Origin: Desulfatiglandales bacterium
GTDB taxonomy: Bacteria > Desulfobacterota > DSM-4660 > Desulfatiglandales > Desulfatiglandaceae
Direction: 5' to 3'
NCBI GenBank assembly: GCA_963662465.1
Contig: OY759599.1
Span: forward strand, 992,001 to 1,056,000
DNA: 64,000 bases
Part shown: in pieces, positions 1 to 64,000 of the stretch
How the letters are laid out: every line of letters begins with the position of its first letter
Numbering within the stretch: position 1 is the stretch's first letter
Notes under the pieces: model-generated
Told to the model about the DNA's origin: nothing
The model's input: the letters and a program-made list of their open reading frames with translations, nothing else
Databases searched by the model: none
Position numbers and translations under genes: made by a program

Positions 1-1
1 T

Positions 2-700
2 TTATTAGTATGGCACTCCGATTATGTTGATCATGTTGATGAAGAAAACCTGTGCGGTTCATTTGAGGATTTTTTGCAAAAAATCGACTTCAAAATCCTT
101 GGTGTAACAAAAGATAAGTGGAAAGCCTCAACCAATGCTATCAAGACCGTATTCCATAACATTTGGGTCGGATATTGCCATCGTCATTGTTTGAAAAACT
201 TCTACGATGCACTATCAAAATATCAAAAAGAATCAAAATGTACCGACCAAGAAGTGGACAAGCTTTATAAAAAATTTAAGAAAGTTTTGAAAACATCCAC
301 ATCTAAAGTTAACTTGGAAGTAAAGATTAAGGCATTAGATGACGATGCATTTTCTCATCCATTACTAAAAAAGAGGGTAGTAGAATTAAAAGAAAATGCC
401 ACTCATTATACCTCTCATAAAAATAGAAATGGGATAAAACAAACAACCTCCATTGTTGACAATTATTTAAAAGGAATCAAACGTAAACTAAAACAAATTG
501 AGAGTTTTCGAGATAAGAAATGGGCAAGTCTTTTCTTTCGAGCACATGCGACTATCAGGAATTTTGTCCCATTTTTACCTGGCGCAAAAAATGCTCATAA
601 AAGTCCCTTTGAATTAGCCAACGGCCAAACATTTGACTTACCTTGGATTCAAGTTATGAATGTTCATAATGCATTCTTGTTTACCGAAAACGCCTTTTAA
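2..700 (+). CDS. DDE transposase, C-terminal part (IS256/ISH6/MULE-like), truncated by the window edge
   Basis: Frame is open from base 2. Motifs GVTKD (second Asp), YCHRH (CxxH) and TTSIVDNY (resembles TTNxxE). AT-rich by eye. Possible element end ...GGGTTATACAACC near 720. Confidence 0.7.
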   Translation, partial: LLVWHSDYVDHVDEENLCGSFEDFLQKIDFKILGVTKDKWKASTNAIKTVFHNIWVGYCHRHCLKNFYDALSKYQKESKCTDQEVDKLYKKFKKVLKTSTSKVNLEVKIKALDDDAFSHPLLKKRVVELKENATHYTSHKNRNGIKQTTSIVDNYLKGIKRKLKQIESFRDKKWASLFFRAHATIRNFVPFLPGAKNAHKSPFELANGQTFDLPWIQVMNVHNAFLFTENAF

Positions 701-734
701 TTTTGATGGGTTATACAACCCCACAACATTTAGA

Positions 735-845
735 CTTATGCGCAAGGATGGATTAAATCCGGCCATCGGGGAAGCCCACGGGCGATATACGAGAATGATC
801 AATTTTAGGGAAGGTTGGCGCGGTCATTTAAGGTGTCCCCGGATT
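735..845 (+). pseudogene. Remnant of a REP-associated (Y1/IS200-like, RAYT) transposase
   Basis: Translates AIGEAHGRYTRMINFREGWRGHL, typical of the RAYT segment preceding WQGRF, then breaks into GGTGTCCCCGGATT. Confidence 0.6.
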
Positions 846-862
846 TGCGAACACTGAATGAT

Positions 863-1294
863 ATGAAAGAACACTATTCCTGCTTGAAGATTGCTGTTGT
901 TATTTTGTTGATCATGTCAACCGCGGCTTTGGCACGCAGCAATGCTCCTTTAAATCAGGACACCCAACTCGAAAGCAGCACGGGACAATATCTTGAGCAG
1001 ATAGAAGATCGTCTTGAAAAAAGTTTAAAAAACAACGAACCGGAATTTCCTGCCTCCCTCCGTAATGTCCTTATCAAATTTTCCATGCTTGGACCAATGG
1101 CAAACATAAGCAGCCGGACACTTGAAAAATTAGGTGGCAGCAAGACGGCCCGTACCTGTATATTCTTTGTCATGCCGGTAATCCGCTGGATGAGCGAACC
1201 GGCCATAAGCTTTTCCGGCATTTCTTCAGGCGCCACAGGACATAGTCCACTAGACCGGTTGCCGCAGCCCGGTTGGGCATGCTTCGGAAAGTGA
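863..1294 (+). CDS. Hypothetical secreted protein, possibly chimeric or truncated
   Basis: Signal-peptide-like start (IAVVILLIMSTAALA); no recognisable domain. Confidence 0.35.
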   Translation: MKEHYSCLKIAVVILLIMSTAALARSNAPLNQDTQLESSTGQYLEQIEDRLEKSLKNNEPEFPASLRNVLIKFSMLGPMANISSRTLEKLGGSKTARTCIFFVMPVIRWMSEPAISFSGISSGATGHSPLDRLPQPGWACFGK

Positions 1295-1531
1295 ATCAGT
1301 GGATCAAATATGTTTGCGAAAACGGTTTCGTGTTTATGAAAAGCGCCCTTCGATCGGGCAAAAATTTATCTTGAACAGCAGGGTATAAATAGTCACGGAA
1401 AACTGTTTAACTATTATAAAGAATGCACGAAGTGTCAACAGCTATTTATGGAATTCGTCAGTTCGCCTGAAAATCCATTTTGGAAGTGTCGCTGCTTTTT
1501 GAGGTTAAACTACAAATGTGATTTCGTCAGT

Positions 1532-1672
1532 GGACCTCGGGGAGGTTCGTCAGATTATAAAGTGACTCAAAGCCTTTTAATTCTTTCCCAAAAATGGTGC
1601 AGCTTTCTATGCTTCTCTATGCGAATTTTGAGTGGCATATAAACTCATAATCTGAGGTACGTCCCCATTCTC
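1532..1672. repeat. ~140-bp dispersed repeat with imperfect internal inverted ends, copy 1
   Basis: Near-identical to 11083-11222. GGGGAGGTTCGTCAGATTAT (1539) pairs imperfectly with ATAATCTGAGGTACGTCCCC (ends 1666). Confidence 0.85.
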
Positions 1673-2690
1673 AATAGCGATCTTTCTGTCTATGATTGTT
1701 GGGTTCCGCTTTTATGACCTGGCGCGAGGATTTGTGGTTCACATACAGACCGCCGGAGTTTCAAAACACCGGAAATGCCGACTCAAGAATAACCGATCGA
1801 ATCCTACACCCAAGTCCTGTGATTGTTTGACAGACTTCCAAAGCGAAAAAAATTGGTTCAGAAGACCATTTACGAGATAATACCTTTCTACCATCCAACC
1901 CCTACATATTGTGGTTGTCAAATTTCTGATTTCATTGCAGATATAGCAGTAATCAGAAGTTCTTCATTGATAATAAATAGTTAATGGATTAAGAACTTTT
2001 TCTTCGTTGAAATGGTACAAATAGAATTAGTGCCTTATCACCAGGTCTTTTGTCACAAAAAACAAGAAAATTTTCACACTATGGAAATGCAATCGACCCC
2101 AATAGCTAAAAGGTCAAAGCTGAAAGCTCAAAGGAAAATGCAATCTGCCTCGCCTTTCACCTTTCAGCTTCGAGTTAAAGTGAGACTTTGTGTTGCGTGC
2201 AGTGCTCGCCTTAGCTTTTAAGAATGCTCTCTCTTTTCTGGTTTGATCGAAAAATCTGGCTCAAAAGCAGTAGAAACGAAAGAACACATTTTGAACATCC
2301 GTTGTTGACATGCACGCCGGGGAAATATTAGTCTCCTTAATAAAAGGACCAAGATTTACACGTCGCACTGACGTTGATATTTTTATTGAAAACTCGGCTT
2401 CTAAACAGGAAGCAGACCATCGTCTATGGTTTCTTTATGAATCACTTTTCGGGTTATTTAGAGACGCTCAATCGCTTAGAACTCTTTGCCGGAATTTCTG
2501 ATTTAATGAAGGATGCCGAATTATGTTGGCATTGATAACCGCAATTTTTTAAATCTTAACAAGAGGACCCCATAATCTTCCGTTATCCTCTGTTTTTCAA
2601 CCGTAAACCGGCAACCGTAAACTGTGAACGGTTACTTAATTTTATTATCACTTCAACTGAATTTTCACTTAATGGAAGGAGGAGCCAACC

Positions 2691-3794
2691 ATGCTGCAGT
2701 TACTCGTCCATCGAATTGCCCGGGGTTTATCAATGGGGACGTCGGCCGTGGCAGTCTTTCTTGCTGCTGCCCAACTGTTTGCCGCGAGTGCTTCGGCGGA
2801 TCCGTCGACATCCATCGACATCGACGGAATTGTTCCGACCGAAAAAGGATTCGTGGTAACGGGGAAAGTCACTTGCAAAGGGCCGGTGTCTGGTGGCGGT
2901 GAAAGCCACTCTTATCGGGTTTATGCGGTCGCGGATATCAAAGACAGTAAGGTTGCCAGGTTCCCCAAACTTGCCGAGTACTTGGTCATCAGACCGCCAG
3001 CCGGTGCGGAAACCGATGTAGGGCCTGGCAGCGGCCTCGGCAATTTGATGACGATTGAAGAGCGAGACGGCATTGACTGCACGTCGTTAAGAACCGGCCC
3101 GCAGCCCGGAACCGACAAATTCGAGTTGATTATTCCCATCAAGCACGGTGGCAAGATGGTGCGCATACGTGCGTACCTCAACTACCAGTACAACAATGTC
3201 GGCACGCCGTGGCCGATGATTAAATTTTACCACGACATAGGCTACGAAGGGGTGCTGCCATCTGATCAACCCATGAATGAAGGAAAGAACTGGGATCTGA
3301 ATAGTGATTTGCGTTATGGTATCCATCAGATTACACAATATATAAGGAAACGGGCAAAAGACATCCGTGCAACTGACAAGAATATGTCAGATCTGTTAAA
3401 TCTTTATGCTGAAAGAATTTCTAATGCTAAAATTTCTTACAAATCTAAACCCTTGTTTGGCAAAAATGGACAAATGGCAAATTATTGGTGTGGCACTATC
3501 ACTCTTTTTAATGGCATATACCAATACAATGATGTATTTGGCCCAACAAATAAATTATATTCTATTAAAGCAGGCAAGTATAACTTGAGTATAATGGCAA
3601 GTTTGCTCATACATGAAGTAGCCCATTCATATGGGGCGAATGAATGGCAGGCCCATCGACTTCAGCAACTGACTTTTGATGCCTTAGGTGTCGATAAAAA
3701 TAATCCTGTTCGTGATCCTGTTAAGAAATATTTCAAGGCTTATCCTTCGTGGTGGAGCCTTGGCTCACAGTACCTTTATTGGTTACGGATGTAA
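2691..3794 (+). CDS. Secreted protein with C-terminal HEXXH zinc-metallopeptidase-like domain
   Basis: RBS GGAGG, signal peptide (…LFAASASA), LLIHEVAHSYGANE motif. Confidence 0.7.
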   Translation: MLQLLVHRIARGLSMGTSAVAVFLAAAQLFAASASADPSTSIDIDGIVPTEKGFVVTGKVTCKGPVSGGGESHSYRVYAVADIKDSKVARFPKLAEYLVIRPPAGAETDVGPGSGLGNLMTIEERDGIDCTSLRTGPQPGTDKFELIIPIKHGGKMVRIRAYLNYQYNNVGTPWPMIKFYHDIGYEGVLPSDQPMNEGKNWDLNSDLRYGIHQITQYIRKRAKDIRATDKNMSDLLNLYAERISNAKISYKSKPLFGKNGQMANYWCGTITLFNGIYQYNDVFGPTNKLYSIKAGKYNLSIMASLLIHEVAHSYGANEWQAHRLQQLTFDALGVDKNNPVRDPVKKYFKAYPSWWSLGSQYLYWLRM

Positions 3795-3809
3795 CGGGAG
3801 GAATAAATA

Positions 3810-5291
3810 ATGATAATAAAATACAAAACAAATCGAATGATACAGGGTTTGAGTGCCTGCATTGTATTCTTTTTTTTGCCTATTTCGTCTTTGTTTGCAC
3901 TTGAAAATCCGGAAATTGAGAAAAAGATAGACAATTTCGAAAAAGGATTAGCAACAAAAAACATTAATCTTGTTATGCAATCATTCAAGAAAAACGACGT
4001 TTGGCAAGGCGTCATGACATATCCTTACGTCAAGGAGAATGCTGCTGAACTCTTTAACTACTACAAATCCATCAATCTGCAGAGAATCAGACTGGAAATT
4101 TTAGCTCTGGATCAGCGCATTGCCAGTTCTGCAGACTACCTACTGCGGGCAACAACAATGCAGGGCAAGCAGGTCGAGCTGAAAGTCTCTTTCGTCTTTC
4201 TCTGGGAGAAAGGAGAGAACGAATGGCAGATCACAGCAATAAATCCCTTGATCATGGTCCCGGTAGATGGTTCGGTAGCAGATGATCTGAAAAAGATCGA
4301 TCCTGGCAATGTAAGCCAAGACTCGCAGGTTGGCCACTTGTCTCCAGTTGCCGACTCCTATGTCTATGCCTATGCCTACCGGAACTGGAACAAGGCCAAC
4401 TGGGGGAAATCCGGTAGCCTTGGGGCTGGATGGCATCCCACCGGCGGGGAGAAAAGGATATACTTGAAGTTTGACCTTTCCGGTATTGACGTCAAAAAAG
4501 TGGGAAAGGCAACACTGAAACTCTTTCATTATCATACCGGGGGCAAAAATTCTTTATTTCTGGGGGTTCACGCAGTCACCAGCGCATGGCGGGAAGGCGG
4601 GAACACCTACCATTCGGGTCAGACTGAAAAATTTGCTGCAGCTGGTGAAATTAGCTGGGTTAACCAGCCTGCCTTTAATTTTTCCCCTTTGGCAAGCTTC
4701 AAGCCCGGCTCAAGAGAAGGTAAATATGCTGAAGCGGACATTACGCCACTGGTTGTGGCATGGCTTACAGGGAAACCCAATTACGGGTTAATGATCAAAC
4801 CGATGGGAATTATGTCAGGAAGAGCACCGGAATCTTCCTACGCGTTCTACTCCAGGGAATATCAGGATAAGAACAGACGACCGGTTCTCTGTATTGGATC
4901 TGCGGTGTCGGGATCGCTTGTTCAAGATCCCAAAGGCGAAAAAACAACTGAGCTGGAAGCCAAAATGAGGGATCTGGGAGACCGAATCGGGGCTTACAAG
5001 AATTGTATCTCCCTAGAACGACCCGGGGAAATCATGCTCTACCTGGATCCGCTGACATCTGAATGTATGCCCATTAACATTGCTTCATTCAAGGCCTACC
5101 TGACAGAAAAGGGGTTGACCACCTCAGAAATAAAAGACCGAATGGCGATTTGGGATGAAAAATCTGCTGATGTCAAGAAGAAACTGTTGGAGGATATTTC
5201 ACGAATGGAATCCGAACTCCGCCAGCTTCACAAGAATTCCGGAACGGAAGGAGCCAGTGAAAAGAGGGTAAGCCTCCCACTCAACCCTTGA
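3810..5291 (+). CDS. Secreted multidomain protein: NTF2/SnoaL-like + DNRLRE/CBM96-like + coiled-coil tail
   Basis: Signal peptide; LSPVADSYV…NWG…RIYLKFDLS…ATLKL…NYGLMIK…FYSRE…RPVL pattern of DNRLRE/CBM96 domains. Confidence 0.7.
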   Translation: MIIKYKTNRMIQGLSACIVFFFLPISSLFALENPEIEKKIDNFEKGLATKNINLVMQSFKKNDVWQGVMTYPYVKENAAELFNYYKSINLQRIRLEILALDQRIASSADYLLRATTMQGKQVELKVSFVFLWEKGENEWQITAINPLIMVPVDGSVADDLKKIDPGNVSQDSQVGHLSPVADSYVYAYAYRNWNKANWGKSGSLGAGWHPTGGEKRIYLKFDLSGIDVKKVGKATLKLFHYHTGGKNSLFLGVHAVTSAWREGGNTYHSGQTEKFAAAGEISWVNQPAFNFSPLASFKPGSREGKYAEADITPLVVAWLTGKPNYGLMIKPMGIMSGRAPESSYAFYSREYQDKNRRPVLCIGSAVSGSLVQDPKGEKTTELEAKMRDLGDRIGAYKNCISLERPGEIMLYLDPLTSECMPINIASFKAYLTEKGLTTSEIKDRMAIWDEKSADVKKKLLEDISRMESELRQLHKNSGTEGASEKRVSLPLNP

Positions 5292-5351
5292 GTTGCGCCG
5301 GTTGATTTTCCGGCTGAGGGGTTCTTATTTACTTATCAAAGAGGTATACAC

Positions 5352-6620
5352 ATGACGCGCAAGAGCTTATGGGTTTACGTAACGGTATTTTCAATTGTAG
5401 GATGGTTACTATTGTCTGCGATTTTATCGTTTGCGGGCATGGTGGATGAGCGACCTGATGGACCTGCCAAAGCAGGCTCATCCATAAACGCCTTAAACTG
5501 CAAAGCAAAGGAAGAGGCCCGCTTGCAAGAGCGGATTAATGCCATGAAGGCTGACCCCGGAAGCCTGTTTTATGCCAAGTCAAATCTTTCTCCCGGCGAA
5601 CAGGATAGGATTGCCCAAAGACACCTGAAGGAAATTCAAAAGCTTAATCGGGTGAAGGCCTTTGATTTACCCGACGATAATCATATTCTCGAACATACCC
5701 GGTTGATTCTCCTCGATGCGCCCGATTCGCGAATAGCTCAAATCGCCCATTGGAATCTTCATGTCCTGTATATGACGATGGGAGATGAGGACTCTGCATC
5801 GCAGGCATTAGAAAGCTATATCGACAAATATCCGGAAAACACAGACAGGCGGTTGGAAGCTTTCGACAAGCTGTTTCTGTTTGCTCAGAGGCGGGGGGAC
5901 TGGGGGGCAGCCCTGTATTACGCGGAAAAACGGTTGGCGTTAGATCCCAATAACTCCGTTTTCATGCTGACGAAAGCCAGAGCCCTCCTCCGGCTGGGAG
6001 ACAGGGAAGGCGGCCGAAAACTCCTTGCGCGAATCCTCAAGGAAGATGAAGGATCGGTTCAGTATAATCTGGCCATGATGGAGGTGGAGCGTTTGCAGGC
6101 CGGAGCGTATGACAAACCCTCAGTTAAAGAGTTCCCGAATAAATCCCTGGCTCCGGCTCACGGCCAGATAAAGGTCAGTGAACAAACAGACGAAACCGGC
6201 AGGCAAACGGCTGATTTGAAGCGGTCGGATTTGCACCAGACATCGGTTGCTCCGCCAGCGGATGAGAAAGAGGTTTCAGCCGGGGATCCACTACTGGTCG
6301 ATCAATACCAGCTGACCCTCAAGCGAATGAAACAGCTCGCAATGGGCAGCCAAATTTTCGAACTCCATAACGATGCCCTTCCTTCAAGCCTTCAGGAGTT
6401 ATTGAAAAATGGATACGCCAAGGAAGAGTTTATGCGGGATGCATGGGGCCAGGAGTTTTATTTTAAGGCGGATTCCGTAAATAAAATCTGCTGGGTGGCC
6501 AGCGCCGGTAGCGATGGCAAATTTCTTGGATTCGACCAGAAGGGGGCCTATACCCATCTTCTGGGGCAGGACATCATCGCCTTCGGCACAGATTTCATCT
6601 TTGCTCCCGAATTTAAATAG
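5352..6620 (+). CDS. Exported TPR protein with C-terminal GspG(T2SSG)-like domain
   Basis: N-terminal hydrophobic segment, TPR-like helices, C-terminal LPSSLQEL…DAWGQEFYF…SAGSDGKF…DI resembling the pseudopilin DPWG/SxGxDG motifs. Confidence 0.6.
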   Translation: MTRKSLWVYVTVFSIVGWLLLSAILSFAGMVDERPDGPAKAGSSINALNCKAKEEARLQERINAMKADPGSLFYAKSNLSPGEQDRIAQRHLKEIQKLNRVKAFDLPDDNHILEHTRLILLDAPDSRIAQIAHWNLHVLYMTMGDEDSASQALESYIDKYPENTDRRLEAFDKLFLFAQRRGDWGAALYYAEKRLALDPNNSVFMLTKARALLRLGDREGGRKLLARILKEDEGSVQYNLAMMEVERLQAGAYDKPSVKEFPNKSLAPAHGQIKVSEQTDETGRQTADLKRSDLHQTSVAPPADEKEVSAGDPLLVDQYQLTLKRMKQLAMGSQIFELHNDALPSSLQELLKNGYAKEEFMRDAWGQEFYFKADSVNKICWVASAGSDGKFLGFDQKGAYTHLLGQDIIAFGTDFIFAPEFK

Positions 6621-6895
6621 TTGCTGAAAGTGACCACCAAATCCGATGGAAAGATTGCAAGCCATTTTGAAGGAGATGCAACATAACCCATGTGGCAACA
6701 TAACTTGACATAATCACAAGTCAAAAGGTCCATATCCGCCACCACAACATCTTGTGGTCTAATGCTATAATGTTTAAGGTGCGAAACAATCCTTTCATCT
6801 GCCCAAACCAACTACAGATTCAAATTACATTCACACAAAATGGACCCATTAAATCGCCTCATGACCAACCTTCTTCCAATGGACCCATTATCGCT

Positions 6896-6921
6896 CTCGT
6901 TTCCATGCTCTGCGTGGGAAC
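6896..6921. repeat. Degenerate REP-like palindrome
   Basis: CTCGTTTCCATGCTCTGCGTGGGAAC resembles the TCGTTCCCACGC…GCGTGGGAA REP family. Confidence 0.45.
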
Positions 6922-7047
6922 CAGCCTGTGGAAAGAACAAAATTCTCTTTTTCACGTTAATCCGCGAAGACCCGTAAATAATTTGTCCTCCGTCCTCTTA
7001 TGACTTTCGTTGCCTTGAAACTGATCTCCAGACCCCCGCCCTTTTTC

Positions 7048-7076
7048 TTGACAGCATGCCCCATAATAGATACATT
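7048..7076 (+). promoter_or_regulatory. Putative sigma70 promoter for the lipoprotein genes
   Basis: TTGACA-17 bp-TACATT upstream of 7259. Confidence 0.5.
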
Positions 7077-7258
7077 TCCATTTTGACAATTATTTCAATT
7101 TATCGCATAAGTCTACATGTTGTGAGGTTTTAGGTTAACGTGCTGAAATATAAAAGATTTCAGAGTTTTTATTCCAAAGTCATTAATCGTTGATTTTCAA
7201 TAGGTTACATGTAGATTTTTGAAAACCCCATAACTCTATTTAATACGGAGGCAAACCC

Positions 7259-9787
7259 ATGTGTGGAAAACATCGACATGTCACGGAAACACTTCTTTTA
7301 TGGTTTGTTCTCCTGCCTTTACTATTTGCCCTGATTTTGGGCTGTAGTGATTCGGACAGCACCATTTCAGGATCAGACCCTTTTAGAGGAAAACCTGTCA
7401 ACCTCACCATCGACCACAAGAATACGGAGACCGGTTTGACCCAACCTCCTTCCGGCAGCCATTCGGTGCTCGCGGAAACGCCCGTAGACATCGTCGCCTC
7501 ACCCGGGGATGGCTATGTATTTTCCGGTTGGCAGTTGTCCGGGGCTGGCTCACTCGGGGATCCACACGCATCAGTCACGACGGTGACCTTGAGCGGCGAT
7601 ACGGTCCTGAAACCGCTTTTTAAACGGGAGGTTCGGCTCACGATTCACATAGTCCCTCCCTCTTGCGGCAGCACCGTTCCCATGCCGGAAAAAGCCATTT
7701 CCTTGGGACAGGAGGATACGATTGAACTGAGTGCCCTTCCAGGGACGGGGTATTATTTCTCCGGCTGGCAAGGAACACAAGGTTGCGAAATCACGGATTC
7801 GACTGCGTCATCTACGACCGCCATCATATCAGCCGACTGTAAAATCACTGCGGAATTTGAAGAAGATCCGGTGAAATTTTCAGGGATCGTGATCGCAAAT
7901 GCCTATACCGCCACTGACAGCCAGACCGGACACGAAAAAACCCTGGCAAATCTGGAATGGCTGGAGGCCTCAAGCCGTTTTTCCGGCTCGCCCGAGGAAA
8001 TGACCTATCATGTCTACCACGGCAACAACAGCGACCTTAAGACCCTCTACAGATCGGAAAACCTGAAGCTCAGCCAGAAAGGGGTCCTGAAGGCGGAACT
8101 CGATATCGACACAGAGGAAACAAAAACCTACTTCCTCGTGGTGGCAGAGGATCCACAGGGAAATCGAAACCACGGGCACAGGGTGGCCTCGGTGGTGTCG
8201 TCCCGGCTGACCTTTGACCAAGGGGGTGTTCCCATGGATCTTCGGACACTCGGGGCGGATAACATCACTGTCTCGGCAGAGGAAAAAACAGTTACGCTCC
8301 ATGGCGGGGACTGGCGTTATCTTTTTCCCACAGGGAAAAATATTGCTCTCTTCGGCGACGATCTGGGGGTAAAGTCCGTCTCCTATGCCACATTTAATAA
8401 CGATAATTACACCACGATCCACTATAAGGACAAGGAGTTGAAGGATTTTGTTCAGGGCGGGCGTTTCCAAACCTATGCAAACTTTCCGGATCTGAATCAA
8501 CTGCCTGCCCAGACACTGCAAAGGGCGCTGGAGCGTTCAGACCTTCCGGCACAATTCATCCGTAGACTGGAATCCGCAGAGCGGTCAAACACTTTGGTTT
8601 ATATCAACCCGGCAAAAACCATGATATTGATAGAATCCAGTGCCGACGGCGTTACCCAGTCCAGAGACGGCGCGTTTGAGAGAACGATTTCCCTGGATGG
8701 CTTCGGTACGCTCAATATTCTGATCGATCTGACATTGGGAGCTTATACTGACCGAGTAGTCGATGAAAATACCAAAGAGGTCGAACAGCTTCTCATTGAT
8801 TTTGAAGGGGCTGCCCGGGTTCACGGCGTGGCCAAACTCCAGATTGACTCCGGCTCGAATCTTGAATTCAAGAAAGAACGTCTGGTCGAAAAGAAATTCA
8901 CGGTGATTTACGCATTAGGTCCGGTGCCTGTCATCCAGGATTTCGATTTTTGGATCGACGCGTATCTCGACGTCAGTTTCAATGAGGGAACCGACCTTCA
9001 AATCACCGCCGGCGTCAAAGTTGATAAGGGGATTCATATCGGTATGTATTATGAGCGGGGAAAGGGTTGGTCGCCCTACTACCGGCAAGAACATCATAAA
9101 GACCTGCCCCTTGCCGTTTCAGGCTCTGCAAAAACCACAACCACACTGCATCTCACACCCCATGTGAAAACCACCTTCAACAAGTGCGCAACAGCCGAAG
9201 CACAGTTGGTATCCAACTCTAAACTCTTTGCGGATTTCACTGCCGCTGGTTCGGAGGTCATGCTGACGCGCTGCGACTTCAATTCCCATGCCTATATGAT
9301 GTTCTTCTGCGATTTCAAACCGTTCGGGGTGATTCTGCTGGGCAGCACCAACCCCAACAGTCTTTGGTTATTTACGGGGTGTTTTTACAGCCTTCCTGAG
9401 ATGAAAATGGGTCCTGTCCAAAACCTATCCGTGGATGAGAAGACAACGCCCCATCACCTGCGAGACTTCGCCAAGGTTGAATTTGTAGATGGCATCAAAA
9501 ACCCGCGACGCAAGGTTTGGTGGGTTCTGGAAAGGCTGATGCCGGACGGCCAGATGTGGGTCCCAGTGCCCACAAGCCGCCTCCTGCCCGACTCGGAAAC
9601 TATTGATCGAGCGACGGAACCACCCTATGACCGGTGCCGTTTCATACAGAATTGTGACCTATACGTGGATAACATTTTTCCCCAGGGATTGTACCGTATC
9701 AAAACGACGGGGACCACCAAAGGCATTCTGGGATCCCTGGATACGCGTGTTGTCTCAAGGCAGTTCCGCGTCTACAATGCCCAATAA
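7259..9787 (+). CDS. Large lipoprotein with two InlB-B/bacterial-repeat domains and a beta-rich body
   Basis: RBS GGAGG, lipobox LILGC, two A.PG.GY.FSGW repeats. Confidence 0.8.
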   Translation: MCGKHRHVTETLLLWFVLLPLLFALILGCSDSDSTISGSDPFRGKPVNLTIDHKNTETGLTQPPSGSHSVLAETPVDIVASPGDGYVFSGWQLSGAGSLGDPHASVTTVTLSGDTVLKPLFKREVRLTIHIVPPSCGSTVPMPEKAISLGQEDTIELSALPGTGYYFSGWQGTQGCEITDSTASSTTAIISADCKITAEFEEDPVKFSGIVIANAYTATDSQTGHEKTLANLEWLEASSRFSGSPEEMTYHVYHGNNSDLKTLYRSENLKLSQKGVLKAELDIDTEETKTYFLVVAEDPQGNRNHGHRVASVVSSRLTFDQGGVPMDLRTLGADNITVSAEEKTVTLHGGDWRYLFPTGKNIALFGDDLGVKSVSYATFNNDNYTTIHYKDKELKDFVQGGRFQTYANFPDLNQLPAQTLQRALERSDLPAQFIRRLESAERSNTLVYINPAKTMILIESSADGVTQSRDGAFERTISLDGFGTLNILIDLTLGAYTDRVVDENTKEVEQLLIDFEGAARVHGVAKLQIDSGSNLEFKKERLVEKKFTVIYALGPVPVIQDFDFWIDAYLDVSFNEGTDLQITAGVKVDKGIHIGMYYERGKGWSPYYRQEHHKDLPLAVSGSAKTTTTLHLTPHVKTTFNKCATAEAQLVSNSKLFADFTAAGSEVMLTRCDFNSHAYMMFFCDFKPFGVILLGSTNPNSLWLFTGCFYSLPEMKMGPVQNLSVDEKTTPHHLRDFAKVEFVDGIKNPRRKVWWVLERLMPDGQMWVPVPTSRLLPDSETIDRATEPPYDRCRFIQNCDLYVDNIFPQGLYRIKTTGTTKGILGSLDTRVVSRQFRVYNAQ

Positions 9788-9890
9788 CCCACCCCGGAAA
9801 CAGCAGAAGCCGGACCGAACGCTCATATCATGGATGCTGCGGTCCCTTTTAAGAAATCAGAGCCAAACGCGAAGGAGGTCTCTGAAGAAA

Positions 9891-10955
9891 ATGAAAAAGC
9901 CGGTGATGATGATCGAAGGCACACTATTTGTTCTGGTTTTATTTGGATGCTGCATGCAGATGCTTGGGGGTTGTTCGGACGATTCAGGGTCCGGGGGCCA
10001 ACAAGACACAGAGCCTCTGGGTAGCACCAATACCCTTCTACCGGATACGGGCCAGGTCAAATCCTATACCGCCACCTTTGGGGAAGACTCGGACTATCTT
10101 ATCAACCCGCCCTCTTACACCAAATTAGATCAAAACGGTTGTGAACTCCCCGATACCGCATCCGAGTGGGCCATGGTGAGGGACAACGTTACCGGCTTGA
10201 TCTGGGAGGTCAAGACGGACGACGATACCATACATGACAAGGACGCCGTCTTCAGTTGGGATTATGCCCGTTTCGATTACATGAAGGGATTGAATGAGCG
10301 GGCATTCGGGGGGGGTACAGGCTGGCGTCTTCCCTACATTCGGGAGTTGTCCTGCATTGTAAACCCGGATCGATACTGGCCGACATTGAATCCGGACTAT
10401 TTCCCGAATTCCCAGAAACCGGACCCTCACTATTGGTCCTATGATCTCCTCCACTCCGATATCAATCAAGCCTATATCGTGCTTTTCGGTTACGGAGATA
10501 TCGACTGTGCCAAGCGAACCGAGTTGAAATATGTGCGTGCGGTTCGCGGAGACGCAGTATGGGAACAGGACGACTATATGGTCAACGGCGACGGGACCGT
10601 AACGGATCGGTTTACAGGACTGATGTGGCAGCAGGCCACTTCCCAAAACGAGATGGACTGGGAGGCTGCCCTTACCTATTGCGAGGAACTCTCCCTTGCC
10701 GGGTATGATGATTGGCGCTTGCCCAACCGCAACGAACTGCAGTCCCTTGTGGACAAGCAGCCGGAACCGGGGGCTTCTCTGACCATCAATCAGGCGTTTC
10801 CGGATACCCGTGGGGAGAATTATTGGACCTCCACGAGCAACGCCATTATCCCAAACGCGGCCTACTGCATTTCCTTCCACGAGGGCGTATTGTTTGGTCG
10901 GGGTCCCAAGAACCACCCGTATTGGGTCCGTGCCGTCAGGAGGGTCAGCCTTTGA
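9891..10955 (+). CDS. DUF1566 (Lcl C-terminal) domain lipoprotein, two copies of the domain
   Basis: Lipobox LGGC, LPDTGQ…GEDSDY, two VxDxxTGL(I/M)W…WRLP…EL…YW…VRAVR units. Confidence 0.9.
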   Translation: MKKPVMMIEGTLFVLVLFGCCMQMLGGCSDDSGSGGQQDTEPLGSTNTLLPDTGQVKSYTATFGEDSDYLINPPSYTKLDQNGCELPDTASEWAMVRDNVTGLIWEVKTDDDTIHDKDAVFSWDYARFDYMKGLNERAFGGGTGWRLPYIRELSCIVNPDRYWPTLNPDYFPNSQKPDPHYWSYDLLHSDINQAYIVLFGYGDIDCAKRTELKYVRAVRGDAVWEQDDYMVNGDGTVTDRFTGLMWQQATSQNEMDWEAALTYCEELSLAGYDDWRLPNRNELQSLVDKQPEPGASLTINQAFPDTRGENYWTSTSNAIIPNAAYCISFHEGVLFGRGPKNHPYWVRAVRRVSL

Positions 10956-11082
10956 CAAAGGACAAATGAAAAGCATTGGGAAAGCGGGGATATCTGGCGC
11001 CCTTGCAGATGACCGAAGTGGTAGCGCAGGCGCCGAAAAGCTGGGTTAGCTGAAATGGATCAAGACCGTGGATCTGATGCAG

Positions 11083-11222
11083 GGACCTCGCGAACGTTCG
11101 CCAGATTATAAGTTACTCAAAGCCTTTTAATTCTTTCCCAAAAATGGTGCAGCGTTCTATGCTCCTCTATGCGAATTTTGAGTGGCATATAATCTCATAA
11201 TCTGAAGTACGTCCCCATTCTC
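11083..11222. repeat. ~140-bp dispersed repeat, copy 2
   Basis: Near-identical to 1532-1672. Confidence 0.85.
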
Positions 11223-11652
11223 TTAAAAAGCGGCCTTTTTGGAGGAAACCCGATATTGGTTCGGCTGGTGACAGGCGATCAGGAATCTTTCACGCCCTAT
11301 GACGCCTACAAATCCGTCACCGGCAAACCGCCGCCGGGACGACCGGAAGAGGTACTGGATGAACCTTCCGTAGCCTATTCTCTTGTCTGCGCTCTGGATA
11401 CGCCGGATCGTCGCTGCGGCCTGATTCTGATGTCGCGTTATCACAATCCGATTATACTGCGTATGCCATTGGCCCTGGCCATTGCTCACGGACTTATTCC
11501 CGCCAATCCCGTTGATTGAAACTTCATCCAATCTTTCCTTACCTGTTGGTTCCGATAGTTGTGCCTGGCTTGCTTTTTGTGGTAGGCTTTTAAAAATGTC
11601 GAATTCAACAGGTTGTGATTGTTTATATTTTTTAGTAATCAAAGGGGGTTGC

Positions 11653-14600
11653 ATGAGGTTATTTGTGGAATTGCACAAATTCGCGAACTCTGCCCTTTTC
11701 ACCGGCGGGTTGATTGTGATGTTGATATTGCTGGGTTCCGCCTCAAGCGGGATGTGTAACACTGTTGACGGTCTCAACAACCAGCCCGACAAGACCCCCA
11801 AAGTGGGAGACCCGGTGTCCGCGGCCACCGGAGAGGAGTTGATGACCCTTCCCCTGTTTCATCTGCCGGGCCCAATGCCCATTGATCTCACGCTTTACTA
11901 CATGTCCCAGTCCAGCTCGCCGTCAGAGTTCGGCAATCAGTTTTTTCTGAATGTTCCGTATATGTGGCGTATCGGGGACGACATCAGCGTCACCTTTGTA
12001 AATGGCATGGACGAGGTGGAGTTTCACAAAAACGCTGAAAATGACTGGGAAATGATCGGTCACTCCTCCTGGCCCTATGAACTCAAGGCTGCGGGGGATC
12101 ACTTTTTTTTGAAAAATTCCGCGGACAATACGGTTTTCTATTTTGAGAAGTTCAACGATTTTCTTTGGTTGTGCCGAAAAAAAATGGATCGCGCCGGTAA
12201 CTCGCTGACCTACACCTACAGTGCGTTTGCCGGCAAGTCCTTTCCCGGGCTGGTCTCCATTGAGAGTTCCGCGGGCCGGAAGATTGACTTCACCATACAG
12301 GAAGTGAATGGCAAATGGGTGGTGACCGCCATTGAAACGGACACCACGCCTGCGCAGTCCCGGACATTTTCCTACACCGGCGGATATCTCACATCCATGG
12401 TAAACCCCGATGGCAAAGCTGCCACTTTTGCCTATGACGGCGACAACCGCCTCACCGCCATGACCACTCCCCGGGGAACGGTTCCCTACACTTCAGAGTA
12501 CGACAGCGTGGAGGTTCACGGCACGGACAGCAGCATGTTCATTCCCGTGGTGGTAAAACAGACCGACGCCATGGGAAATATCACGCAGCTCGCATACGAT
12601 TTTCCCGACAACAAGGTGATTGAGACCCGGCCCGACGGCCGGCAGAATACCTTCATCACCGCGGGATATCAGGGGGAGTACGGTCGCACCGGCGGCGCGG
12701 CGCTGCAGGTGAGCCCCTCCGGTCTCGGTACTCTGAATTTTCAACAAAACGGCGAGGGAAACATCACACAGGCCCAAACCCAGGGCGGTGCAACTCTCTC
12801 CTTTGACTATGATGCCACCTCCGGCCGTCTGTCATCCTATGCAGTGGGAAACGATCGCATTTCCATGGACCATACCCCCGTTGCCCAAACCTTTTACGGG
12901 CTGAACAGCGACACCGCAGCATTCATTTTCGCCGATGAAACCTCCCGCCTCTATTTTCCCAGCAACGGAACCGAAACCCTGACCTATGACGATAAGGGGA
13001 ACCTTCTCACCTTCCAGGACATGGGCGGCAACATTTGGAGTTATACCCGAAACAGTCGGGGTCAGGCCACTCAGATCGAAAATCCCCTGGGAGCGGTCGA
13101 AACATTCTCCTACAACACGGACCAGCTCCTTGCGACCCACTCATCTTCGGTCAGCGGGACCACTACGATGGTCTATGATGCCTACGGCCGCCTCACCACC
13201 ACCACTGATGGGATGGGAAATACCCGAACCCTGACATATGATGATATGGGCCGCCTTACCCAGGAGGTCAACGAGTTGGGGCAGGTGACCGGGATGGCCT
13301 ATGACCCGAACGGCAACCTTGACTCCACCACCGATCCCCAGGGAAACGTGACCGAGTTCACCTATGACCCCATGGACCGCTTGGTGCGGACACAGGCCGC
13401 CAACGGTGAAACGGCATCCATTACCTACGATTCCATGGGGCAGGTCGCCTCCACCACCGGCCCGTCCGGCATCTCCACCCAATACCAGTACACGGCCGGC
13501 GGCTTGGTGAGCCGTATGATAAAAGGAAATTATATCTGGGAAGGCGCTTATGACACGGACGGTCTTTTGGCCACGGATCAGGAAACCGGTGGCGTGGCTT
13601 ATACCTATGCCCATGATGCGGCGGGTCGGGTTACTCGAATCCAGGACGTGGAAGGCCGGGTCTGGCAATACACTTATGACGCGTTCGGGAAACTTCTTAC
13701 CAGCATCAACCCCGCGGGACAGACCATCCAATACGCGTATGACGGCATGGGCAGGCTGATGGAAGCTACCCTGCCCGGAAACCGGAAAGGAACTTACGAA
13801 TATAATGGGATCGGGAACCTCACCCAGATCACGGGGCCACAGGGCGGGAAATGGCAATTCCAGTACACCACGGCAGGTCAACTGACACAGCAGACCGACC
13901 CTCTGGGGGGCACTATCAGCTACACGTACGACACATTGGGTCGAATGGCCACCCGGACCGACGCCATGGGAACGATGCAGACGTTTGAGCATGACGCGCT
14001 TGACCGGGTCACCCGAATAAACTCCGGCAGCGATATTTTGACCTACGCGTTTGACCCTAATGGCCGGATGACCCAGACCCGGGGCCTTTCCCTCACGTAT
14101 GATGCCTTGAGCCGGGTCACCCGGTGCATGAGCGGAAACACTACCTATGATCTCACCTGGAACACCAAAGGCCAGCTCGTCACCCTGACCCAAACGCCGG
14201 GAAATCTCACCATTGCCTATACATACGACGCGATCACCGGCGATATTGTGTCGGTATCGGATTCAAAGGGATTGGGATCCGCATCCTTCTCGTATGATGA
14301 CGCGGGCCGGGTGACGGGCATCACCCGAAAAAACGGGGTTTCCACTACTTTTACCGTTGATGCGGCCACAAGCCGGATCACCCACGTCACCGACGGCGAT
14401 TTCACGGATGTAACCTACACCCTCGATACCCTTGGACGGATTACCGCCTTGGACGGCGCACTGCCCCTGGAACCCGGCGCTTACCTATCAGCCCGGGACG
14501 AAACACACACCTTCAACGCCATGAATCAGGTAACGGATGCCGGCTACACCTACGACGCAGCAGGGCGTCTCCTCGCCACACCAGATATGACGCTTTCCTG

Positions 14601-15819
14601 GAACGGATTTTCCCAGCTCACGGCCATCAACGACGCCGTATATACCTATGATGGGTTGAATCGAATCCTGACCGCCGCGTTAAACGGGACTACCACCGGC
14701 TACAGCTATTGCGGCACCGTGGACAGCCAGACACCCCTGCGTATTCACAATGACGCCATTGAATGGACCCAGGTAGTGGCGCCCGGATGGGGGCTGGTTT
14801 ACTCCATCCGCACCACGCCGGATGGAGAGGCGGTCGTCTATTACCACACGGACTGCCGGGGTTCGGTCATTGCCGTGACCGATGCTGCAGGGGCGGTCAT
14901 CCATCGGTTCGGATATACCCCGTATGGCCGACTGCTGGCCGACGAAGGCGTCGCTCAAAGAGCTGACGCCGGTTCGCCCCGTCCGCCCTTTTTGTACCTC
15001 GGCCACTATGGTTGCCACACCCTGCCCGGAACGGAAGCGCTATATCGGCACGGCGCAAGGGCTTATTTTGCGGCGGTGGGGCAGTTTGTTTCACCTGAAA
15101 CAGAATGGCCGGACCTTGGAAATCCGGCACGATTGAATGTGTACCATTATGCGACATCGGATCCTATTAATTATGTCGATTTTAACGGATTCGCAATGGA
15201 TATCAATAAATTGAGAGAAGCATATGCTTCGTTGGAAAAACAATTTAAATTAACACATAAACAAAACTATAAAGAACCGGAAACGGATCCGAATTTTAAA
15301 TCGTTCCCTGATTACCGTCGCATACCGGTGAGGCAGTCATCCGAATTAAACGCTGCTCTAGAAGAAAATAAAGGTGAAATATGGGTGGATTTTTATCTTG
15401 CGTATAACAGTCCATTTCGAGATGTATTGAAAGGATTGGGTAAAATCAATCGGCAGGGACGGGCGCGAATCATCCCGGAGGAAAATTTTGGTAAAGCCTT
15501 GGAAATTGCAGAAAAACTGATCATTTACATGGGCTATGACACCCGATATGCTAATGGCAATTTCCTTAAACTCGGGCAGGATATCGTCGAATGGATATGG
15601 TGGGAGCGAGAGAGATTGAAGAAAGTAAGGCGAAAAATAGCGTTAACTCGAGGGCTCCTTTTTGGAGAGGGTGAACTGAGTCCGGGCGCCGGAATGGTGG
15701 AGGAAGCTATACAGGCCCTTGGCCTCAAGTTCATAGAACCAAATAGAAAGAAAGAAATAATGTTTTGTCCGCCGTATCCTGCATTAGATAAAGCAATCAG
15801 TTTGAGTATCGCGAAGTAA
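11653..15819 (+). CDS. Sec-exported RHS/YD-repeat protein with ~210-aa C-terminal extension
   Basis: Signal peptide from ATG 11653, GDPVSAATGE (DUF6531-like), many YD repeats, core end YHYATSDPINYVDFNG, then an AT-richer tip. Confidence 0.92.
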   Translation: MRLFVELHKFANSALFTGGLIVMLILLGSASSGMCNTVDGLNNQPDKTPKVGDPVSAATGEELMTLPLFHLPGPMPIDLTLYYMSQSSSPSEFGNQFFLNVPYMWRIGDDISVTFVNGMDEVEFHKNAENDWEMIGHSSWPYELKAAGDHFFLKNSADNTVFYFEKFNDFLWLCRKKMDRAGNSLTYTYSAFAGKSFPGLVSIESSAGRKIDFTIQEVNGKWVVTAIETDTTPAQSRTFSYTGGYLTSMVNPDGKAATFAYDGDNRLTAMTTPRGTVPYTSEYDSVEVHGTDSSMFIPVVVKQTDAMGNITQLAYDFPDNKVIETRPDGRQNTFITAGYQGEYGRTGGAALQVSPSGLGTLNFQQNGEGNITQAQTQGGATLSFDYDATSGRLSSYAVGNDRISMDHTPVAQTFYGLNSDTAAFIFADETSRLYFPSNGTETLTYDDKGNLLTFQDMGGNIWSYTRNSRGQATQIENPLGAVETFSYNTDQLLATHSSSVSGTTTMVYDAYGRLTTTTDGMGNTRTLTYDDMGRLTQEVNELGQVTGMAYDPNGNLDSTTDPQGNVTEFTYDPMDRLVRTQAANGETASITYDSMGQVASTTGPSGISTQYQYTAGGLVSRMIKGNYIWEGAYDTDGLLATDQETGGVAYTYAHDAAGRVTRIQDVEGRVWQYTYDAFGKLLTSINPAGQTIQYAYDGMGRLMEATLPGNRKGTYEYNGIGNLTQITGPQGGKWQFQYTTAGQLTQQTDPLGGTISYTYDTLGRMATRTDAMGTMQTFEHDALDRVTRINSGSDILTYAFDPNGRMTQTRGLSLTYDALSRVTRCMSGNTTYDLTWNTKGQLVTLTQTPGNLTIAYTYDAITGDIVSVSDSKGLGSASFSYDDAGRVTGITRKNGVSTTFTVDAATSRITHVTDGDFTDVTYTLDTLGRITALDGALPLEPGAYLSARDETHTFNAMNQVTDAGYTYDAAGRLLATPDMTLSWNGFSQLTAINDAVYTYDGLNRILTAALNGTTTGYSYCGTVDSQTPLRIHNDAIEWTQVVAPGWGLVYSIRTTPDGEAVVYYHTDCRGSVIAVTDAAGAVIHRFGYTPYGRLLADEGVAQRADAGSPRPPFLYLGHYGCHTLPGTEALYRHGARAYFAAVGQFVSPETEWPDLGNPARLNVYHYATSDPINYVDFNGFAMDINKLREAYASLEKQFKLTHKQNYKEPETDPNFKSFPDYRRIPVRQSSELNAALEENKGEIWVDFYLAYNSPFRDVLKGLGKINRQGRARIIPEENFGKALEIAEKLIIYMGYDTRYANGNFLKLGQDIVEWIWWERERLKKVRRKIALTRGLLFGEGELSPGAGMVEEAIQALGLKFIEPNRKKEIMFCPPYPALDKAISLSIAK

Positions 15820-15844
15820 TTTTTTATTATTAAGGAATAAAATT

Positions 15845-16534
15845 ATGATCAAATATCCTCATGTCTGCTGTACAATATTGCTTTTTGCGCTTTTTTTTGC
15901 GGTTCCGGCCCAGGGTGCGAACATCACCTACACCTATGACAATGCCGGACAGCTGACCAAAGCCGATTACGGCGGTGGCAAAAATATTGCCTATGCCTAT
16001 GACGCCGGCGGGAATATGCTGCGGCGGCAAAGCATTGGAGATGCCGCGACCTACACCCTTACGGTAAACAGCGGTACGGGCGGCGGTGAGTACGAAGCGG
16101 GAACGGTTGTGGCCATCTCCGCCAACGCTCCGGCCGCGGGCAAGGTGTTTGACCAATGGACAGGCGACACAGGCCCCGTGGCCGATGTGAACAGCGCCAC
16201 GACCAACGTGACCATGCCGGCGGCGAATGTCGCTGTAACCGCTGCCTACGGGGATCAACCCATCGTATATGTGAGCGAAACAGGCTGTGGGAACCTCAAG
16301 CCCTGTTACGCCACCCTTAACGAGGCTGTGATGGACGTGGAAAGCGACACCCTGGTCAAAGTTGCGGGAGACCTTTCCACCCAGACAAACGTGGATGCAG
16401 CCAAAACCCTGTATATCGAGTTTGGCTATGACGCCAACTTCACCGGAAACGATGGCGGCGTGACCCGGATACAGGGGTCTTTCACCGCCAAGGACAAGAC
16501 CATTATTCGTTCCGGGACCATTCGGGTCAGATAG
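15845..16534 (+). CDS. Small secreted YD-repeat protein with InlB-B-like repeat and C-terminal domain
   Basis: Signal peptide (…VPAQG), ITYTYDNAGQL…IAYAYDAGGN, GKVFDQWTG repeat. Confidence 0.8.
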   Translation: MIKYPHVCCTILLFALFFAVPAQGANITYTYDNAGQLTKADYGGGKNIAYAYDAGGNMLRRQSIGDAATYTLTVNSGTGGGEYEAGTVVAISANAPAAGKVFDQWTGDTGPVADVNSATTNVTMPAANVAVTAAYGDQPIVYVSETGCGNLKPCYATLNEAVMDVESDTLVKVAGDLSTQTNVDAAKTLYIEFGYDANFTGNDGGVTRIQGSFTAKDKTIIRSGTIRVR

Positions 16535-16723
16535 ACTGGAAACAGAAATTCTATTTGCATCAGAAATTATCGCGTGCTAAATTTTTTAGAGGTTGATGAT
16601 GAATGGCATGGCACAAGATATCGGGGCATCACCAACGGTGGTCTGAATCCATGGCGCTGGTAGTAAGTTATTGATCTCGCAATATTATATCATCGCCAAT
16701 CATTGTTGGTCTCTCAATTAATC

Positions 16724-16878
16724 GGTTCATCGCGGATTAACGTGAAATCGCGCTTTGAGATTGTTTCGGTTCGGGCTGTAGGTGCGACTTCAGTCGCACA
16801 GGGTCGGCTTAATGTGCGACTGAAGTCGCACCTACAATCGGCTCAGAAGCCAAATCTCACGCGAATCCACGATGAGCC
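16724..16878. mobile_element. 155-bp MITE with internal REP doublet, copy 1
   Basis: TIRs GGTTCATCGCGGATT / AATCCACGATGAGCC; 8-bp direct repeat AATTAATC on both sides; second copy at 62601-62755. Confidence 0.92.
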
Positions 16879-17072
16879 AATTAATCACACTTTTGGCGGC
16901 TGAAAAGCGGCCTACAATATGTTGTATCTGGTCTCCTACACCCAGGGCGGATGGCTTGACAATTTAGGGTTAAGCATGTCAATGGTATGTTCGATGATGG
17001 CGAAATTCAAAAATAATGCGATTACCAAATGCTTAAGAACCAATCCAGATTTAAAAGAATTCATCAGATTCA

Positions 17073-19048
17073 TTGGAGAAGCGATTGGCGAGAATATTAA
17101 TTTTACTGAATTGTGCTATACTTCTGTTGGTCTTACTTTCGCCGGCCGTTGCCGAAAGTGAAGCTGTTCCCAGAGTCCTGATTCTTCATTCCTACCATTC
17201 TCCCTATGTTTGGACTGACCGTATTATGGACGGCATGATGAGCATTCTACGGCTGGCCGATGATAAAATCGACATTTATACGGAATATCTGGATGCGCAG
17301 AGAATCCCAAAACAAGCATCCTGGCCGGCTTTTGAGCACTGCCTGAAGGTCAAGTACGCAGGTGAAAAATTTGATGTCATTCTGGCCTCAGACGATGATA
17401 TGCTCGATTTTTTGATTCCCCGGTACGAGGCCTTGTTTCCCGACACCCCTGTTGTATTTTGCGGCATCAACAACCTGGATGAAAGCAGATTTGAAAAGCA
17501 CCGCGCATTCAAGGGGGTCAATCAGGAAATTGATGCCAAAGGAACCATTCTGCTCGCGCTGAAACTGCTGCCGGACACTGAAAAAATTCTGGTCATCTCG
17601 GATCGAACCTCCGGCGGCATCAAAACCACCCAAAAGTTCAAGAACGATATCCAGGAAATGGGCACTTTGAAGCAGAAGTTTCAACTGATGGACGATTATA
17701 CGCTGCCGGCACTTAAGAAACGCCTTCAAGCGCTTGGGCCCAACGACCTTGTTCTGGTGCTCAGAATTCAGAAAATCAAAGGAATCGACGAGCGATCCCC
17801 TGCCCGATTCGCGAAAATCGTAACGGACACGGCGCCGGTTCCGGCCTTCAAGCTCTGGGACATTGGTGAAAGTGATTTTGTGGGCGGTGTCTTGGTGTCA
17901 CCCTTTGAACAGGGCAAAACCGCGGCGGAAATCGCCTTGAGGATCCTTAAAGGGGAAGGTTTCAGAAATATTCCACGGGTGACCGGAAGCCCCAATGTTT
18001 CCATGCTCAATTATGCCGTCATGAAAAAGTTCAATATCAATCTAAAAAACATTCCCGACGGCACCACGATAACCGATCGCCCGATTTCGATTCTGGAAGA
18101 ATACTCGGGCCTGGCCCGTCTTGTTTTGTTCATTTTCGTGGTAATGGCTTTGGTTGTTCTTTCGCTCGTTATCATCCTCTTCCAAAGGAGAAAAAGCGAG
18201 AAACTGATTCTAGAGAGCAAAAGAAAGTTGTTTGAAAGTGAAAAAAATATCGCCTTATTGTTGAAAATCAAAACGAACTGGTGGTTAAATTCGACAATAA
18301 TAAGAGAATTCTGTATGTGAGCCCCACTTACTGCAAGACATTTGGGATCAATGAGGACGAAATACTTGGAAAAAGTTTTTTCCCATTAGTCCACAGAGAC
18401 GATCTTGAGGCCGTTAAGAAATCCATCGATTCTTTGACCAAACCACCTTATAGAACCTACCATGAAGAGCGTGCTAAAACTGTCAACGGTTAGCGCTGGT
18501 TCGCTTGGTCTTTGAAAGCTTTGATGGATGAAAATGGCGATATCAATGAAATTATTTCGGTTGGAAGGGACATCACCGAGCAGAAAAATCGGGAAGAAGC
18601 CCTGATCAAGAGCGAATCTTCTCTTCGGGAAGGTCAGGAAATTGCCAAGTTCGGCAACTGGGAAATGGACGTCTCATCAAAGTGGATCGCCTGGTCGGAT
18701 GAAAATTTTCGGATCTTTGGGATAGACCGACCACACGAGGGAGGCCTGTCATTCGATGATTTTATGAAATTCGTGCACCCGGATGACCGCGCTTTAATTT
18801 TTGAACTCTGGGAGAGAGACTTGCCGCCAAGGGACGTTCGAAATTAGAGTACAGGGCGATTCGTCCGAATGGTGAGATCCGCTGGATCTCTGGGCGGGGT
18901 AAAACATACTTTGACGAAAACGGAACCCCTGTAAGGATGTTTGGGGTCTTACAGGATGTCACCAAACGCAAACAAGCAGAAAACGATTTGAAGATAAGCG
19001 AAAACAGACTGAAAAATATCATTGAAAGTACCACGAATCTTTTCTATT
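17073..19048 (+). pseudogene. Hybrid sensor histidine kinase, 5' part (ABC substrate-binding-like periplasmic domain, TM, PAS domains), degraded
   Basis: VLILHSYH…EYLD sensor motif and PAS motifs. Frameshift in the A-run at ~18241, TAG at 18491, frameshift near 18840; interrupted by the transposon. Confidence 0.85.
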
Positions 19049-19298
19049 CTTCAACGCTAATCAAAACTGAACCAAGTTTGCTAATGGAAATTGAACCATT
19101 GGCTGTCACCGCCGGTGAGTACGGCCCTCAGGTATAGCGGACGATGAGGGATCCATAAGTGGCGGCAAAGGAGTCGTTGATGTAGATTTACTTTTCAATA
19201 AATTTTTATAAAATCTATTTTCTTTGGATTTGGTTTTCTTCTTCCAAGACAGAGGCTTGGTTAAGTGGAAATGCGATTTACTTTGTAGAATGGATGGT

Positions 19299-19334
19299 GA
19301 AGGCCCGAAGTAGCCGCTTCGGGCCTTCTTTTTT
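19299..19334 (+). terminator. Intrinsic terminator in the transposon leader
   Basis: Perfect 12-bp stem GAAGGCCCGAAG/CTTCGGGCCTTC, 6-nt loop, followed by T6. Confidence 0.85.
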
Positions 19335-19410
19335 GACCACCGGATAGAGCCGGAAGCCACACACACGCCAATTTTATATAAGTGTGTTTCCGGCCAATTG
19401 CAAGGCTGGA

Positions 19411-19827
19411 ATGATGGGAGATGTCCTTTTAAGAGTGGTTCAATGCCGATGTTGTGGTTGCTTTTTTCACGTCTGTCGGTCGTGTTGGCGTGGCCAGGCC
19501 TATTGTGGGGAACGATGTCGCAGGATACGCCAAAGACAGCTGCACCGGAAAGCTCAGGGGAAATACCGCAATTCGAAAAAAGGGAAAGAGCGCCGTCGTT
19601 TGTACGAAAAAACAAAAAAATCCAAAAAAAATGGACTGAACCCTGGTGATGATAGTTCAACACCTCAAAAAGACTGTGATATTGAACCCAAAAAGCGGTC
19701 GGGGAACCGACCCAGCTGTCTTTTTTGCGGGTCGATCGGGGTTGTTGTGGACCATTTTCCTCGCCGTGCTTATGCAGGGAGGGTTTTTTCAGATGTAACA
19801 GGCTTTGAGAAAACCCCATATCCATGA
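19411..19827 (+). CDS. Cys-rich basic (Zn-finger-like) transposon accessory protein
   Basis: CRCC…CRSCWRGQAYCGERC, a basic helix, and a second CLFC pair. Confidence 0.7.
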   Translation: MMGDVLLRVVQCRCCGCFFHVCRSCWRGQAYCGERCRRIRQRQLHRKAQGKYRNSKKGKERRRLYEKTKKSKKNGLNPGDDSSTPQKDCDIEPKKRSGNRPSCLFCGSIGVVVDHFPRRAYAGRVFSDVTGFEKTPYP

Positions 19828-19839
19828 CAGGAGAAAAAA

Positions 19840-20259
19840 ATGATCAAAAAAAGAGTCCTTTTTCCCGAAAGAGTGCGTGTCATCAATGGAAGCTTCGGCT
19901 TTCTGGAGCATCGTTTTTTGAGAAACGGCTTTTGGGAGAGCCTGAATCATCATGAGCTGCTGCTCTACATTTTTCTGGTGTTGGTATCTGACAAAAACGG
20001 GCTCTCTTATTATGGTTACGACAGAATCTGCCGGATTTTAAAGGTGCATTTGGATCAATATATCGATGCCCGCGATGGCTTGTTGGACAAGGATCTGATT
20101 GGGTTTGATGGCCGTCTGTTTCAGGTTCTTTCGCTTCCCAGACGTCCTGTGATTGTGAAACAGGTAAAGGAGATCCGGCAAGGAAATTGGGTCAGTCTTG
20201 GAGAAACCATAGAGGAAATCTTTCGGGAGACTGGGTATGGAATCCATCCGAACCGTTGA
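19840..20259 (+). CDS. Winged-HTH-like transposon accessory protein
   Basis: RBS AGGAG; ELLLYIFLVLVSDKNGLSYY…ICRIL resembles the N-terminal HTH of phage/plasmid replication proteins; overlaps the next gene. Confidence 0.7.
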   Translation: MIKKRVLFPERVRVINGSFGFLEHRFLRNGFWESLNHHELLLYIFLVLVSDKNGLSYYGYDRICRILKVHLDQYIDARDGLLDKDLIGFDGRLFQVLSLPRRPVIVKQVKEIRQGNWVSLGETIEEIFRETGYGIHPNR

Positions 20260-21121
20260 TATTCATTTGCTGGAGTTGCGTTACGCTCATTGCCGGATAA
20301 TGAATCACCAGGCTTTAAAGCGATTGAGGGATTCCATCGAAACTTACGGGCAGATCGTTCCGGCCCTGGCTATTGAAGAAAAAGACAAACTGATTCTGAT
20401 TGATGGCTACCTGCGTGTTCGAGCGCTTTGTGCTTGTGGAAAGGACCGGATATGTGTCCAATTCTCAAAAGAAAACGAACAAAATGCCATGTTTTCGCTT
20501 TTAACCAAGGCCAATGAACGGCAATGGGAAGTCATTGAGCAGTCTGTTTTACTTCAGGAATTACATCGGCGTTTTGGGTGCAGCCTCTCCCATATTGCAA
20601 CCCGAATAGGGCGCGACAAGAGTTTTGTAAAACGGCGGCTGGACCTGGTTGAAGCCCTGCCGGAAAATATTTTGAGAACCGTGATTGCAGGCTCACTTTC
20701 AACCTGGGCTGCCAGCCGTGTCATGGCGCCGTTGGCGCGCGCCAACGGTGAAGACGCACAAAAACTGTTGGCCCACCTGGAAAAAGAACCTCTATCCACA
20801 AGGGAACTGGCCCGTTTCTACGCACATTACCAGAAAAGCAACCGGTCTGTTCGAGACCACATGCTGGAAAATCCATCCCTTTTCATAAAAGTTCTCGAAC
20901 AAAGAACCCAGTCTAAACAAGCCAAAGAAGTTCATGATGGACCGGAAGGCAAATGGTTCAAGGATATTGAAATGGTATATGCGGTTCTCAAACGTCTGGT
21001 GAAAACCGTTTCGCATGTCCATTACCCAAAAAGCGATCAGTTGAAGAAACAAACGCTCAAAACCTGGGTGAAAAAGATAGAAAAACAAGCACTGGAACTC
21101 AAGAAAGCGACCCAATTATGA
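20237..21121 (+). CDS. ParB/Spo0J-like protein (ParBc + HTH)
   Basis: LRDSIETYGQIVP…LIDGYLRVRAL, then SLSHIATRIGRDKSFVKRRLDL HTH; ATGA overlap with istA. Confidence 0.9.
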   Translation: MESIRTVDIHLLELRYAHCRIMNHQALKRLRDSIETYGQIVPALAIEEKDKLILIDGYLRVRALCACGKDRICVQFSKENEQNAMFSLLTKANERQWEVIEQSVLLQELHRRFGCSLSHIATRIGRDKSFVKRRLDLVEALPENILRTVIAGSLSTWAASRVMAPLARANGEDAQKLLAHLEKEPLSTRELARFYAHYQKSNRSVRDHMLENPSLFIKVLEQRTQSKQAKEVHDGPEGKWFKDIEMVYAVLKRLVKTVSHVHYPKSDQLKKQTLKTWVKKIEKQALELKKATQL

Positions 21122-22500
21122 TCCGACAATCCAAAAAAGATGCCATTGTGGAATTGAAAAAAACCGGCATGAGTTTGCGCGACATCGCCAAAACCCTGAA
21201 GGCCGGTCGCAATACCGTCACGAAGGTTTTAGATGATCATGACGAAGAGGCGGTACCCCAAAGGAACTCCCGGTATGAAGAACATGTCCCGTTGATCCGC
21301 GAGCTTTTCAAGGAATGTAAAGGAAATGCCGTGCGAGTAGCCGAGGAACTGGAAAGCCGCCAACAGATCAAAATCCCTTATCAGAGTCTGACCTGGATTA
21401 TGAGAAAGTACGAGATCCGGGAACGTAAAAAAAGACGGGCGGGCCAATACCATTTTAAACCCGGTCAGGAGATGCAGCATGATACGTCACCCCATCTGGT
21501 TGTCATTAATGGGAAAAAAATGTCGACCCAGTGCGCGTCCCTGACCCTGGCCTTTTGCCGAAGGATTTTTATTCAGTATTACCCCTGTTTTACCCGGTTT
21601 GAGTGCAAGGTTTTCCTAAAAAAAGCATTCGAGTTTATGGACGGGGTGTGTTCCCGGTGCATGGTTGACAACACCAATGTTATTGTGGCCGGCGGCACCG
21701 GGCCTGATGCATTGATTGCGCCTGAAATGAAATACTTCGGCGATATGTATGGAACCCGGTTTGAGGCCCATGCTGTAGGAGACGCCAATCGAAGTGCCCG
21801 TGTGGAAAGGCCTTTTCATTTTGTGGAAAACAATTTTCTTCCCGGTAGAACATTTGTTAGCTGGCAGGATTTGAACCGGCAGGCAATCGACTGGTGCCGG
21901 AATACAAGCGATAAAAAGTTTAAACGGGCTTTAGGGATGACGCCGGATGAGGCCTATGTCATTGAAAAGCCATATCTCATTGATTTACCGGCATACCAGC
22001 CGCCAGTCTATGTGGCAGAACACAGGGTAGCCGATGTTCAGGGATATGTGCACTTGGACACCAACCGCTATTCAGTCCCTGAAGCGCTGATTGGGAACTC
22101 CCTGGAAGTACAGAAACATTGGCTCAAGGTCATCGTTTACGACAAAAACACAAAAGTGGCGGAACATGACCGCATACTGGATAAACGCAACACCCGAACA
22201 ACCCTGCCCGGTCACCATGTTCCCATTCGAAGAAAAAAAGATCCCCGAATCCCTTCAAAAGAAGAACAGCTGTTGACGGGAGAGGATGCCATCCTGGATG
22301 AGTATGTGGCTGAACTGAAGAAAAGAAGTCACGGTCGCGGTGTGGTCAAGTTACGTCGGTTGCTTCATCTGAAACGCACTTATCCCGGGGAACCTTTTTT
22401 GAAAGCCATAACACAGGCGCTTAAATATGGACTTTTTGATTTGTCGCGTCTGGAAAACATTATTCTCGATTATATCGCGGGAGACTTTTTTGATCTATGA
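21118..22500 (+). CDS. istA: IS21-family transposase
   Basis: N-terminal HTH; PGQEMQHD, MVDN and ARVERPF DDE motifs; C-terminal NRYSVP. Confidence 0.93.
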   Translation: MIRQSKKDAIVELKKTGMSLRDIAKTLKAGRNTVTKVLDDHDEEAVPQRNSRYEEHVPLIRELFKECKGNAVRVAEELESRQQIKIPYQSLTWIMRKYEIRERKKRRAGQYHFKPGQEMQHDTSPHLVVINGKKMSTQCASLTLAFCRRIFIQYYPCFTRFECKVFLKKAFEFMDGVCSRCMVDNTNVIVAGGTGPDALIAPEMKYFGDMYGTRFEAHAVGDANRSARVERPFHFVENNFLPGRTFVSWQDLNRQAIDWCRNTSDKKFKRALGMTPDEAYVIEKPYLIDLPAYQPPVYVAEHRVADVQGYVHLDTNRYSVPEALIGNSLEVQKHWLKVIVYDKNTKVAEHDRILDKRNTRTTLPGHHVPIRRKKDPRIPSKEEQLLTGEDAILDEYVAELKKRSHGRGVVKLRRLLHLKRTYPGEPFLKAITQALKYGLFDLSRLENIILDYIAGDFFDL

Positions 22501-23216
22501 AAAAGAAAATTGAACAGTTACTCATTGATTTGAAGTTTAAAGGCATGCTGAAGGCTCTCGAAGAACAGTTGGCTTCGGCTGAAAAGAACGGTTTTTCCAT
22601 TCACGAGGTCATCTACAATCTCCTGGCTGAGGAATTACGTTTCCGGCAGGAGCGCAGCATGATCTATCGGGTCCAGATTGCAAAGCTTCCATGGGAATGG
22701 ACCCTCAACTCCTTTCCGTTTGATCTTCAGCCGGGAATACAGAAGAGCCGGATCATGACGTTGTCCGGCCTTGACTTTATCAGCCGAAGAGAAAACATCG
22801 TGTTCCATGGAAAAACCGGCGTCGGCAAAACGGGATTGGCCGTGGGGATCCTTCGTCAAGCCATTATTGCCGGGTACCGGGGGCGTTTTTATAATGTTCA
22901 GGATTTGCTGGATCAGCTCTATGCGTCTTTGGCAGATCGGTCCACCCCGAAACTCCTCAATGCCCTTTGCAGATATGACCTGCTTCTGCTCGATGAACTG
23001 GGATACCTGACCCTCAAAAAAGAGCAGATGAACGCCTTTTTTAAACTCATGAAAGATCGCTATGAAGCCGGTCGGTCCACAATTATTACGACCAATCTTC
23101 AACCTGAACAATGGTATTCGCTGCTTGAACCAAAGGACATGGTCGATGCCTTGCTGGATCGTCTCAACCATCGCTGCATCAACATTCATATTGATGGTCC
23201 TTCCCTCAGAAAATGA
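22497..23216 (+). CDS. istB: IS21 helper AAA+ ATPase
   Basis: Walker A GKTGVGKT, Walker B LLLLDELGY, IITTN, ALLDRL; ATGA overlap with istA. Confidence 0.95.
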   Translation: MKKKIEQLLIDLKFKGMLKALEEQLASAEKNGFSIHEVIYNLLAEELRFRQERSMIYRVQIAKLPWEWTLNSFPFDLQPGIQKSRIMTLSGLDFISRRENIVFHGKTGVGKTGLAVGILRQAIIAGYRGRFYNVQDLLDQLYASLADRSTPKLLNALCRYDLLLLDELGYLTLKKEQMNAFFKLMKDRYEAGRSTIITTNLQPEQWYSLLEPKDMVDALLDRLNHRCINIHIDGPSLRK

Positions 23217-23314
23217 GATGTTCGCCAAAGGGCCGGTTTTGAGGTCTGAATATCACCGGTCTGTTTGAATCTCGTTACACGAATATCAGAAATTACCTTG
23301 TCTTGGAGCTTGAA

Positions 23315-23512
23315 ATGAGAGGTGGAAAACGGGTAGGCGCCGGCCGAAGAAAGAAACCGGAACATTTGAGACGTGAACTGCTCACCATTCGTCTCCCCAA
23401 ATGGATGATTCTACAGCTGAAAAAAAACGGGGAAATTGGATATTTGATTGAGGATCAATTGGCGAAGGGAGGCCTCCTGAATTTACCGGACGACTATGAC
23501 ATAGACAAATAG
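23315..23512 (+). CDS. Small basic DNA-binding-like protein (RGGxRxGAGR + RHH-like)
   Basis: RBS GGAG; MRGGKRVGAGRRKK…TIRLP; lies inside the transposon TIRs. Confidence 0.65.
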   Translation: MRGGKRVGAGRRKKPEHLRRELLTIRLPKWMILQLKKNGEIGYLIEDQLAKGGLLNLPDDYDIDK

Positions 23513-23773
23513 TTCCTCAATAAGCATTGCCCTTAACCGAAAAATCTAATCCCCTCTTCTCTGCCATCACCATATTGATGGTATCCTCATCACTGATTCT
23601 TCAACCAGAACGCTACGTGTCTCACCAGCATTTTTAAAATACCATCTGATATACTCTTTCATGCAACCTCTAACAAATTTACAAGAAAACCCTTCTAAAA
23701 GGAAAAGACCAGTGCGCAATATCTGGTTCCGTTTGGAGTAGCAAAACTGGTTCCATTTTGGTTAGCGCCCAAG

Positions 23774-25264
23774 TTTCTATTCCCATACGGCAGACTACGA
23801 GGTAACGTTCATCAGTCCGCAGGTTCGAGAATATCTGGGCTATGAACCGGAAGAAGTAATGCGGCGCTGGACTGAGTTTATTACCGATAATCCCATTAAC
23901 AAAAAGGGAATGGAATTTACCGAAAAAGCGATTCGAACCGGGAAACGTCAGCCCACCTATGAACTTGAGATGCGCCGTAAAGACGGCAGGAAAATCATTG
24001 TCGAAGTGCGGGAAGCCCCGGTCGTTAAGGATGGTACGGTGACAGGAGTCGTCGGCTTGCTTGTGGACGTCACGCATGAACTCAATCTTGAGGCCCAGCT
24101 CATTCAGGCCCAAAAGATGGAGTCTGTGGGTCGATTGGCGGGAGGGGTTGCCCATGATTACAAAATGCGCTTTCCGTGATCATCGGTTTCTGTCAACTGG
24201 CCATCGAGAATGTGGACCCCGGCGACCCGCTTCGTGGAGATCTCGATGAAATCTACGGGGCAGCAAAGCGTGCGGCGGATATTACCCGGCAACTGCTGGC
24301 CTTTGCCCGAAAACAGACCATCTCCCCTAAAGTTCTTGATTTAAACGAGAATGTGGAAGGGATGCTTAAAATGCCGAACCGCCTGATAGGCGAGAACATT
24401 AATCTTGTCTGGGCGCCGGGGAAAAATCTGTATCCCATCAAAATGGATCTATCTCAGATCGATCAGATCCTGGCCAACCTCTGCGTCAACGCCCGTGACG
24501 CGATTCCCGGTGTCGGAAAGGTCATCATCGAAACAAAAAACAGCGTCTTTGATAAGGCCTACTGCGCTGATCACCACGGGTTTGTTCCCGGCGAATTTGT
24601 TCTGCTGGCGGTTAGCGACAATAGCAGCGGCATGGAAAAAGAAGTTCTGGATAACATTTTTGAGCCGTTTTTTACCACCAAGGGCATCGATGAGGGAACC
24701 GGTCTGGGGTTGGCCACGGTCTACGGCATTGTCAAACAGAATGAAGGATTCATTAATGTTTACAGTGAATCCGGGGCGGGAACGACCTTCAAAATCTTTT
24801 TACCCCGGCATAAGGGCAAAACGGTTCAAGAGGATCAGGAAAGCGTTCCGGAAATCCCTCAAAGCAAGGGAGAGACCGTTCTTCTTATAGAGGACGATCT
24901 TTCGCTTCTGGAACTTGCCGGGAAAACGCTTGATGGACTGGGCTATAAAGTTCTGAAAGCAGGCACACCTAAAGAGGCCATGCGTCTGGTTAAGGATTAT
25001 ACCGGAGAGATAAACCTTCTGCTGACAGATGTCATTATGCCCGAAATGAACGGTCGTGAATTGTGGGAAAAGTTGGAAGCGCTCTATCCCCAACTCAAAT
25101 GTGTTTTTATGTCCGGCTATACAGCCAATGTCATCGCCCATCACGGTGTCCTGGATGAAGGCGTACACTTTATCCAGAAACCGTTTTCCAAAAGCGATTT
25201 GGCAATAACCGTCAGGAAAGCGCTGGACGAGGTGAAAAAACCAACTTCCGGAACGCCACACTGA
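23774..25264 (+). pseudogene. Hybrid histidine kinase, 3' part (PAS, HisKA, HATPase, receiver), frameshifted
   Basis: QAQKMESVGRLAGGVAHDY with a frameshift at ~24165; NLCVNARDA, FEPFFTTK, GTGLGL, LLLTDVIMP, FIQKPF. Confidence 0.9.
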
Positions 25265-25357
25265 CGTCAAATTAGACTGGCAAACCGCAGGGGCGAACGT
25301 TTGTTCATTTACCCGGTATCTGATTGTCAAGATGGGTCGCCAGAATTGATGTTAGTC

Positions 25358-26062
25358 CTAAGGCGAGCCTTCTTCAAGTTCTTCCAATTTGGGAACGATT
25401 TCTCTCAGATGTTCACGGAACGCGCTTTCGGCCCCTTTTGCATCACCCGCTTGTATTTTTTTGAAAATAGTCGGATGAGAGGTGGTGTCATGAAGAACCC
25501 GCTTTGAGGGCTTGATGCTTAAAATCAGCTCCTGCGTAATGTCCATGAGAATGTTGACCAGCATTTCGTATAAGACATTGTGGCTTGCCTTTGCCACCAG
25601 ACGGTGAAAATCAACATTCCAGGCCACATAAGCGTCGCCTTTCTTGACTTTTGGCATATTCATGATGCCTTCTTCGAGCATTTCGATGTCTTTGGGCGTC
25701 CGCCGCCGTGCCGCAAGACCCGCGACAATCGGTTCGATGTGCAGCCGGACCTCCATGACTTCCACAACGGTGATCCGGCCCAGTTTGAGTGTATCGCGAA
25801 CAAGAGCTGAAAGGGCATCGTGGTTCATGCCGCACACGAATGCGCCACCCGCGGGTCCCCGTTTGATTCCCACAAGTCCTGCTTTTTCAAGATTGCGAAC
25901 CGCTTCCCGGACCACAATGCGGCTGACGCCGAAAATTTTCATCAATTCGTGTTCAGAGGGAAGTCGTTCCCCTTCACGATATTCACCCGAGAACAAAGAT
26001 TCCTTGAGCTGCTCGGTCACCTGGTCTCCCAGTCGACCGGTCTTTATCGGCTTCATGGCCAT
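25358..26062 (-). CDS. GntR/FadR-family transcriptional regulator
   Basis: RLPSEHELMKIFGVSRIVVREA wHTH plus FCD domain; RBS AGGAGG before ATG 26062. Confidence 0.95.
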   Translation of the reverse strand: MAMKPIKTGRLGDQVTEQLKESLFSGEYREGERLPSEHELMKIFGVSRIVVREAVRNLEKAGLVGIKRGPAGGAFVCGMNHDALSALVRDTLKLGRITVVEVMEVRLHIEPIVAGLAARRRTPKDIEMLEEGIMNMPKVKKGDAYVAWNVDFHRLVAKASHNVLYEMLVNILMDITQELILSIKPSKRVLHDTTSHPTIFKKIQAGDAKGAESAFREHLREIVPKLEELEEGSP

Positions 26063-26300
26063 GCGTAGCGGTCCTCCTGTACACAAAAAATCAAAAGAAA
26101 TGGTTTGTATTACGTATATCAAATGCTTTCTGTCAAGGAAGATGTGTTCCGGAAAAGTTCCTGACATCTAAATGGAAAGCGAAATTTTTTGCTTGACAAG
26201 AAAAGAAGCATTTAATATTTTGCTTATAATATTATATGTATGATGATTATTTGTCAAGGGATGTTATCCTATTTAAGAGGCGACCGCCAGCAATGAAACC

Positions 26301-26567
26301 ATGAAAACCCCCTGGCCTGACTACCGTCTGCAGGCATCCATTGAAGATATCGTCAAGGAGATGGAAGCCATCGCGCACCGTCGTTTCATCAAGTGCCATG
26401 TTCCGCTGGACGGTATCCCCTATGATGAGAATGTCAACTACATCCATGTTTCCCGCGAATTGCACGACGCATTTTTCTCGCTCCGGAATTGCGCCGGTGG
26501 ATCGAAAAAGGAAGTCTGGAACTCGGTTATTATCCGGATGGAAAAAAATAGCGTTAAAGCGTACTGA
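26301..26567 (+). CDS. Hypothetical protein upstream of the decarboxylase
   Basis: 88-aa ORF downstream of a TTGACA promoter-like site (26193), co-oriented with the UbiD gene. Confidence 0.5.
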   Translation: MKTPWPDYRLQASIEDIVKEMEAIAHRRFIKCHVPLDGIPYDENVNYIHVSRELHDAFFSLRNCAGGSKKEVWNSVIIRMEKNSVKAY

Positions 26568-26618
26568 TGCACGATCGTTCTAACGGTAATTCAAATTATT
26601 TTGCCAGGAGAGCCGGCC

Positions 26619-28133
26619 ATGAACACCTTGAAGCATCTGGAAGCATCTGAAAAGGAAGCGACCGGTACCATTTTGGATCTCAGAAGTGCCATTGAAAATC
26701 TCAAAAAGACGCCTGGGCAGCTTCTGGTCTGTAACGAACCGGTGGACCCCAATGCCGAACTGGCGGGGGTCTACCGAAGGGTCGGGGCGGGAACCCCGGT
26801 GGAGCCCCCCACCCGGGAAGGGCCGGCCATGCTCTTTCAAAATGTGAAGGGGTATGATATTCCCGTGATTACAGGGGTTCTGGCCAGCCGAAAGCGGGTG
26901 GCCCAACTTCTGGGCAGCAGACCGGAACGGCTGCCCCATCTACTGTTGGAGGCCCTGGAAAGCCCTGTGGCGCCTGAGATGATAAAGAGCTCCAATCCAC
27001 CGTGCCAGGAGGTGGTCCACAGTGAGAATATCGACCTCATGAAGCTGTTGCCGGCCCCCACCAACACGCCCCTGGACGCGGGACCCTATTTTACCATGGG
27101 GCTCATTCGGGCGGAAGATCCGGAAACCGGTGAAGCGGACGTGACCATTCACCGGCTCTGTGTTCAGGGCAAAGACCGTCTTTCCATTTATTTCGTGCCG
27201 GGCCGTCATATCGACCAGTTTCGTATCAAGGCTGAAAAAGCAGGGAAGGCGCTGCCGGTGTCCATCAACATCGGTCTGGATCCCGCCATTTACCTGGCCG
27301 CCTGTTTTGAGCCTCCCACAACGCCACTGGGTTTTGATGAACTCTCCATAGCGGGAGGCCTTCGGAAAAGACCGGTGGAATTGACGCCCTGCGTGTCCAA
27401 CAGCGCCAAAAGCCTGGCCCGGGCGGAAATTGTCATTGAAGGGGAGATCCTGCCGAACGAACGGATTCAGGAAGACATTCAAACGCTTACGGGGTTTGCC
27501 ATGCCGGAGTTTCCCGGATATCTGGGGCTGGCCAAAAATAAGCTTCCCGTGATTCGGGTCACCGCCGTGACCCATCGACAAAACCCCATTATGCAGACCA
27601 TTGTGGGACCGGGACTGGAACACACCAGCCTGGCGGGCATTCCCACCGAAGCCAGTATTTTGCGCCTGGTGGAAACGGGCATGCCCGGAAAACTGCTGAA
27701 CGTCTATGCCCATGAAGCCGGCGGCGGGAAATACCTGGCGGTGCTTCAGTTCAAAAAGTCCGCTCCGGCTGATGAAGGGCGGCAGCGTCAGGCGGCCCTC
27801 ATGGCTTTTGCCGCCTTTTCAGAGCTCAAGCACATTATCCTGGTGGATGAAGATGTGGACATATTTGACACCGATGATGTGCTTTGGGCCATGACCACCC
27901 GGTACCAGGGGGATGTGAGCACCGTTTTTATTCCCGGTGTCCGCTGTCACCCTCTGGACCCCAGTCAGAGACCTCAATTCAGCCCGTCCATCAGGGAGAA
28001 CGGTATCAGCTGCAAAACCATCTTCGACTGCACCGTTCCCTACCATCTGAAGGATGATTTCAAACGAGCCCCTTTTGCGGATGTGGATCTGGATCGGTTT
28101 TTGAAAAGCAGTGTGGACCCTGCATCGTTATGA
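26619..28133 (+). CDS. UbiD-family prFMN decarboxylase, AroY/LpdC-like (protocatechuate/gallate-type)
   Basis: DLRSAI…PVDPNAELAGVYR..GAG…PTR.GPAM, TIHRLC, AMPEFPGY, CHPLDPSQ, KTIFDCTVP closely follow AroY/LpdC as I recall them. Confidence 0.9.
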   Translation: MNTLKHLEASEKEATGTILDLRSAIENLKKTPGQLLVCNEPVDPNAELAGVYRRVGAGTPVEPPTREGPAMLFQNVKGYDIPVITGVLASRKRVAQLLGSRPERLPHLLLEALESPVAPEMIKSSNPPCQEVVHSENIDLMKLLPAPTNTPLDAGPYFTMGLIRAEDPETGEADVTIHRLCVQGKDRLSIYFVPGRHIDQFRIKAEKAGKALPVSINIGLDPAIYLAACFEPPTTPLGFDELSIAGGLRKRPVELTPCVSNSAKSLARAEIVIEGEILPNERIQEDIQTLTGFAMPEFPGYLGLAKNKLPVIRVTAVTHRQNPIMQTIVGPGLEHTSLAGIPTEASILRLVETGMPGKLLNVYAHEAGGGKYLAVLQFKKSAPADEGRQRQAALMAFAAFSELKHIILVDEDVDIFDTDDVLWAMTTRYQGDVSTVFIPGVRCHPLDPSQRPQFSPSIRENGISCKTIFDCTVPYHLKDDFKRAPFADVDLDRFLKSSVDPASL

Positions 28134-28282
28134 ATCTCATTCGGTAACATTAATAACGGATAAGAGTCTCTTGATTTTTTTGATACTGCTTCCGTTCAGT
28201 GTGGGGTAGATGGACAAGAGATCACTTTCGATCGTTGTGCGAACGCCTTGTTCCAGTACCATATGATAGAAAGGAGTTTAAG

Positions 28283-29527
28283 ATGTTTGATTATCTACTG
28301 AACGACCCACAAAAAAGATTAAAACAGGAAACCCGTGATTTTGTGAAATCCATTCCTAAAGAAATGATCCTGGATATGGACGCAGACAAAATTCAGTTTC
28401 CAAAGGATTTCCTGCGTGAAGCAGGCAGGCGGAATCTCATGGGTTGCCGATACCCGGAAAAATGGGGCGGCAGGGGTATGGATTGGGTCTCTACCTGCAT
28501 GGTGATGGAAGAAATCGGTGTTTTGGGGTACATCTTTGCCTGTACATTCGGAGTGGGTGCTGAACTGGTCTGTGATGCCATCATCCTTCACGGCAACGAT
28601 GTTCAGAAAGAAAAATATGTAAAACCCCTGTTAAAGGGAGAAATTTTTGCCGCGGAGTGTCTTACGGAACCCCGTGGCGGATCAGATTTCTTCGGTACCA
28701 CAACCAAGGCTGAAGACAAGGGGGATCACTTTATTTTAAACGGCCAGAAACGCTTTATTGTGGGGGGAGAGGGCGCCGACTATTTTCTGGTATATGCCCG
28801 AACCGATCCCGATGCCGAACCCCACAAATCCATTTCCTGTTTTATCGTTGACAGAACAAAAGGGGTTAAAACGGAATACCTGTACGGATTGATGGGCTGC
28901 CGGGGCGGGGGCGCCGCCCGAATGGTTTTTAAAGATGTGAAAGTCCCCAAAGAGAACCTTTTGGGTAAACGCAATCAAGGGTATAAAATTTTTAATACCA
29001 TGATGATCCCCGAACGTCTGGGTACCGCGGCCATGACCATTGGCGCTGCCGCACCGGCTGTCGATGTGGCCACCGGCTATACCTCAAAACGAAAAGCCTT
29101 TGGCCGGCCGGTTGCGGACTTCCAGGGCGTCTCTTTTCAGGTGGCCGAAGCAGTTACCCTTCTGGATGCCGCCAGGGCCATGATTTATGCGACCGCCAGA
29201 GCGGTTGATGAACAGACCTATGAAAAACGGATTCGACGGCTGGTTTCGCAATCCAAAAAATTCGTGACGGAATCCTGCCAGAAAGCGGTCCATAACGCCA
29301 TGCAGGTCATGGGCGGCATCGGTTACACCAATATTTATCCGGTGGAAAGGATTTTCAGGGATCTTCGTCTGGCATCCATCTGGACCGGAACCAACGAGGT
29401 CATGAGCATGATCATTGCCAATGAATGGTACAAGGAATATTGGAAAAAGAAAAAATCAGGCCAAATTCGTGATATGGAATTGGATGCCGTTGAAGCTGAT
29501 GCCAAGGACGAAAAAATATTTGAATAG
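28283..29527 (+). CDS. Acyl-CoA dehydrogenase
   Basis: CLTEPRGGSD, LNGQKRFI, RKAFGRP, QVMGGIGY, IWTGTNE; RBS AAGGAG. Confidence 0.95.
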   Translation: MFDYLLNDPQKRLKQETRDFVKSIPKEMILDMDADKIQFPKDFLREAGRRNLMGCRYPEKWGGRGMDWVSTCMVMEEIGVLGYIFACTFGVGAELVCDAIILHGNDVQKEKYVKPLLKGEIFAAECLTEPRGGSDFFGTTTKAEDKGDHFILNGQKRFIVGGEGADYFLVYARTDPDAEPHKSISCFIVDRTKGVKTEYLYGLMGCRGGGAARMVFKDVKVPKENLLGKRNQGYKIFNTMMIPERLGTAAMTIGAAAPAVDVATGYTSKRKAFGRPVADFQGVSFQVAEAVTLLDAARAMIYATARAVDEQTYEKRIRRLVSQSKKFVTESCQKAVHNAMQVMGGIGYTNIYPVERIFRDLRLASIWTGTNEVMSMIIANEWYKEYWKKKKSGQIRDMELDAVEADAKDEKIFE

Positions 29528-29856
29528 CTTTAAAGCGTATGGAATGGATCGGATCGCCTTCTAAACCTTAACTTTGAAAACGCTTATGCCTTGGACCTGT
29601 CTTGGATTCGGAAAATGCCGCCCATACCTCCCAGTCGTCTTGCCACCCAAAAACAGTTTTGTCGTAAACTAAGTCAGCTGAGGGTAGTCACCCCCGCTGG
29701 AAAATTACTCCAGCTTGAAGTCGGAAATTTGCCCCTCAAATAGGAAAGTGTCCAAAAATCGGCGGGTAAAACCACCTCTCGTAACGAGTTCTGTCTCATG
29801 AGCAACCTTTTTCTTTAATTCCAAATTTGAACTTTCCATGGGCCGACAGATTTCGA

Positions 29857-29893
29857 TTGACGTGCGACACTAAAGCATGTCACATTAGTGTCG
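29857..29893 (+). promoter_or_regulatory. Promoter-overlapping inverted repeat upstream of the Fic gene
   Basis: TTGACG followed by a perfect 9-bp IR CGACACTAA…TTAGTGTCG; further TGTCGC half-sites downstream. Confidence 0.5.
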
Positions 29894-29968
29894 TTCTTTA
29901 TTGTCGCGCTCCAAACCGGCCATGCTGCAAATTTTGTCGCTCGGGATTTATAAAAGGGAAGGTGTTTT

Positions 29969-31399
29969 ATGCCGCGTATCGTTTCTGAAAGGGAATTGGA
30001 CCTGATTGCGTGGGTGATATCAGAGCATCCTCATGGTATCGGTATTTCCATGTTGGAAGAAACCCTTGTGCGTCATTTACCCAAATCCCTCAACCGCCGC
30101 ACTTTGCAGCGTCGCCTGGAACGTCTTATTGCGGACAAACGAATCAGAACCGAAGGCGAAAGCATCGCTCTGGTTTATAAATCCGTGCCTCAGGTCATTA
30201 CCGGGAGGTCAAAGGAAGGGATAACGCTTTTAGACCATGCCGAGGCAGAAACATACATCCCTGTTTCGTCTGAGGGCGCCATTATCCGCGATTTCCTTCG
30301 GAGGCCGTTGATGCATCGGAAACCGGTCGGATATCAGCGAGTTTTTCTGGATGATTACATACCGGGCAATAGCTTCTATCTTTCGAGATCATTACGTGCA
30401 CAACTACATGAAATAGGTCGTGCCCCTGGCGACAAGAGCCCCGCGGGAACTTATGCCCGGCAAATCCTGGATCGGTTGCTGATTGACCTATCGTGGGCTT
30501 CTTCGCGCCTGGAGGGAAATACCTATAACCGTCTTGATACCAGAAACTTGATCGAATTCGGCCAGTCCGCGGAAGGCAAAGACCTTCAAGAAACACAGAT
30601 GATTCTGAATCACAAAGCGGCTATCGAAATGCTCATTGAAGAAGCTGACCAGGTGGGTTTCAGCCCGTTTACATTTTTCAACCTCCATGCCATCTTATCA
30701 GAAAACCTGCTCCCTGATGAAAACGCCTGTGGACGGCTACGCCGCAGGCCGGTAAACATTTCCGGGTCCGTTTTTCACCCGCTTGCCATGCCCCAGGCAC
30801 TGGAAGACTGTTTTCGCCTGTTGCTCCGGAAGGCCGCCGACATTCCGGATCCTTTTGAGCAGGCCTTTTTCGTGATGGTGCAGTTGCCATATTTGCAGCC
30901 TTTTGAGGATGTCAATAAGCGTGTTTCGCGGCTTGGCGCAAACATTCCACTGATAAAGAACAACTTGTGTCCGCTTTCTTTTATCGACGTGCCCGAACAA
31001 GCCTATTTGGATGGAACCTTGGGGGTGTATGAACTAAATCAGGTTGATTTGTTGATGGATGTGTTCATTTGGGCCTATGAGCGCTCATGTCAGCAATATC
31101 TTGCGATCACAAAAAAAGTGGCTGAGCCGGATCCTTTGCGTATCCGTTATCGGGAGGCGTTGATCCAGGCTGTTCAGACCATTGTTAAAGACCTTCAGAC
31201 GCCGTCTCCTGGTAATGTTGAGCGTTTGGGAGAGGCGCTGGCTCCCGAAAAAGACAGAGATGCCTTTTGTAAAATCCTGCGAGATGTTTTGCGGCACCTG
31301 CACGAGGGTAATGTGGTGCGATATCGGCTGAAACTCTCCGATTTTCAGATTTGGGAGCCAATACAAAAGCGATATCAAGGGCAGAGAAAGCACCCATGA
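29969..31399 (+). CDS. Fic-family protein with N-terminal HTH
   Basis: SSRLEGN inhibitory-helix motif and divergent Fic motif LQPFEDVNKRVSR. Confidence 0.92.
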   Translation: MPRIVSERELDLIAWVISEHPHGIGISMLEETLVRHLPKSLNRRTLQRRLERLIADKRIRTEGESIALVYKSVPQVITGRSKEGITLLDHAEAETYIPVSSEGAIIRDFLRRPLMHRKPVGYQRVFLDDYIPGNSFYLSRSLRAQLHEIGRAPGDKSPAGTYARQILDRLLIDLSWASSRLEGNTYNRLDTRNLIEFGQSAEGKDLQETQMILNHKAAIEMLIEEADQVGFSPFTFFNLHAILSENLLPDENACGRLRRRPVNISGSVFHPLAMPQALEDCFRLLLRKAADIPDPFEQAFFVMVQLPYLQPFEDVNKRVSRLGANIPLIKNNLCPLSFIDVPEQAYLDGTLGVYELNQVDLLMDVFIWAYERSCQQYLAITKKVAEPDPLRIRYREALIQAVQTIVKDLQTPSPGNVERLGEALAPEKDRDAFCKILRDVLRHLHEGNVVRYRLKLSDFQIWEPIQKRYQGQRKHP

Positions 31400-31533
31400 A
31401 ACCCCTAGCAGTCATGAAAGGTTGATGAGCGGGATTCATCCGCTTTCTTGCCGCCCTTTCCGTTTTCGCGGGTGTGGAGCGGAAGCACCGGTCGAACACT
31501 GAATGATTCCATACAAAAGGGAGAACACTGCCA

Positions 31534-34500
31534 ATGGAAAAAAAATTACCTCCGGCGGAAATTGAAAAAATGGTTTCGGATTGGAATCGAACTTCGGCGT
31601 ATTATCCCCGTGACAAGACCTATGTGGAATTGTTCGAGGAGCAGGCGGTCAAGACGCCGGGGCAGATGGCCGTCTCTTACCGGGACCAGGCGCTCTGTTA
31701 CCGGGAATTGAATGAGCGGGCCAACCAGCTGGCCCATGTGATTCGGGAAAAATACCGAATGCTCTGGGGGGAGGAAGTCCAGGGCGATACCCTGATCGGG
31801 TTGTATGTCGACCGGTCCGCGAACATGATCGTCGGCATGCTGGGGATCATGAAAGCGGGCGGGGCGTATGTGCCCTTTGATTCCGCCGATCCCGTAGAGC
31901 GACTGAGATTCAAGATCAACGACTGCGGCTGCCGCATGGTGCTCACATCCACGGAAAAAGTCAAGGATCTGTTGTTTCTGACGGAGACGGAAACGCTCCC
32001 TTTGAGCCTGGACGGGGGGTATCGAACGGAAATTGAGAAAGCGGATACGGACAATCCGGTCTATATCAACAAGCCCACCGATCTCGCTTATGTGATCTAT
32101 ACATCCGGTTCCACCGGCCGGCCCAAAGGGGTCATGATCGAGCACCGGACCCTCATAAACCTGGTCTACGCCAACCGGAAACTTTTGCGGATCGACCCGG
32201 AAACGAGGGTGTTGCAGTTTGCTTCCCCCGCCTTCGATGCTTCCGTCTGGGAAATTTTTCCGGCGTTGGCCTTTGGGGCGCCCCTGTTCATCGTCGATGA
32301 TGCGACCCGAAAAAGCAGTGAAGCCTTAAGCGGTTATCTTCGCGACAACCGGGTATCGCTGGCGACCCTTCCGCCCGCGTATCTCCCCCTGATGCCGGAA
32401 ATGGATCTTCCCCATCTGAAGACGCTGATCGTGGCCGGAGATGTGTGCGGCCCTCACCTGTTTGAACTCTGGGGGAAAAACCGGCGGATGATCAACGCTT
32501 ACGGGCCCACCGAGAGTACGGTGTGCGCGACGCTTCATGAATTTGAAAGCGGAGACTCTCATGTCAACATCGGGGGGCCGATTCCGAACGTCAAGGTCTA
32601 TATTCTGGATGGTTCGTTGCGGCCCGTGCCGGTGGGAACCGAGGGCGAACTGTATATCGGGGGAGAATGCCTGGCCCGGGGGTATTTCAACCGCCCGGAA
32701 TTAACCGCGGAGCGCTTCATTCCAAACCCGTTCGCCGGGGGTGAAGACAAGGCGAACTCCCGGCTTTACAAAACCGGGGATCTGGCGCTGTGGCTTCCTC
32801 GGGGGGAGATTGAATTTGTCGGGCGTAACGATTTCCAGGTGAAAATCCGGGGCTTCAGAATTGAACTGGGCGAGATCGAAAACCGGCTCACAAAATTTCC
32901 GAAGATCGAGCAGTGCGTTGTCACGCTCCATGAAACGACTGGAAACAAGGATCTGTGCGCCTACTACGTTCAGAAAATACCGGAAGCGGATTCGGACCGG
33001 GAAGGGATGGGGGTCGCCGAATGGGAAAAGCTTTACGAAGATGTTTATATGCGGGAAGATTCCAATGAGATCAACACGTTCGATATCGAGGGCTGGAACA
33101 GCGCCTTTACCGGGAAGCCGATTCCGGAAAACGAGATGCGGGAATGGGTGGACACCACCGTGGAAAGGATTTTCGAATATCAACCGGAAAGGATTTTCGA
33201 AATCGGCTGCGGCAGCGGGCTCTTGATGTACCCGCTGCTGCCGTTCTGCACCCATTATACCGGCATCGATTTTTCCAATGAAGTCATTGGGCGACACCAG
33301 GCCGCGTTTCAAAAGCTGGGGATTCAAAATGCCGCGGTGGCTACCGCCCGGGCAGACGGGATCCGTCAGTCGGGCATCATCCATCCCGGCGAGGCCGACA
33401 CGGTGATTATCAATTCCGTTATCCAGTATTTCCCGAACGTGGCCTACCTGGAGTCGGTGATCGAGGATTCCCTGGACCTGGTCGAGTCCGGGCGCATCTT
33501 CATTGGTGATGTGAAAGACTACCGGTTGATCGCGGAATTTCATTGGACCTTGATCGAGCACCAGATGGCGCGAAGGGGAACCGTCGCCTTCGGTGACGAA
33601 CTCCAAAACGCGGTGGCGGCCTCCATGAAAAACGAGAAAGAATTGCTGGTGGCGCCTGAGTATTTTATCGAACTCTGCCGTAAATACCCGAAAATCACCG
33701 GGATCGAGCTGTTACCGAAACGCGGCCGGAGTCTTCACGAGATGAACTGCTACCGCTATGACGTGGTTCTGAAGGTCAATGCGCCCGGGGAAAAACTGGA
33801 CCTCCCCTGGCGGGACATTGCGGACCTTAAAAGGGAAATCGCCGGGGATTGTGAGTGTTTCGCCATCGCCGATTATCCCAACGTGAGAGTCCTGGACGTG
33901 TGCGGTTCCCCGGCCGCCTTACGGAAAACGGGAGACGCATCGGCGTCAAAAGAGGCGGATGATGCCGGGACAAAATACCTGGGCGTGGAGGATCTCCATG
34001 TATTGGCCGGGAAGAACGGTTACGCCCTGTATGTCGCGCTTTCCGCCGCCAAGGCCGCCTATGACCTGGTTTTCTTTCGGGCTCCCGTCACAAGGGCGGC
34101 TGTCGCAAACGCGCTTTCCGAGCGTTTTTTAAGCCGGACGACGGACCCGGGAATCGAACGCTATAATGTTCCCGCAACCGTTTCCCAGGACCGCATATCT
34201 CCCGTCAAATTGCGCAATTTTCTGGCGGAGGACCTGCCCGACTACATGATCCCGGCATTCTTTGTGGAATTGGAAAGCATGCCGCTCAATACCAGCGGCA
34301 AGATCGATCTGAAGGCCCTGCCGCATCCGGGGTCGGCGCTTTCGGCGGGAGACGAATATGTCCCCGCCCGAAACGAGACGGAAAAATTGATCTCGGGCAT
34401 CTGGTGCGACCTGCTGGGCCTTCCCCGGATAGGGGTGAAGGACAGTTTTTTCAATGTGGGCGGCAATTCCCTCAAGGTGATTCAGCTCTCCATGAAGATC

Positions 34501-37500
34501 ACCGCCAAGACCGGAAAGACGCTTTCGGCCCGGACCATCTTCATCAATGATACCGTGGAAAAGCAGGCCCGGATCCTCGACGAAATGGAAACAAAAAGGG
34601 TCGACGGAATCGGCCGGGCAGAAGGGAAGGACGACTACCCCATCATAAACGCCCAGGCCCGAATGGTCCTGGTCAGCAGGATCGATCCCGAAAACACCGC
34701 CTATAACGTTCCGTTATTTTACAAAACAAAAGACCGGATTGACCCGAATCGACTCAGGCGGGCGCTCAATGAGATCGTCAGGACTCAGGAATCGCTGAGG
34801 ACGTTTTTTATCGAGAAGGACGATGACATTCGCCAGAAAATTATTGATCATGCCGATTTCGAGATCGCGCTGGAGGAAAGAACAATTCCCGCGTCCGCCG
34901 TTGATGCGACCTTGACCGATTTTGTCCGCCCGTTCATTCTGGACCGGGCACCGCTCTGGCGGGTGGGCCTGTTCCGGGTGGAGAATGAGGCCTGCAACTA
35001 TCTCCTGTTCGATTTTCATCATGTCATCCTGGACGGACTTTCCGTGGGTCTTTTCCTGCGGTATCTGCAAGACGCTTACAAGGGTCTGGAACTTCCGGAG
35101 CCGGCGGCCCAGAGCAAGGACTATGCGGCGTTTCAAATCAAATTTCGGGATTCGGAAACATACCGGCAACAGGCGGCGTACTGGAAAGCGGAATTCGCGG
35201 GCGAGGTGCCGCTTCTCGAACTGCCCACGGACAAACCCAGGCCACTGGAGAAATCCTACCGCGGGAGCGGGCTGTCCGTGGAAGTGCCGACCCCGGTCCG
35301 GGAAGGCCTGAAAAAGCTGGAGCGGGAAACCGGCGCCACCCCCTTCATGATCATGTTCTCTGTTTTTAACATCCTGCTAAAGAAATACACCGGGCAAAAC
35401 GACCTGGTTGTGGGGGTACCTTCCTTTGGCCGAAAGCATGAAGATATCCTTTTTACCATCGGCATGTTCGTGGGAACGCTTCCGATTCGAAGCCAAATTC
35501 CGGAGGCGGCCACCGCGCTTGATTATATCCTGGCGCTGAAACAGAAAGTGGTGGACGCGGTCAGCAACGAGGACTATCCCCTGGAAGAACTGGTGGCGAG
35601 CCTCGATATGGATCGACAGTCCGGCCGCAATCCCCTCTTCGATGTCATGTTCGCTTTGTGGGAGGGAAGCGACCTGACCCTTGATCTCAACGGTCTCACG
35701 CTTACCAAGGTCCGGGAAGAAATTCGAACGGAAAAATTCGACCTGACCGCCTACGTATTTGAAGACGATGACCGCTCGGAGGTGTTTTTTACCTATGCCA
35801 CCGACCTGTTCGACAGAAGGACCATTGAACGCTTCAGCCGGCATTACCTGAACATTCTCTCGACCGTGGTAGCCGACCCGAACGTAGAGATCGACAGGAT
35901 CGGAATACTGAGTCCCTCCGAATACTTTCGAATCATGAAAGAGTGGAACCGAACCGAAGCCCCTTATCCCGGAAAAACCCTTCACGAACTTTTTGAAGAA
36001 CAGGTCCGGCGAACGCCCGAAAAGACCGCCCTGGTTTTTGTTGGGGAAAAAATGACGTACCGCGAACTGGATCACCGAGCCAACCGGGTCGCCCATTCGA
36101 TCCGGCGGGCGTACAGAAAGCGTTTTGAACGGGAATTGCCGGATGACGAAATGATCGGTATTTGTATCGACCGGAGTTTCGAGATGATCATAGGCGTCTT
36201 GGCGATCCTGAAGGCCGGTTCCGGTTACGTCCCCCTTGACATGGCGGATCCGGCGGAACGCATGACATTCAAGGTGGAGGACTGCGGCTGCCGGGTGGTC
36301 CTGACGGTTTCCGGTTTGGAAGACAAGTTCCATTTCTTCACGGACCGGGGCAATGTGTTGATTCCCATGGACAAAATAGGGGACCCATGGGAAAAAACGG
36401 TCGTGGTCCGTCCTGAAGCCGGGAGCACGGCGGAGAACCTGGCCTATGCCATCTATACGTCCGGTTCCACCGGCAAACCCAAGGGCATTATTCTGGAACA
36501 CAAGACCATCACCAATCTCGTTTCCTTCCAGATCAACCAGACCCATATTCCCTTTGACGGCCGGGTTCTGCAATACACGAACCTGACCTTTGACGTTTCA
36601 TTGCAGGAGATTTTCACCACCCTGCTCGCCGGTGGGACCCTGCACCTGATCAGAAAAGAATTGCGGCGGGATATCGGCGGGCTGCTGGATCACATGAGGG
36701 AAAACGAGATCGAGGTGCTGTTTTGTCCGCCCGCCCTGTTGAACCTGATTTTCACCACCCCGGAACTGGAAAACAATTTCCCCCGCAGTGTAAAGCATAT
36801 CATCGCCGCGGGCGAGCAACTGATCGTCAATAAGGGCTTGAAGCGCTTTCTCAGGGAGAACAGGGCCTTTTTGCACAATCATTACGGCCCTTCCGAAACC
36901 CATGTGGTCACCGCTCTGACCATCGGTCCCGACGACCCGCATATCCCCGATGTTCCTTCCATCGGAAAGCCGATTTCGAACACCTGTGCTTATATTCTCG
37001 ACCCGGGTATGATGCCCGTTCCCGTGGGTGTTCCGGGTGAACTCTACCTGGGGGGCGCCGGCCTGGCCCGGGGGTATCTCCGCCGACCGGAGCTGACGGC
37101 CGAGCGGTTCATCGAAAACCCTTTCGCCGACCATGCGGACTTGAAAACCAAAAGAAAACCAAGGCTCTACAAGACCGGTGACCTGGTAAAATGGCTTCAC
37201 GACGGGAATATCGTTTTTCTCGGGCGAAACGATTTTCAGGTGAAGATCCGGGGATTTCGGGTTGAGCTGGGCGAAATCGAAAGTCGGCTGAACGACCATC
37301 CCGGAATCGCCCAATGTATCGTGACAGCCACCGAAAAAGACCACGTCAACAGCATCTGCGCCTATTACACGATTAACCCAGCCGCCGGCGGAAACCGGCC
37401 CACCCGGGCGGAGCTGCGGGAATACCTGGACGATCTCCTGCCGGATTACATGGTGCCGGCCTTCCTGATTCCGTTGGACGAGATGCCCCTGAACGCCAAC

Positions 37501-40500
37501 GGGAAGATCAACCGAAAAGCCCTGCCCCCGCCGGACAGAGCCCCAATGGCCGACACTTATGTGCCGCCTGCCAGCGAGACGGAGAAATGCCTGGCGGAAA
37601 TCTGGGGAGAGGTTCTGAAAATCGATCAGATTGGCATTAACGACAATTTCTTCGACCTGGGGGGGCATTCCCTGAACGCCACCCTGGTGGTTTCCCGGAT
37701 TCACAAAAGGCTCCATGTGGATTGCACCATCAGGGCCCTGTTTGATTGCAAAACCATTTCGAAACTGGCGGCGCACATCGATTCGAAACAGTCCGAAGGG
37801 GTTACGCCCGGCATCGAAGTCGACAAAATCGATCGAACAAAACCCCTGCCCCTCTCCTCCGCCCAGGAAAGGCTCTGGTTTCTCGACCGCTACCAGGGCG
37901 GTAATAGCGCCCATTACAATATGCCCATCGCTTTCCGCGTTAAGGGGCCACTGGATGTTCCGGCACTGGAAAAGGCCTTTAACCTCATGATCGGGCGGCA
38001 CGAAAGCCTGCGGACGGTCTTTCGGGAAACCGAAAACGGTGAACCGTACCAGGAGATTCTCCCGAAAGGGATGGAAACGGAGATTTCCCTTCGGGTTGAA
38101 GCGGCGGCTGAATCCGCTTTGCCGGAGATCCTGACGCATGAAGCCCATTATGGTTTCGATCTGGCCAATGAGCAATTGTTCAGGGTACGCCTGTGGAGAA
38201 TCACCGGGACCGGGGATCATATCCTGCTGATCAACCAGCACCATATCATCAGCGACGGCTGGTCCATCGGGATCTTGTGCGCCGAACTGGCCGAATGGTA
38301 CGGCCATATTTCAAACGGACATGCGGTTGAACGGGTCGCACCGGAATATCAATACGCGGACTACGCCCTTTGGCAGAAAAAACACCTGGAAAGTGAAGGG
38401 GTCCGAAAAGGCCTCCAATACTGGAAAGGCCGGCTGTCCGGCGTGGAGGATTTGAATCTTCCCACGGACCGGCACAGGCCCCCTGTCTTCAGTCACCGGG
38501 GAAGCCATTTGAAATTTTCCCTGGATACCGGGTTGACCAAACGCTTAAGAGCGTTTGCCGGTGAAACCGACGCCACCCTGTACATGACCCTGCTTTGCGG
38601 GTTTTACATTCTTCTCAGCCGTTACACCCATCAGGATGATCTCGTCATCGGCACGCCCGTGGCCAACCGGCATCATGCCCAGTTCGAGGATATCATGGGG
38701 TTTTTTGTGAACACCCTTGCCCTGAGAATCAACGGTAAAGATTTGAGCGTTCGAAAACTGGCCGAACAGGTTCGAAAAACCAGTCTGGCGGCCTTCCAGC
38801 ACCAGGATGTGCCCTTGGACAAAATCTTGGATGAACTGGAGATCGAACGGGATCAAAGCAAAAATCCCCTGTTTCAAACCCTTTTCGCCCTGCAAAATGC
38901 GTCGGAAGTCGGCAACCTTCCCCTTCCCGGTCTGAATGTATGCCCGGTGGATATCGACTGCGGCGTTTCCAAGTTGGATCTGAGCCTCATGATGATGGAA
39001 TCCGGCGACCGAATGACGGGATTTCTGGAATTTTGCACCGACCTGTTCAACCCATCCACCATGGAACGGTTTATCCGCCATTTTCAGGTGATCCTCTTCG
39101 AGTTGACAAAACATGCGGAGCGGAAGATCTCGGAGTTGAAAATGCTGCCGGTAGAGGCGTATGACCGGATGATTTACCTCTGGAATGACACGGATGTGGA
39201 TTACGGCGATGACGTCACCATCCAGGCGTTGTTTGAGAAGGTCGCGGCTGAAAACCCGGATTCTACGGCGGTCGTGTTTGAAGGGGATCGCCTGAGCTAC
39301 CGGGAACTTAATGAACGGGCCAACCAGGTGGCCCGTATCATTCGGGAAAAATACCGGGCGGTCTGGAATGAAGACATAACTGGCGATACCCTCATCGGAC
39401 TCTACATGGAACGGGGGATCGACATGATCACCGGCATCCTGGGCATTCTGAAAGCGGGTGCCGCCTATGTGCCGTTCGATCCGGTGGATTCCGAAGATAG
39501 GCTGAAGTTCAAGATCGATGACTGCGAGTGCCGTATGGTCCTCACTTGTTCTTCATACAGCCGGGAGTTGTTGTTTCTGGCCGAAAGGGACATGCTCCCC
39601 TTGAGCTTGGACGCTTATCGGGGGGAGATGGAAAAAGCCCCGAAAACCAATCTCCCGCTCATGAACAAGCCCACGGATCTGGCCTATGTCATCTACACGT
39701 CCGGGTCCACGGGAAGACCCAAGGGGGTCATGATCGAGCACCGGACCTGTACCCAAATGATGTTGACCCAGAAAAAACGCTGCCGGGTTATGGAATTTTC
39801 CGACGCATTGCTGTTCGCTTCCATCTCTTTTGATGCCTCGGTCCTGGAGATATTCACCGCCCTGGCATCCGGCAAGGCGTTACATATCGCTTCTGAGGAA
39901 GTGAGGCGAAATCCCGAGGCCCTGGTGGAGCTGATTCAAAAAAACCGAATTGCGGTGGGCACACTGCCCCCGGCGGTGCTTGAGGTCATGCCGAAAACGG
40001 CGCTTTCGGAATTGAAAGTGCTGATCACCGCGGGGGACGTCTGTGAGCCGGAAGTCATGAACCAGTGGGCTCACAACCGGATGCTCATAAACGGTTACGG
40101 GCCCACCGAAAACACGGTGTGCTGCACCCTGCATGATTTCCAGCCGGGGGATTTAAACACCAACATCGGCAAACCCGTGGAAAACGTAAAAGTCTATGTC
40201 CTCGATTCCGGACTTCAGCCCGTGCCGGTGGGGGTCTTCGGGGAATTGCATATCGGCGGCCATAACCTGGCCCGGGGATATTTTAAACGCCCGGACCTGA
40301 CGGCCGAGCGTTTCATTCCAAACCCCTTTGCTTCCGCTGAAGATCGAAAAAATGGGGAGAATCTTCGGTTATACAAGACGGGCGACCTGGTGCGCTTTAT
40401 GGACAACGGTGAGATCGAGTTCGCGGGGCGGAACGATTTTCAGGTGAAAATCCGGGGCTATCGCATCGAACTGGGCGAGATTGAAAAACGGCTGGCGGAG

Positions 40501-41760
40501 CATCCCGCGGTGAGGCAGTGCATCGTGACCGCGCGGGGGAAAGACGCGGATAAGGCCGTGTGTGCTTATTTTACGCGGAGGCCTCGGGTAAGCGACAATT
40601 TTCGGGCGGACCCGGTGGGTGAGTTGAGAACGTTTCTGGCATCCAAGCTTTCCGATTACATGGTTCCGGCCTTTTTTATGGAACTGGATGAGATGCCTTT
40701 AAACACCAGCGGCAAGATCGACCGGAAACGGCTTCCCCCTCCGAAAGCCGACCTTGTTATCTCCGGAGAGCATGTGGCGCCGCGCTCGGAAACAGAGAAA
40801 AAAATTGCGGCCATCTGGCGGGAGATCGTGCGACTGGACAGAATCGGGGTCAAGGACGGTTTTTTTGCCGTTGGCGGAAATTCTCTCAATGCCGCACGGC
40901 TGGCGGCCCAGCTCGGCAGAGCCTTTCTTCGGCCCGTCCCGGTGGTGACGATTTTTCAGAAGCAGACCATCGAAGAACAAGCGGCTGAAATCGCGCGGTT
41001 GCTGGTAACGCCGGCGGAGGACCTGGTTTATCTTCGGAACCCGGAATCCTTCACCGGAACCCTGGTATTGTTTCCCCCGGGGTTTGCCGGGGCGGAGGTC
41101 TATTTTCAACTGATGGAAAAGTTGCATCCCGATATTCGGGTCATCGGGTTCAACAATCACTTCCTGAACAATCCCGCCGCCGATTCCGACGACGTGGCGG
41201 TTATCTTGAAGCGGTATATGGACCGCCTTCGATCCGAATTCGTGTGGGATGACGGGAAACCCGTTTGCCTGGGAGGCTGGTCCGTCGGGGGGAATACCAT
41301 TGTCTCCATGTTGAACCTGCTTGGAGGGTGCCCTGTCAAGCAACTGTTCCTGTTTGATGCCATCCTTTTTGAAGAAGGCGTGATGACATTCAGCAACAGC
41401 AGTCGCGAAGCCGGCTTAGACGACCCGGAGAACCACTTCCTGGCCGGTCTCAAAGAAGCCGGACTTTCCCGTGAAAGGATCGAATCCATCGTAAATCGGG
41501 TGGAAACATTTGCAACGTCCCTGGATTACCGGAAACAATCCACCCCCGCCGTCCTGTTCAAAGCCGGGTTGGAGGATTTGGGCGTCAGCGTCACGGATGC
41601 ATACTCCGGGTGGCGGAAATACTTGAGCCGGCTGGAGAAAATCGATATTGAAACGGTAAATCACTTTACCATTTTGAGCCGACCGGATTCCCTGGATATG
41701 ATCGCTCAGGAGATCAATCATGCATTTTGCAGAAGGGAGGGCAGTCTGGATATGGCATAA
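31534..41760 (+). CDS. Trimodular NRPS A(MT)-T-C-A-T-C-A-T-TE
   Basis: Three YTSGSTG.PKG A domains; EIGCGSG methyltransferase inserted in A1; carrier motifs GGNSL/GGHSL/GGNSL; C motifs HHVILDG and HHIISDG; TE GWSVGG. Confidence 0.97.
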   Translation: MEKKLPPAEIEKMVSDWNRTSAYYPRDKTYVELFEEQAVKTPGQMAVSYRDQALCYRELNERANQLAHVIREKYRMLWGEEVQGDTLIGLYVDRSANMIVGMLGIMKAGGAYVPFDSADPVERLRFKINDCGCRMVLTSTEKVKDLLFLTETETLPLSLDGGYRTEIEKADTDNPVYINKPTDLAYVIYTSGSTGRPKGVMIEHRTLINLVYANRKLLRIDPETRVLQFASPAFDASVWEIFPALAFGAPLFIVDDATRKSSEALSGYLRDNRVSLATLPPAYLPLMPEMDLPHLKTLIVAGDVCGPHLFELWGKNRRMINAYGPTESTVCATLHEFESGDSHVNIGGPIPNVKVYILDGSLRPVPVGTEGELYIGGECLARGYFNRPELTAERFIPNPFAGGEDKANSRLYKTGDLALWLPRGEIEFVGRNDFQVKIRGFRIELGEIENRLTKFPKIEQCVVTLHETTGNKDLCAYYVQKIPEADSDREGMGVAEWEKLYEDVYMREDSNEINTFDIEGWNSAFTGKPIPENEMREWVDTTVERIFEYQPERIFEIGCGSGLLMYPLLPFCTHYTGIDFSNEVIGRHQAAFQKLGIQNAAVATARADGIRQSGIIHPGEADTVIINSVIQYFPNVAYLESVIEDSLDLVESGRIFIGDVKDYRLIAEFHWTLIEHQMARRGTVAFGDELQNAVAASMKNEKELLVAPEYFIELCRKYPKITGIELLPKRGRSLHEMNCYRYDVVLKVNAPGEKLDLPWRDIADLKREIAGDCECFAIADYPNVRVLDVCGSPAALRKTGDASASKEADDAGTKYLGVEDLHVLAGKNGYALYVALSAAKAAYDLVFFRAPVTRAAVANALSERFLSRTTDPGIERYNVPATVSQDRISPVKLRNFLAEDLPDYMIPAFFVELESMPLNTSGKIDLKALPHPGSALSAGDEYVPARNETEKLISGIWCDLLGLPRIGVKDSFFNVGGNSLKVIQLSMKITAKTGKTLSARTIFINDTVEKQARILDEMETKRVDGIGRAEGKDDYPIINAQARMVLVSRIDPENTAYNVPLFYKTKDRIDPNRLRRALNEIVRTQESLRTFFIEKDDDIRQKIIDHADFEIALEERTIPASAVDATLTDFVRPFILDRAPLWRVGLFRVENEACNYLLFDFHHVILDGLSVGLFLRYLQDAYKGLELPEPAAQSKDYAAFQIKFRDSETYRQQAAYWKAEFAGEVPLLELPTDKPRPLEKSYRGSGLSVEVPTPVREGLKKLERETGATPFMIMFSVFNILLKKYTGQNDLVVGVPSFGRKHEDILFTIGMFVGTLPIRSQIPEAATALDYILALKQKVVDAVSNEDYPLEELVASLDMDRQSGRNPLFDVMFALWEGSDLTLDLNGLTLTKVREEIRTEKFDLTAYVFEDDDRSEVFFTYATDLFDRRTIERFSRHYLNILSTVVADPNVEIDRIGILSPSEYFRIMKEWNRTEAPYPGKTLHELFEEQVRRTPEKTALVFVGEKMTYRELDHRANRVAHSIRRAYRKRFERELPDDEMIGICIDRSFEMIIGVLAILKAGSGYVPLDMADPAERMTFKVEDCGCRVVLTVSGLEDKFHFFTDRGNVLIPMDKIGDPWEKTVVVRPEAGSTAENLAYAIYTSGSTGKPKGIILEHKTITNLVSFQINQTHIPFDGRVLQYTNLTFDVSLQEIFTTLLAGGTLHLIRKELRRDIGGLLDHMRENEIEVLFCPPALLNLIFTTPELENNFPRSVKHIIAAGEQLIVNKGLKRFLRENRAFLHNHYGPSETHVVTALTIGPDDPHIPDVPSIGKPISNTCAYILDPGMMPVPVGVPGELYLGGAGLARGYLRRPELTAERFIENPFADHADLKTKRKPRLYKTGDLVKWLHDGNIVFLGRNDFQVKIRGFRVELGEIESRLNDHPGIAQCIVTATEKDHVNSICAYYTINPAAGGNRPTRAELREYLDDLLPDYMVPAFLIPLDEMPLNANGKINRKALPPPDRAPMADTYVPPASETEKCLAEIWGEVLKIDQIGINDNFFDLGGHSLNATLVVSRIHKRLHVDCTIRALFDCKTISKLAAHIDSKQSEGVTPGIEVDKIDRTKPLPLSSAQERLWFLDRYQGGNSAHYNMPIAFRVKGPLDVPALEKAFNLMIGRHESLRTVFRETENGEPYQEILPKGMETEISLRVEAAAESALPEILTHEAHYGFDLANEQLFRVRLWRITGTGDHILLINQHHIISDGWSIGILCAELAEWYGHISNGHAVERVAPEYQYADYALWQKKHLESEGVRKGLQYWKGRLSGVEDLNLPTDRHRPPVFSHRGSHLKFSLDTGLTKRLRAFAGETDATLYMTLLCGFYILLSRYTHQDDLVIGTPVANRHHAQFEDIMGFFVNTLALRINGKDLSVRKLAEQVRKTSLAAFQHQDVPLDKILDELEIERDQSKNPLFQTLFALQNASEVGNLPLPGLNVCPVDIDCGVSKLDLSLMMMESGDRMTGFLEFCTDLFNPSTMERFIRHFQVILFELTKHAERKISELKMLPVEAYDRMIYLWNDTDVDYGDDVTIQALFEKVAAENPDSTAVVFEGDRLSYRELNERANQVARIIREKYRAVWNEDITGDTLIGLYMERGIDMITGILGILKAGAAYVPFDPVDSEDRLKFKIDDCECRMVLTCSSYSRELLFLAERDMLPLSLDAYRGEMEKAPKTNLPLMNKPTDLAYVIYTSGSTGRPKGVMIEHRTCTQMMLTQKKRCRVMEFSDALLFASISFDASVLEIFTALASGKALHIASEEVRRNPEALVELIQKNRIAVGTLPPAVLEVMPKTALSELKVLITAGDVCEPEVMNQWAHNRMLINGYGPTENTVCCTLHDFQPGDLNTNIGKPVENVKVYVLDSGLQPVPVGVFGELHIGGHNLARGYFKRPDLTAERFIPNPFASAEDRKNGENLRLYKTGDLVRFMDNGEIEFAGRNDFQVKIRGYRIELGEIEKRLAEHPAVRQCIVTARGKDADKAVCAYFTRRPRVSDNFRADPVGELRTFLASKLSDYMVPAFFMELDEMPLNTSGKIDRKRLPPPKADLVISGEHVAPRSETEKKIAAIWREIVRLDRIGVKDGFFAVGGNSLNAARLAAQLGRAFLRPVPVVTIFQKQTIEEQAAEIARLLVTPAEDLVYLRNPESFTGTLVLFPPGFAGAEVYFQLMEKLHPDIRVIGFNNHFLNNPAADSDDVAVILKRYMDRLRSEFVWDDGKPVCLGGWSVGGNTIVSMLNLLGGCPVKQLFLFDAILFEEGVMTFSNSSREAGLDDPENHFLAGLKEAGLSRERIESIVNRVETFATSLDYRKQSTPAVLFKAGLEDLGVSVTDAYSGWRKYLSRLEKIDIETVNHFTILSRPDSLDMIAQEINHAFCRREGSLDMA
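41621..41728 (+). repeat. 108-bp direct repeat (NRPS 3' end), copy 1
   Basis: Matches 43381-43488 with 7 mismatches by my count. Confidence 0.92.
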
Positions 41761-43034
41761 AGCGGCAGATTGATGATTTTGCCGTCTTGCTTGAAATTCA
41801 GGAGATTGGTCCGAAGCAAACGGTCCGGCCGAAACTGGGCGTCATAAGAGCGTAAACTTTTGCTCCTCGGATTGATACCGGCTTTAACCTCCAGGGGATA
41901 GATCCTGCCCGATAATTCGCAAAGAAAATCGAGCTCGCCTTTCCCGCCCCGGCTTCGCCAATAATAGAGCGGGTCGCGCAAATGGGCAACCATCTGTTGC
42001 GCCACATAGTTTTCCACAAAGGCTCCCTCGTATTCATTGAAAAGCCGTTTGCCGCGCACCAAAAGATCGATCGGTGCAGCAGCCATGGCGCCCAGCAACC
42101 CCACATCCAGGGCATAAATCTTGAAACAACTCCGGTCCGTATAATGGGACAGGGGATGTTTCGCGGTTTGCACAGCCTCCGCCCGGTAGATCAAATCGCA
42201 ATCCCTCAGCCAGGTCAGAGCGTTTTCAAATTCCCGCCCGCGAGCCCCCTTTTTGACGGCTGAAAAGACAAACTTTTTATTTTCCTTTGCAAGATGCCTG
42301 GGAATGGACTCCCAGATGAGGGTCAACTTGGGAATATCCGCCGCCGGTGCATGTTTTGCGAAATCGAAAACATAGGATCTAATGATCTCCGCTTGAATAT
42401 CCCGGACCGCCACTCCGCTGCGGTTTTCCGAGAACTGTTTCACGGCTTCCGGCATGCCTCCGACAAAATAGTACCGGCGAAGCAAGTCGATCAAATGGGT
42501 GTGAAACGCCTCGGTAACCGGCTCGATATTTTCAACTTGCTCAACCAGCATCCTGTACCTGGACTCTCCCATGGCATCCAGAAATTCCATAAAAGACATG
42601 GGGTAAAGGTAAAGGAAATTGACTTTCCCTACCGGAAAAGACCCTGGGCCTGCCAGCTTCACACCCAGGAGAGAACCGGCACCCGCCACATGAATCCCGT
42701 TTTTCTGTTCCTGAAAGTACTTCAGCGAAGCAAGGGCCCGGCCGCATGCCTGTATTTCGTCAAAAACCAGAAGATCCGACCCCGGTTCAATAAGGCAATT
42801 CAGATAGATGGAGAGTTCCGGTACGATTCGGTCCGGATTCAAATCCCGCTTGAAAAACTCCCCCAAAGAGGGATCCTCTTCAAAGTTGCAGTAGACGGTG
42901 TTCCTGTATTCATTGCGGCCGAATTCCTTCAGGATAAAGGTCTTTCCCGTTTGTCTGGCCCCTTGAAGCAGGACCGGTTTTCGTCTGGAAGAAGATTTCC
43001 AGCTCAGCAATTGCGCATAGATGTCTCTTTTCAT
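41718..43034 (-). CDS. AAA_14 + DUF4143 ATP-binding protein
   Basis: GARQTGKT, LVFDEIQ, YYFVGGMPEAV, K.Y..DVGLL, FVENYV, ELDF…PLEVKAG. Confidence 0.93.
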   Translation of the reverse strand: MKRDIYAQLLSWKSSSRRKPVLLQGARQTGKTFILKEFGRNEYRNTVYCNFEEDPSLGEFFKRDLNPDRIVPELSIYLNCLIEPGSDLLVFDEIQACGRALASLKYFQEQKNGIHVAGAGSLLGVKLAGPGSFPVGKVNFLYLYPMSFMEFLDAMGESRYRMLVEQVENIEPVTEAFHTHLIDLLRRYYFVGGMPEAVKQFSENRSGVAVRDIQAEIIRSYVFDFAKHAPAADIPKLTLIWESIPRHLAKENKKFVFSAVKKGARGREFENALTWLRDCDLIYRAEAVQTAKHPLSHYTDRSCFKIYALDVGLLGAMAAAPIDLLVRGKRLFNEYEGAFVENYVAQQMVAHLRDPLYYWRSRGGKGELDFLCELSGRIYPLEVKAGINPRSKSLRSYDAQFRPDRLLRTNLLNFKQDGKIINLPLYAISRLPSLLQNA

Positions 43035-43380
43035 AATGTCCGATACTGACAAAAATGGAATCAGACGTCAAGACATTCCGGCAAATTATGTGAAAAAGAA
43101 CACATAATTGGGATGTAAAACGTGATCAGGAACACAAAAAACAGCCAATATTCGCATATTGCGCACTGGGGGCAAAAAGGGCAATTTAGCGTCGAAAACA
43201 TCTAACTCGATTTTTAACATAAAGATATCAATTGGTTAATATTTTCAACCCATAGAGGGTACATCGGCTGTCACTTGACACAATGGCTATTCCAAGCTAG
43301 GATGCAACCATAAATCAGAAGATCAACTTCCAGTCCAAACCCGAAATACTTCATTTTCCGCTCGCAACTCCAAACTCGAA

Positions 43381-43488
43381 ACTTGAGCTGGCTGGAGAAA
43401 ATCGATATTGAAACGGTAAATCACGATACCATTTTGAGCAGCCCGGACTCCCTGGATATGATCGCTCAGGAGCTCAATCATGCATTTT
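43381..43488 (+). repeat. 108-bp direct repeat (NRPS 3' end), copy 2
   Basis: Encodes …DMIAQELNHAFS* and contains the first ATG of the following kinase ORF. Confidence 0.92.
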
Positions 43489-43926
43489 CCTGATTTGCAG
43501 AATTTATCATCCATGAAACAGAAACGTTTCCCCGCGGAGGCATCCCGCCTCAGGGAGATGATTCAGTTCATCAAGAAAGAATTATTGAGACTGGGGGTCC
43601 GGGACGATATCGGAAAACAGGTGCAGGTCATCGCGGAAGAAATCATTACAAACATTATCAACCACGGTTACGGCGGACAAAATGGCCTGAAGTCAGAGCA
43701 AACCATCCTGATCACCATCGCCCTCGATGAACAGAAACAGTTGCACCTGGAATTTATGGACCAGGGGAAGCATTTCAATATCACCGAGATGCGCGCGGAA
43801 CCGATGACGGAACCCCGGATCGGCGGATTGGGCGTATTTCTCATTCAGCGCCTGGCCGATGAATTATCTTATCGAAGGGAAAACGAAAACAATGTCCTCC
43901 AGGTGGTATTGAGAGATGTTCTCTAG
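43480..43926 (+). CDS. RsbW-like anti-sigma Ser/Thr kinase (HATPase_c_2)
   Basis: EEIITNIINHGY, DQGKHFN, GGLGVFLI; alternative start at 43513. Confidence 0.9.
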   Translation: MHFPDLQNLSSMKQKRFPAEASRLREMIQFIKKELLRLGVRDDIGKQVQVIAEEIITNIINHGYGGQNGLKSEQTILITIALDEQKQLHLEFMDQGKHFNITEMRAEPMTEPRIGGLGVFLIQRLADELSYRRENENNVLQVVLRDVL

Positions 43927-46099
43927 CAAAATGAATTTCCAAAAGAAAATACTGCTGGCGCTGCTGGTCCTGATATCGGGTCTTTTTGTGGCCTACCTGG
44001 CGGTGAACCTGATCCTGAATAACAAACAGAAAAAGGCTGGCGAGGTTTTATATGGGGATTATACCGATTATCTCACCCGGACTCTGGAGGCCGACAACCT
44101 GGAAAATGAAGCGGTATTTCTTCGGACCATCGCTGATTACGGCGTGTCGATCCTGAAAGAACCCAAAAATGATGTGGTACACGCTCAAATAGAGCTGGGA
44201 AAGTTCCTGGCCAGGTTCCGGAACAGTGTCTTTCTGACCGAGGAAGGAAGATCGGAAATCACCAAACGATATCTGGTTTTCGGACAACAGGCCCAGGGAG
44301 ATTCGAATGCGGACCAATACATGGTTTGGAACATGGCCGATTCCGCTGATGACAGACCGGACATCATTAAGGACGCGTTGTTTTTCACCTTGAACAGCCT
44401 GAAAATTTTAAAGCAGTCCAACAGCAGAATGATCAAATCGGTTTTCATCTATGACTCCGATGCCGCCTGCGTTGTCTATCCCGCTGGAAACCGGCGGTCG
44501 GCGCCTTCCCCTGGTGAACTGTTCCAAAGGTTTGATCAGGGTGCTTCCGAAAGCCCGCGGGAACAGAGACTGGAATATCTGAACAGCAACGGCGACCTTG
44601 TTATGGGCACACGGTTTTTCAGTCAGGGGGAACCGCGCTATGACTTCATCATCGGCGCCGTCATTGATTACCGGTATCTGGAGGAAAATATTTGTGCCTA
44701 TGCCTGGAAATGCAATGTGGACGCAACGATCTTGATCGACAGCAGGGGCAAGGTCATTTCCTGCAACTATCGTACTGTCATTCCGGAACTAACAGGCATG
44801 GAGGGCCGTTATCTCTCCGTCGATCCCGAAGGAAAGCCTGATCTGGGAATCGTTGACCCGGATTTACTCGGCAAAAATACCGAAGGCTTTTTCTCATTCG
44901 TATTACGGGGCAAGGAATTCTATGCGGCTTTTGCCAGTTCGCCGCGTTCGAACTGGAAGCTCTTGTTTGTTACGAGCACCGAAGAGGTTGATTCGCGTCT
45001 CGCGGCCATAAAAAAGCGTCTCCAAAAAACCCATTCCCGCTACCTGAATTCCCTGGAAGAGATGATGTTTCACAACCAGCTGGTATTATTGGTTGTCTTG
45101 GGAATCGTTTTTGTTTTCTTTCTGGTCATGAGCCTCTCCATTTCCAGGCGGCTGACGCGGTCCCTGGCCATATTGAACAACGGTGTAGATAGAATCAGCA
45201 GCGGTGACCTCCGTCACCGAATACCCGTTTTGAAAACCGGGGACGAAATTGAAAAGCTGATTTCGGCTTTCAACACCATGGTGGACCGAATCAACCGCTA
45301 TATTCAAGACCTCGCGGAAAGCATTCGGGCCAGGCAGGCGGTGGAATCCGACATCAAAATCGCGGCGGAGATTCAAGCCTCCATGCTCCCCCATCAATTG
45401 GATCTCGAAAACGCCACCAATGAGATCGGCCTTGAAGTGGCATCCTCCTTGATGCCATCGAAGCACATCGCCGGTGATTTTTATGATTATTTTCTGATCG
45501 ACGATAACCGGTTGTTTTTCGCAATTGGTGATGTGTCCGGCAAAGGTGTTCCCGCATCGCTTTTCATGGTGATGATTAGGACCCTGTTAAAAAAGGACGT
45601 CCTTGATCAGAAGGCTCCGCTGATAGACATATTGTACAATCTCAACACCGCTATCGCCCGGGACAATTATTCCTGCACGTTTGTGACGCTCTTCTGCGGT
45701 ATTCTGGATTTGACGACGGGCCGGATCGATTATGTGATCGCCGGTCACGACATGCCGATCATTGTTCGTGCCCGGGAAAACCGGGTAGAGTGTCCCGCGT
45801 CGCCCCGGCAAAGTACCATTCTGGGCGCCGTGGAAGAGGGGGTGCGGCTGGCGGAGGGAGGATTCAACCTGGAAACCAGCGACATGTTGGTTCTCTATAC
45901 CGACGGCGTTACGGAAGCCATGGACGAGAATAACAACCTGTGGGGACGGGATCGTCTGGTGGAAACCGTATCGGAGCATGCCACTGTTTCCGCCGAAAAC
46001 CTGATGGAGGTTATCAAAACCGGGATTGATGCCCATGCAGGGAAATCCGCGGGGCAGCATGACGATATCACCATTCTGGTTTTGAAACGGACCCGTTAG
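43916..46099 (+). CDS. Membrane sensor PP2C/SpoIIE phosphatase (TM-periplasmic Cache-like-TM-HAMP-SpoIIE)
   Basis: Two TM helices, GDEIEKL..AFNTM HAMP, AGDFYD, IGDVSGKG, YTDGVTEA, DDIT. Confidence 0.93.
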   Translation: MFSSKMNFQKKILLALLVLISGLFVAYLAVNLILNNKQKKAGEVLYGDYTDYLTRTLEADNLENEAVFLRTIADYGVSILKEPKNDVVHAQIELGKFLARFRNSVFLTEEGRSEITKRYLVFGQQAQGDSNADQYMVWNMADSADDRPDIIKDALFFTLNSLKILKQSNSRMIKSVFIYDSDAACVVYPAGNRRSAPSPGELFQRFDQGASESPREQRLEYLNSNGDLVMGTRFFSQGEPRYDFIIGAVIDYRYLEENICAYAWKCNVDATILIDSRGKVISCNYRTVIPELTGMEGRYLSVDPEGKPDLGIVDPDLLGKNTEGFFSFVLRGKEFYAAFASSPRSNWKLLFVTSTEEVDSRLAAIKKRLQKTHSRYLNSLEEMMFHNQLVLLVVLGIVFVFFLVMSLSISRRLTRSLAILNNGVDRISSGDLRHRIPVLKTGDEIEKLISAFNTMVDRINRYIQDLAESIRARQAVESDIKIAAEIQASMLPHQLDLENATNEIGLEVASSLMPSKHIAGDFYDYFLIDDNRLFFAIGDVSGKGVPASLFMVMIRTLLKKDVLDQKAPLIDILYNLNTAIARDNYSCTFVTLFCGILDLTTGRIDYVIAGHDMPIIVRARENRVECPASPRQSTILGAVEEGVRLAEGGFNLETSDMLVLYTDGVTEAMDENNNLWGRDRLVETVSEHATVSAENLMEVIKTGIDAHAGKSAGQHDDITILVLKRTR

Positions 46100-46192
46100 A
46101 CGGCCTGTTTATGGAAACGGTTTTTTTGGGTGAGTCCTTAACATGGCACTGGGTTTCTCAGTGCGGGATAATAACTTGGAGGAAAATCTTAA

Positions 46193-46495
46193 ATGTCTTT
46201 TTCAATCAAGGAAGACGGTCGAAAAGTAGTCGTCGAAGTAACCGGTGAGTTTGACGCCATTCTGGCAAAAGAGGTTCAGAACGCACTGGAGAACTTGCGG
46301 GATCGGGAGATTGACGCGGTCGCGTTTGATTTTAAGAACACCACCCACATCGCCAGCTCCGGGCTTCGCGTGATCATTTTTGCCCGGGAGAGAATCAAGC
46401 CGGGAATACAGGTCTCTATCGTAGAGGCCCGGGATATCGTCCTGGATGTTATTAAGATGAGCGGCATCGATTCCTTCGTTACGCTGGTGGAATAG
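46193..46495 (+). CDS. STAS anti-anti-sigma factor (RsbV-like)
   Basis: 100 aa, HIASSGLRV phosphoacceptor motif; RBS GGAGG. Confidence 0.9.
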   Translation: MSFSIKEDGRKVVVEVTGEFDAILAKEVQNALENLRDREIDAVAFDFKNTTHIASSGLRVIIFARERIKPGIQVSIVEARDIVLDVIKMSGIDSFVTLVE

Positions 46496-46658
46496 CAGCT
46501 CGACGGCTGTCTCAGTATCATGGGATAAATATTTGAACAGGGACAGACACGATCTATTCCTGTTCTTCCTCTTTCTTTCATGCCGTAGGGCATTTGCGTC
46601 TGAGCCCTTTGAAGCCTGCTTCGCCGGGCCGTTTCCAGTGTTGGGATATCGTGCATCG

Positions 46659-49600
46659 TTACTCTTGAATCAAAGCCAGAAGTTCCTCCGCGGATATTTT
46701 CCCGCTCAAGTCACTCCCCGCGAGCAGGTTGTCGGCCAGCTTTCGTTTGCGGCGATGCATTTGTACGATTTTTTCTTCCACCGTTCCCCGGGTCATCAGG
46801 CGATAAATGGTCACGGGCCTTCGCTGACCGATCCGATGGGCGCGATCCGATGCCTGATCCTCCACCGCCGGGTTCCACCAGGGATCCAGGTGAATCACAT
46901 AATCCGCGGCCGTCAGATTCAACCCCAGGCCTCCGGCTTTAAGACTGATCAAAAAGAGATCGCCATCTCCCGACTGAAAGCCGTGGATTTCCTTTTCTCT
47001 CTGGGGAGCGGGCGTGCCGCCGTCCAGGTAGCGGTAGTTGATGCGGACTTCATCCAGATATTTTCGAACAATGGCGAGATGCCCCACAAACTGGCTGAAA
47101 ACGAGGGCCTTGTGCCCACCGGCGATGAGCTCCTCTGTAATCTCGGAGAAGCGCGCCAGTTTGCTGCCGGCAATGGAGATCTCCGGGTTGACAAGCGTAC
47201 TGTGACAGCATGCCTGGCGCAGTTTTGTGATCTCCGCCAGTATTTTGAGATGCTTTTGGCCGCCATGGCGTTCATCATCTCCGGAGAGTCGCTCCAGCGC
47301 CTGTTGACGCAGGGCCTCATAAAAGGCCGTTTCCTCCCGGCTCAAATCGATTTCCAGCACAATCTCCGTGCGGGGGGGCAGCTCCTCCAGAACCTGGGCT
47401 TTGGTCCGGCGCAGGATAAACGGCTGAATCAGCCGCTTCAGGTCTTTTCCAGCCTGGGTATCCCCCTCTTTTTCAATGGGGATGGCAAAGGTCTTGTTGA
47501 AATGCTCCTGGGAGCCCAAAAGGCCGGGATTGATAAACTGAAAAAGATTCCACAATTCACCCAGGTGATTTTCAATGGGCGTTCCGGTGAGAATCAGCTT
47601 GAATGCACCGGTCAGCGCCATGGCGGCCCGGGATCTTTTTGTGGCGAAATTTTTGATGGCCTGGGCTTCATCCAAGACCACCATTTGCCAGGAGATTTCA
47701 GACAACATGGCGGCCACTTTTTTTTGTTGCATCAGGCCGTAACTACAGATGAGCACGTCAAAGCTGCCCGCATCTTCCAAAATCTTCCTTCGGTTGCTTT
47801 TGCCGAATAAAATGGGGTTCAGGGAAGGGGCAAAGCGGTTGGTTTCGGCAACCCAGTTGGCACAGACCGAAGTGGGAGCAATCACCAGTGAGGCGCCTTG
47901 CGGCGCGTGCTTTATGAGCATGGCCAGAGCCTGCATGGTTTTACCAATTCCCATGTCATCAGCCAGGCAGGCTCCCACGCCCCACGCGGACAAACAATTC
48001 ATCCAGTTGACCCCCTGCAGCTGATAATCACGCAATTCGGCGTTGAGGGTGGATGGGGCCGCCAACAGGGGATGGACCTGGCTTTGAAGTTTTGTAATGT
48101 GCGTTTTCCATGCCTTGTTGCTCCGCACGCTGTCGACTTCCTGAAAAAAGCCCTCTAAGGCAAAGGCCGCCAGGGGGTGGAACCGTACCCCTTTTCCATC
48201 TCTCACCGAATATCGTTCAAGGGCCTGAAGTCGTTTTCGAAATAGGTTGGTCAATGCAACGAATCGGTCCGGCTGGATTTCAATGAATCGGGTGGGACTG
48301 TTTTCAAGATATTCCAAAAGGCTGGTCATCTCCAGGGTCAAGTGTTCATCCACCACCACCTGCCCGGTTACGGCAAACCAGTCCTCTCCCCCGCTGATGT
48401 TGAGCCGGCAATGGTTAAAGGAGACTTGCCCCAGCAATTCAAAGGGTTTACCTTCCGGCCACTCCAGAACGATCCCTTCGGTTTCCGCCTGGACGCCCAG
48501 GTCCTGCATCAGCTCCAGTGCGTCTTCCACCACTGGGAAATACCACTCCCCCTGATTCTCTTCCCCGGCCGCAAGGGTCGGGCATTCATTGATCAACCGA
48601 TCCGTCCGCTTCCTTTCGGTTTCAAGGTCCCGGGTGGTTTTCATCTGAGTGCCGTTTACCCGGGAGATGACATTTTTTCCCTTTCCGCCGGGGGGATAGG
48701 CGGGCCCCGCTTCACCCAGGGGACGCACCGCCATGGACAGTTTCAATCCCCTTCCCAGGGGGGAGAGCTGCACATGCAGCGTTGAATCCGGTGGTACCTC
48801 TGAAACAATGTCACTGCCCCCTTCGATATCCGAGTGGATGGTGATATCCTTTGCCAGCGCATCGATCACCTGAACAATTTTATCTTTTGCGGATGTCGGA
48901 AATGAGGCTTCGCTCCCCAGAATATCGGCAATGGCCTGATATTTTGCGTCCGGTGATACCAGCTTGATTCGGGTGGGCGTCTCCTGTACCACCACATGGT
49001 TTCCCGCGAAATGACGTATGGGTTTGGGGGACAGGACAAAGGTAAAGCGGTCTTTTCCCGTTTTTGAAATGGTGAGTTCCGGTTTTCCATGAACCAGCTC
49101 CATTCGGGTGGCGCCATCGCTTGAAAAGAGATGGGGGTGCCCCACAACATCGGGCATATAATCGTCGTCAAAAATATATTCCACATTGGTGTAAAACCCA
49201 TCTTTGTAACTGTGTTCATAGATATGCCCGCAAATGTTCTTGTCCTGTTCCGTCAGGTAGGGAAATGTTCTGATCTCATTGCACAGCCGTTTCAAGGCGA
49301 TGGGACGACCTTTTGTCCAAACGCCCTTTGCATTTCTCTTCTGCTCCCTGGGGCTGATCTCACATTCGCCGTTATTGTGATAGGAAAGGAACCAGACCAT
49401 GCGTTGATCGTATTCTTTTTCGTGCGCTTTGACCCGCTTTTGGCAGGATGATCCGTCATTCAGGGCGAGCAGTGCATTCAGTGTATGCTCCCAGATTTGG
49501 GTCTCCCGGATGAGGTCCAGCAGGCAGGAAGTCGGCGTATTTTTGCCGGGTTGGGTCCCGGTTTTGGATAAACTTTGGACCAGGTGCTCAAGTTCTCCGG

Positions 49601-50882
49601 CAAACCAGATATATTGATTCTCTTTGGCAATTTTATGGAGTCTCTTGATGTTTTCAAGTTCTTTTTTGGCCTCTTCCCGATCCACCCAATAATAGCCAAA
49701 TAAGGTGAAAAAATTGGAGGTCAGTCCCGTGGTATCACTATAGGAACTGATCCAGACATAATGGCTGAGAATTTTATCCGCCCCCCTGGTATTGCCCCGA
49801 AGATAATCCAGAAGCCCGCCCAATACCTCAAATATGGTTTCAAAAGCGTATTCCTGACGCATTCCCATTGCCAGACACGTTCCGGCTTTTAGAAAGGTTT
49901 CATCACGCCCTTCCTTGATCAGGGCCAGGATATAAAACAAGCCCCCTAAACCGCTGAAAAAAACCTTCTCTTTGCCGTTTGTCTTTTTATTGAGCAGACC
50001 CAATGCCTTTTCATAAAATGTGATGGCCTGGGCCGTCTCCCCCTGACAAAAGGCCATCCACCCCTGAAGACACAAACTGTTTTCAAGGTGTTCGCTGTTT
50101 TTCCCATATTTTTCAAGCCATATGTTCAATCGATCCTGTTGACCGGTGAGCATCCATTTTTCCAACACCGCCGCCGCCAGATCCGGTTCACATTTTTGAG
50201 ACCCTTCCATGACAAGGGATTCCAGATAATCACCACGGGAATCACTTTGGCGCCAGCATGCGATATCATTTTGATAAGATTCTCCCAGAAGGCTTGTATG
50301 GATATCGGGCGGTAAGCGTCGAAACCAGACGGGATCAAAGGGATTGCAGCAGATCTGTTCCCACACCCTGGGAAGCGTCTCTTTGTCGGAAACCCGGGTT
50401 ATAAACCTTTTATAAAGCCCAATGGCCTTAGGCACCTTGTCCTGATAATAAAAAATCCGCATGCCGGCCACCAATTGATCCATGGACAGAAAGGGTTTCT
50501 GTGAAAAGCCCGCTTCCGTAAAATTCAGTATTCGCTGGAGGGTGCCGACCATGGCGGTAAATTTTTTGTCCGCGGCCATGTGCCGGGTCAGAACTTCAAC
50601 GTAACCCCGGTTCACCAGAAGGACGCTGCGGCTTTTTCCATTTAATAGATCGCCTTTCAGAAGCGTATCCAGTGGCCCGCGAAGGCGCTTGAACATGGCG
50701 TTTTTTGTGCCGGAATCAAAGTGCTGCCCGTCTTCCGTCTTGATGTCAAGGGCGACCAAACAGGCCAGTAACTGTGTCTGGGTCAATTTGGCATAGGCGA
50801 TGGAAAGAATTTGCAGAATCTTTTTTTCGAGAAACGGCAGAGCAGTGTATTCTTCTATAATAGTTGGCGTTTTTATCGACAT
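46659..50882 (-). CDS. SNF2-family helicase/ATPase with long N-terminal extension
   Basis: LADDMGIGKT, LDEAQAIKN, LTGTPIEN, LVFSQF, QASDRAHRIGQ. Confidence 0.95.
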   Translation of the reverse strand: MSIKTPTIIEEYTALPFLEKKILQILSIAYAKLTQTQLLACLVALDIKTEDGQHFDSGTKNAMFKRLRGPLDTLLKGDLLNGKSRSVLLVNRGYVEVLTRHMAADKKFTAMVGTLQRILNFTEAGFSQKPFLSMDQLVAGMRIFYYQDKVPKAIGLYKRFITRVSDKETLPRVWEQICCNPFDPVWFRRLPPDIHTSLLGESYQNDIACWRQSDSRGDYLESLVMEGSQKCEPDLAAAVLEKWMLTGQQDRLNIWLEKYGKNSEHLENSLCLQGWMAFCQGETAQAITFYEKALGLLNKKTNGKEKVFFSGLGGLFYILALIKEGRDETFLKAGTCLAMGMRQEYAFETIFEVLGGLLDYLRGNTRGADKILSHYVWISSYSDTTGLTSNFFTLFGYYWVDREEAKKELENIKRLHKIAKENQYIWFAGELEHLVQSLSKTGTQPGKNTPTSCLLDLIRETQIWEHTLNALLALNDGSSCQKRVKAHEKEYDQRMVWFLSYHNNGECEISPREQKRNAKGVWTKGRPIALKRLCNEIRTFPYLTEQDKNICGHIYEHSYKDGFYTNVEYIFDDDYMPDVVGHPHLFSSDGATRMELVHGKPELTISKTGKDRFTFVLSPKPIRHFAGNHVVVQETPTRIKLVSPDAKYQAIADILGSEASFPTSAKDKIVQVIDALAKDITIHSDIEGGSDIVSEVPPDSTLHVQLSPLGRGLKLSMAVRPLGEAGPAYPPGGKGKNVISRVNGTQMKTTRDLETERKRTDRLINECPTLAAGEENQGEWYFPVVEDALELMQDLGVQAETEGIVLEWPEGKPFELLGQVSFNHCRLNISGGEDWFAVTGQVVVDEHLTLEMTSLLEYLENSPTRFIEIQPDRFVALTNLFRKRLQALERYSVRDGKGVRFHPLAAFALEGFFQEVDSVRSNKAWKTHITKLQSQVHPLLAAPSTLNAELRDYQLQGVNWMNCLSAWGVGACLADDMGIGKTMQALAMLIKHAPQGASLVIAPTSVCANWVAETNRFAPSLNPILFGKSNRRKILEDAGSFDVLICSYGLMQQKKVAAMLSEISWQMVVLDEAQAIKNFATKRSRAAMALTGAFKLILTGTPIENHLGELWNLFQFINPGLLGSQEHFNKTFAIPIEKEGDTQAGKDLKRLIQPFILRRTKAQVLEELPPRTEIVLEIDLSREETAFYEALRQQALERLSGDDERHGGQKHLKILAEITKLRQACCHSTLVNPEISIAGSKLARFSEITEELIAGGHKALVFSQFVGHLAIVRKYLDEVRINYRYLDGGTPAPQREKEIHGFQSGDGDLFLISLKAGGLGLNLTAADYVIHLDPWWNPAVEDQASDRAHRIGQRRPVTIYRLMTRGTVEEKIVQMHRRKRKLADNLLAGSDLSGKISAEELLALIQE

Positions 50883-51091
50883 GGGCGTTTTGTTCCTTTT
50901 TTTTTGATCGCAAGTTACAATCGTTGTCTCTTGATTTTGAAAAACATCTTATCCTATCGGTGCATTGCAATCAAGAAGGGTGACGGGGTGTCTTTTGCGG
51001 TGAAAGGGCGTGCGGAATATGGTATTGTTGTCCCCCTTAATGGATTCCAAAACATACGCACATCTGCCCATGCATCGATCCGTGGACCCGG

Positions 51092-51313
51092 TTCTGCGGT
51101 ATTCTGGATTTAACGACGGGCCGGATCGATTATGTGATCGCCGGTCACGACATGCCGATCATTGTTCGTGCCCGGGAAAACCGCATTGAGTGTCCCGCGT
51201 CGCCCCGGCAAAGTACCGTGCTGGGGGCCGTGGAAGAGGGGGTGCAGCTGGGGGAGGGAGCATTCGAGCTCAAAACCAGCGACATGTTGGTTCTCGATAC
51301 CGACGGCGTTACG
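51092..51313 (+). pseudogene. 222-bp diverged duplicate of the SpoIIE-domain coding sequence
   Basis: Colinear with 45692-45913 (offset 5400 bp). Confidence 0.92.
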
Positions 51314-51332
51314 TTGGCTAAGGTAAAATAAC

Positions 51333-51392
51333 TGCAGCGCGACTTCAGTCCCACAAAAAAACGGGCACTGTGCGTCTAAAGTCGCACCTACA
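51333..51392. repeat. Degenerate REP doublet of the same family as in the MITE
   Basis: GCGACTTCAGTCCCACA…TGTGCGTCTAAAGTCGCACCTACA. Confidence 0.7.
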
Positions 51393-51452
51393 GCACGGGA
51401 TGAAACGCCGTTGGAGACAATGTCACGTTGGTTCGCGAAACGCCGGGAAGAT

Positions 51453-52979
51453 CTATCCGCTGGTATAAAAAACGGCAATGAGATAAACCTTGTAGAGATT
51501 GCCGCCATATTCCACCGTTTCCGTCACATTATCCCAGTCAACGGTTTCAATGGCCTTCCCCAGGGTGTAGGAATGGAGGAGATCGTCATCCTGCATCTGG
51601 CCGTAACCCGGAATAGATGACGTGGTGATGTAGTCCCCGGGCTCGATGGGGCCGTTGATGTTGCTGACCCAGACCCGACCTTCCCCCAGAGCGTTTATCG
51701 CGCCGAAACGTTCACCCGGTTCCGACGCATACCAGTGTTCCCTGGGAAGGGGGCCCTCGAAAACCACGGCCCCCATAACGGCCTTGTCTTTTGGTTTGGC
51801 GGAAAGCGTAACGGTCGGCAGGGTGGCGGAAAGGGATATTTCACCGTCTTTCTGTCTTCTGATTTCTGTTTTCCCGGTGACGGAAACAATCATTCCAGGT
51901 AGAATTTGCGCATCCAGTTCCTCTGAAAATTTTGCGTCATGGGCACCCGTAAATGACCCGTAGTTGGTGCCTTCTCCGTCAGCATAAAAATCATAGGCCT
52001 TTTTCCCTCCCGCCCCGTAAACACCCGTGCCAAAATCACTGGTTGCAATACCTCGAACCCCCCAGGCTGTAAGGCCTCCTGCAACACCGCAAACACCCGT
52101 GCCGTGATCAACAGTTGTAGTACCGTAAACGCCATAACCGGCGAAGCCTTCAGCCTTCCCGTAAACGCCATAGTTTGTTGTTAATCCCTGTTTGGTTGCA
52201 ATACCATAGACACCGATGCCCTCTTCTCCATGAGCCTCAAATTTACCGCCGTAATTTTCAACTTCCCCAGTGTTATGGGCAATACCATGAACACCGATGC
52301 CCTTTCCTCCATAGGCCTCAAATTTGCCGCCATAGTTAGAGGCATTACTATCCTCATTTGCGGCTACCCCATGGAACGCCATGCTGCTGGCCCCAGTGGC
52401 CGTACTCTTAACACCCCTGCTGGAACTGCCCGTGGTTACAGCGTATACGCCTATGCCGGTTTTTCCGTAAGCCGCAAAGGAACCACCCTTGTTGGTTACA
52501 TCTCCCTCGTTACTCGCCTCGCCGTAAACCGCTGCGCCGGAACTGCCGCTGGCCTTCCCGTATAACCCGCGGCCCACACCTCCGCTGGCTTCGCCGTATA
52601 CAGCAATACCATTCGTACCGCTGGCGAATCCGTGGACGCCGTGGCCTTCGGTTGCATTGGAACTGCCGTAAACCCCCCTGCCGTTAGTGCCGTCGCCCCT
52701 GGCGTAGACGCCCCAGCTGTAGTCGCCGTCCGTGTAAGCGTAAATCGCCCTGCCGATGCCGACTCTAAAAAAACCCGCATAACCAAACGTAGAATTGTTG
52801 TTTATACTGCTGATAATTGCGCCATTATGATCTAATCCTGTGACATTTCCGCTCAACCGCAAGGAGCCGGCGTTATCGGTAGTGGTGATGCCACCAGGTT
52901 CAATCTTCATTTCAGCATTTGATTCGGCGAAAAACAGAAAAAATGTCATGACGACAGCAACAATAATAGATTTTTTCAC
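51453..52979 (-). CDS. Secreted Gly-rich repeat protein, tail-fibre/adhesin-like, with peptidase-G2/chaperone-like C-terminus
   Basis: GTG start with RBS GAGGAGG, signal peptide, many GxGVYG repeats, SFTGAH then GEGRVWV…GPIEPGDYITTS..PGYG. Confidence 0.7.
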   Translation of the reverse strand: MKKSIIVAVVMTFFLFFAESNAEMKIEPGGITTTDNAGSLRLSGNVTGLDHNGAIISSINNNSTFGYAGFFRVGIGRAIYAYTDGDYSWGVYARGDGTNGRGVYGSSNATEGHGVHGFASGTNGIAVYGEASGGVGRGLYGKASGSSGAAVYGEASNEGDVTNKGGSFAAYGKTGIGVYAVTTGSSSRGVKSTATGASSMAFHGVAANEDSNASNYGGKFEAYGGKGIGVHGIAHNTGEVENYGGKFEAHGEEGIGVYGIATKQGLTTNYGVYGKAEGFAGYGVYGTTTVDHGTGVCGVAGGLTAWGVRGIATSDFGTGVYGAGGKKAYDFYADGEGTNYGSFTGAHDAKFSEELDAQILPGMIVSVTGKTEIRRQKDGEISLSATLPTVTLSAKPKDKAVMGAVVFEGPLPREHWYASEPGERFGAINALGEGRVWVSNINGPIEPGDYITTSSIPGYGQMQDDDLLHSYTLGKAIETVDWDNVTETVEYGGNLYKVYLIAVFYTSG

Positions 52980-53132
52980 AGATTTTACCTCCTCATTTTT
53001 CAATTGGATTTTATCAGGGTTTAGAATTCTCCGGCATAAAGATGGAAATCCCAGCCCGCCCATTTGCACCCGTGTATAGCATATTGAAACGCCTGAGTCA
53101 CCTTCAAAACCCATCAGAATGTTCGGGTTTGA

Positions 53133-53430
53133 TCATTGTTCCGTCGCCGCGTGATAAACGGCCTCAACCCTTTTCAGAAACCGATCGGAATAAAGCCCGG
53201 TGGCGGATGAAAGGATAAAACCGCCATCGCGGTTCAGCAGACGCATTCGTTCCCTGAATGAGGAAAAATCCCGGGACGACAGCGCTTCGCTTTCCAGTAG
53301 CTCGCCTTCAATTCCTCCCATTAAACGGCCAGCGGGTATTGACATTCCTCGAATCGCCTGACGGGAAATTGTTTGAGAAGTAGGGACGGATCATCGACGT
53401 CGCGCAGTTCGAGGCCATGCGGCAATTTAG
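53133..53430 (-). pseudogene. C-terminal remnant of a uroporphyrinogen-decarboxylase/MtaA-like protein
   Basis: LMGGIE…DGGFILSSATGL; no N-terminal part. Confidence 0.4.
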
Positions 53431-53659
53431 GGCACTTAAAGAGGGATTTCTCCCCGACTCGACAGCCGGGTACGATTTCGCATATCTGCGCATTCAGAGC
53501 GACTCCCCGGGGATAACGATTGAGGGTCACGACGGGGGTTATCCCGGTTCCACAACCTGAGTGGTGTACTGGATCGAGGGCGATACCTATATTTCGTTTA
53601 ACCTCAACGGCAGCGGGAGAAACGCGCTCGCCTCGTTCCTCATCCCGATCATCGAGTAT

Positions 53660-54280
53660 TTACGTACGCAAGTGTAAATTCAGCCGATTGAATGCTCCCA
53701 GCCTCGGGCGAGGCACTGCTGATGCCCCCCCCCGCGCGACCAGGGCATAGGTCTGGGGCCCTTTGGGCACGTTGTAACCGCTGATTCGGATGATGTAGGC
53801 GCCCACCTCCGGCGTGGGCAGCATCAGTCCCAGAACATTGTTGACCCGGTCAAAATTCGTTGAGGAAGGAATTCCCCTCACACCGGCAATAATCCAGCCC
53901 GTATCCTTTGATAACTCCCAGCCCGTGTCCGTTTTCCGGTAACTTCTCTGCTCTGAATTCCCTTCTTCAATGCCGATGAACTGGCTGGTGTCGTTTTTTT
54001 CAATGGCGATGTAAAAGTCCCCCTGGTTGATGACCACGCCCTCTATCCCCACGCTAATCAATTCGTCGGGAATAAATCTGAAGACCTTTTTTAAGAGGAC
54101 TGTGCCTGGGAGACCGTTAGGACCGTTGTCATCATACACCAGAAGCGTGACGTCCGAGAAATCACAGAAGCATTTCACATATACAAAAGCCACTGACTCA
54201 AGATGGGCCGGATAGCTCAAAGGGGTAAAACGAACGGCCATGCTGTCGGCGCTTTTGCGATAAGAAGAGTATGTGAACAC
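53660..54280 (-). pseudogene. Fragment of a secreted S8-protease-type C-terminal region
   Basis: VYDDNGPNGLPG domain fused to DRVNNV…P..GAY.IRISGYNVPKGPQTYALV (KP-43-like tail); no catalytic domain. Confidence 0.55.
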
Positions 54281-54438
54281 TCGCTTTGGGTGTCAATAAA
54301 AATCCGAGCATACAGTCAATGATTTTAAGAGAAAAAAATGATACAGTAAGCAAAATTTGACAGTTTGATTCGCACGCAGTAAAAAAGACGTCTGAAATGT
54401 GACGAAAATGGCCTCAGCGGTGTATGGTATAGAAAAAG

Positions 54439-55011
54439 ATGGATAAAATGCATCCAACCGACGCAGTCTTGATCGAAAAATGCGTAAATGGCGAACGGGA
54501 TGCGTTTACGGAAATCGTAGAGCGGTATCAACACCGGATCTATTTTATGGCGCTGACCCGCATGAGAGATCGCCATGAGGCGGAAGATCTTGCGCAGGAA
54601 ACCTTTATCCAGGCCTACCGTAAACTGGCCGGATATGACCCGCAACGCAGCTTCAGGAACTGGCTGTTTGCTATCTGCACCAATTTGGGTAAAAACAAAT
54701 TGCGCAATCGTGCGAGGCGGCGCGAGGTGCATAAGCCACATCCTGAACGGGAGTCCGGCATAGCCCACCACCAGGATCATTCCCGAATTGACCTGATGGC
54801 CGCCCTTCATAAGATTCCGGAAAAACTTCGCGTCCCGCTGTTTTTAAAACACGTTGAAGGGTTTTCTTATCAAGAAATTTCCGCTGTTTTAAAAATCGGG
54901 ACCAGCGCCGCCAAAATGCGCGTACGAAGGGGGCGAGATCAACTGGTGCGACACCTGTCGGACTACCAACTCGATTCCACGGGCAATAAATTTGAAGACA
55001 CGGGAATCTAA
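54439..55011 (+). CDS. ECF sigma-70 factor
   Basis: AEDLAQETFIQAY, FRNWLFAI (region 2); EGFSYQEIS…AKMRVRRGR (region 4). Confidence 0.95.
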   Translation: MDKMHPTDAVLIEKCVNGERDAFTEIVERYQHRIYFMALTRMRDRHEAEDLAQETFIQAYRKLAGYDPQRSFRNWLFAICTNLGKNKLRNRARRREVHKPHPERESGIAHHQDHSRIDLMAALHKIPEKLRVPLFLKHVEGFSYQEISAVLKIGTSAAKMRVRRGRDQLVRHLSDYQLDSTGNKFEDTGI

Positions 55012-55014
55012 AAC

Positions 55015-56331
55015 ATGAGGCAACACCACATGGAACACCGGGACAACGTGCTTCATAACCTATTGGATGCAAACCTCACACCGGAAACATCCGATTTACA
55101 GGGTCATGAAGCCGAACGGTATTCCCAATATACGGAAAGCCTGAAACAGCTTGAAGATCATCAAGAAAAAGCGCCCGATGATTTCATCGCTCAATTGATG
55201 GCGGCGCTTCCCCATAAGCCACGCCCCACTTGGCGTGACAAGGTGAAATCATTCTTGCCGGAGCGGCGTTTCTGGGCTGTGCCGGGGCTGGCGGGCGCAC
55301 TGGCCATGCTCGTTTTGCTGACGGGCTTTACCCTTTTCCGAAGCTCTCAGGACAACGATTATATACCGGTGGTTCTGGACCTGTATGCCCCATCCGCCAA
55401 ACAGGTGGAACTGGTGGGAACCTTTTCGGACTGGGCGCCGAAAACATTTTGCCTGAAGGGCCCGGATGCCGTTGGTTACTGGGCCATTGCCATTAAATTG
55501 CCGCCGGGAAGATATGAGTACGCTTTTCTGGTCAATGGATCACAACTGGTCCCGGACGACGACGGAGAAGCCCTTCGTCCCGACGGTTTTGGCCGCGAAA
55601 ACAATGTGCTCCTGGTCAGAAACACATTGAAATTGGACCAGAAGCATGGATTTGCCCCCCATGAATATGTCACCATCCCTAAACATGACTCTGACAGCCT
55701 AATCCTGGGCCTGCCTGATCGAGACCAGTGGATAGCGCTTCTCGATGGCGGCGTCTCTTCCGGTATTGAAAGGAAAACCATCGAAAATCTGTTGGAGCAT
55801 CTGGCAAGCGCCAACATCACGCCTGATCAAGCGAGAAATATCCTGGCGCCCTTATTTCAGGATGCACAGGGGCGAAATCATTCAGAACATATGTTTTTTA
55901 AAATCCACGAGTGTCTTTTAAAAAAGGCGCTTCCAGACACACTCAAATCCATGGTCCAAAACAGGTATGAGGCATTTAAGACAGCGAAAGCAATTCTGAC
56001 ACAAACAGGATACGGCGCATCGATGGGGGAAGATCCGACCCTGCTTAATGCAACGGCCTTTGCGCTGGAGGGAGGACAGGACCCGGCATTCCTTCGGGAG
56101 ATTTTAACAGCGGGCGCAGGTAAACCCTCCGACCGGATCGCCGACGTCATCGAAGCGGGAGAAATCCTGCACCATGCCGGGCTTTGGCCCGAAACGCTCA
56201 AATTAATCATGAAAGACGCCCTTCAGAAAGATCTCGAAAGCAGACAGATGAAACAGGCCACAAAGCGGATAAAGGAAAGACTCCGAAAAGGACTCGACCC
56301 GAAGACCATTCGGGATAACCTTTTGGGATAG
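55015..56331 (+). CDS. Anti-sigma-like membrane protein with CBM48/AMPK-type glycogen-binding domain and helical C-terminal domain
   Basis: 3-bp gap after the sigma gene, one TM helix, APSAKQVELVGTFSDW…LPPGRYEYAFLVNG…DGFGRENNVL. Confidence 0.85.
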   Translation: MRQHHMEHRDNVLHNLLDANLTPETSDLQGHEAERYSQYTESLKQLEDHQEKAPDDFIAQLMAALPHKPRPTWRDKVKSFLPERRFWAVPGLAGALAMLVLLTGFTLFRSSQDNDYIPVVLDLYAPSAKQVELVGTFSDWAPKTFCLKGPDAVGYWAIAIKLPPGRYEYAFLVNGSQLVPDDDGEALRPDGFGRENNVLLVRNTLKLDQKHGFAPHEYVTIPKHDSDSLILGLPDRDQWIALLDGGVSSGIERKTIENLLEHLASANITPDQARNILAPLFQDAQGRNHSEHMFFKIHECLLKKALPDTLKSMVQNRYEAFKTAKAILTQTGYGASMGEDPTLLNATAFALEGGQDPAFLREILTAGAGKPSDRIADVIEAGEILHHAGLWPETLKLIMKDALQKDLESRQMKQATKRIKERLRKGLDPKTIRDNLLG

Positions 56332-56407
56332 ACAATGCCGGCGAAAAGCTGTTTTTTCTTTTGAAATCCCCTTCCCTAAAAACAAGAGCCATTGAACAGT
56401 CAACATC

Positions 56408-58622
56408 TTGGAAAATCAACCATCAACTATTCCAAACAATCGTGTGTATATGATGACGATGGCCGGTGGGATACTTGAACCCGTTGTTGAGAGTGCGCCC
56501 GATACCAATCAAAGCTGGGAGTACACACTTACCCTGGAGAACGTATCGGAAGAGGTACTCTGGTATTCAGACAGACCCGGGCGGGAATCCGGAAGGGAAA
56601 CAATGGAATTTTTTGTTCAAACCGTATGGCCGGAGGTTTATGTTGAAATCAACCCCAACGCCATCCTGGATGGGTGGATACCGCCAAATACGCTAAACGA
56701 TGGATTGTATTTAATTTTACGGGAACCTCAATATGATTCGGGAGCAAAGAAACTCACCTTCAATGTCACCCTGGAAAATTCCACAATGGATGATAACCAT
56801 CCAGAGCGCCCGATAATTTTTGAGGATATCAAGATCACCGTACTCAACAATAACGAGGACGGAAAAACAGATACTTATTCATTTGTTCAGGTGTCGCCCA
56901 TCGCCTATTTTGAGGAAACGGGAACAGCGGATGTATACAAGCTGTATTTAAACGATGTTTATCCGGAATCATTTTATCTGGCGGACGCACCGGACAGGTT
57001 TTCGTTTATCTATATACGGCGCTTTTCGAGCTGGCCTGGTCCAACCTCTTTGATGATTACCCACCAAACGCTTCCATGACTTCCTACACGGAAACCGGAG
57101 AACTCAAGGTACAGATCGTAACACTCGATAATCCCGTTTATGATGAGGAAAGCAATTTATTGACCTACAGGCAACCCTGTTGTACGGAAAGATTGAAAAC
57201 AAACAGCTACTGAGTTCACCCTCTCTCTTTATTGATGATGTGGGGACAGCAACCTGCGACCAACAAATGGGGGAAACGGGCTTTACCAAACGATTAACCG
57301 TCATTAACAACTGCGGCGAAAATACATGGCTCTATATGAAATATCCGGGCGCCGGTTCCATGCCCGAATAATGGGACTTCTGGAAAAAGTCGTCCGGTGG
57401 GGAAGAGGTTTGGACGGGAGGACAACCGGGGGTCGGCACGGGATATATCAGATCACAAATGAAGATCGGCGTACCCTATCACTTCTGTATTCCGGACAAA
57501 GGGGCCGCCAGCGGCAATTTCCAGATTTTCATGGAACCGTGCAAAAAAACAGGGGATGACTGTATGATCGGCACCATGGTGGGCAGTGACAGGAACGCGG
57601 TCAATACGCTATTTGAATTCACCTTTGGCTGTATGCCCGGTGTTCCCAAGACTTGTAAGCCATCAGAGACCAATTGTTGCTCCAAAAATCCTGTGGCGTC
57701 CACGGAAAACATCACCCCTGTGGACTGGTTCGACATCAGTGCCGTGGCAGGATTCACGGTTCCCATGTACCTGGAAGTCACAAACGCGCAAAAGCTCACA
57801 TGCGATGCCGCATCAAGCGATGCAAGCATGCTGGATATGGGGAGTTGTCCTTCCGAGAACAAACCATGGCCTGAAGGTTACGGCGCCACCATGGCGGCCG
57901 TAGACCCGGCGCCGGCAACCACTTGCAAAAAACCGGCCCCCACTCCCTCGGAACCAAATCCGAAGTACGGTACCTGCACCGGCAATGGGTATGCGCCGTG
58001 CCAAAATGATACGGACTGTACGGACGGGAATACGCAAATGAGAACAATCCTGAATTCGGGGTTCACCCTTTTGACCCAGGACGCTGACGGGTACCAGGGC
58101 TGCGCCTCTCCCTGTCAATATTTGACATCCCACGAACTGGGCGATCCTCCCAAGACCTGGAAAAGTCCCAGTGGCGATATTATGGGAGCCATGAGCGCTT
58201 CGGGCTATCTTCAGAATACACTCCCTTTGAACACGGCATGTTGGTATTGCTGTGCCGGCAAGGCAAGTGCCGATGCCCCCGGAATGGGCGGCATTCAGTG
58301 CGATAAAGGGCCGAACGGATCCGATCCCTCTGCACGATTTCTGCTGACGTTCTGCCCGGGAACGGCCACAGGGGCAAATTATCCATGGGCCACGGGAAGC
58401 AAACCCTATCTCAAAACCCAGGGGTGGAACTGGAAAAACGGCAAATGCACCGCAAGCAACAGCGGTGGCACTTACACATCGCTTTATGGGTGTCAGACAG
58501 CCAACCTAATGTACGAATGCAAAACCGTGTTGTCCGGCAGCGGTGATGTACACCACAAATTCTGTCTGCCGGTGGAAACCGGGGGACAGTCATACGATGC
58601 CTGCAAAATCAGCTGTTATTAG
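56408..58622 (+). pseudogene. Broken gene: two tandem beta-domains plus a Cys-rich thaumatin-like domain
   Basis: Duplicated (S/A)DxPxR…PNA…PxYD..LT domain; LTVINNC..NTW, NTLFEFTF and DWFDISAVAGFTVPM thaumatin motifs. Frameshifts near 57020 and 57170, in-frame TAA at 57369. Confidence 0.7.
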
Positions 58623-58670
58623 GATGTGAGGGTGGAAGAACAGCGAAAATCACAACCGGTATTGCGATTT

Positions 58671-58830
58671 TCATGCTATCCTCCCCTTCTGAAGGAACAG
58701 GGCAACCCCCAAACAGATGGTCACCGCCAGAAAGCACAACAGGAAGGCCTCTTGATAGGCTACCACTGAGTAAACGCCTTCCACACTGCCACTACAACGG
58801 GGGCCCCATCGATCCGCCAAATAACCCACC
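58671..58830 (-). pseudogene. C-terminal remnant of an MFS transporter
   Basis: QPLVGYLADRW…AYQEAFLLCFLAVTICLGVALFL; no start. Confidence 0.5.
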
Positions 58831-58849
58831 AAGGGCTGCTCAAGAGCAT

Positions 58850-58996
58850 ATTTGATACGCTCAAATTCGTTAAGCGGCTTAAACAACCAGGCTGAAGCGC
58901 TTTCAGAAGCCTTTAAAGAATCACAGGAAACAACCATTAAGGACCTTGCAACCAAACAGGACATTGAATTTCTTCACCGCGACATGAAAGAACTTG
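58850..58996 (+). pseudogene. DUF1640/CCDC90-like gene remnant cut by the IS91 elements
   Basis: FDTLKFVKRL and QAEALSEAF…DLATKQDI in different frames. Confidence 0.6.
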
Positions 58997-59301
58997 AAAG
59001 CATAGGCATTTCCATTTTTGATACGCCATATCAAATAGTTGTTGCAGTGATGGCATTAAATGTGTCAAAAAAAACACATTATGCATATGCCATCAAGCCA
59101 AAAAATTGATAAGGAAATTTTCCGGACGATTTTTATTGATCATTGGGAATCATTCAAAGATCATCATCCTGCATATGATAATTCTCAAGATGTTGTCGGA
59201 ATGCTCAAGTCCTATTTTAACAGCGGTGTGGTCGATAAACTTATTGATGAGCTGTGGAATATGCGGAAGGTAGAAAGCCCGCGCGTTAGCGCGCTAAGTT
59301 C
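58997..59301 (+). mobile_element. 305-bp non-autonomous mini-IS91 (internal-deletion derivative)
   Basis: Preceded by CTTG, shares both ends with 59302-60862, ends in GTTC. Confidence 0.88.
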
Positions 59302-59364
59302 AAAGCATAGGAATTTCCATTTTTGATTTGGCATATCAAATAGTTGTTGCAGTGATGGCATTAA

Positions 59365-60699
59365 ATGTGTCAAAAAAAGCACATTATGCATATGCCATCA
59401 AACCAAAAAATTGATAAGGAGACTTTCCGGACGATTTTTATTGATCATTGGGAATCATTCAAAGAGCATCATCCAGGGTATGATAATTCGCAATATGAAG
59501 ATCCGGTTCAGAAAATGCTTGGTTGCGGCAAGGAAAGCGCCGGATATAGCGAGCACCGGTGTGTTTATTGCGGTGGTGATGTTCGCCGGATAGGTTTTAG
59601 TTGCAAGAGCTGTTTTTGTTTATCCTGCGCCAAGAAATATGTTGACGATTTTGTCAGTCAAGTGAGTAGGGTGCTTCATGGGGGCATGAATTACCGTCAC
59701 ATTGTTTTGACAATTCCCGAGCAACTGAGAATCGTTTTTTATAAGGCTCGAAATGATGGACGTTTGTTATCGGCTTTTATGAGATGCGGGTACGAATGTT
59801 TGGAGGATGTTGTCGGAACGGTTCTTCGGCGGAAACTGAAAATAGGAACGATCGTCGTTGTTCAAACGCATGGTCGATCCGGTCATTATAATCCGCATTT
59901 GCATATCATCATGACAAGCGGTGGGATAAATGAAGATCTGTGCGGTTGGTTTGATTTAAGGTTCTTCAAGTATGAGATTATACATAAGAAATGGCAGTAT
60001 CATCTATTCAGAATGCTCAAGTCCCATTTTAACAGCAGTGCGGTCGATAAACTTATTGATGAGCTGTGGAAAAAATACCCTAAAGGTTTGGTAGCCAATG
60101 TGAGCAAGGGTAATGTTCCTGAGACATGTGGGGGTCTGGCGCGATATTTGGCGAAATATGTTGCATCTCCTCCGATAGCTCTGAGACGGATAATCAGTTA
60201 TGATGGCCAATATGTTACCTATTGGTACAATGATCACATGACAAAATCCAGGAAGGTTGAAACCGTGGAAGTGGATGTTTTTATCGGTCGAATGGTTCAA
60301 CACATAATGCCCAAAGGGTTCCAGCGGGTTCGTTATTATGGGCTACAGGCTACGAAAACTTTTAAGAAATGGTCGGAAGTAATACGGAAAGGGATGAAGG
60401 CTTTGGGGCGTGGGATTAAAGGAACGTATCAAGTCGTAAAAGCGAAAAGATATCGAGAACGTTATAAGGAGATCAGCTCTCAAGATCCTTTTTTGTGTCG
60501 TTATTGTGGCCATGAAATGGTGCTATGGAAGATATGGCATCCAAAATATGGAGTTTTATATGACGAATATGAAAACATCAAAAACGACAGGTACGGCACG
60601 GTTACAGGACAAAATGACAGCGGGGGTGGAAGGCGAGGACTTCCCGTTCGGCCCTCCTCCGGAGGAATATCCTTACCGTTGTTCCCATTGCCGGCATGA
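59365..60699 (+). CDS. IS91-family Y2 HUH transposase
   Basis: Zn-binding CKSCFCLSC, HIVLTIP, NPHLHII (HUH), YLAKY (two Tyr), RVRYYG. Confidence 0.95.
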   Translation: MCQKKHIMHMPSNQKIDKETFRTIFIDHWESFKEHHPGYDNSQYEDPVQKMLGCGKESAGYSEHRCVYCGGDVRRIGFSCKSCFCLSCAKKYVDDFVSQVSRVLHGGMNYRHIVLTIPEQLRIVFYKARNDGRLLSAFMRCGYECLEDVVGTVLRRKLKIGTIVVVQTHGRSGHYNPHLHIIMTSGGINEDLCGWFDLRFFKYEIIHKKWQYHLFRMLKSHFNSSAVDKLIDELWKKYPKGLVANVSKGNVPETCGGLARYLAKYVASPPIALRRIISYDGQYVTYWYNDHMTKSRKVETVEVDVFIGRMVQHIMPKGFQRVRYYGLQATKTFKKWSEVIRKGMKALGRGIKGTYQVVKAKRYRERYKEISSQDPFLCRYCGHEMVLWKIWHPKYGVLYDEYENIKNDRYGTVTGQNDSGGGRRGLPVRPSSGGISLPLFPLPA

Positions 60700-60850
60700 A
60701 ATGAAGGTAAATGAAGCGATAATAGACGTCGAGATTGCAAAAGCAGAATATGAAGGAAGGAATGTGGAAGGCTTTATGCCCATTCTCGGTTGCCCTCAGT
60801 GCAATCGAGAAACAATGAAATATGCGCAAGGTAGAAAGCCCGCGCGTTAG
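60614..60850 (+). CDS. Small Zn-ribbon protein inside the IS91 element
   Basis: AGGA RBS, CSHC…CPQC, overlaps the transposase end and stops in the terminal palindrome. Confidence 0.55.
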   Translation: MTAGVEGEDFPFGPPPEEYPYRCSHCRHEMKVNEAIIDVEIAKAEYEGRNVEGFMPILGCPQCNRETMKYAQGRKPAR

Positions 60851-61115
60851 CGCGCTAAGTTCACCAACGAAATATTTTTTGAGAGGAAGGCTTAGAAATA
60901 ATGGCTTTAATCATGAATTAAATAGGACCTTTTCTTCAGGGACAGCACCCCGAATGCGATTCTTTATGGTGCGTTCCCGAAACGATGGATAATTCGTTTA
61001 TTTTATAGGGAAAAATGAGTATCTCCTTGAGTCCATAGAAGGCTACGGGACAGAGCGGATTGCAAGGACGCTTCCTCGATTCCCTTGTCATGCTTAGAGA
61101 TAAAAGTGTTGAATT

Positions 61116-61727
61116 TTGAGTGAATACTCTTTTATAGCAATTGTTTATGATATCCTGCTATTTCCGTTTCTTTGGAATATACGTCACCAGGTGCTAAAAA
61201 TTGTCGCTGAGTTAAAACCGGAGCGAACAATCGATGTTTGCTGCGGTACGGGTAGTCAATTGCGCCTGTTAAAAAAATACGGATTTCATGGCGTCGGCAT
61301 CGATCGCTCGGAATCGATGTTAAAGATGGCGAAAAAGGGGAGAAATGCGCCGGATTGTTTTTTGAGGGATGCGACGGCCACCGATTTCGAGACCGAGACC
61401 TTTGATTTTGCCATGATCATCTTTTCCCTCCACGAAACGGGATGGAAGAATGCTCATGCTATATTGGATGAAACTCAAAGGATATTGAAACCGGGAGGAC
61501 ATGTAATGGTTGTGGATTATGCTTTGGGGAAAGGGGCTCCGAAGATGGCCGAACGTTTCATTGGCTGGATTGAGTTCTTAGCCGGGAAAAACCACCATCG
61601 AAATTTTATCCACTACAAACAGTCCGGCGGATTGAACGTGCTTCTCAGAAACAAATCGCTCTCCCCGGTATTTACAATCTACAAGGGTTACCGGAGCATT
61701 GTCTTAAAAGTCTTGAAAAAGGATTGA
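61116..61727 (+). CDS. Class I SAM-dependent methyltransferase
   Basis: IDVCCGTG, GIDRSESML, RILKPGG. Confidence 0.9.
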   Translation: MSEYSFIAIVYDILLFPFLWNIRHQVLKIVAELKPERTIDVCCGTGSQLRLLKKYGFHGVGIDRSESMLKMAKKGRNAPDCFLRDATATDFETETFDFAMIIFSLHETGWKNAHAILDETQRILKPGGHVMVVDYALGKGAPKMAERFIGWIEFLAGKNHHRNFIHYKQSGGLNVLLRNKSLSPVFTIYKGYRSIVLKVLKKD

Positions 61728-61853
61728 CAAGGTACAAGAACTCCAACATTAAGAATACAGCCATAACCGAAATGGTCACGACATCAGGGTGTCTTGTCGA
61801 GCGACCTTACCTTGGTATTTGTCAGAGTTTTTCTTGCGTTTAACCGGGCTGGG

Positions 61854-62063
61854 TCACCTATATGGTTTAACTGCGTCATTAAAGAATTTAGCTATGATTT
61901 CATATCCTTTTGCATTAGGATGAATTCGATCGCTCATCAATTTTGGGTTGCCTATAATTCCTTTGTAGATATTGGGTATCAAAACAGCCCCAGTTTCTTC
62001 CGCAAGATTTTCATAGGCCTCACCAAAACCTTTGCCCCAGAAAGGGTAGTCAAAGAAGAATCC
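61854..62063 (-). pseudogene. C-terminal remnant of an SGNH/GDSL arylesterase (not in the ORF track)
   Basis: Manual minus-strand translation: YENLAEETGAVLIPNIYKGIIGNPKLMSDRIHPNAKGYEIIA (DxxHPN block V); no start codon. Confidence 0.7.
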
Positions 62064-62243
62064 TCACTCCAAGCTTGAATTAGAATTCATACAACTCATG
62101 TGAAACCATTTGCCCTCACATTTGCTAGAATGGTGCAAATTTGACGTCGACAATTATGTGCAAACCTCCAAGTTATTATCGAGCCCCCTTGTTAGGGGGC
62201 TATCTGAGGCCGCCTGCTATGCGGAAGGCCCCCCCCCCTTAGA

Positions 62244-62570
62244 TTAAGGAATGTAAAAGTACTCAATGTTAGAAATCCCTCCGAGGCCTTCCTGGTTATA
62301 ACTCTGGATACCCACATAGAAACAGTCGCCTGAGACCAGCGTTGTACTAAAGGTATTTGTGTCTCCAAGCTCGATCTGTTCGCTCAATGGTGGCTCAAAA
62401 CGTGTGCCGCGTTCAACCTTTTTATAGAGCAAACAATAGCCATCTGCATCCGTAACCTTGGTCCAATCAAGTGTCAATGCTGTCCCTGAGTTGGTTAACG
62501 TCATCACGGGCGCCTTGGGGCCGCACCGGAAATAGGCAATCCCAATCCGCCGTCCCACAGGTGATGCCAT
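62244..62570 (-). pseudogene. Isolated C-terminal FN3-like domain of a secreted protein
   Basis: APVMTL…LTLDW..V.DADGY.L.Y…FYVGIQSYN…SNIEYF; no signal peptide; MITE just upstream. Confidence 0.5.
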
Positions 62571-62600
62571 TGTAGGGGATCACTGTGGCTGATTTTTTAT

Positions 62601-62755
62601 GGTTCATCGCGGATTAACGTGAAATCGCGCTTTGAGATTGTTTCAGTTCGGGTTGTAGGTGCGACTTCAGTCGCACAGGGTCGGCTTAATGTGCGACTGA
62701 AGTCGCACCTACAATCGGCTCAGAAGCCAAATCTCACGCGAATCCACGATGAGCC
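62601..62755. mobile_element. 155-bp MITE with internal REP doublet, copy 2
   Basis: Near-identical to 16724-16878; 8-bp direct repeat TTTTTTAT on both sides. Confidence 0.92.
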
Positions 62756-63339
62756 TTTTTTATCAGGGTCAATCCGGATCACAAATTCACTTAAGCCTAG
62801 ACTGAACAAGCCGAAACCATAAAGGTAAAGACTTCTTACCCCTCAGGGTATCCCCTGTTGGGGATTGTAGGGAATGAAGAAAGTGAAAAACAGACCATCT
62901 TATAGTTGTCACAGCGTACAAAAAAATTGTACCTTTGTCCCACAGATCGCAGCAGGCGCTGGGATACGTGGAAACCCTGGATGTACAAAATACTTTCAGT
63001 TTCAATGGCGACGACTTCGCATTCCCAGGAAAGGGCGCCCCGTGATTTTTGGAAAGTCTTATGTTGCCGAGATCGACGTCCCGTTCGATGAGATTGACGA
63101 AGGCTGTGTGGTGTCATTTGGGGATACTCTCCAATTTTTGATATAATGGTATTTTCATCCATAAGGAAACCAATGAAGAAATTTACACTTTCCGGATTTC
63201 ACCACTTATCCGTTGTGGTATTGCCTGTTTCCAACATGGAAAAGAATTTCTGCTTCCGGTTTCTTCTTTTTTTGCTCATCCTTCTGTGTGTATGGGGCAA
63301 AAATCAATCTGAAGGGAAGAGATGTTATTTCCCACTGTC

Positions 63340-63692
63340 GGCAGGCCAGGGTGCGAATCGGGGTTTATAAAAGAAGCGCTTTGGAATACTATCTCCGTCA
63401 GTGGTTTCCAAAAGCAGAAGCCGTACCTTACGATAATTTTACTGACCAGGTGCAGGCGCTGCTGAACGGGGAGATTTATTTTGTGATGGATGATGAACTT
63501 GAAGTCGTTCATTACCTGAAAGCCCACCCCGAACTGACCCTGCGATTGGAGGCCATTGTGCTTCCAAACCTTCAGGACCTTATTGCCATCGCCGTGTCCC
63601 CAGACAGTCCCAATCTTCTGGCGCTGTTGAATCTGCTGATCCAATACCGCGACATACCACGACGCATGAAGGATATGCAATCCCTTCGATAG
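63340..63692 (+). pseudogene. C-terminal half of an amino-acid ABC substrate-binding (PBPb) protein
   Basis: RIGVYKRS…FPKAEAVPY…ALLNGEI…IAIAV…LLALLN; N-terminal half missing. Confidence 0.6.
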
Positions 63693-64000
63693 GAATACAT
63701 GCAATGTTGAAAAATATCGTGTCACGTGAAGGGTAACAGGGGAAACGGTATGAGCCGGTCTGAACCGGTATTGCCATTCTTATTCTGGTTCAATGCACGG
63801 CAGTATTCAATCCCGTCGTAAAAATGATACAGCTTTTCGGGGCCTGCGCTACCACTGCCGTTATTTGTTCCCGGCGACTTGAAAATACTAGTGTTGACGT
63901 AACGGATAGGCACTGAATAAGGGCTCATACGCCCCCAAGCGCACGGGGCGTGAGGAGGGGCGAAGGGTGAACGCTCAAGAAGAGGGGAATCGCACTCGAT

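Follow-up and report, generated by a model that had tools for sequence, protein, structure and literature searches.

An active IS21-family insertion sequence with a ParB-like gene and a conserved palindrome inside it

The region analyzed here, in a window of 64,000 nucleotides of Desulfatiglandales contig OY759599.1, represents a single copy of an IS21-family insertion sequence of 4,725 bp that is active at present, with an IstA DDE transposase and an IstB AAA+ helper. It belongs to a widespread IS21 subgroup that contains ParB-like and Zn-ribbon genes as fixed parts, joined here by a winged-helix gene and a small ORF that are both portable. The unit moves whole, ParB is inherited with istA, and a palindrome within parB is conserved as DNA; the conservation of this palindrome inside parB of IS21 elements is a new observation here. 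Our tentative proposal, held with somewhat less than even confidence, is that the orphan ParB/operator pair governs the element's own expression or transposition, without choosing insertion sites. The features are, in window coordinates:

19041..19048, no strand: target-site duplication TTTCTATT, 8 bp, left copy
19049..23773, + strand: whole IS21-family element, 4,725 bp; ends identical in all copies, contigs breaking at both ends
19049..19098, + strand: left end, with terminal CTTCAACGCTAATC and direct repeats at 19056-19074 and 19080-19098, presumed IstA sites
19187..19214, + strand: promoter-like site TTTACT-16-TAAAAT, a consensus match only, in a semi-conserved region
19299..19335, + strand: terminator-like hairpin of 13 pairs (8 of them G-C) with T6 after it, a short way in from the left end
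19411..19827, + strand: Zn-ribbon protein gene, 138 aa from ATG 19411 (alternative start GTG 19384), no known family
19840..20259, + strand: winged-helix protein gene, 139 aa, weak PF13730 (HTH_36) match
20237..21121, + strand: ParB-like gene, 294 aa, with ParB N-domain including GxxR (G57, R60), ParB HTH and helical C-terminal part
20729..20748, no strand: perfect 20-bp palindrome CCGTTGGCGCGCGCCAACGG in parB, coding PLARAN; candidate parS-like operator
21118..22500, + strand: istA, DDE transposase, 460 aa (NF033546, PF22483; D122, D184, E230)
22497..23216, + strand: istB, AAA+ helper ATPase, 239 aa (PF01695, NF038214)
23303..23512, + strand: small basic ORF, 69 aa, no family
23724..23773, + strand: right end, closing with TTAGCGCCCAAG, direct repeats at 23723-23742 and 23747-23766
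23774..23781, no strand: target-site duplication TTTCTATT, 8 bp, right copy

The initial annotation described an element with precise boundaries, terminal inverted repeats, an 8-bp duplication and a host frame restored on removal, and our results agree on each point. Because all 25 copies in the genome start with CTTCAACGCTAA and end with TTAGCGCCCAAG, the element extends exactly from 19049 to 23773. The inverted arms (19055-19098 and 23724-23767) are 44 nt long and imperfect (77% complementary), both ends contain two direct repeats of about 20 nt, 24 bp apart, and TTTCTATT is found on both flanks. Deletion in silico of the element and one repeat left a 213-aa open frame across the site on the + strand. 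In the sequencing run that covered the region best, contigs broke at 19049 and 23773, and depth went from 33-43 outside to about 1,116-1,143 inside the element. The first 51 nt of the left end are conserved among elements with IstA 60-86% identical, and in the NaphS2 relative 36 nt of the terminator-like hairpin region are 92% conserved. A search 3' of this hairpin gave no convincing promoter, and promoter-like sites were not enriched compared with shuffles (5 found, 5.9 expected).

Six co-oriented + strand ORFs lie between these ends, in the order Zn-ribbon, winged-helix, ParB-like, IstA, IstB and small ORF, and the overlaps reported earlier could be read directly: the winged-helix stop (20257-20259) lies 23 nt beyond the ParB ATG at 20237, and ParB/IstA as well as IstA/IstB overlap by ATGA. 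All six genes are present in all 21 full copies, an organization other than the two-gene one of classical IS21. IstA matched PF22483 at E 9.6e-17 and NF033546 at E 1.9e-37, the latter with 129 bits and thus short of the curated 160; its catalytic D122, D184 and E230 are invariant in 30 of 30 relatives. IstB matched PF01695 at E 3.5e-59 and NF038214 with 225 bits (cut-off 200), and retains Walker A and B in 29 of 29 relatives. An IstA-type DDE transposase, IstB directly downstream, inverted ends with repeated sites and short duplications place the element in the IS21 family; compared with most other IS21 elements of the phylum sample, its IstA shows no more than about 25% identity.

The genome contains 21 full copies, 99.5-100% identical, and four that are interrupted by other insertions, and consequently the six-gene unit must transpose as a whole. 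Target duplications were seen in 19 of the 25 copies (7 bp in nine, 8 bp in eight, 6 bp and 5 bp in one each). It had been suggested that the additional genes could form a target-selection module. This is not supported, since the 25 insertion sites displayed no sequence consensus, no gene avoidance and no orientation bias; insertions lay inside open frames in 16 of 19 cases, against a fraction of 0.84 for random positions, with eight in the same and eleven in the opposite orientation. Nothing favored the related suggestion of a circle-maintenance module. The element is without ParA, as previously noted, with no ParA-like ORF in the ORF list or in profile searches, while the absence of circle or tandem junctions among the contigs of four runs carries no weight, as contigs lose rare forms.

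The association between ParB and the transposase extends far beyond this genome. Synteny of ParB, istA and istB had been put forward as a check, and in 62 of the 63 loci that could be tested, which come from several phyla, IstA starts no more than 300 bp downstream of ParB; in metagenome loci retrieved by the DNA palindrome alone, IstA follows ParB in 43 of 44 testable cases. The phylogenies are congruent as well. ParB and IstA trees of 30 sequences each share 20 of 27 splits (label shuffles: mean 0.2, maximum 3 in 2,000), and patristic distances are correlated (r 0.87; Mantel 0/2,000). A threshold of E 1e-30 gave 439 ParB cluster representatives. In a sample of 401 genomes, IstA matches with at least 50% identity numbered three, all with ParB upstream, contrary to the possibility raised earlier that the closest IstA homologues mostly lack the extra genes. 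With dN/dS below 1 for every gene (ParB 0.14-0.33 in 7 pairs), all element genes are, by this estimate, under purifying selection. The statement that the extra genes are not loose cargo is thus upheld insofar that they are fixed and conserved (21 copies, the synteny above, dN/dS below 1), but not in the sense of one module: ParB tracks IstA, the winged-helix gene is portable, and the Zn-ribbon gene is also found in ParB-less IS21 elements. Our literature search found no description of ParB-carrying IS21 elements, and the main text of a survey of ParB folds (PMC12704722) does not mention transposition, IS21 or IstB.

The ParB-like protein matched PF17762 with 29 bits (cut-off 22.6), TIGR00180 at E 2e-11 (below cut-off) and, weakly, Pfam KorB domains. 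Compared with solved structures, its profile matched 14 ParB/Noc/Spo0J sequences, the best being 7bnk/7bnr (E 9.7e-15, residues 27-204). G57 and R60 of the GxxR nucleotide-binding motif are invariant (18/18), DG[YFH]xR is present in 133 of 150 diverse ParB representatives, and since GxxR is invariant the protein is probably a nucleotide-dependent clamp. The arginine patch is divergent, as the initial annotation had it: alignment gives a reduced GYLRVRA instead of the full GERRxRA. Moreover, the catalytic Glu of ENLQR is replaced by Lys or Ala (KANER/KNNDR at the aligned positions), and these two substitutions, GYLR for GERR and that of the Glu, suggest that CTP hydrolysis may be lost. The AlphaFold2 model had a mean pLDDT of 67.5, and below 50 for residues 1-77 (the N-domain), and was left out of the fold search. 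A complex prediction for ParB and the Zn-ribbon protein scored 0.00 against a mark of 0.32 and, being without controls, weighs neither way.

The palindrome inside parB is kept at synonymous sites among relatives with ParB 36-55% identical, and codon use within it is nearly fixed. In 23 hand-picked representatives, one per near-identical group, from 36 motif-bearing loci, a single codon is used for Leu (23/23), Ala (20/20), Arg (23/23) and the second Ala (22/22), with Pro at 83%, whereas elsewhere, in 42 further conserved columns with 4- or 6-fold degeneracy, the share of the major codon averages 0.45 and reaches at most 0.65. Symmetry also survives change: the variant in L065 (ATTGGCGCGCGCCAAT) retains it through two synonymous changes, and that in L094 (ATTGCGCGCGCAAT) with amino-acid changes to PIARAM. 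In a distant clade (ParB 22%, IstA 31% identical) these codons contain a different palindrome, also perfect and 16 bp long, which reads GTTCATACGTATGAAC in L127 and L250 and GTTTATACGTATAAAC in L249. Matches to TTGNCGCGCGNCAA number one per ParB locus in 91 loci and two in none. The palindrome is therefore a likely candidate for a parS-like operator, as judged from its conservation. The type of palindrome, however, follows IstA just as closely as it follows ParB, and its ligand could therefore be a different protein encoded by the element. Half-sites elsewhere in the element (6 one-mismatch matches, about 3.5 expected, with GTTAGCGC at the right tip among them) were attributed to chance. The 80 metagenome loci with the 18-mer include 26 outside ParB frames, heterogeneous and mostly in G+C-rich genes. 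The motif beside the orphan palindrome was discarded: its recurrence in L199 is due solely to LARANGIP being coded there in an M48-like peptidase.

The Zn-ribbon protein has four invariant Cys (CxxC...CxxxC), and an ESM Atlas search with its family returned unnamed clusters only. For the model of the 139-aa winged-helix protein (pLDDT 81.6), Foldseek returned nothing from the PDB at E 0.001 or better; the best matches were N-domains of plasmid RepA-type initiators (E about 0.013) and CRP/MarR winged helices, which confirms the predicted fold but assigns no function. Its similarity of 47-63% is equal beside an IstA of 54% or 24% identity and beside tyrosine recombinases, and elements of other types in this genome carry copies of the small ORF that are 65-80% identical. 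Both genes are, on these comparisons, portable between transposon types, and transposons would exchange such small DNA-binding genes as ready-made modules. CATCA...TGATG inverted repeats flanking the small ORF were dismissed as they are absent near homologues in 8 other loci. The Zn-ribbon, winged-helix and small ORF products are candidates for the small partner that, in KorB/BisD-type regulation, captures the clamp at promoters.

According to our hypothesis the ParB-like protein would bind the palindrome in its own gene as a dimer, probably in the form of a nucleotide-dependent clamp. Its most likely task would be to adjust, according to copy number, how strongly the Zn-wHTH-parB-istA-istB operon is expressed or how often the element transposes, and it could do so at a distance together with small partner proteins, in the manner of KorB (RK2) and BisD (ICEclc). 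Insertion-site choice would not be among its roles. The ATGA coupling of parB to istA counts against this reading, insofar that it fits a stoichiometric transposase partner at least equally well. Rather unlikely, in our assessment, but worth weighing is that ParB is a working part of transposition, which from the palindrome reaches both ends (1.7 and 3.0 kb away) and aids IstA in pairing these ends, or acts on IstB so that the element and the DNA around it are shielded against self-insertion (cis immunity). Coupling and co-evolution with IstA are consistent with this, as is the position of the palindrome inside the element at all 91 loci. In the IstA tree the elements with either type of ParB group together as sister clades (99% SH-aLRT), and the association is accordingly old and probably single in origin. 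However, operon linkage alone yields congruence and coupling whatever the function, and IstA and IstB alone are described as sufficient for canonical IS21 transposition (PMC10122671, PMC11208146). A self-nested copy was seen in 0 of 25, though four carry other insertions; this count has no power, since copies make up about 1.4% of the genome and only about 0.4 self-insertions would be expected in 25 events. In its boldest form, which we regard as unlikely, the ParB clamp would be an integral transposition subunit that loads at the palindrome of its own gene, slides to the ends, is stopped by IstA on the terminal repeats, and pairs the ends or switches IstB off nearby. A transposon with its own ParB/parS pair would then be a first, and a DDE transposase with its AAA+ partner would be coupled in a new way to a DNA clamp gated by nucleotide.

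Could the palindrome work as RNA instead, as a strong hairpin of the parB mRNA at which ribosomes are slowed or the transcript is cleaved, limiting downstream istA/istB expression? The minimum-energy fold of 20700-20780 contains a 10-pair stem, and the symmetric changes in L065, L094 and L249 preserve it too. Yet the sequence is fixed beyond pairing, with neither G-U pairs nor free covariation across the 36 loci, and two third-codon positions in the center of the would-be loop are also invariant. The fold z-score is only -1.88 (8 of 200 shuffles were equally stable) and no Rfam family matched at E 0.1, all of which makes this reading improbable. Equally hard to credit is that the accessory genes have no part in transposition control and benefit the element or the host otherwise, for instance by silencing of neighboring DNA or by counter-defence, or are selfish regulators that ride in transposons. 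The winged-helix gene and small ORF are 47-80% identical across IS21 types with transposases 23-31% identical, and this sharing extends to tyrosine-recombinase elements, as for portable modules. ParB, on the other hand, is not portable, PADLOC had no family matching any of the four accessory proteins, and purifying selection in a selfish element keeps only functions that aid its spread.

Known systems offer partial parallels. Canonical elements (IS21, IS5376) share the IstA N-terminal HTH, the D-D-E residues and Mu-transposase-type C-terminal barrel, IstB with Walker A/B, the istA/istB overlap, repeated terminal sites, 5-8 bp target duplications and many copies per genome. They are roughly 2-2.5 kb long with usual ends TG...CA, whereas this element has 4.7 kb, four further operon genes, an internal palindrome and ends CTT...AAG. 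Tn7/Mu-type transposons, in which extra proteins select targets, likewise encode further DNA-binding proteins in the operon of a DDE transposase and its AAA+ partner, but the present element shows no preferred target over 25 sites. With ParABS systems the element ParB shares homology of N-domain and HTH (E 1e-14 for 7bnk, the ParB of Myxococcus), and its 16-20-bp palindrome lies inside parB, as do some chromosomal parS sites. In contrast, the element ParB has no ParA, no N-terminal ParA-binding peptide region ahead of the N-domain and a reduced arginine patch, with one palindrome per 4.7 kb element at 25 chromosomal places. KorB, which also partners a ParA (IncC), resembles it in having a ParB N-domain and HTH on a mobile element, a palindromic operator and small DNA-binding proteins encoded alongside; it keeps GERR, while the element has GYLR, no ParA, one candidate operator and the transposase operon as likely target. 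KorB-KorA of RK2 is described as a ParB-family CTP clamp and long-range repressor with a reach of 1-1.5 kb (PMC11790492). In the BisD-BisC pair of ICEclc, BisD is described as an orphan CTP clamp of ParB type which, together with a small separate factor, turns on transfer genes, its nucleotide binding requiring the same GxxR arginine as is found in the element ParB (PMC12409273). Both are orphan ParB-like proteins on mobile elements, and BisD loads at parS-like sites, but it carries an additional activator domain and its spreading covers some 50 kb of the ICE, compared with 294 aa and 4.7 kb here.

A large and phylogenetically wide IS21 subgroup has kept the ParB-like gene, the Zn-ribbon gene and the palindrome through deep divergence, and thus they must matter for the spread of the element. 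IS21 is a structural model for AAA+-dependent transposases and is taken to need two proteins; a likely binding site within an always-carried ParB gene points to unstudied control of this well-known machine. On plasmids and ICEs, ParB proteins that lack a ParA are now known to act as long-range switches. Among such systems an insertion sequence would be the smallest, with one operator, one ParB, transposition as a simple read-out and 25 natural insertions in one genome.

Further observations concern the copies themselves. Co-direction with replication (15 of 25 copies) was not significant, with origin and terminus uncertain in this rearranged genome, and a search of a plasmid collection gave a single match of 4%. 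In two metatranscriptome runs, RNA-library contigs span most of the element, with DNA carry-over possible. Among 19 copies of equal length ParB is the sole varying protein, with 4 nonsynonymous sites, which could mean weak constraint within this genome and counts against the regulatory reading.

The IS21-family element transposes as a six-gene operon in which a ParB-like gene is inherited together with istA and contains a conserved palindrome that differs between lineages. The anatomy proposed in the initial annotation (inverted ends, precise boundaries and six co-oriented genes) was recovered by ORF listing and repeat search, and the gene junctions it described could be read directly in the sequence. 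The element and its surroundings in the window are as follows.

17073-18320, 18281-18493, 18512-18847 and 18937 onward: host gene ORFs left of the element
19049-23773, plus strand: element block with six ORFs (ORF listing, repeat search)
19055-19098 and 23724-23767: terminal arms of 44 nt, 77% complementary (repeat search)
19299-19335: strong terminator-like hairpin immediately inward of the left end, conserved in the relative NaphS2
23859-24179 and 24176-25264: host gene ORFs right of the element

Each arm consists of a pair of ~20-nt direct repeats with a spacing of 24 bp, an arrangement typical of IS21-type ends. Family scans identified ORF 4 as IstA (NF033546, E 1.9e-37 and 129 bits, below the curated 160; PF22483, E 9.6e-17), ORF 5 as IstB (PF01695, E 3.5e-59; NF038214, 225 bits, above the cut-off of 200) and ORF 3 as ParB-like (PF17762, above threshold with 29 bits; TIGR00180, below threshold with E 2e-11). 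ORF 2, the winged-helix gene, matched HTH_36 weakly (E 5.5e-5), and these scans returned no family for ORF 1 or ORF 6. Among relatives, 30/30 keep the IstA residues D122, D184 and E230, and 29/29 keep the Walker A and B motifs of IstB. AGGAG and 4 nt precede the winged-helix ATG, the ParB ATG sits 23 nt inside the winged-helix gene, and ATGA joins ParB to IstA and IstA to IstB. The left-end terminator-like hairpin indicates that the operon would be shielded from outside transcription. A promoter-like site lies ~85 bp upstream of the hairpin (both within 19187-19335), and this arrangement may represent a short leader or an attenuator and not just a barrier to read-through.

Near-identical full copies, uniform ends and target duplications show that the element is an active transposon whose six genes move as one unit. 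The 8.16 Mb genome, a single contig, holds 21 full-length copies of 99.5-100% identity, a few fragments, and four copies interrupted by other insertions (G000, the window's genome, 1533098-1539753, 5974616-5981271, 6833271-6839802 and 6062590-6067428); in two of these ~1.9 kb is inserted at element position 365-374, and the other insertions measure ~1.8 kb (at 1410-1418) and ~0.1 kb (at 3703-3713). All 25 copies begin with CTTCAACGCTAA and finish with TTAGCGCCCAAG, and 19 are flanked by a direct target duplication, of 7 bp (n=9), 8 bp (n=8), 6 bp (n=1) or 5 bp (n=1). In the sequencing run holding the element best, depth was ~1,116-1,143 within the element versus 33-43 outside, and contigs terminated exactly at 19049 and 23773. 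Once the window copy is taken out together with one TTTCTATT, an open frame of 213 aa spans the site, in agreement with the restored host frame claimed earlier. Six copies have no target duplication (G000 3972926, 4239691, 5347739, 5892000, 1533098 and 6062590). The left flank of the 6,067,428 copy and the right flank of the 5,347,739 copy share ATAAGGG, an exchange of flanks as after recombination between element copies and a sign of chromosome rearrangement; the other flanks were left unmatched. The interrupted PAS/histidine-kinase gene is further split into frames independently of the insertion, and in run X1 a minority variant has one additional C after 24163 in this gene, which is either decaying or affected by indel errors of the assembly.

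The initial annotation had also raised the possibility that the extra genes select targets. This is unsupported by the 25 insertion sites, which displayed no common sequence, ordinary G+C content, no gene avoidance (16/19 reconstructable sites in open frames of at least 150 aa, versus 0.84 of 2,000 random positions) and no strand bias (14 plus, 11 minus; 8 in the same and 11 in the opposite orientation to the interrupted frame).

The proposed association of parB with istAB held among relatives. A word-indexed search returned 984 ParB-like relatives at E <=0.001, many on 4-5 kb contigs, and an exhaustive search 439 cluster representatives at E <=1e-30. From a scan of one genome per species we obtained 80 ParB loci, 63 of which were testable (ParB complete enough, at least 200 bp following); in 62 of these IstA starts within 300 bp of ParB and is followed by IstB, the single exception (L088) being a ParB 5'-truncated at a contig end. 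These loci carry the labels Desulfobacterota, Gammaproteobacteria, Acetobacteraceae, Verrucomicrobiales, Thermodesulfovibrionia and Planctomycetota MAGs, and their ParB identity falls as low as 36%. Conversely, a search with IstA in a 401-genome sample of the phylum found ParB upstream in all three matches of at least 50% identity, so that the closest IstA relatives carry it. Near-identical elements (ParB 100%, IstA 98-100%) occur in MAGs labelled Desulfobacteraceae, Deltaproteobacteria and Desulfatiglandales, with a 90% relative in a Planctomycetota-labelled MAG (L013, L014, L015 and L035 in all), reflecting either recent horizontal spread or the binning of a multi-copy repeat.

Further out, a clade at 31% IstA identity has a distant ParB (22% identical); among its members is a second element type of the window's genome. 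ParB is absent from locus L098 (IstA 36% identical) and from a far group (IstA ~25%) in which Zn-ribbon and winged-helix genes are present. In an IstA tree (quick search, LG+G4) the main ParB clade (18 rows) is sister to the distant one with 99% SH-aLRT, and L098 falls outside both, which fits a single, old acquisition of ParB. Within the distant clade, L119 has no ParB upstream, its IstA being near-identical to that of L113 of the same genome and cut by a TGA stop; L097, whose IstA starts at a contig edge, was left unjudged. The suggested congruence of the ParB and IstA phylogenies was borne out in 30 elements, loci with broken or partial genes being excluded: 20 of 27 splits were shared (label shuffles, mean 0.2, maximum 3 in 2,000) and patristic distances correlated (r 0.87; Mantel 0/2,000), with ParB evolving at 1.36x the rate of IstA. 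The dN/dS ranges between close pairs were as follows: ParB 0.14-0.33, IstA 0.08-0.29, IstB 0.03-0.22, Zn-ribbon gene 0.15-0.67 and winged-helix gene 0.10-0.31.

The idea that the extra genes belong to the element stands insofar as they are fixed parts of it, yet gene content argues against one module, since the winged-helix gene and the small ORF recur in other element types. Most relatives have, ahead of ParB or the winged-helix gene, a Zn-ribbon ORF of ~150 aa whose four cysteines (CxxC...CxxxC) are invariant (21/21); that of the window is a divergent subtype, which NaphS2 and L094, a related locus, also have. Among ParB elements the winged-helix gene occurs only in two separate subclades, and homologues 47-63% identical stand beside an IstA of 54%, an IstA of 24%, and tyrosine recombinases. 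The latter homologues head tandem arrays of PF00589 genes in two loci of the window's genome: two genes in L120 (4142-4528, minus strand, 63% identical) and three in L121 (3664-4059, plus strand, 58% identical), and we take the three-gene array to resemble a recombinase-in-trio element. The unannotated ORFs (203 or 216 aa) preceding these two homologues gave no match to the Zn-ribbon profile. Three other element types of the window's genome likewise have copies of the small ORF, at 65-80% identity.

A palindrome scan revealed a perfect 20-mer, CCGTTGGCGCGCGCCAACGG, at 20729-20748 within parB, coding the family-invariant peptide PLARAN. It occurs once per copy in 25 copies and once elsewhere in the genome, where base composition predicts ~0.03 matches to the 16-mer pattern. 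Of 41 related loci, the 36 with the peptide motif all match TTGNCGCGCGNCAA, and 27 of these carry exact TTGGCGCGCGCCAA, while adjacent codons vary freely; each of 91 loci has one match and none has two. The results below show that the parB coding sequence carries a superimposed DNA element, which changes in step with the ParB/IstA lineage. Codons are fixed: in 23 representatives a single codon is used for Leu (23/23), Ala (20/20), Arg (23/23) and Ala (22/22), with CCG for 83% of Pro, whereas in the other 42 conserved four-/six-fold columns the share of the major codon averages 0.45 and never exceeds 0.65. Variants are symmetric: ATTGGCGCGCGCCAAT in L065 keeps the symmetry through two synonymous changes, and ATTGCGCGCGCAAT in L094 keeps it at the expense of two amino-acid changes. 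The distant ParB clade has a different perfect 16-mer at homologous codons in the same register, GTTCATACGTATGAAC in L127 and L250 and, again by a symmetric change, GTTTATACGTATAAAC in L249. Finally, of 80 readable loci retrieved from metagenome contigs with the 18-mer alone, 54 have the site in a ParB-like frame, with IstA following in 43/44 testable ones; the remaining 26 lie in unrelated, mostly G+C-rich genes.

Among 19 equal-length copies ParB is the sole varying protein (S160G, R161H, V247A and Q272E; window 20714, 20718, 20976 and 21050), the Zn-ribbon, winged-helix, IstA, IstB and small-ORF proteins being identical in 19/19; S160 and R161 directly precede the palindrome-encoded PLARAN. 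An orphan 18-bp palindrome outside parB frames and a solo right end that has diverged are separated by 272 bp (G000:C1:3732981 and 3733252), and the pair may be a deletion derivative with its end point at the palindrome.

Solved N-domain-plus-HTH structures of ParB, Spo0J and Noc align with the ParB family profile over residues 27-204 (best E 9.7e-15), and an AlphaFold2 model is confident solely in the HTH and in the C-terminal helical region. No leading peptide precedes the N-domain, and the ORFs of the element encode no ParA, as first noted. Box I (GQxxP) and the glycine and arginine of GxxR are invariant, and 133/150 diverse representatives have DG[YFH]xR. The arginine patch is divergent, as described earlier: GERR has lost its second arginine to a substitution, and the ENLQR glutamate is likewise replaced; with GxxR kept despite these replacements, nucleotide binding is plausible.

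No published description of ParB-carrying IS21 elements came up in the literature searched. This includes a 2025 survey covering the ParB-CTPase fold, whose main text reports orphan ParB homologues as common on mobile elements (PMC12704722). The natural ligand of the palindrome would be a dimeric protein of the element, with ParB as the obvious candidate, because the family is known for HTH dimers on 16-bp palindromes. We tentatively favor a self-regulating pair, in which ParB would bind the palindrome in its own gene and act from there, setting operon expression or transposition frequency, perhaps by copy number, with the small DNA-binding proteins of the element as possible partners. Such a role has precedents in two orphan ParB proteins encoded by mobile elements. 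KorB of RK2 can travel along DNA as far as 1.5 kb from its operator, and the small KorA locks it at promoters (PMC11790492). BisD of ICEclc, which is loaded at parS-like sites and depends on the GxxR arginine, works with BisC to activate promoters (PMC12409273). A direct part of ParB in end pairing or cis immunity seems less likely to us, although sequence by itself does not distinguish that role from self-regulation. The palindrome could possibly act as an RNA hairpin instead, but this fits less well, because the sequence itself is fixed beyond the need for pairing, including two synonymous positions of the would-be loop.

A second ParB-carrying IS21 type of this genome, present in two copies (L127, G000:C1:8093000-8101000, and L123), bears its own parB-internal palindrome, GTTCATACGTATGAAC. 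Its ParB, IstA and IstB are 22%, 31% and 35% identical to those of the window element and its small ORF 78-80%, and the ORF after IstB encodes a CHC2 DnaG-type zinc finger (PF01807, E 9.9e-8). The genes of L127, in positions of that locus, are:

2246-3142: ParB
3120-4604: IstA
4513-5343: IstB
5340-5834: ORF
5904-6113: small ORF

A third IS21 type (L124, G000:C1:5955000-5963000; three genome copies) consists of a 900-aa frame with similarity to IstA (23%), two tandem small ORFs and then IstB (28%).
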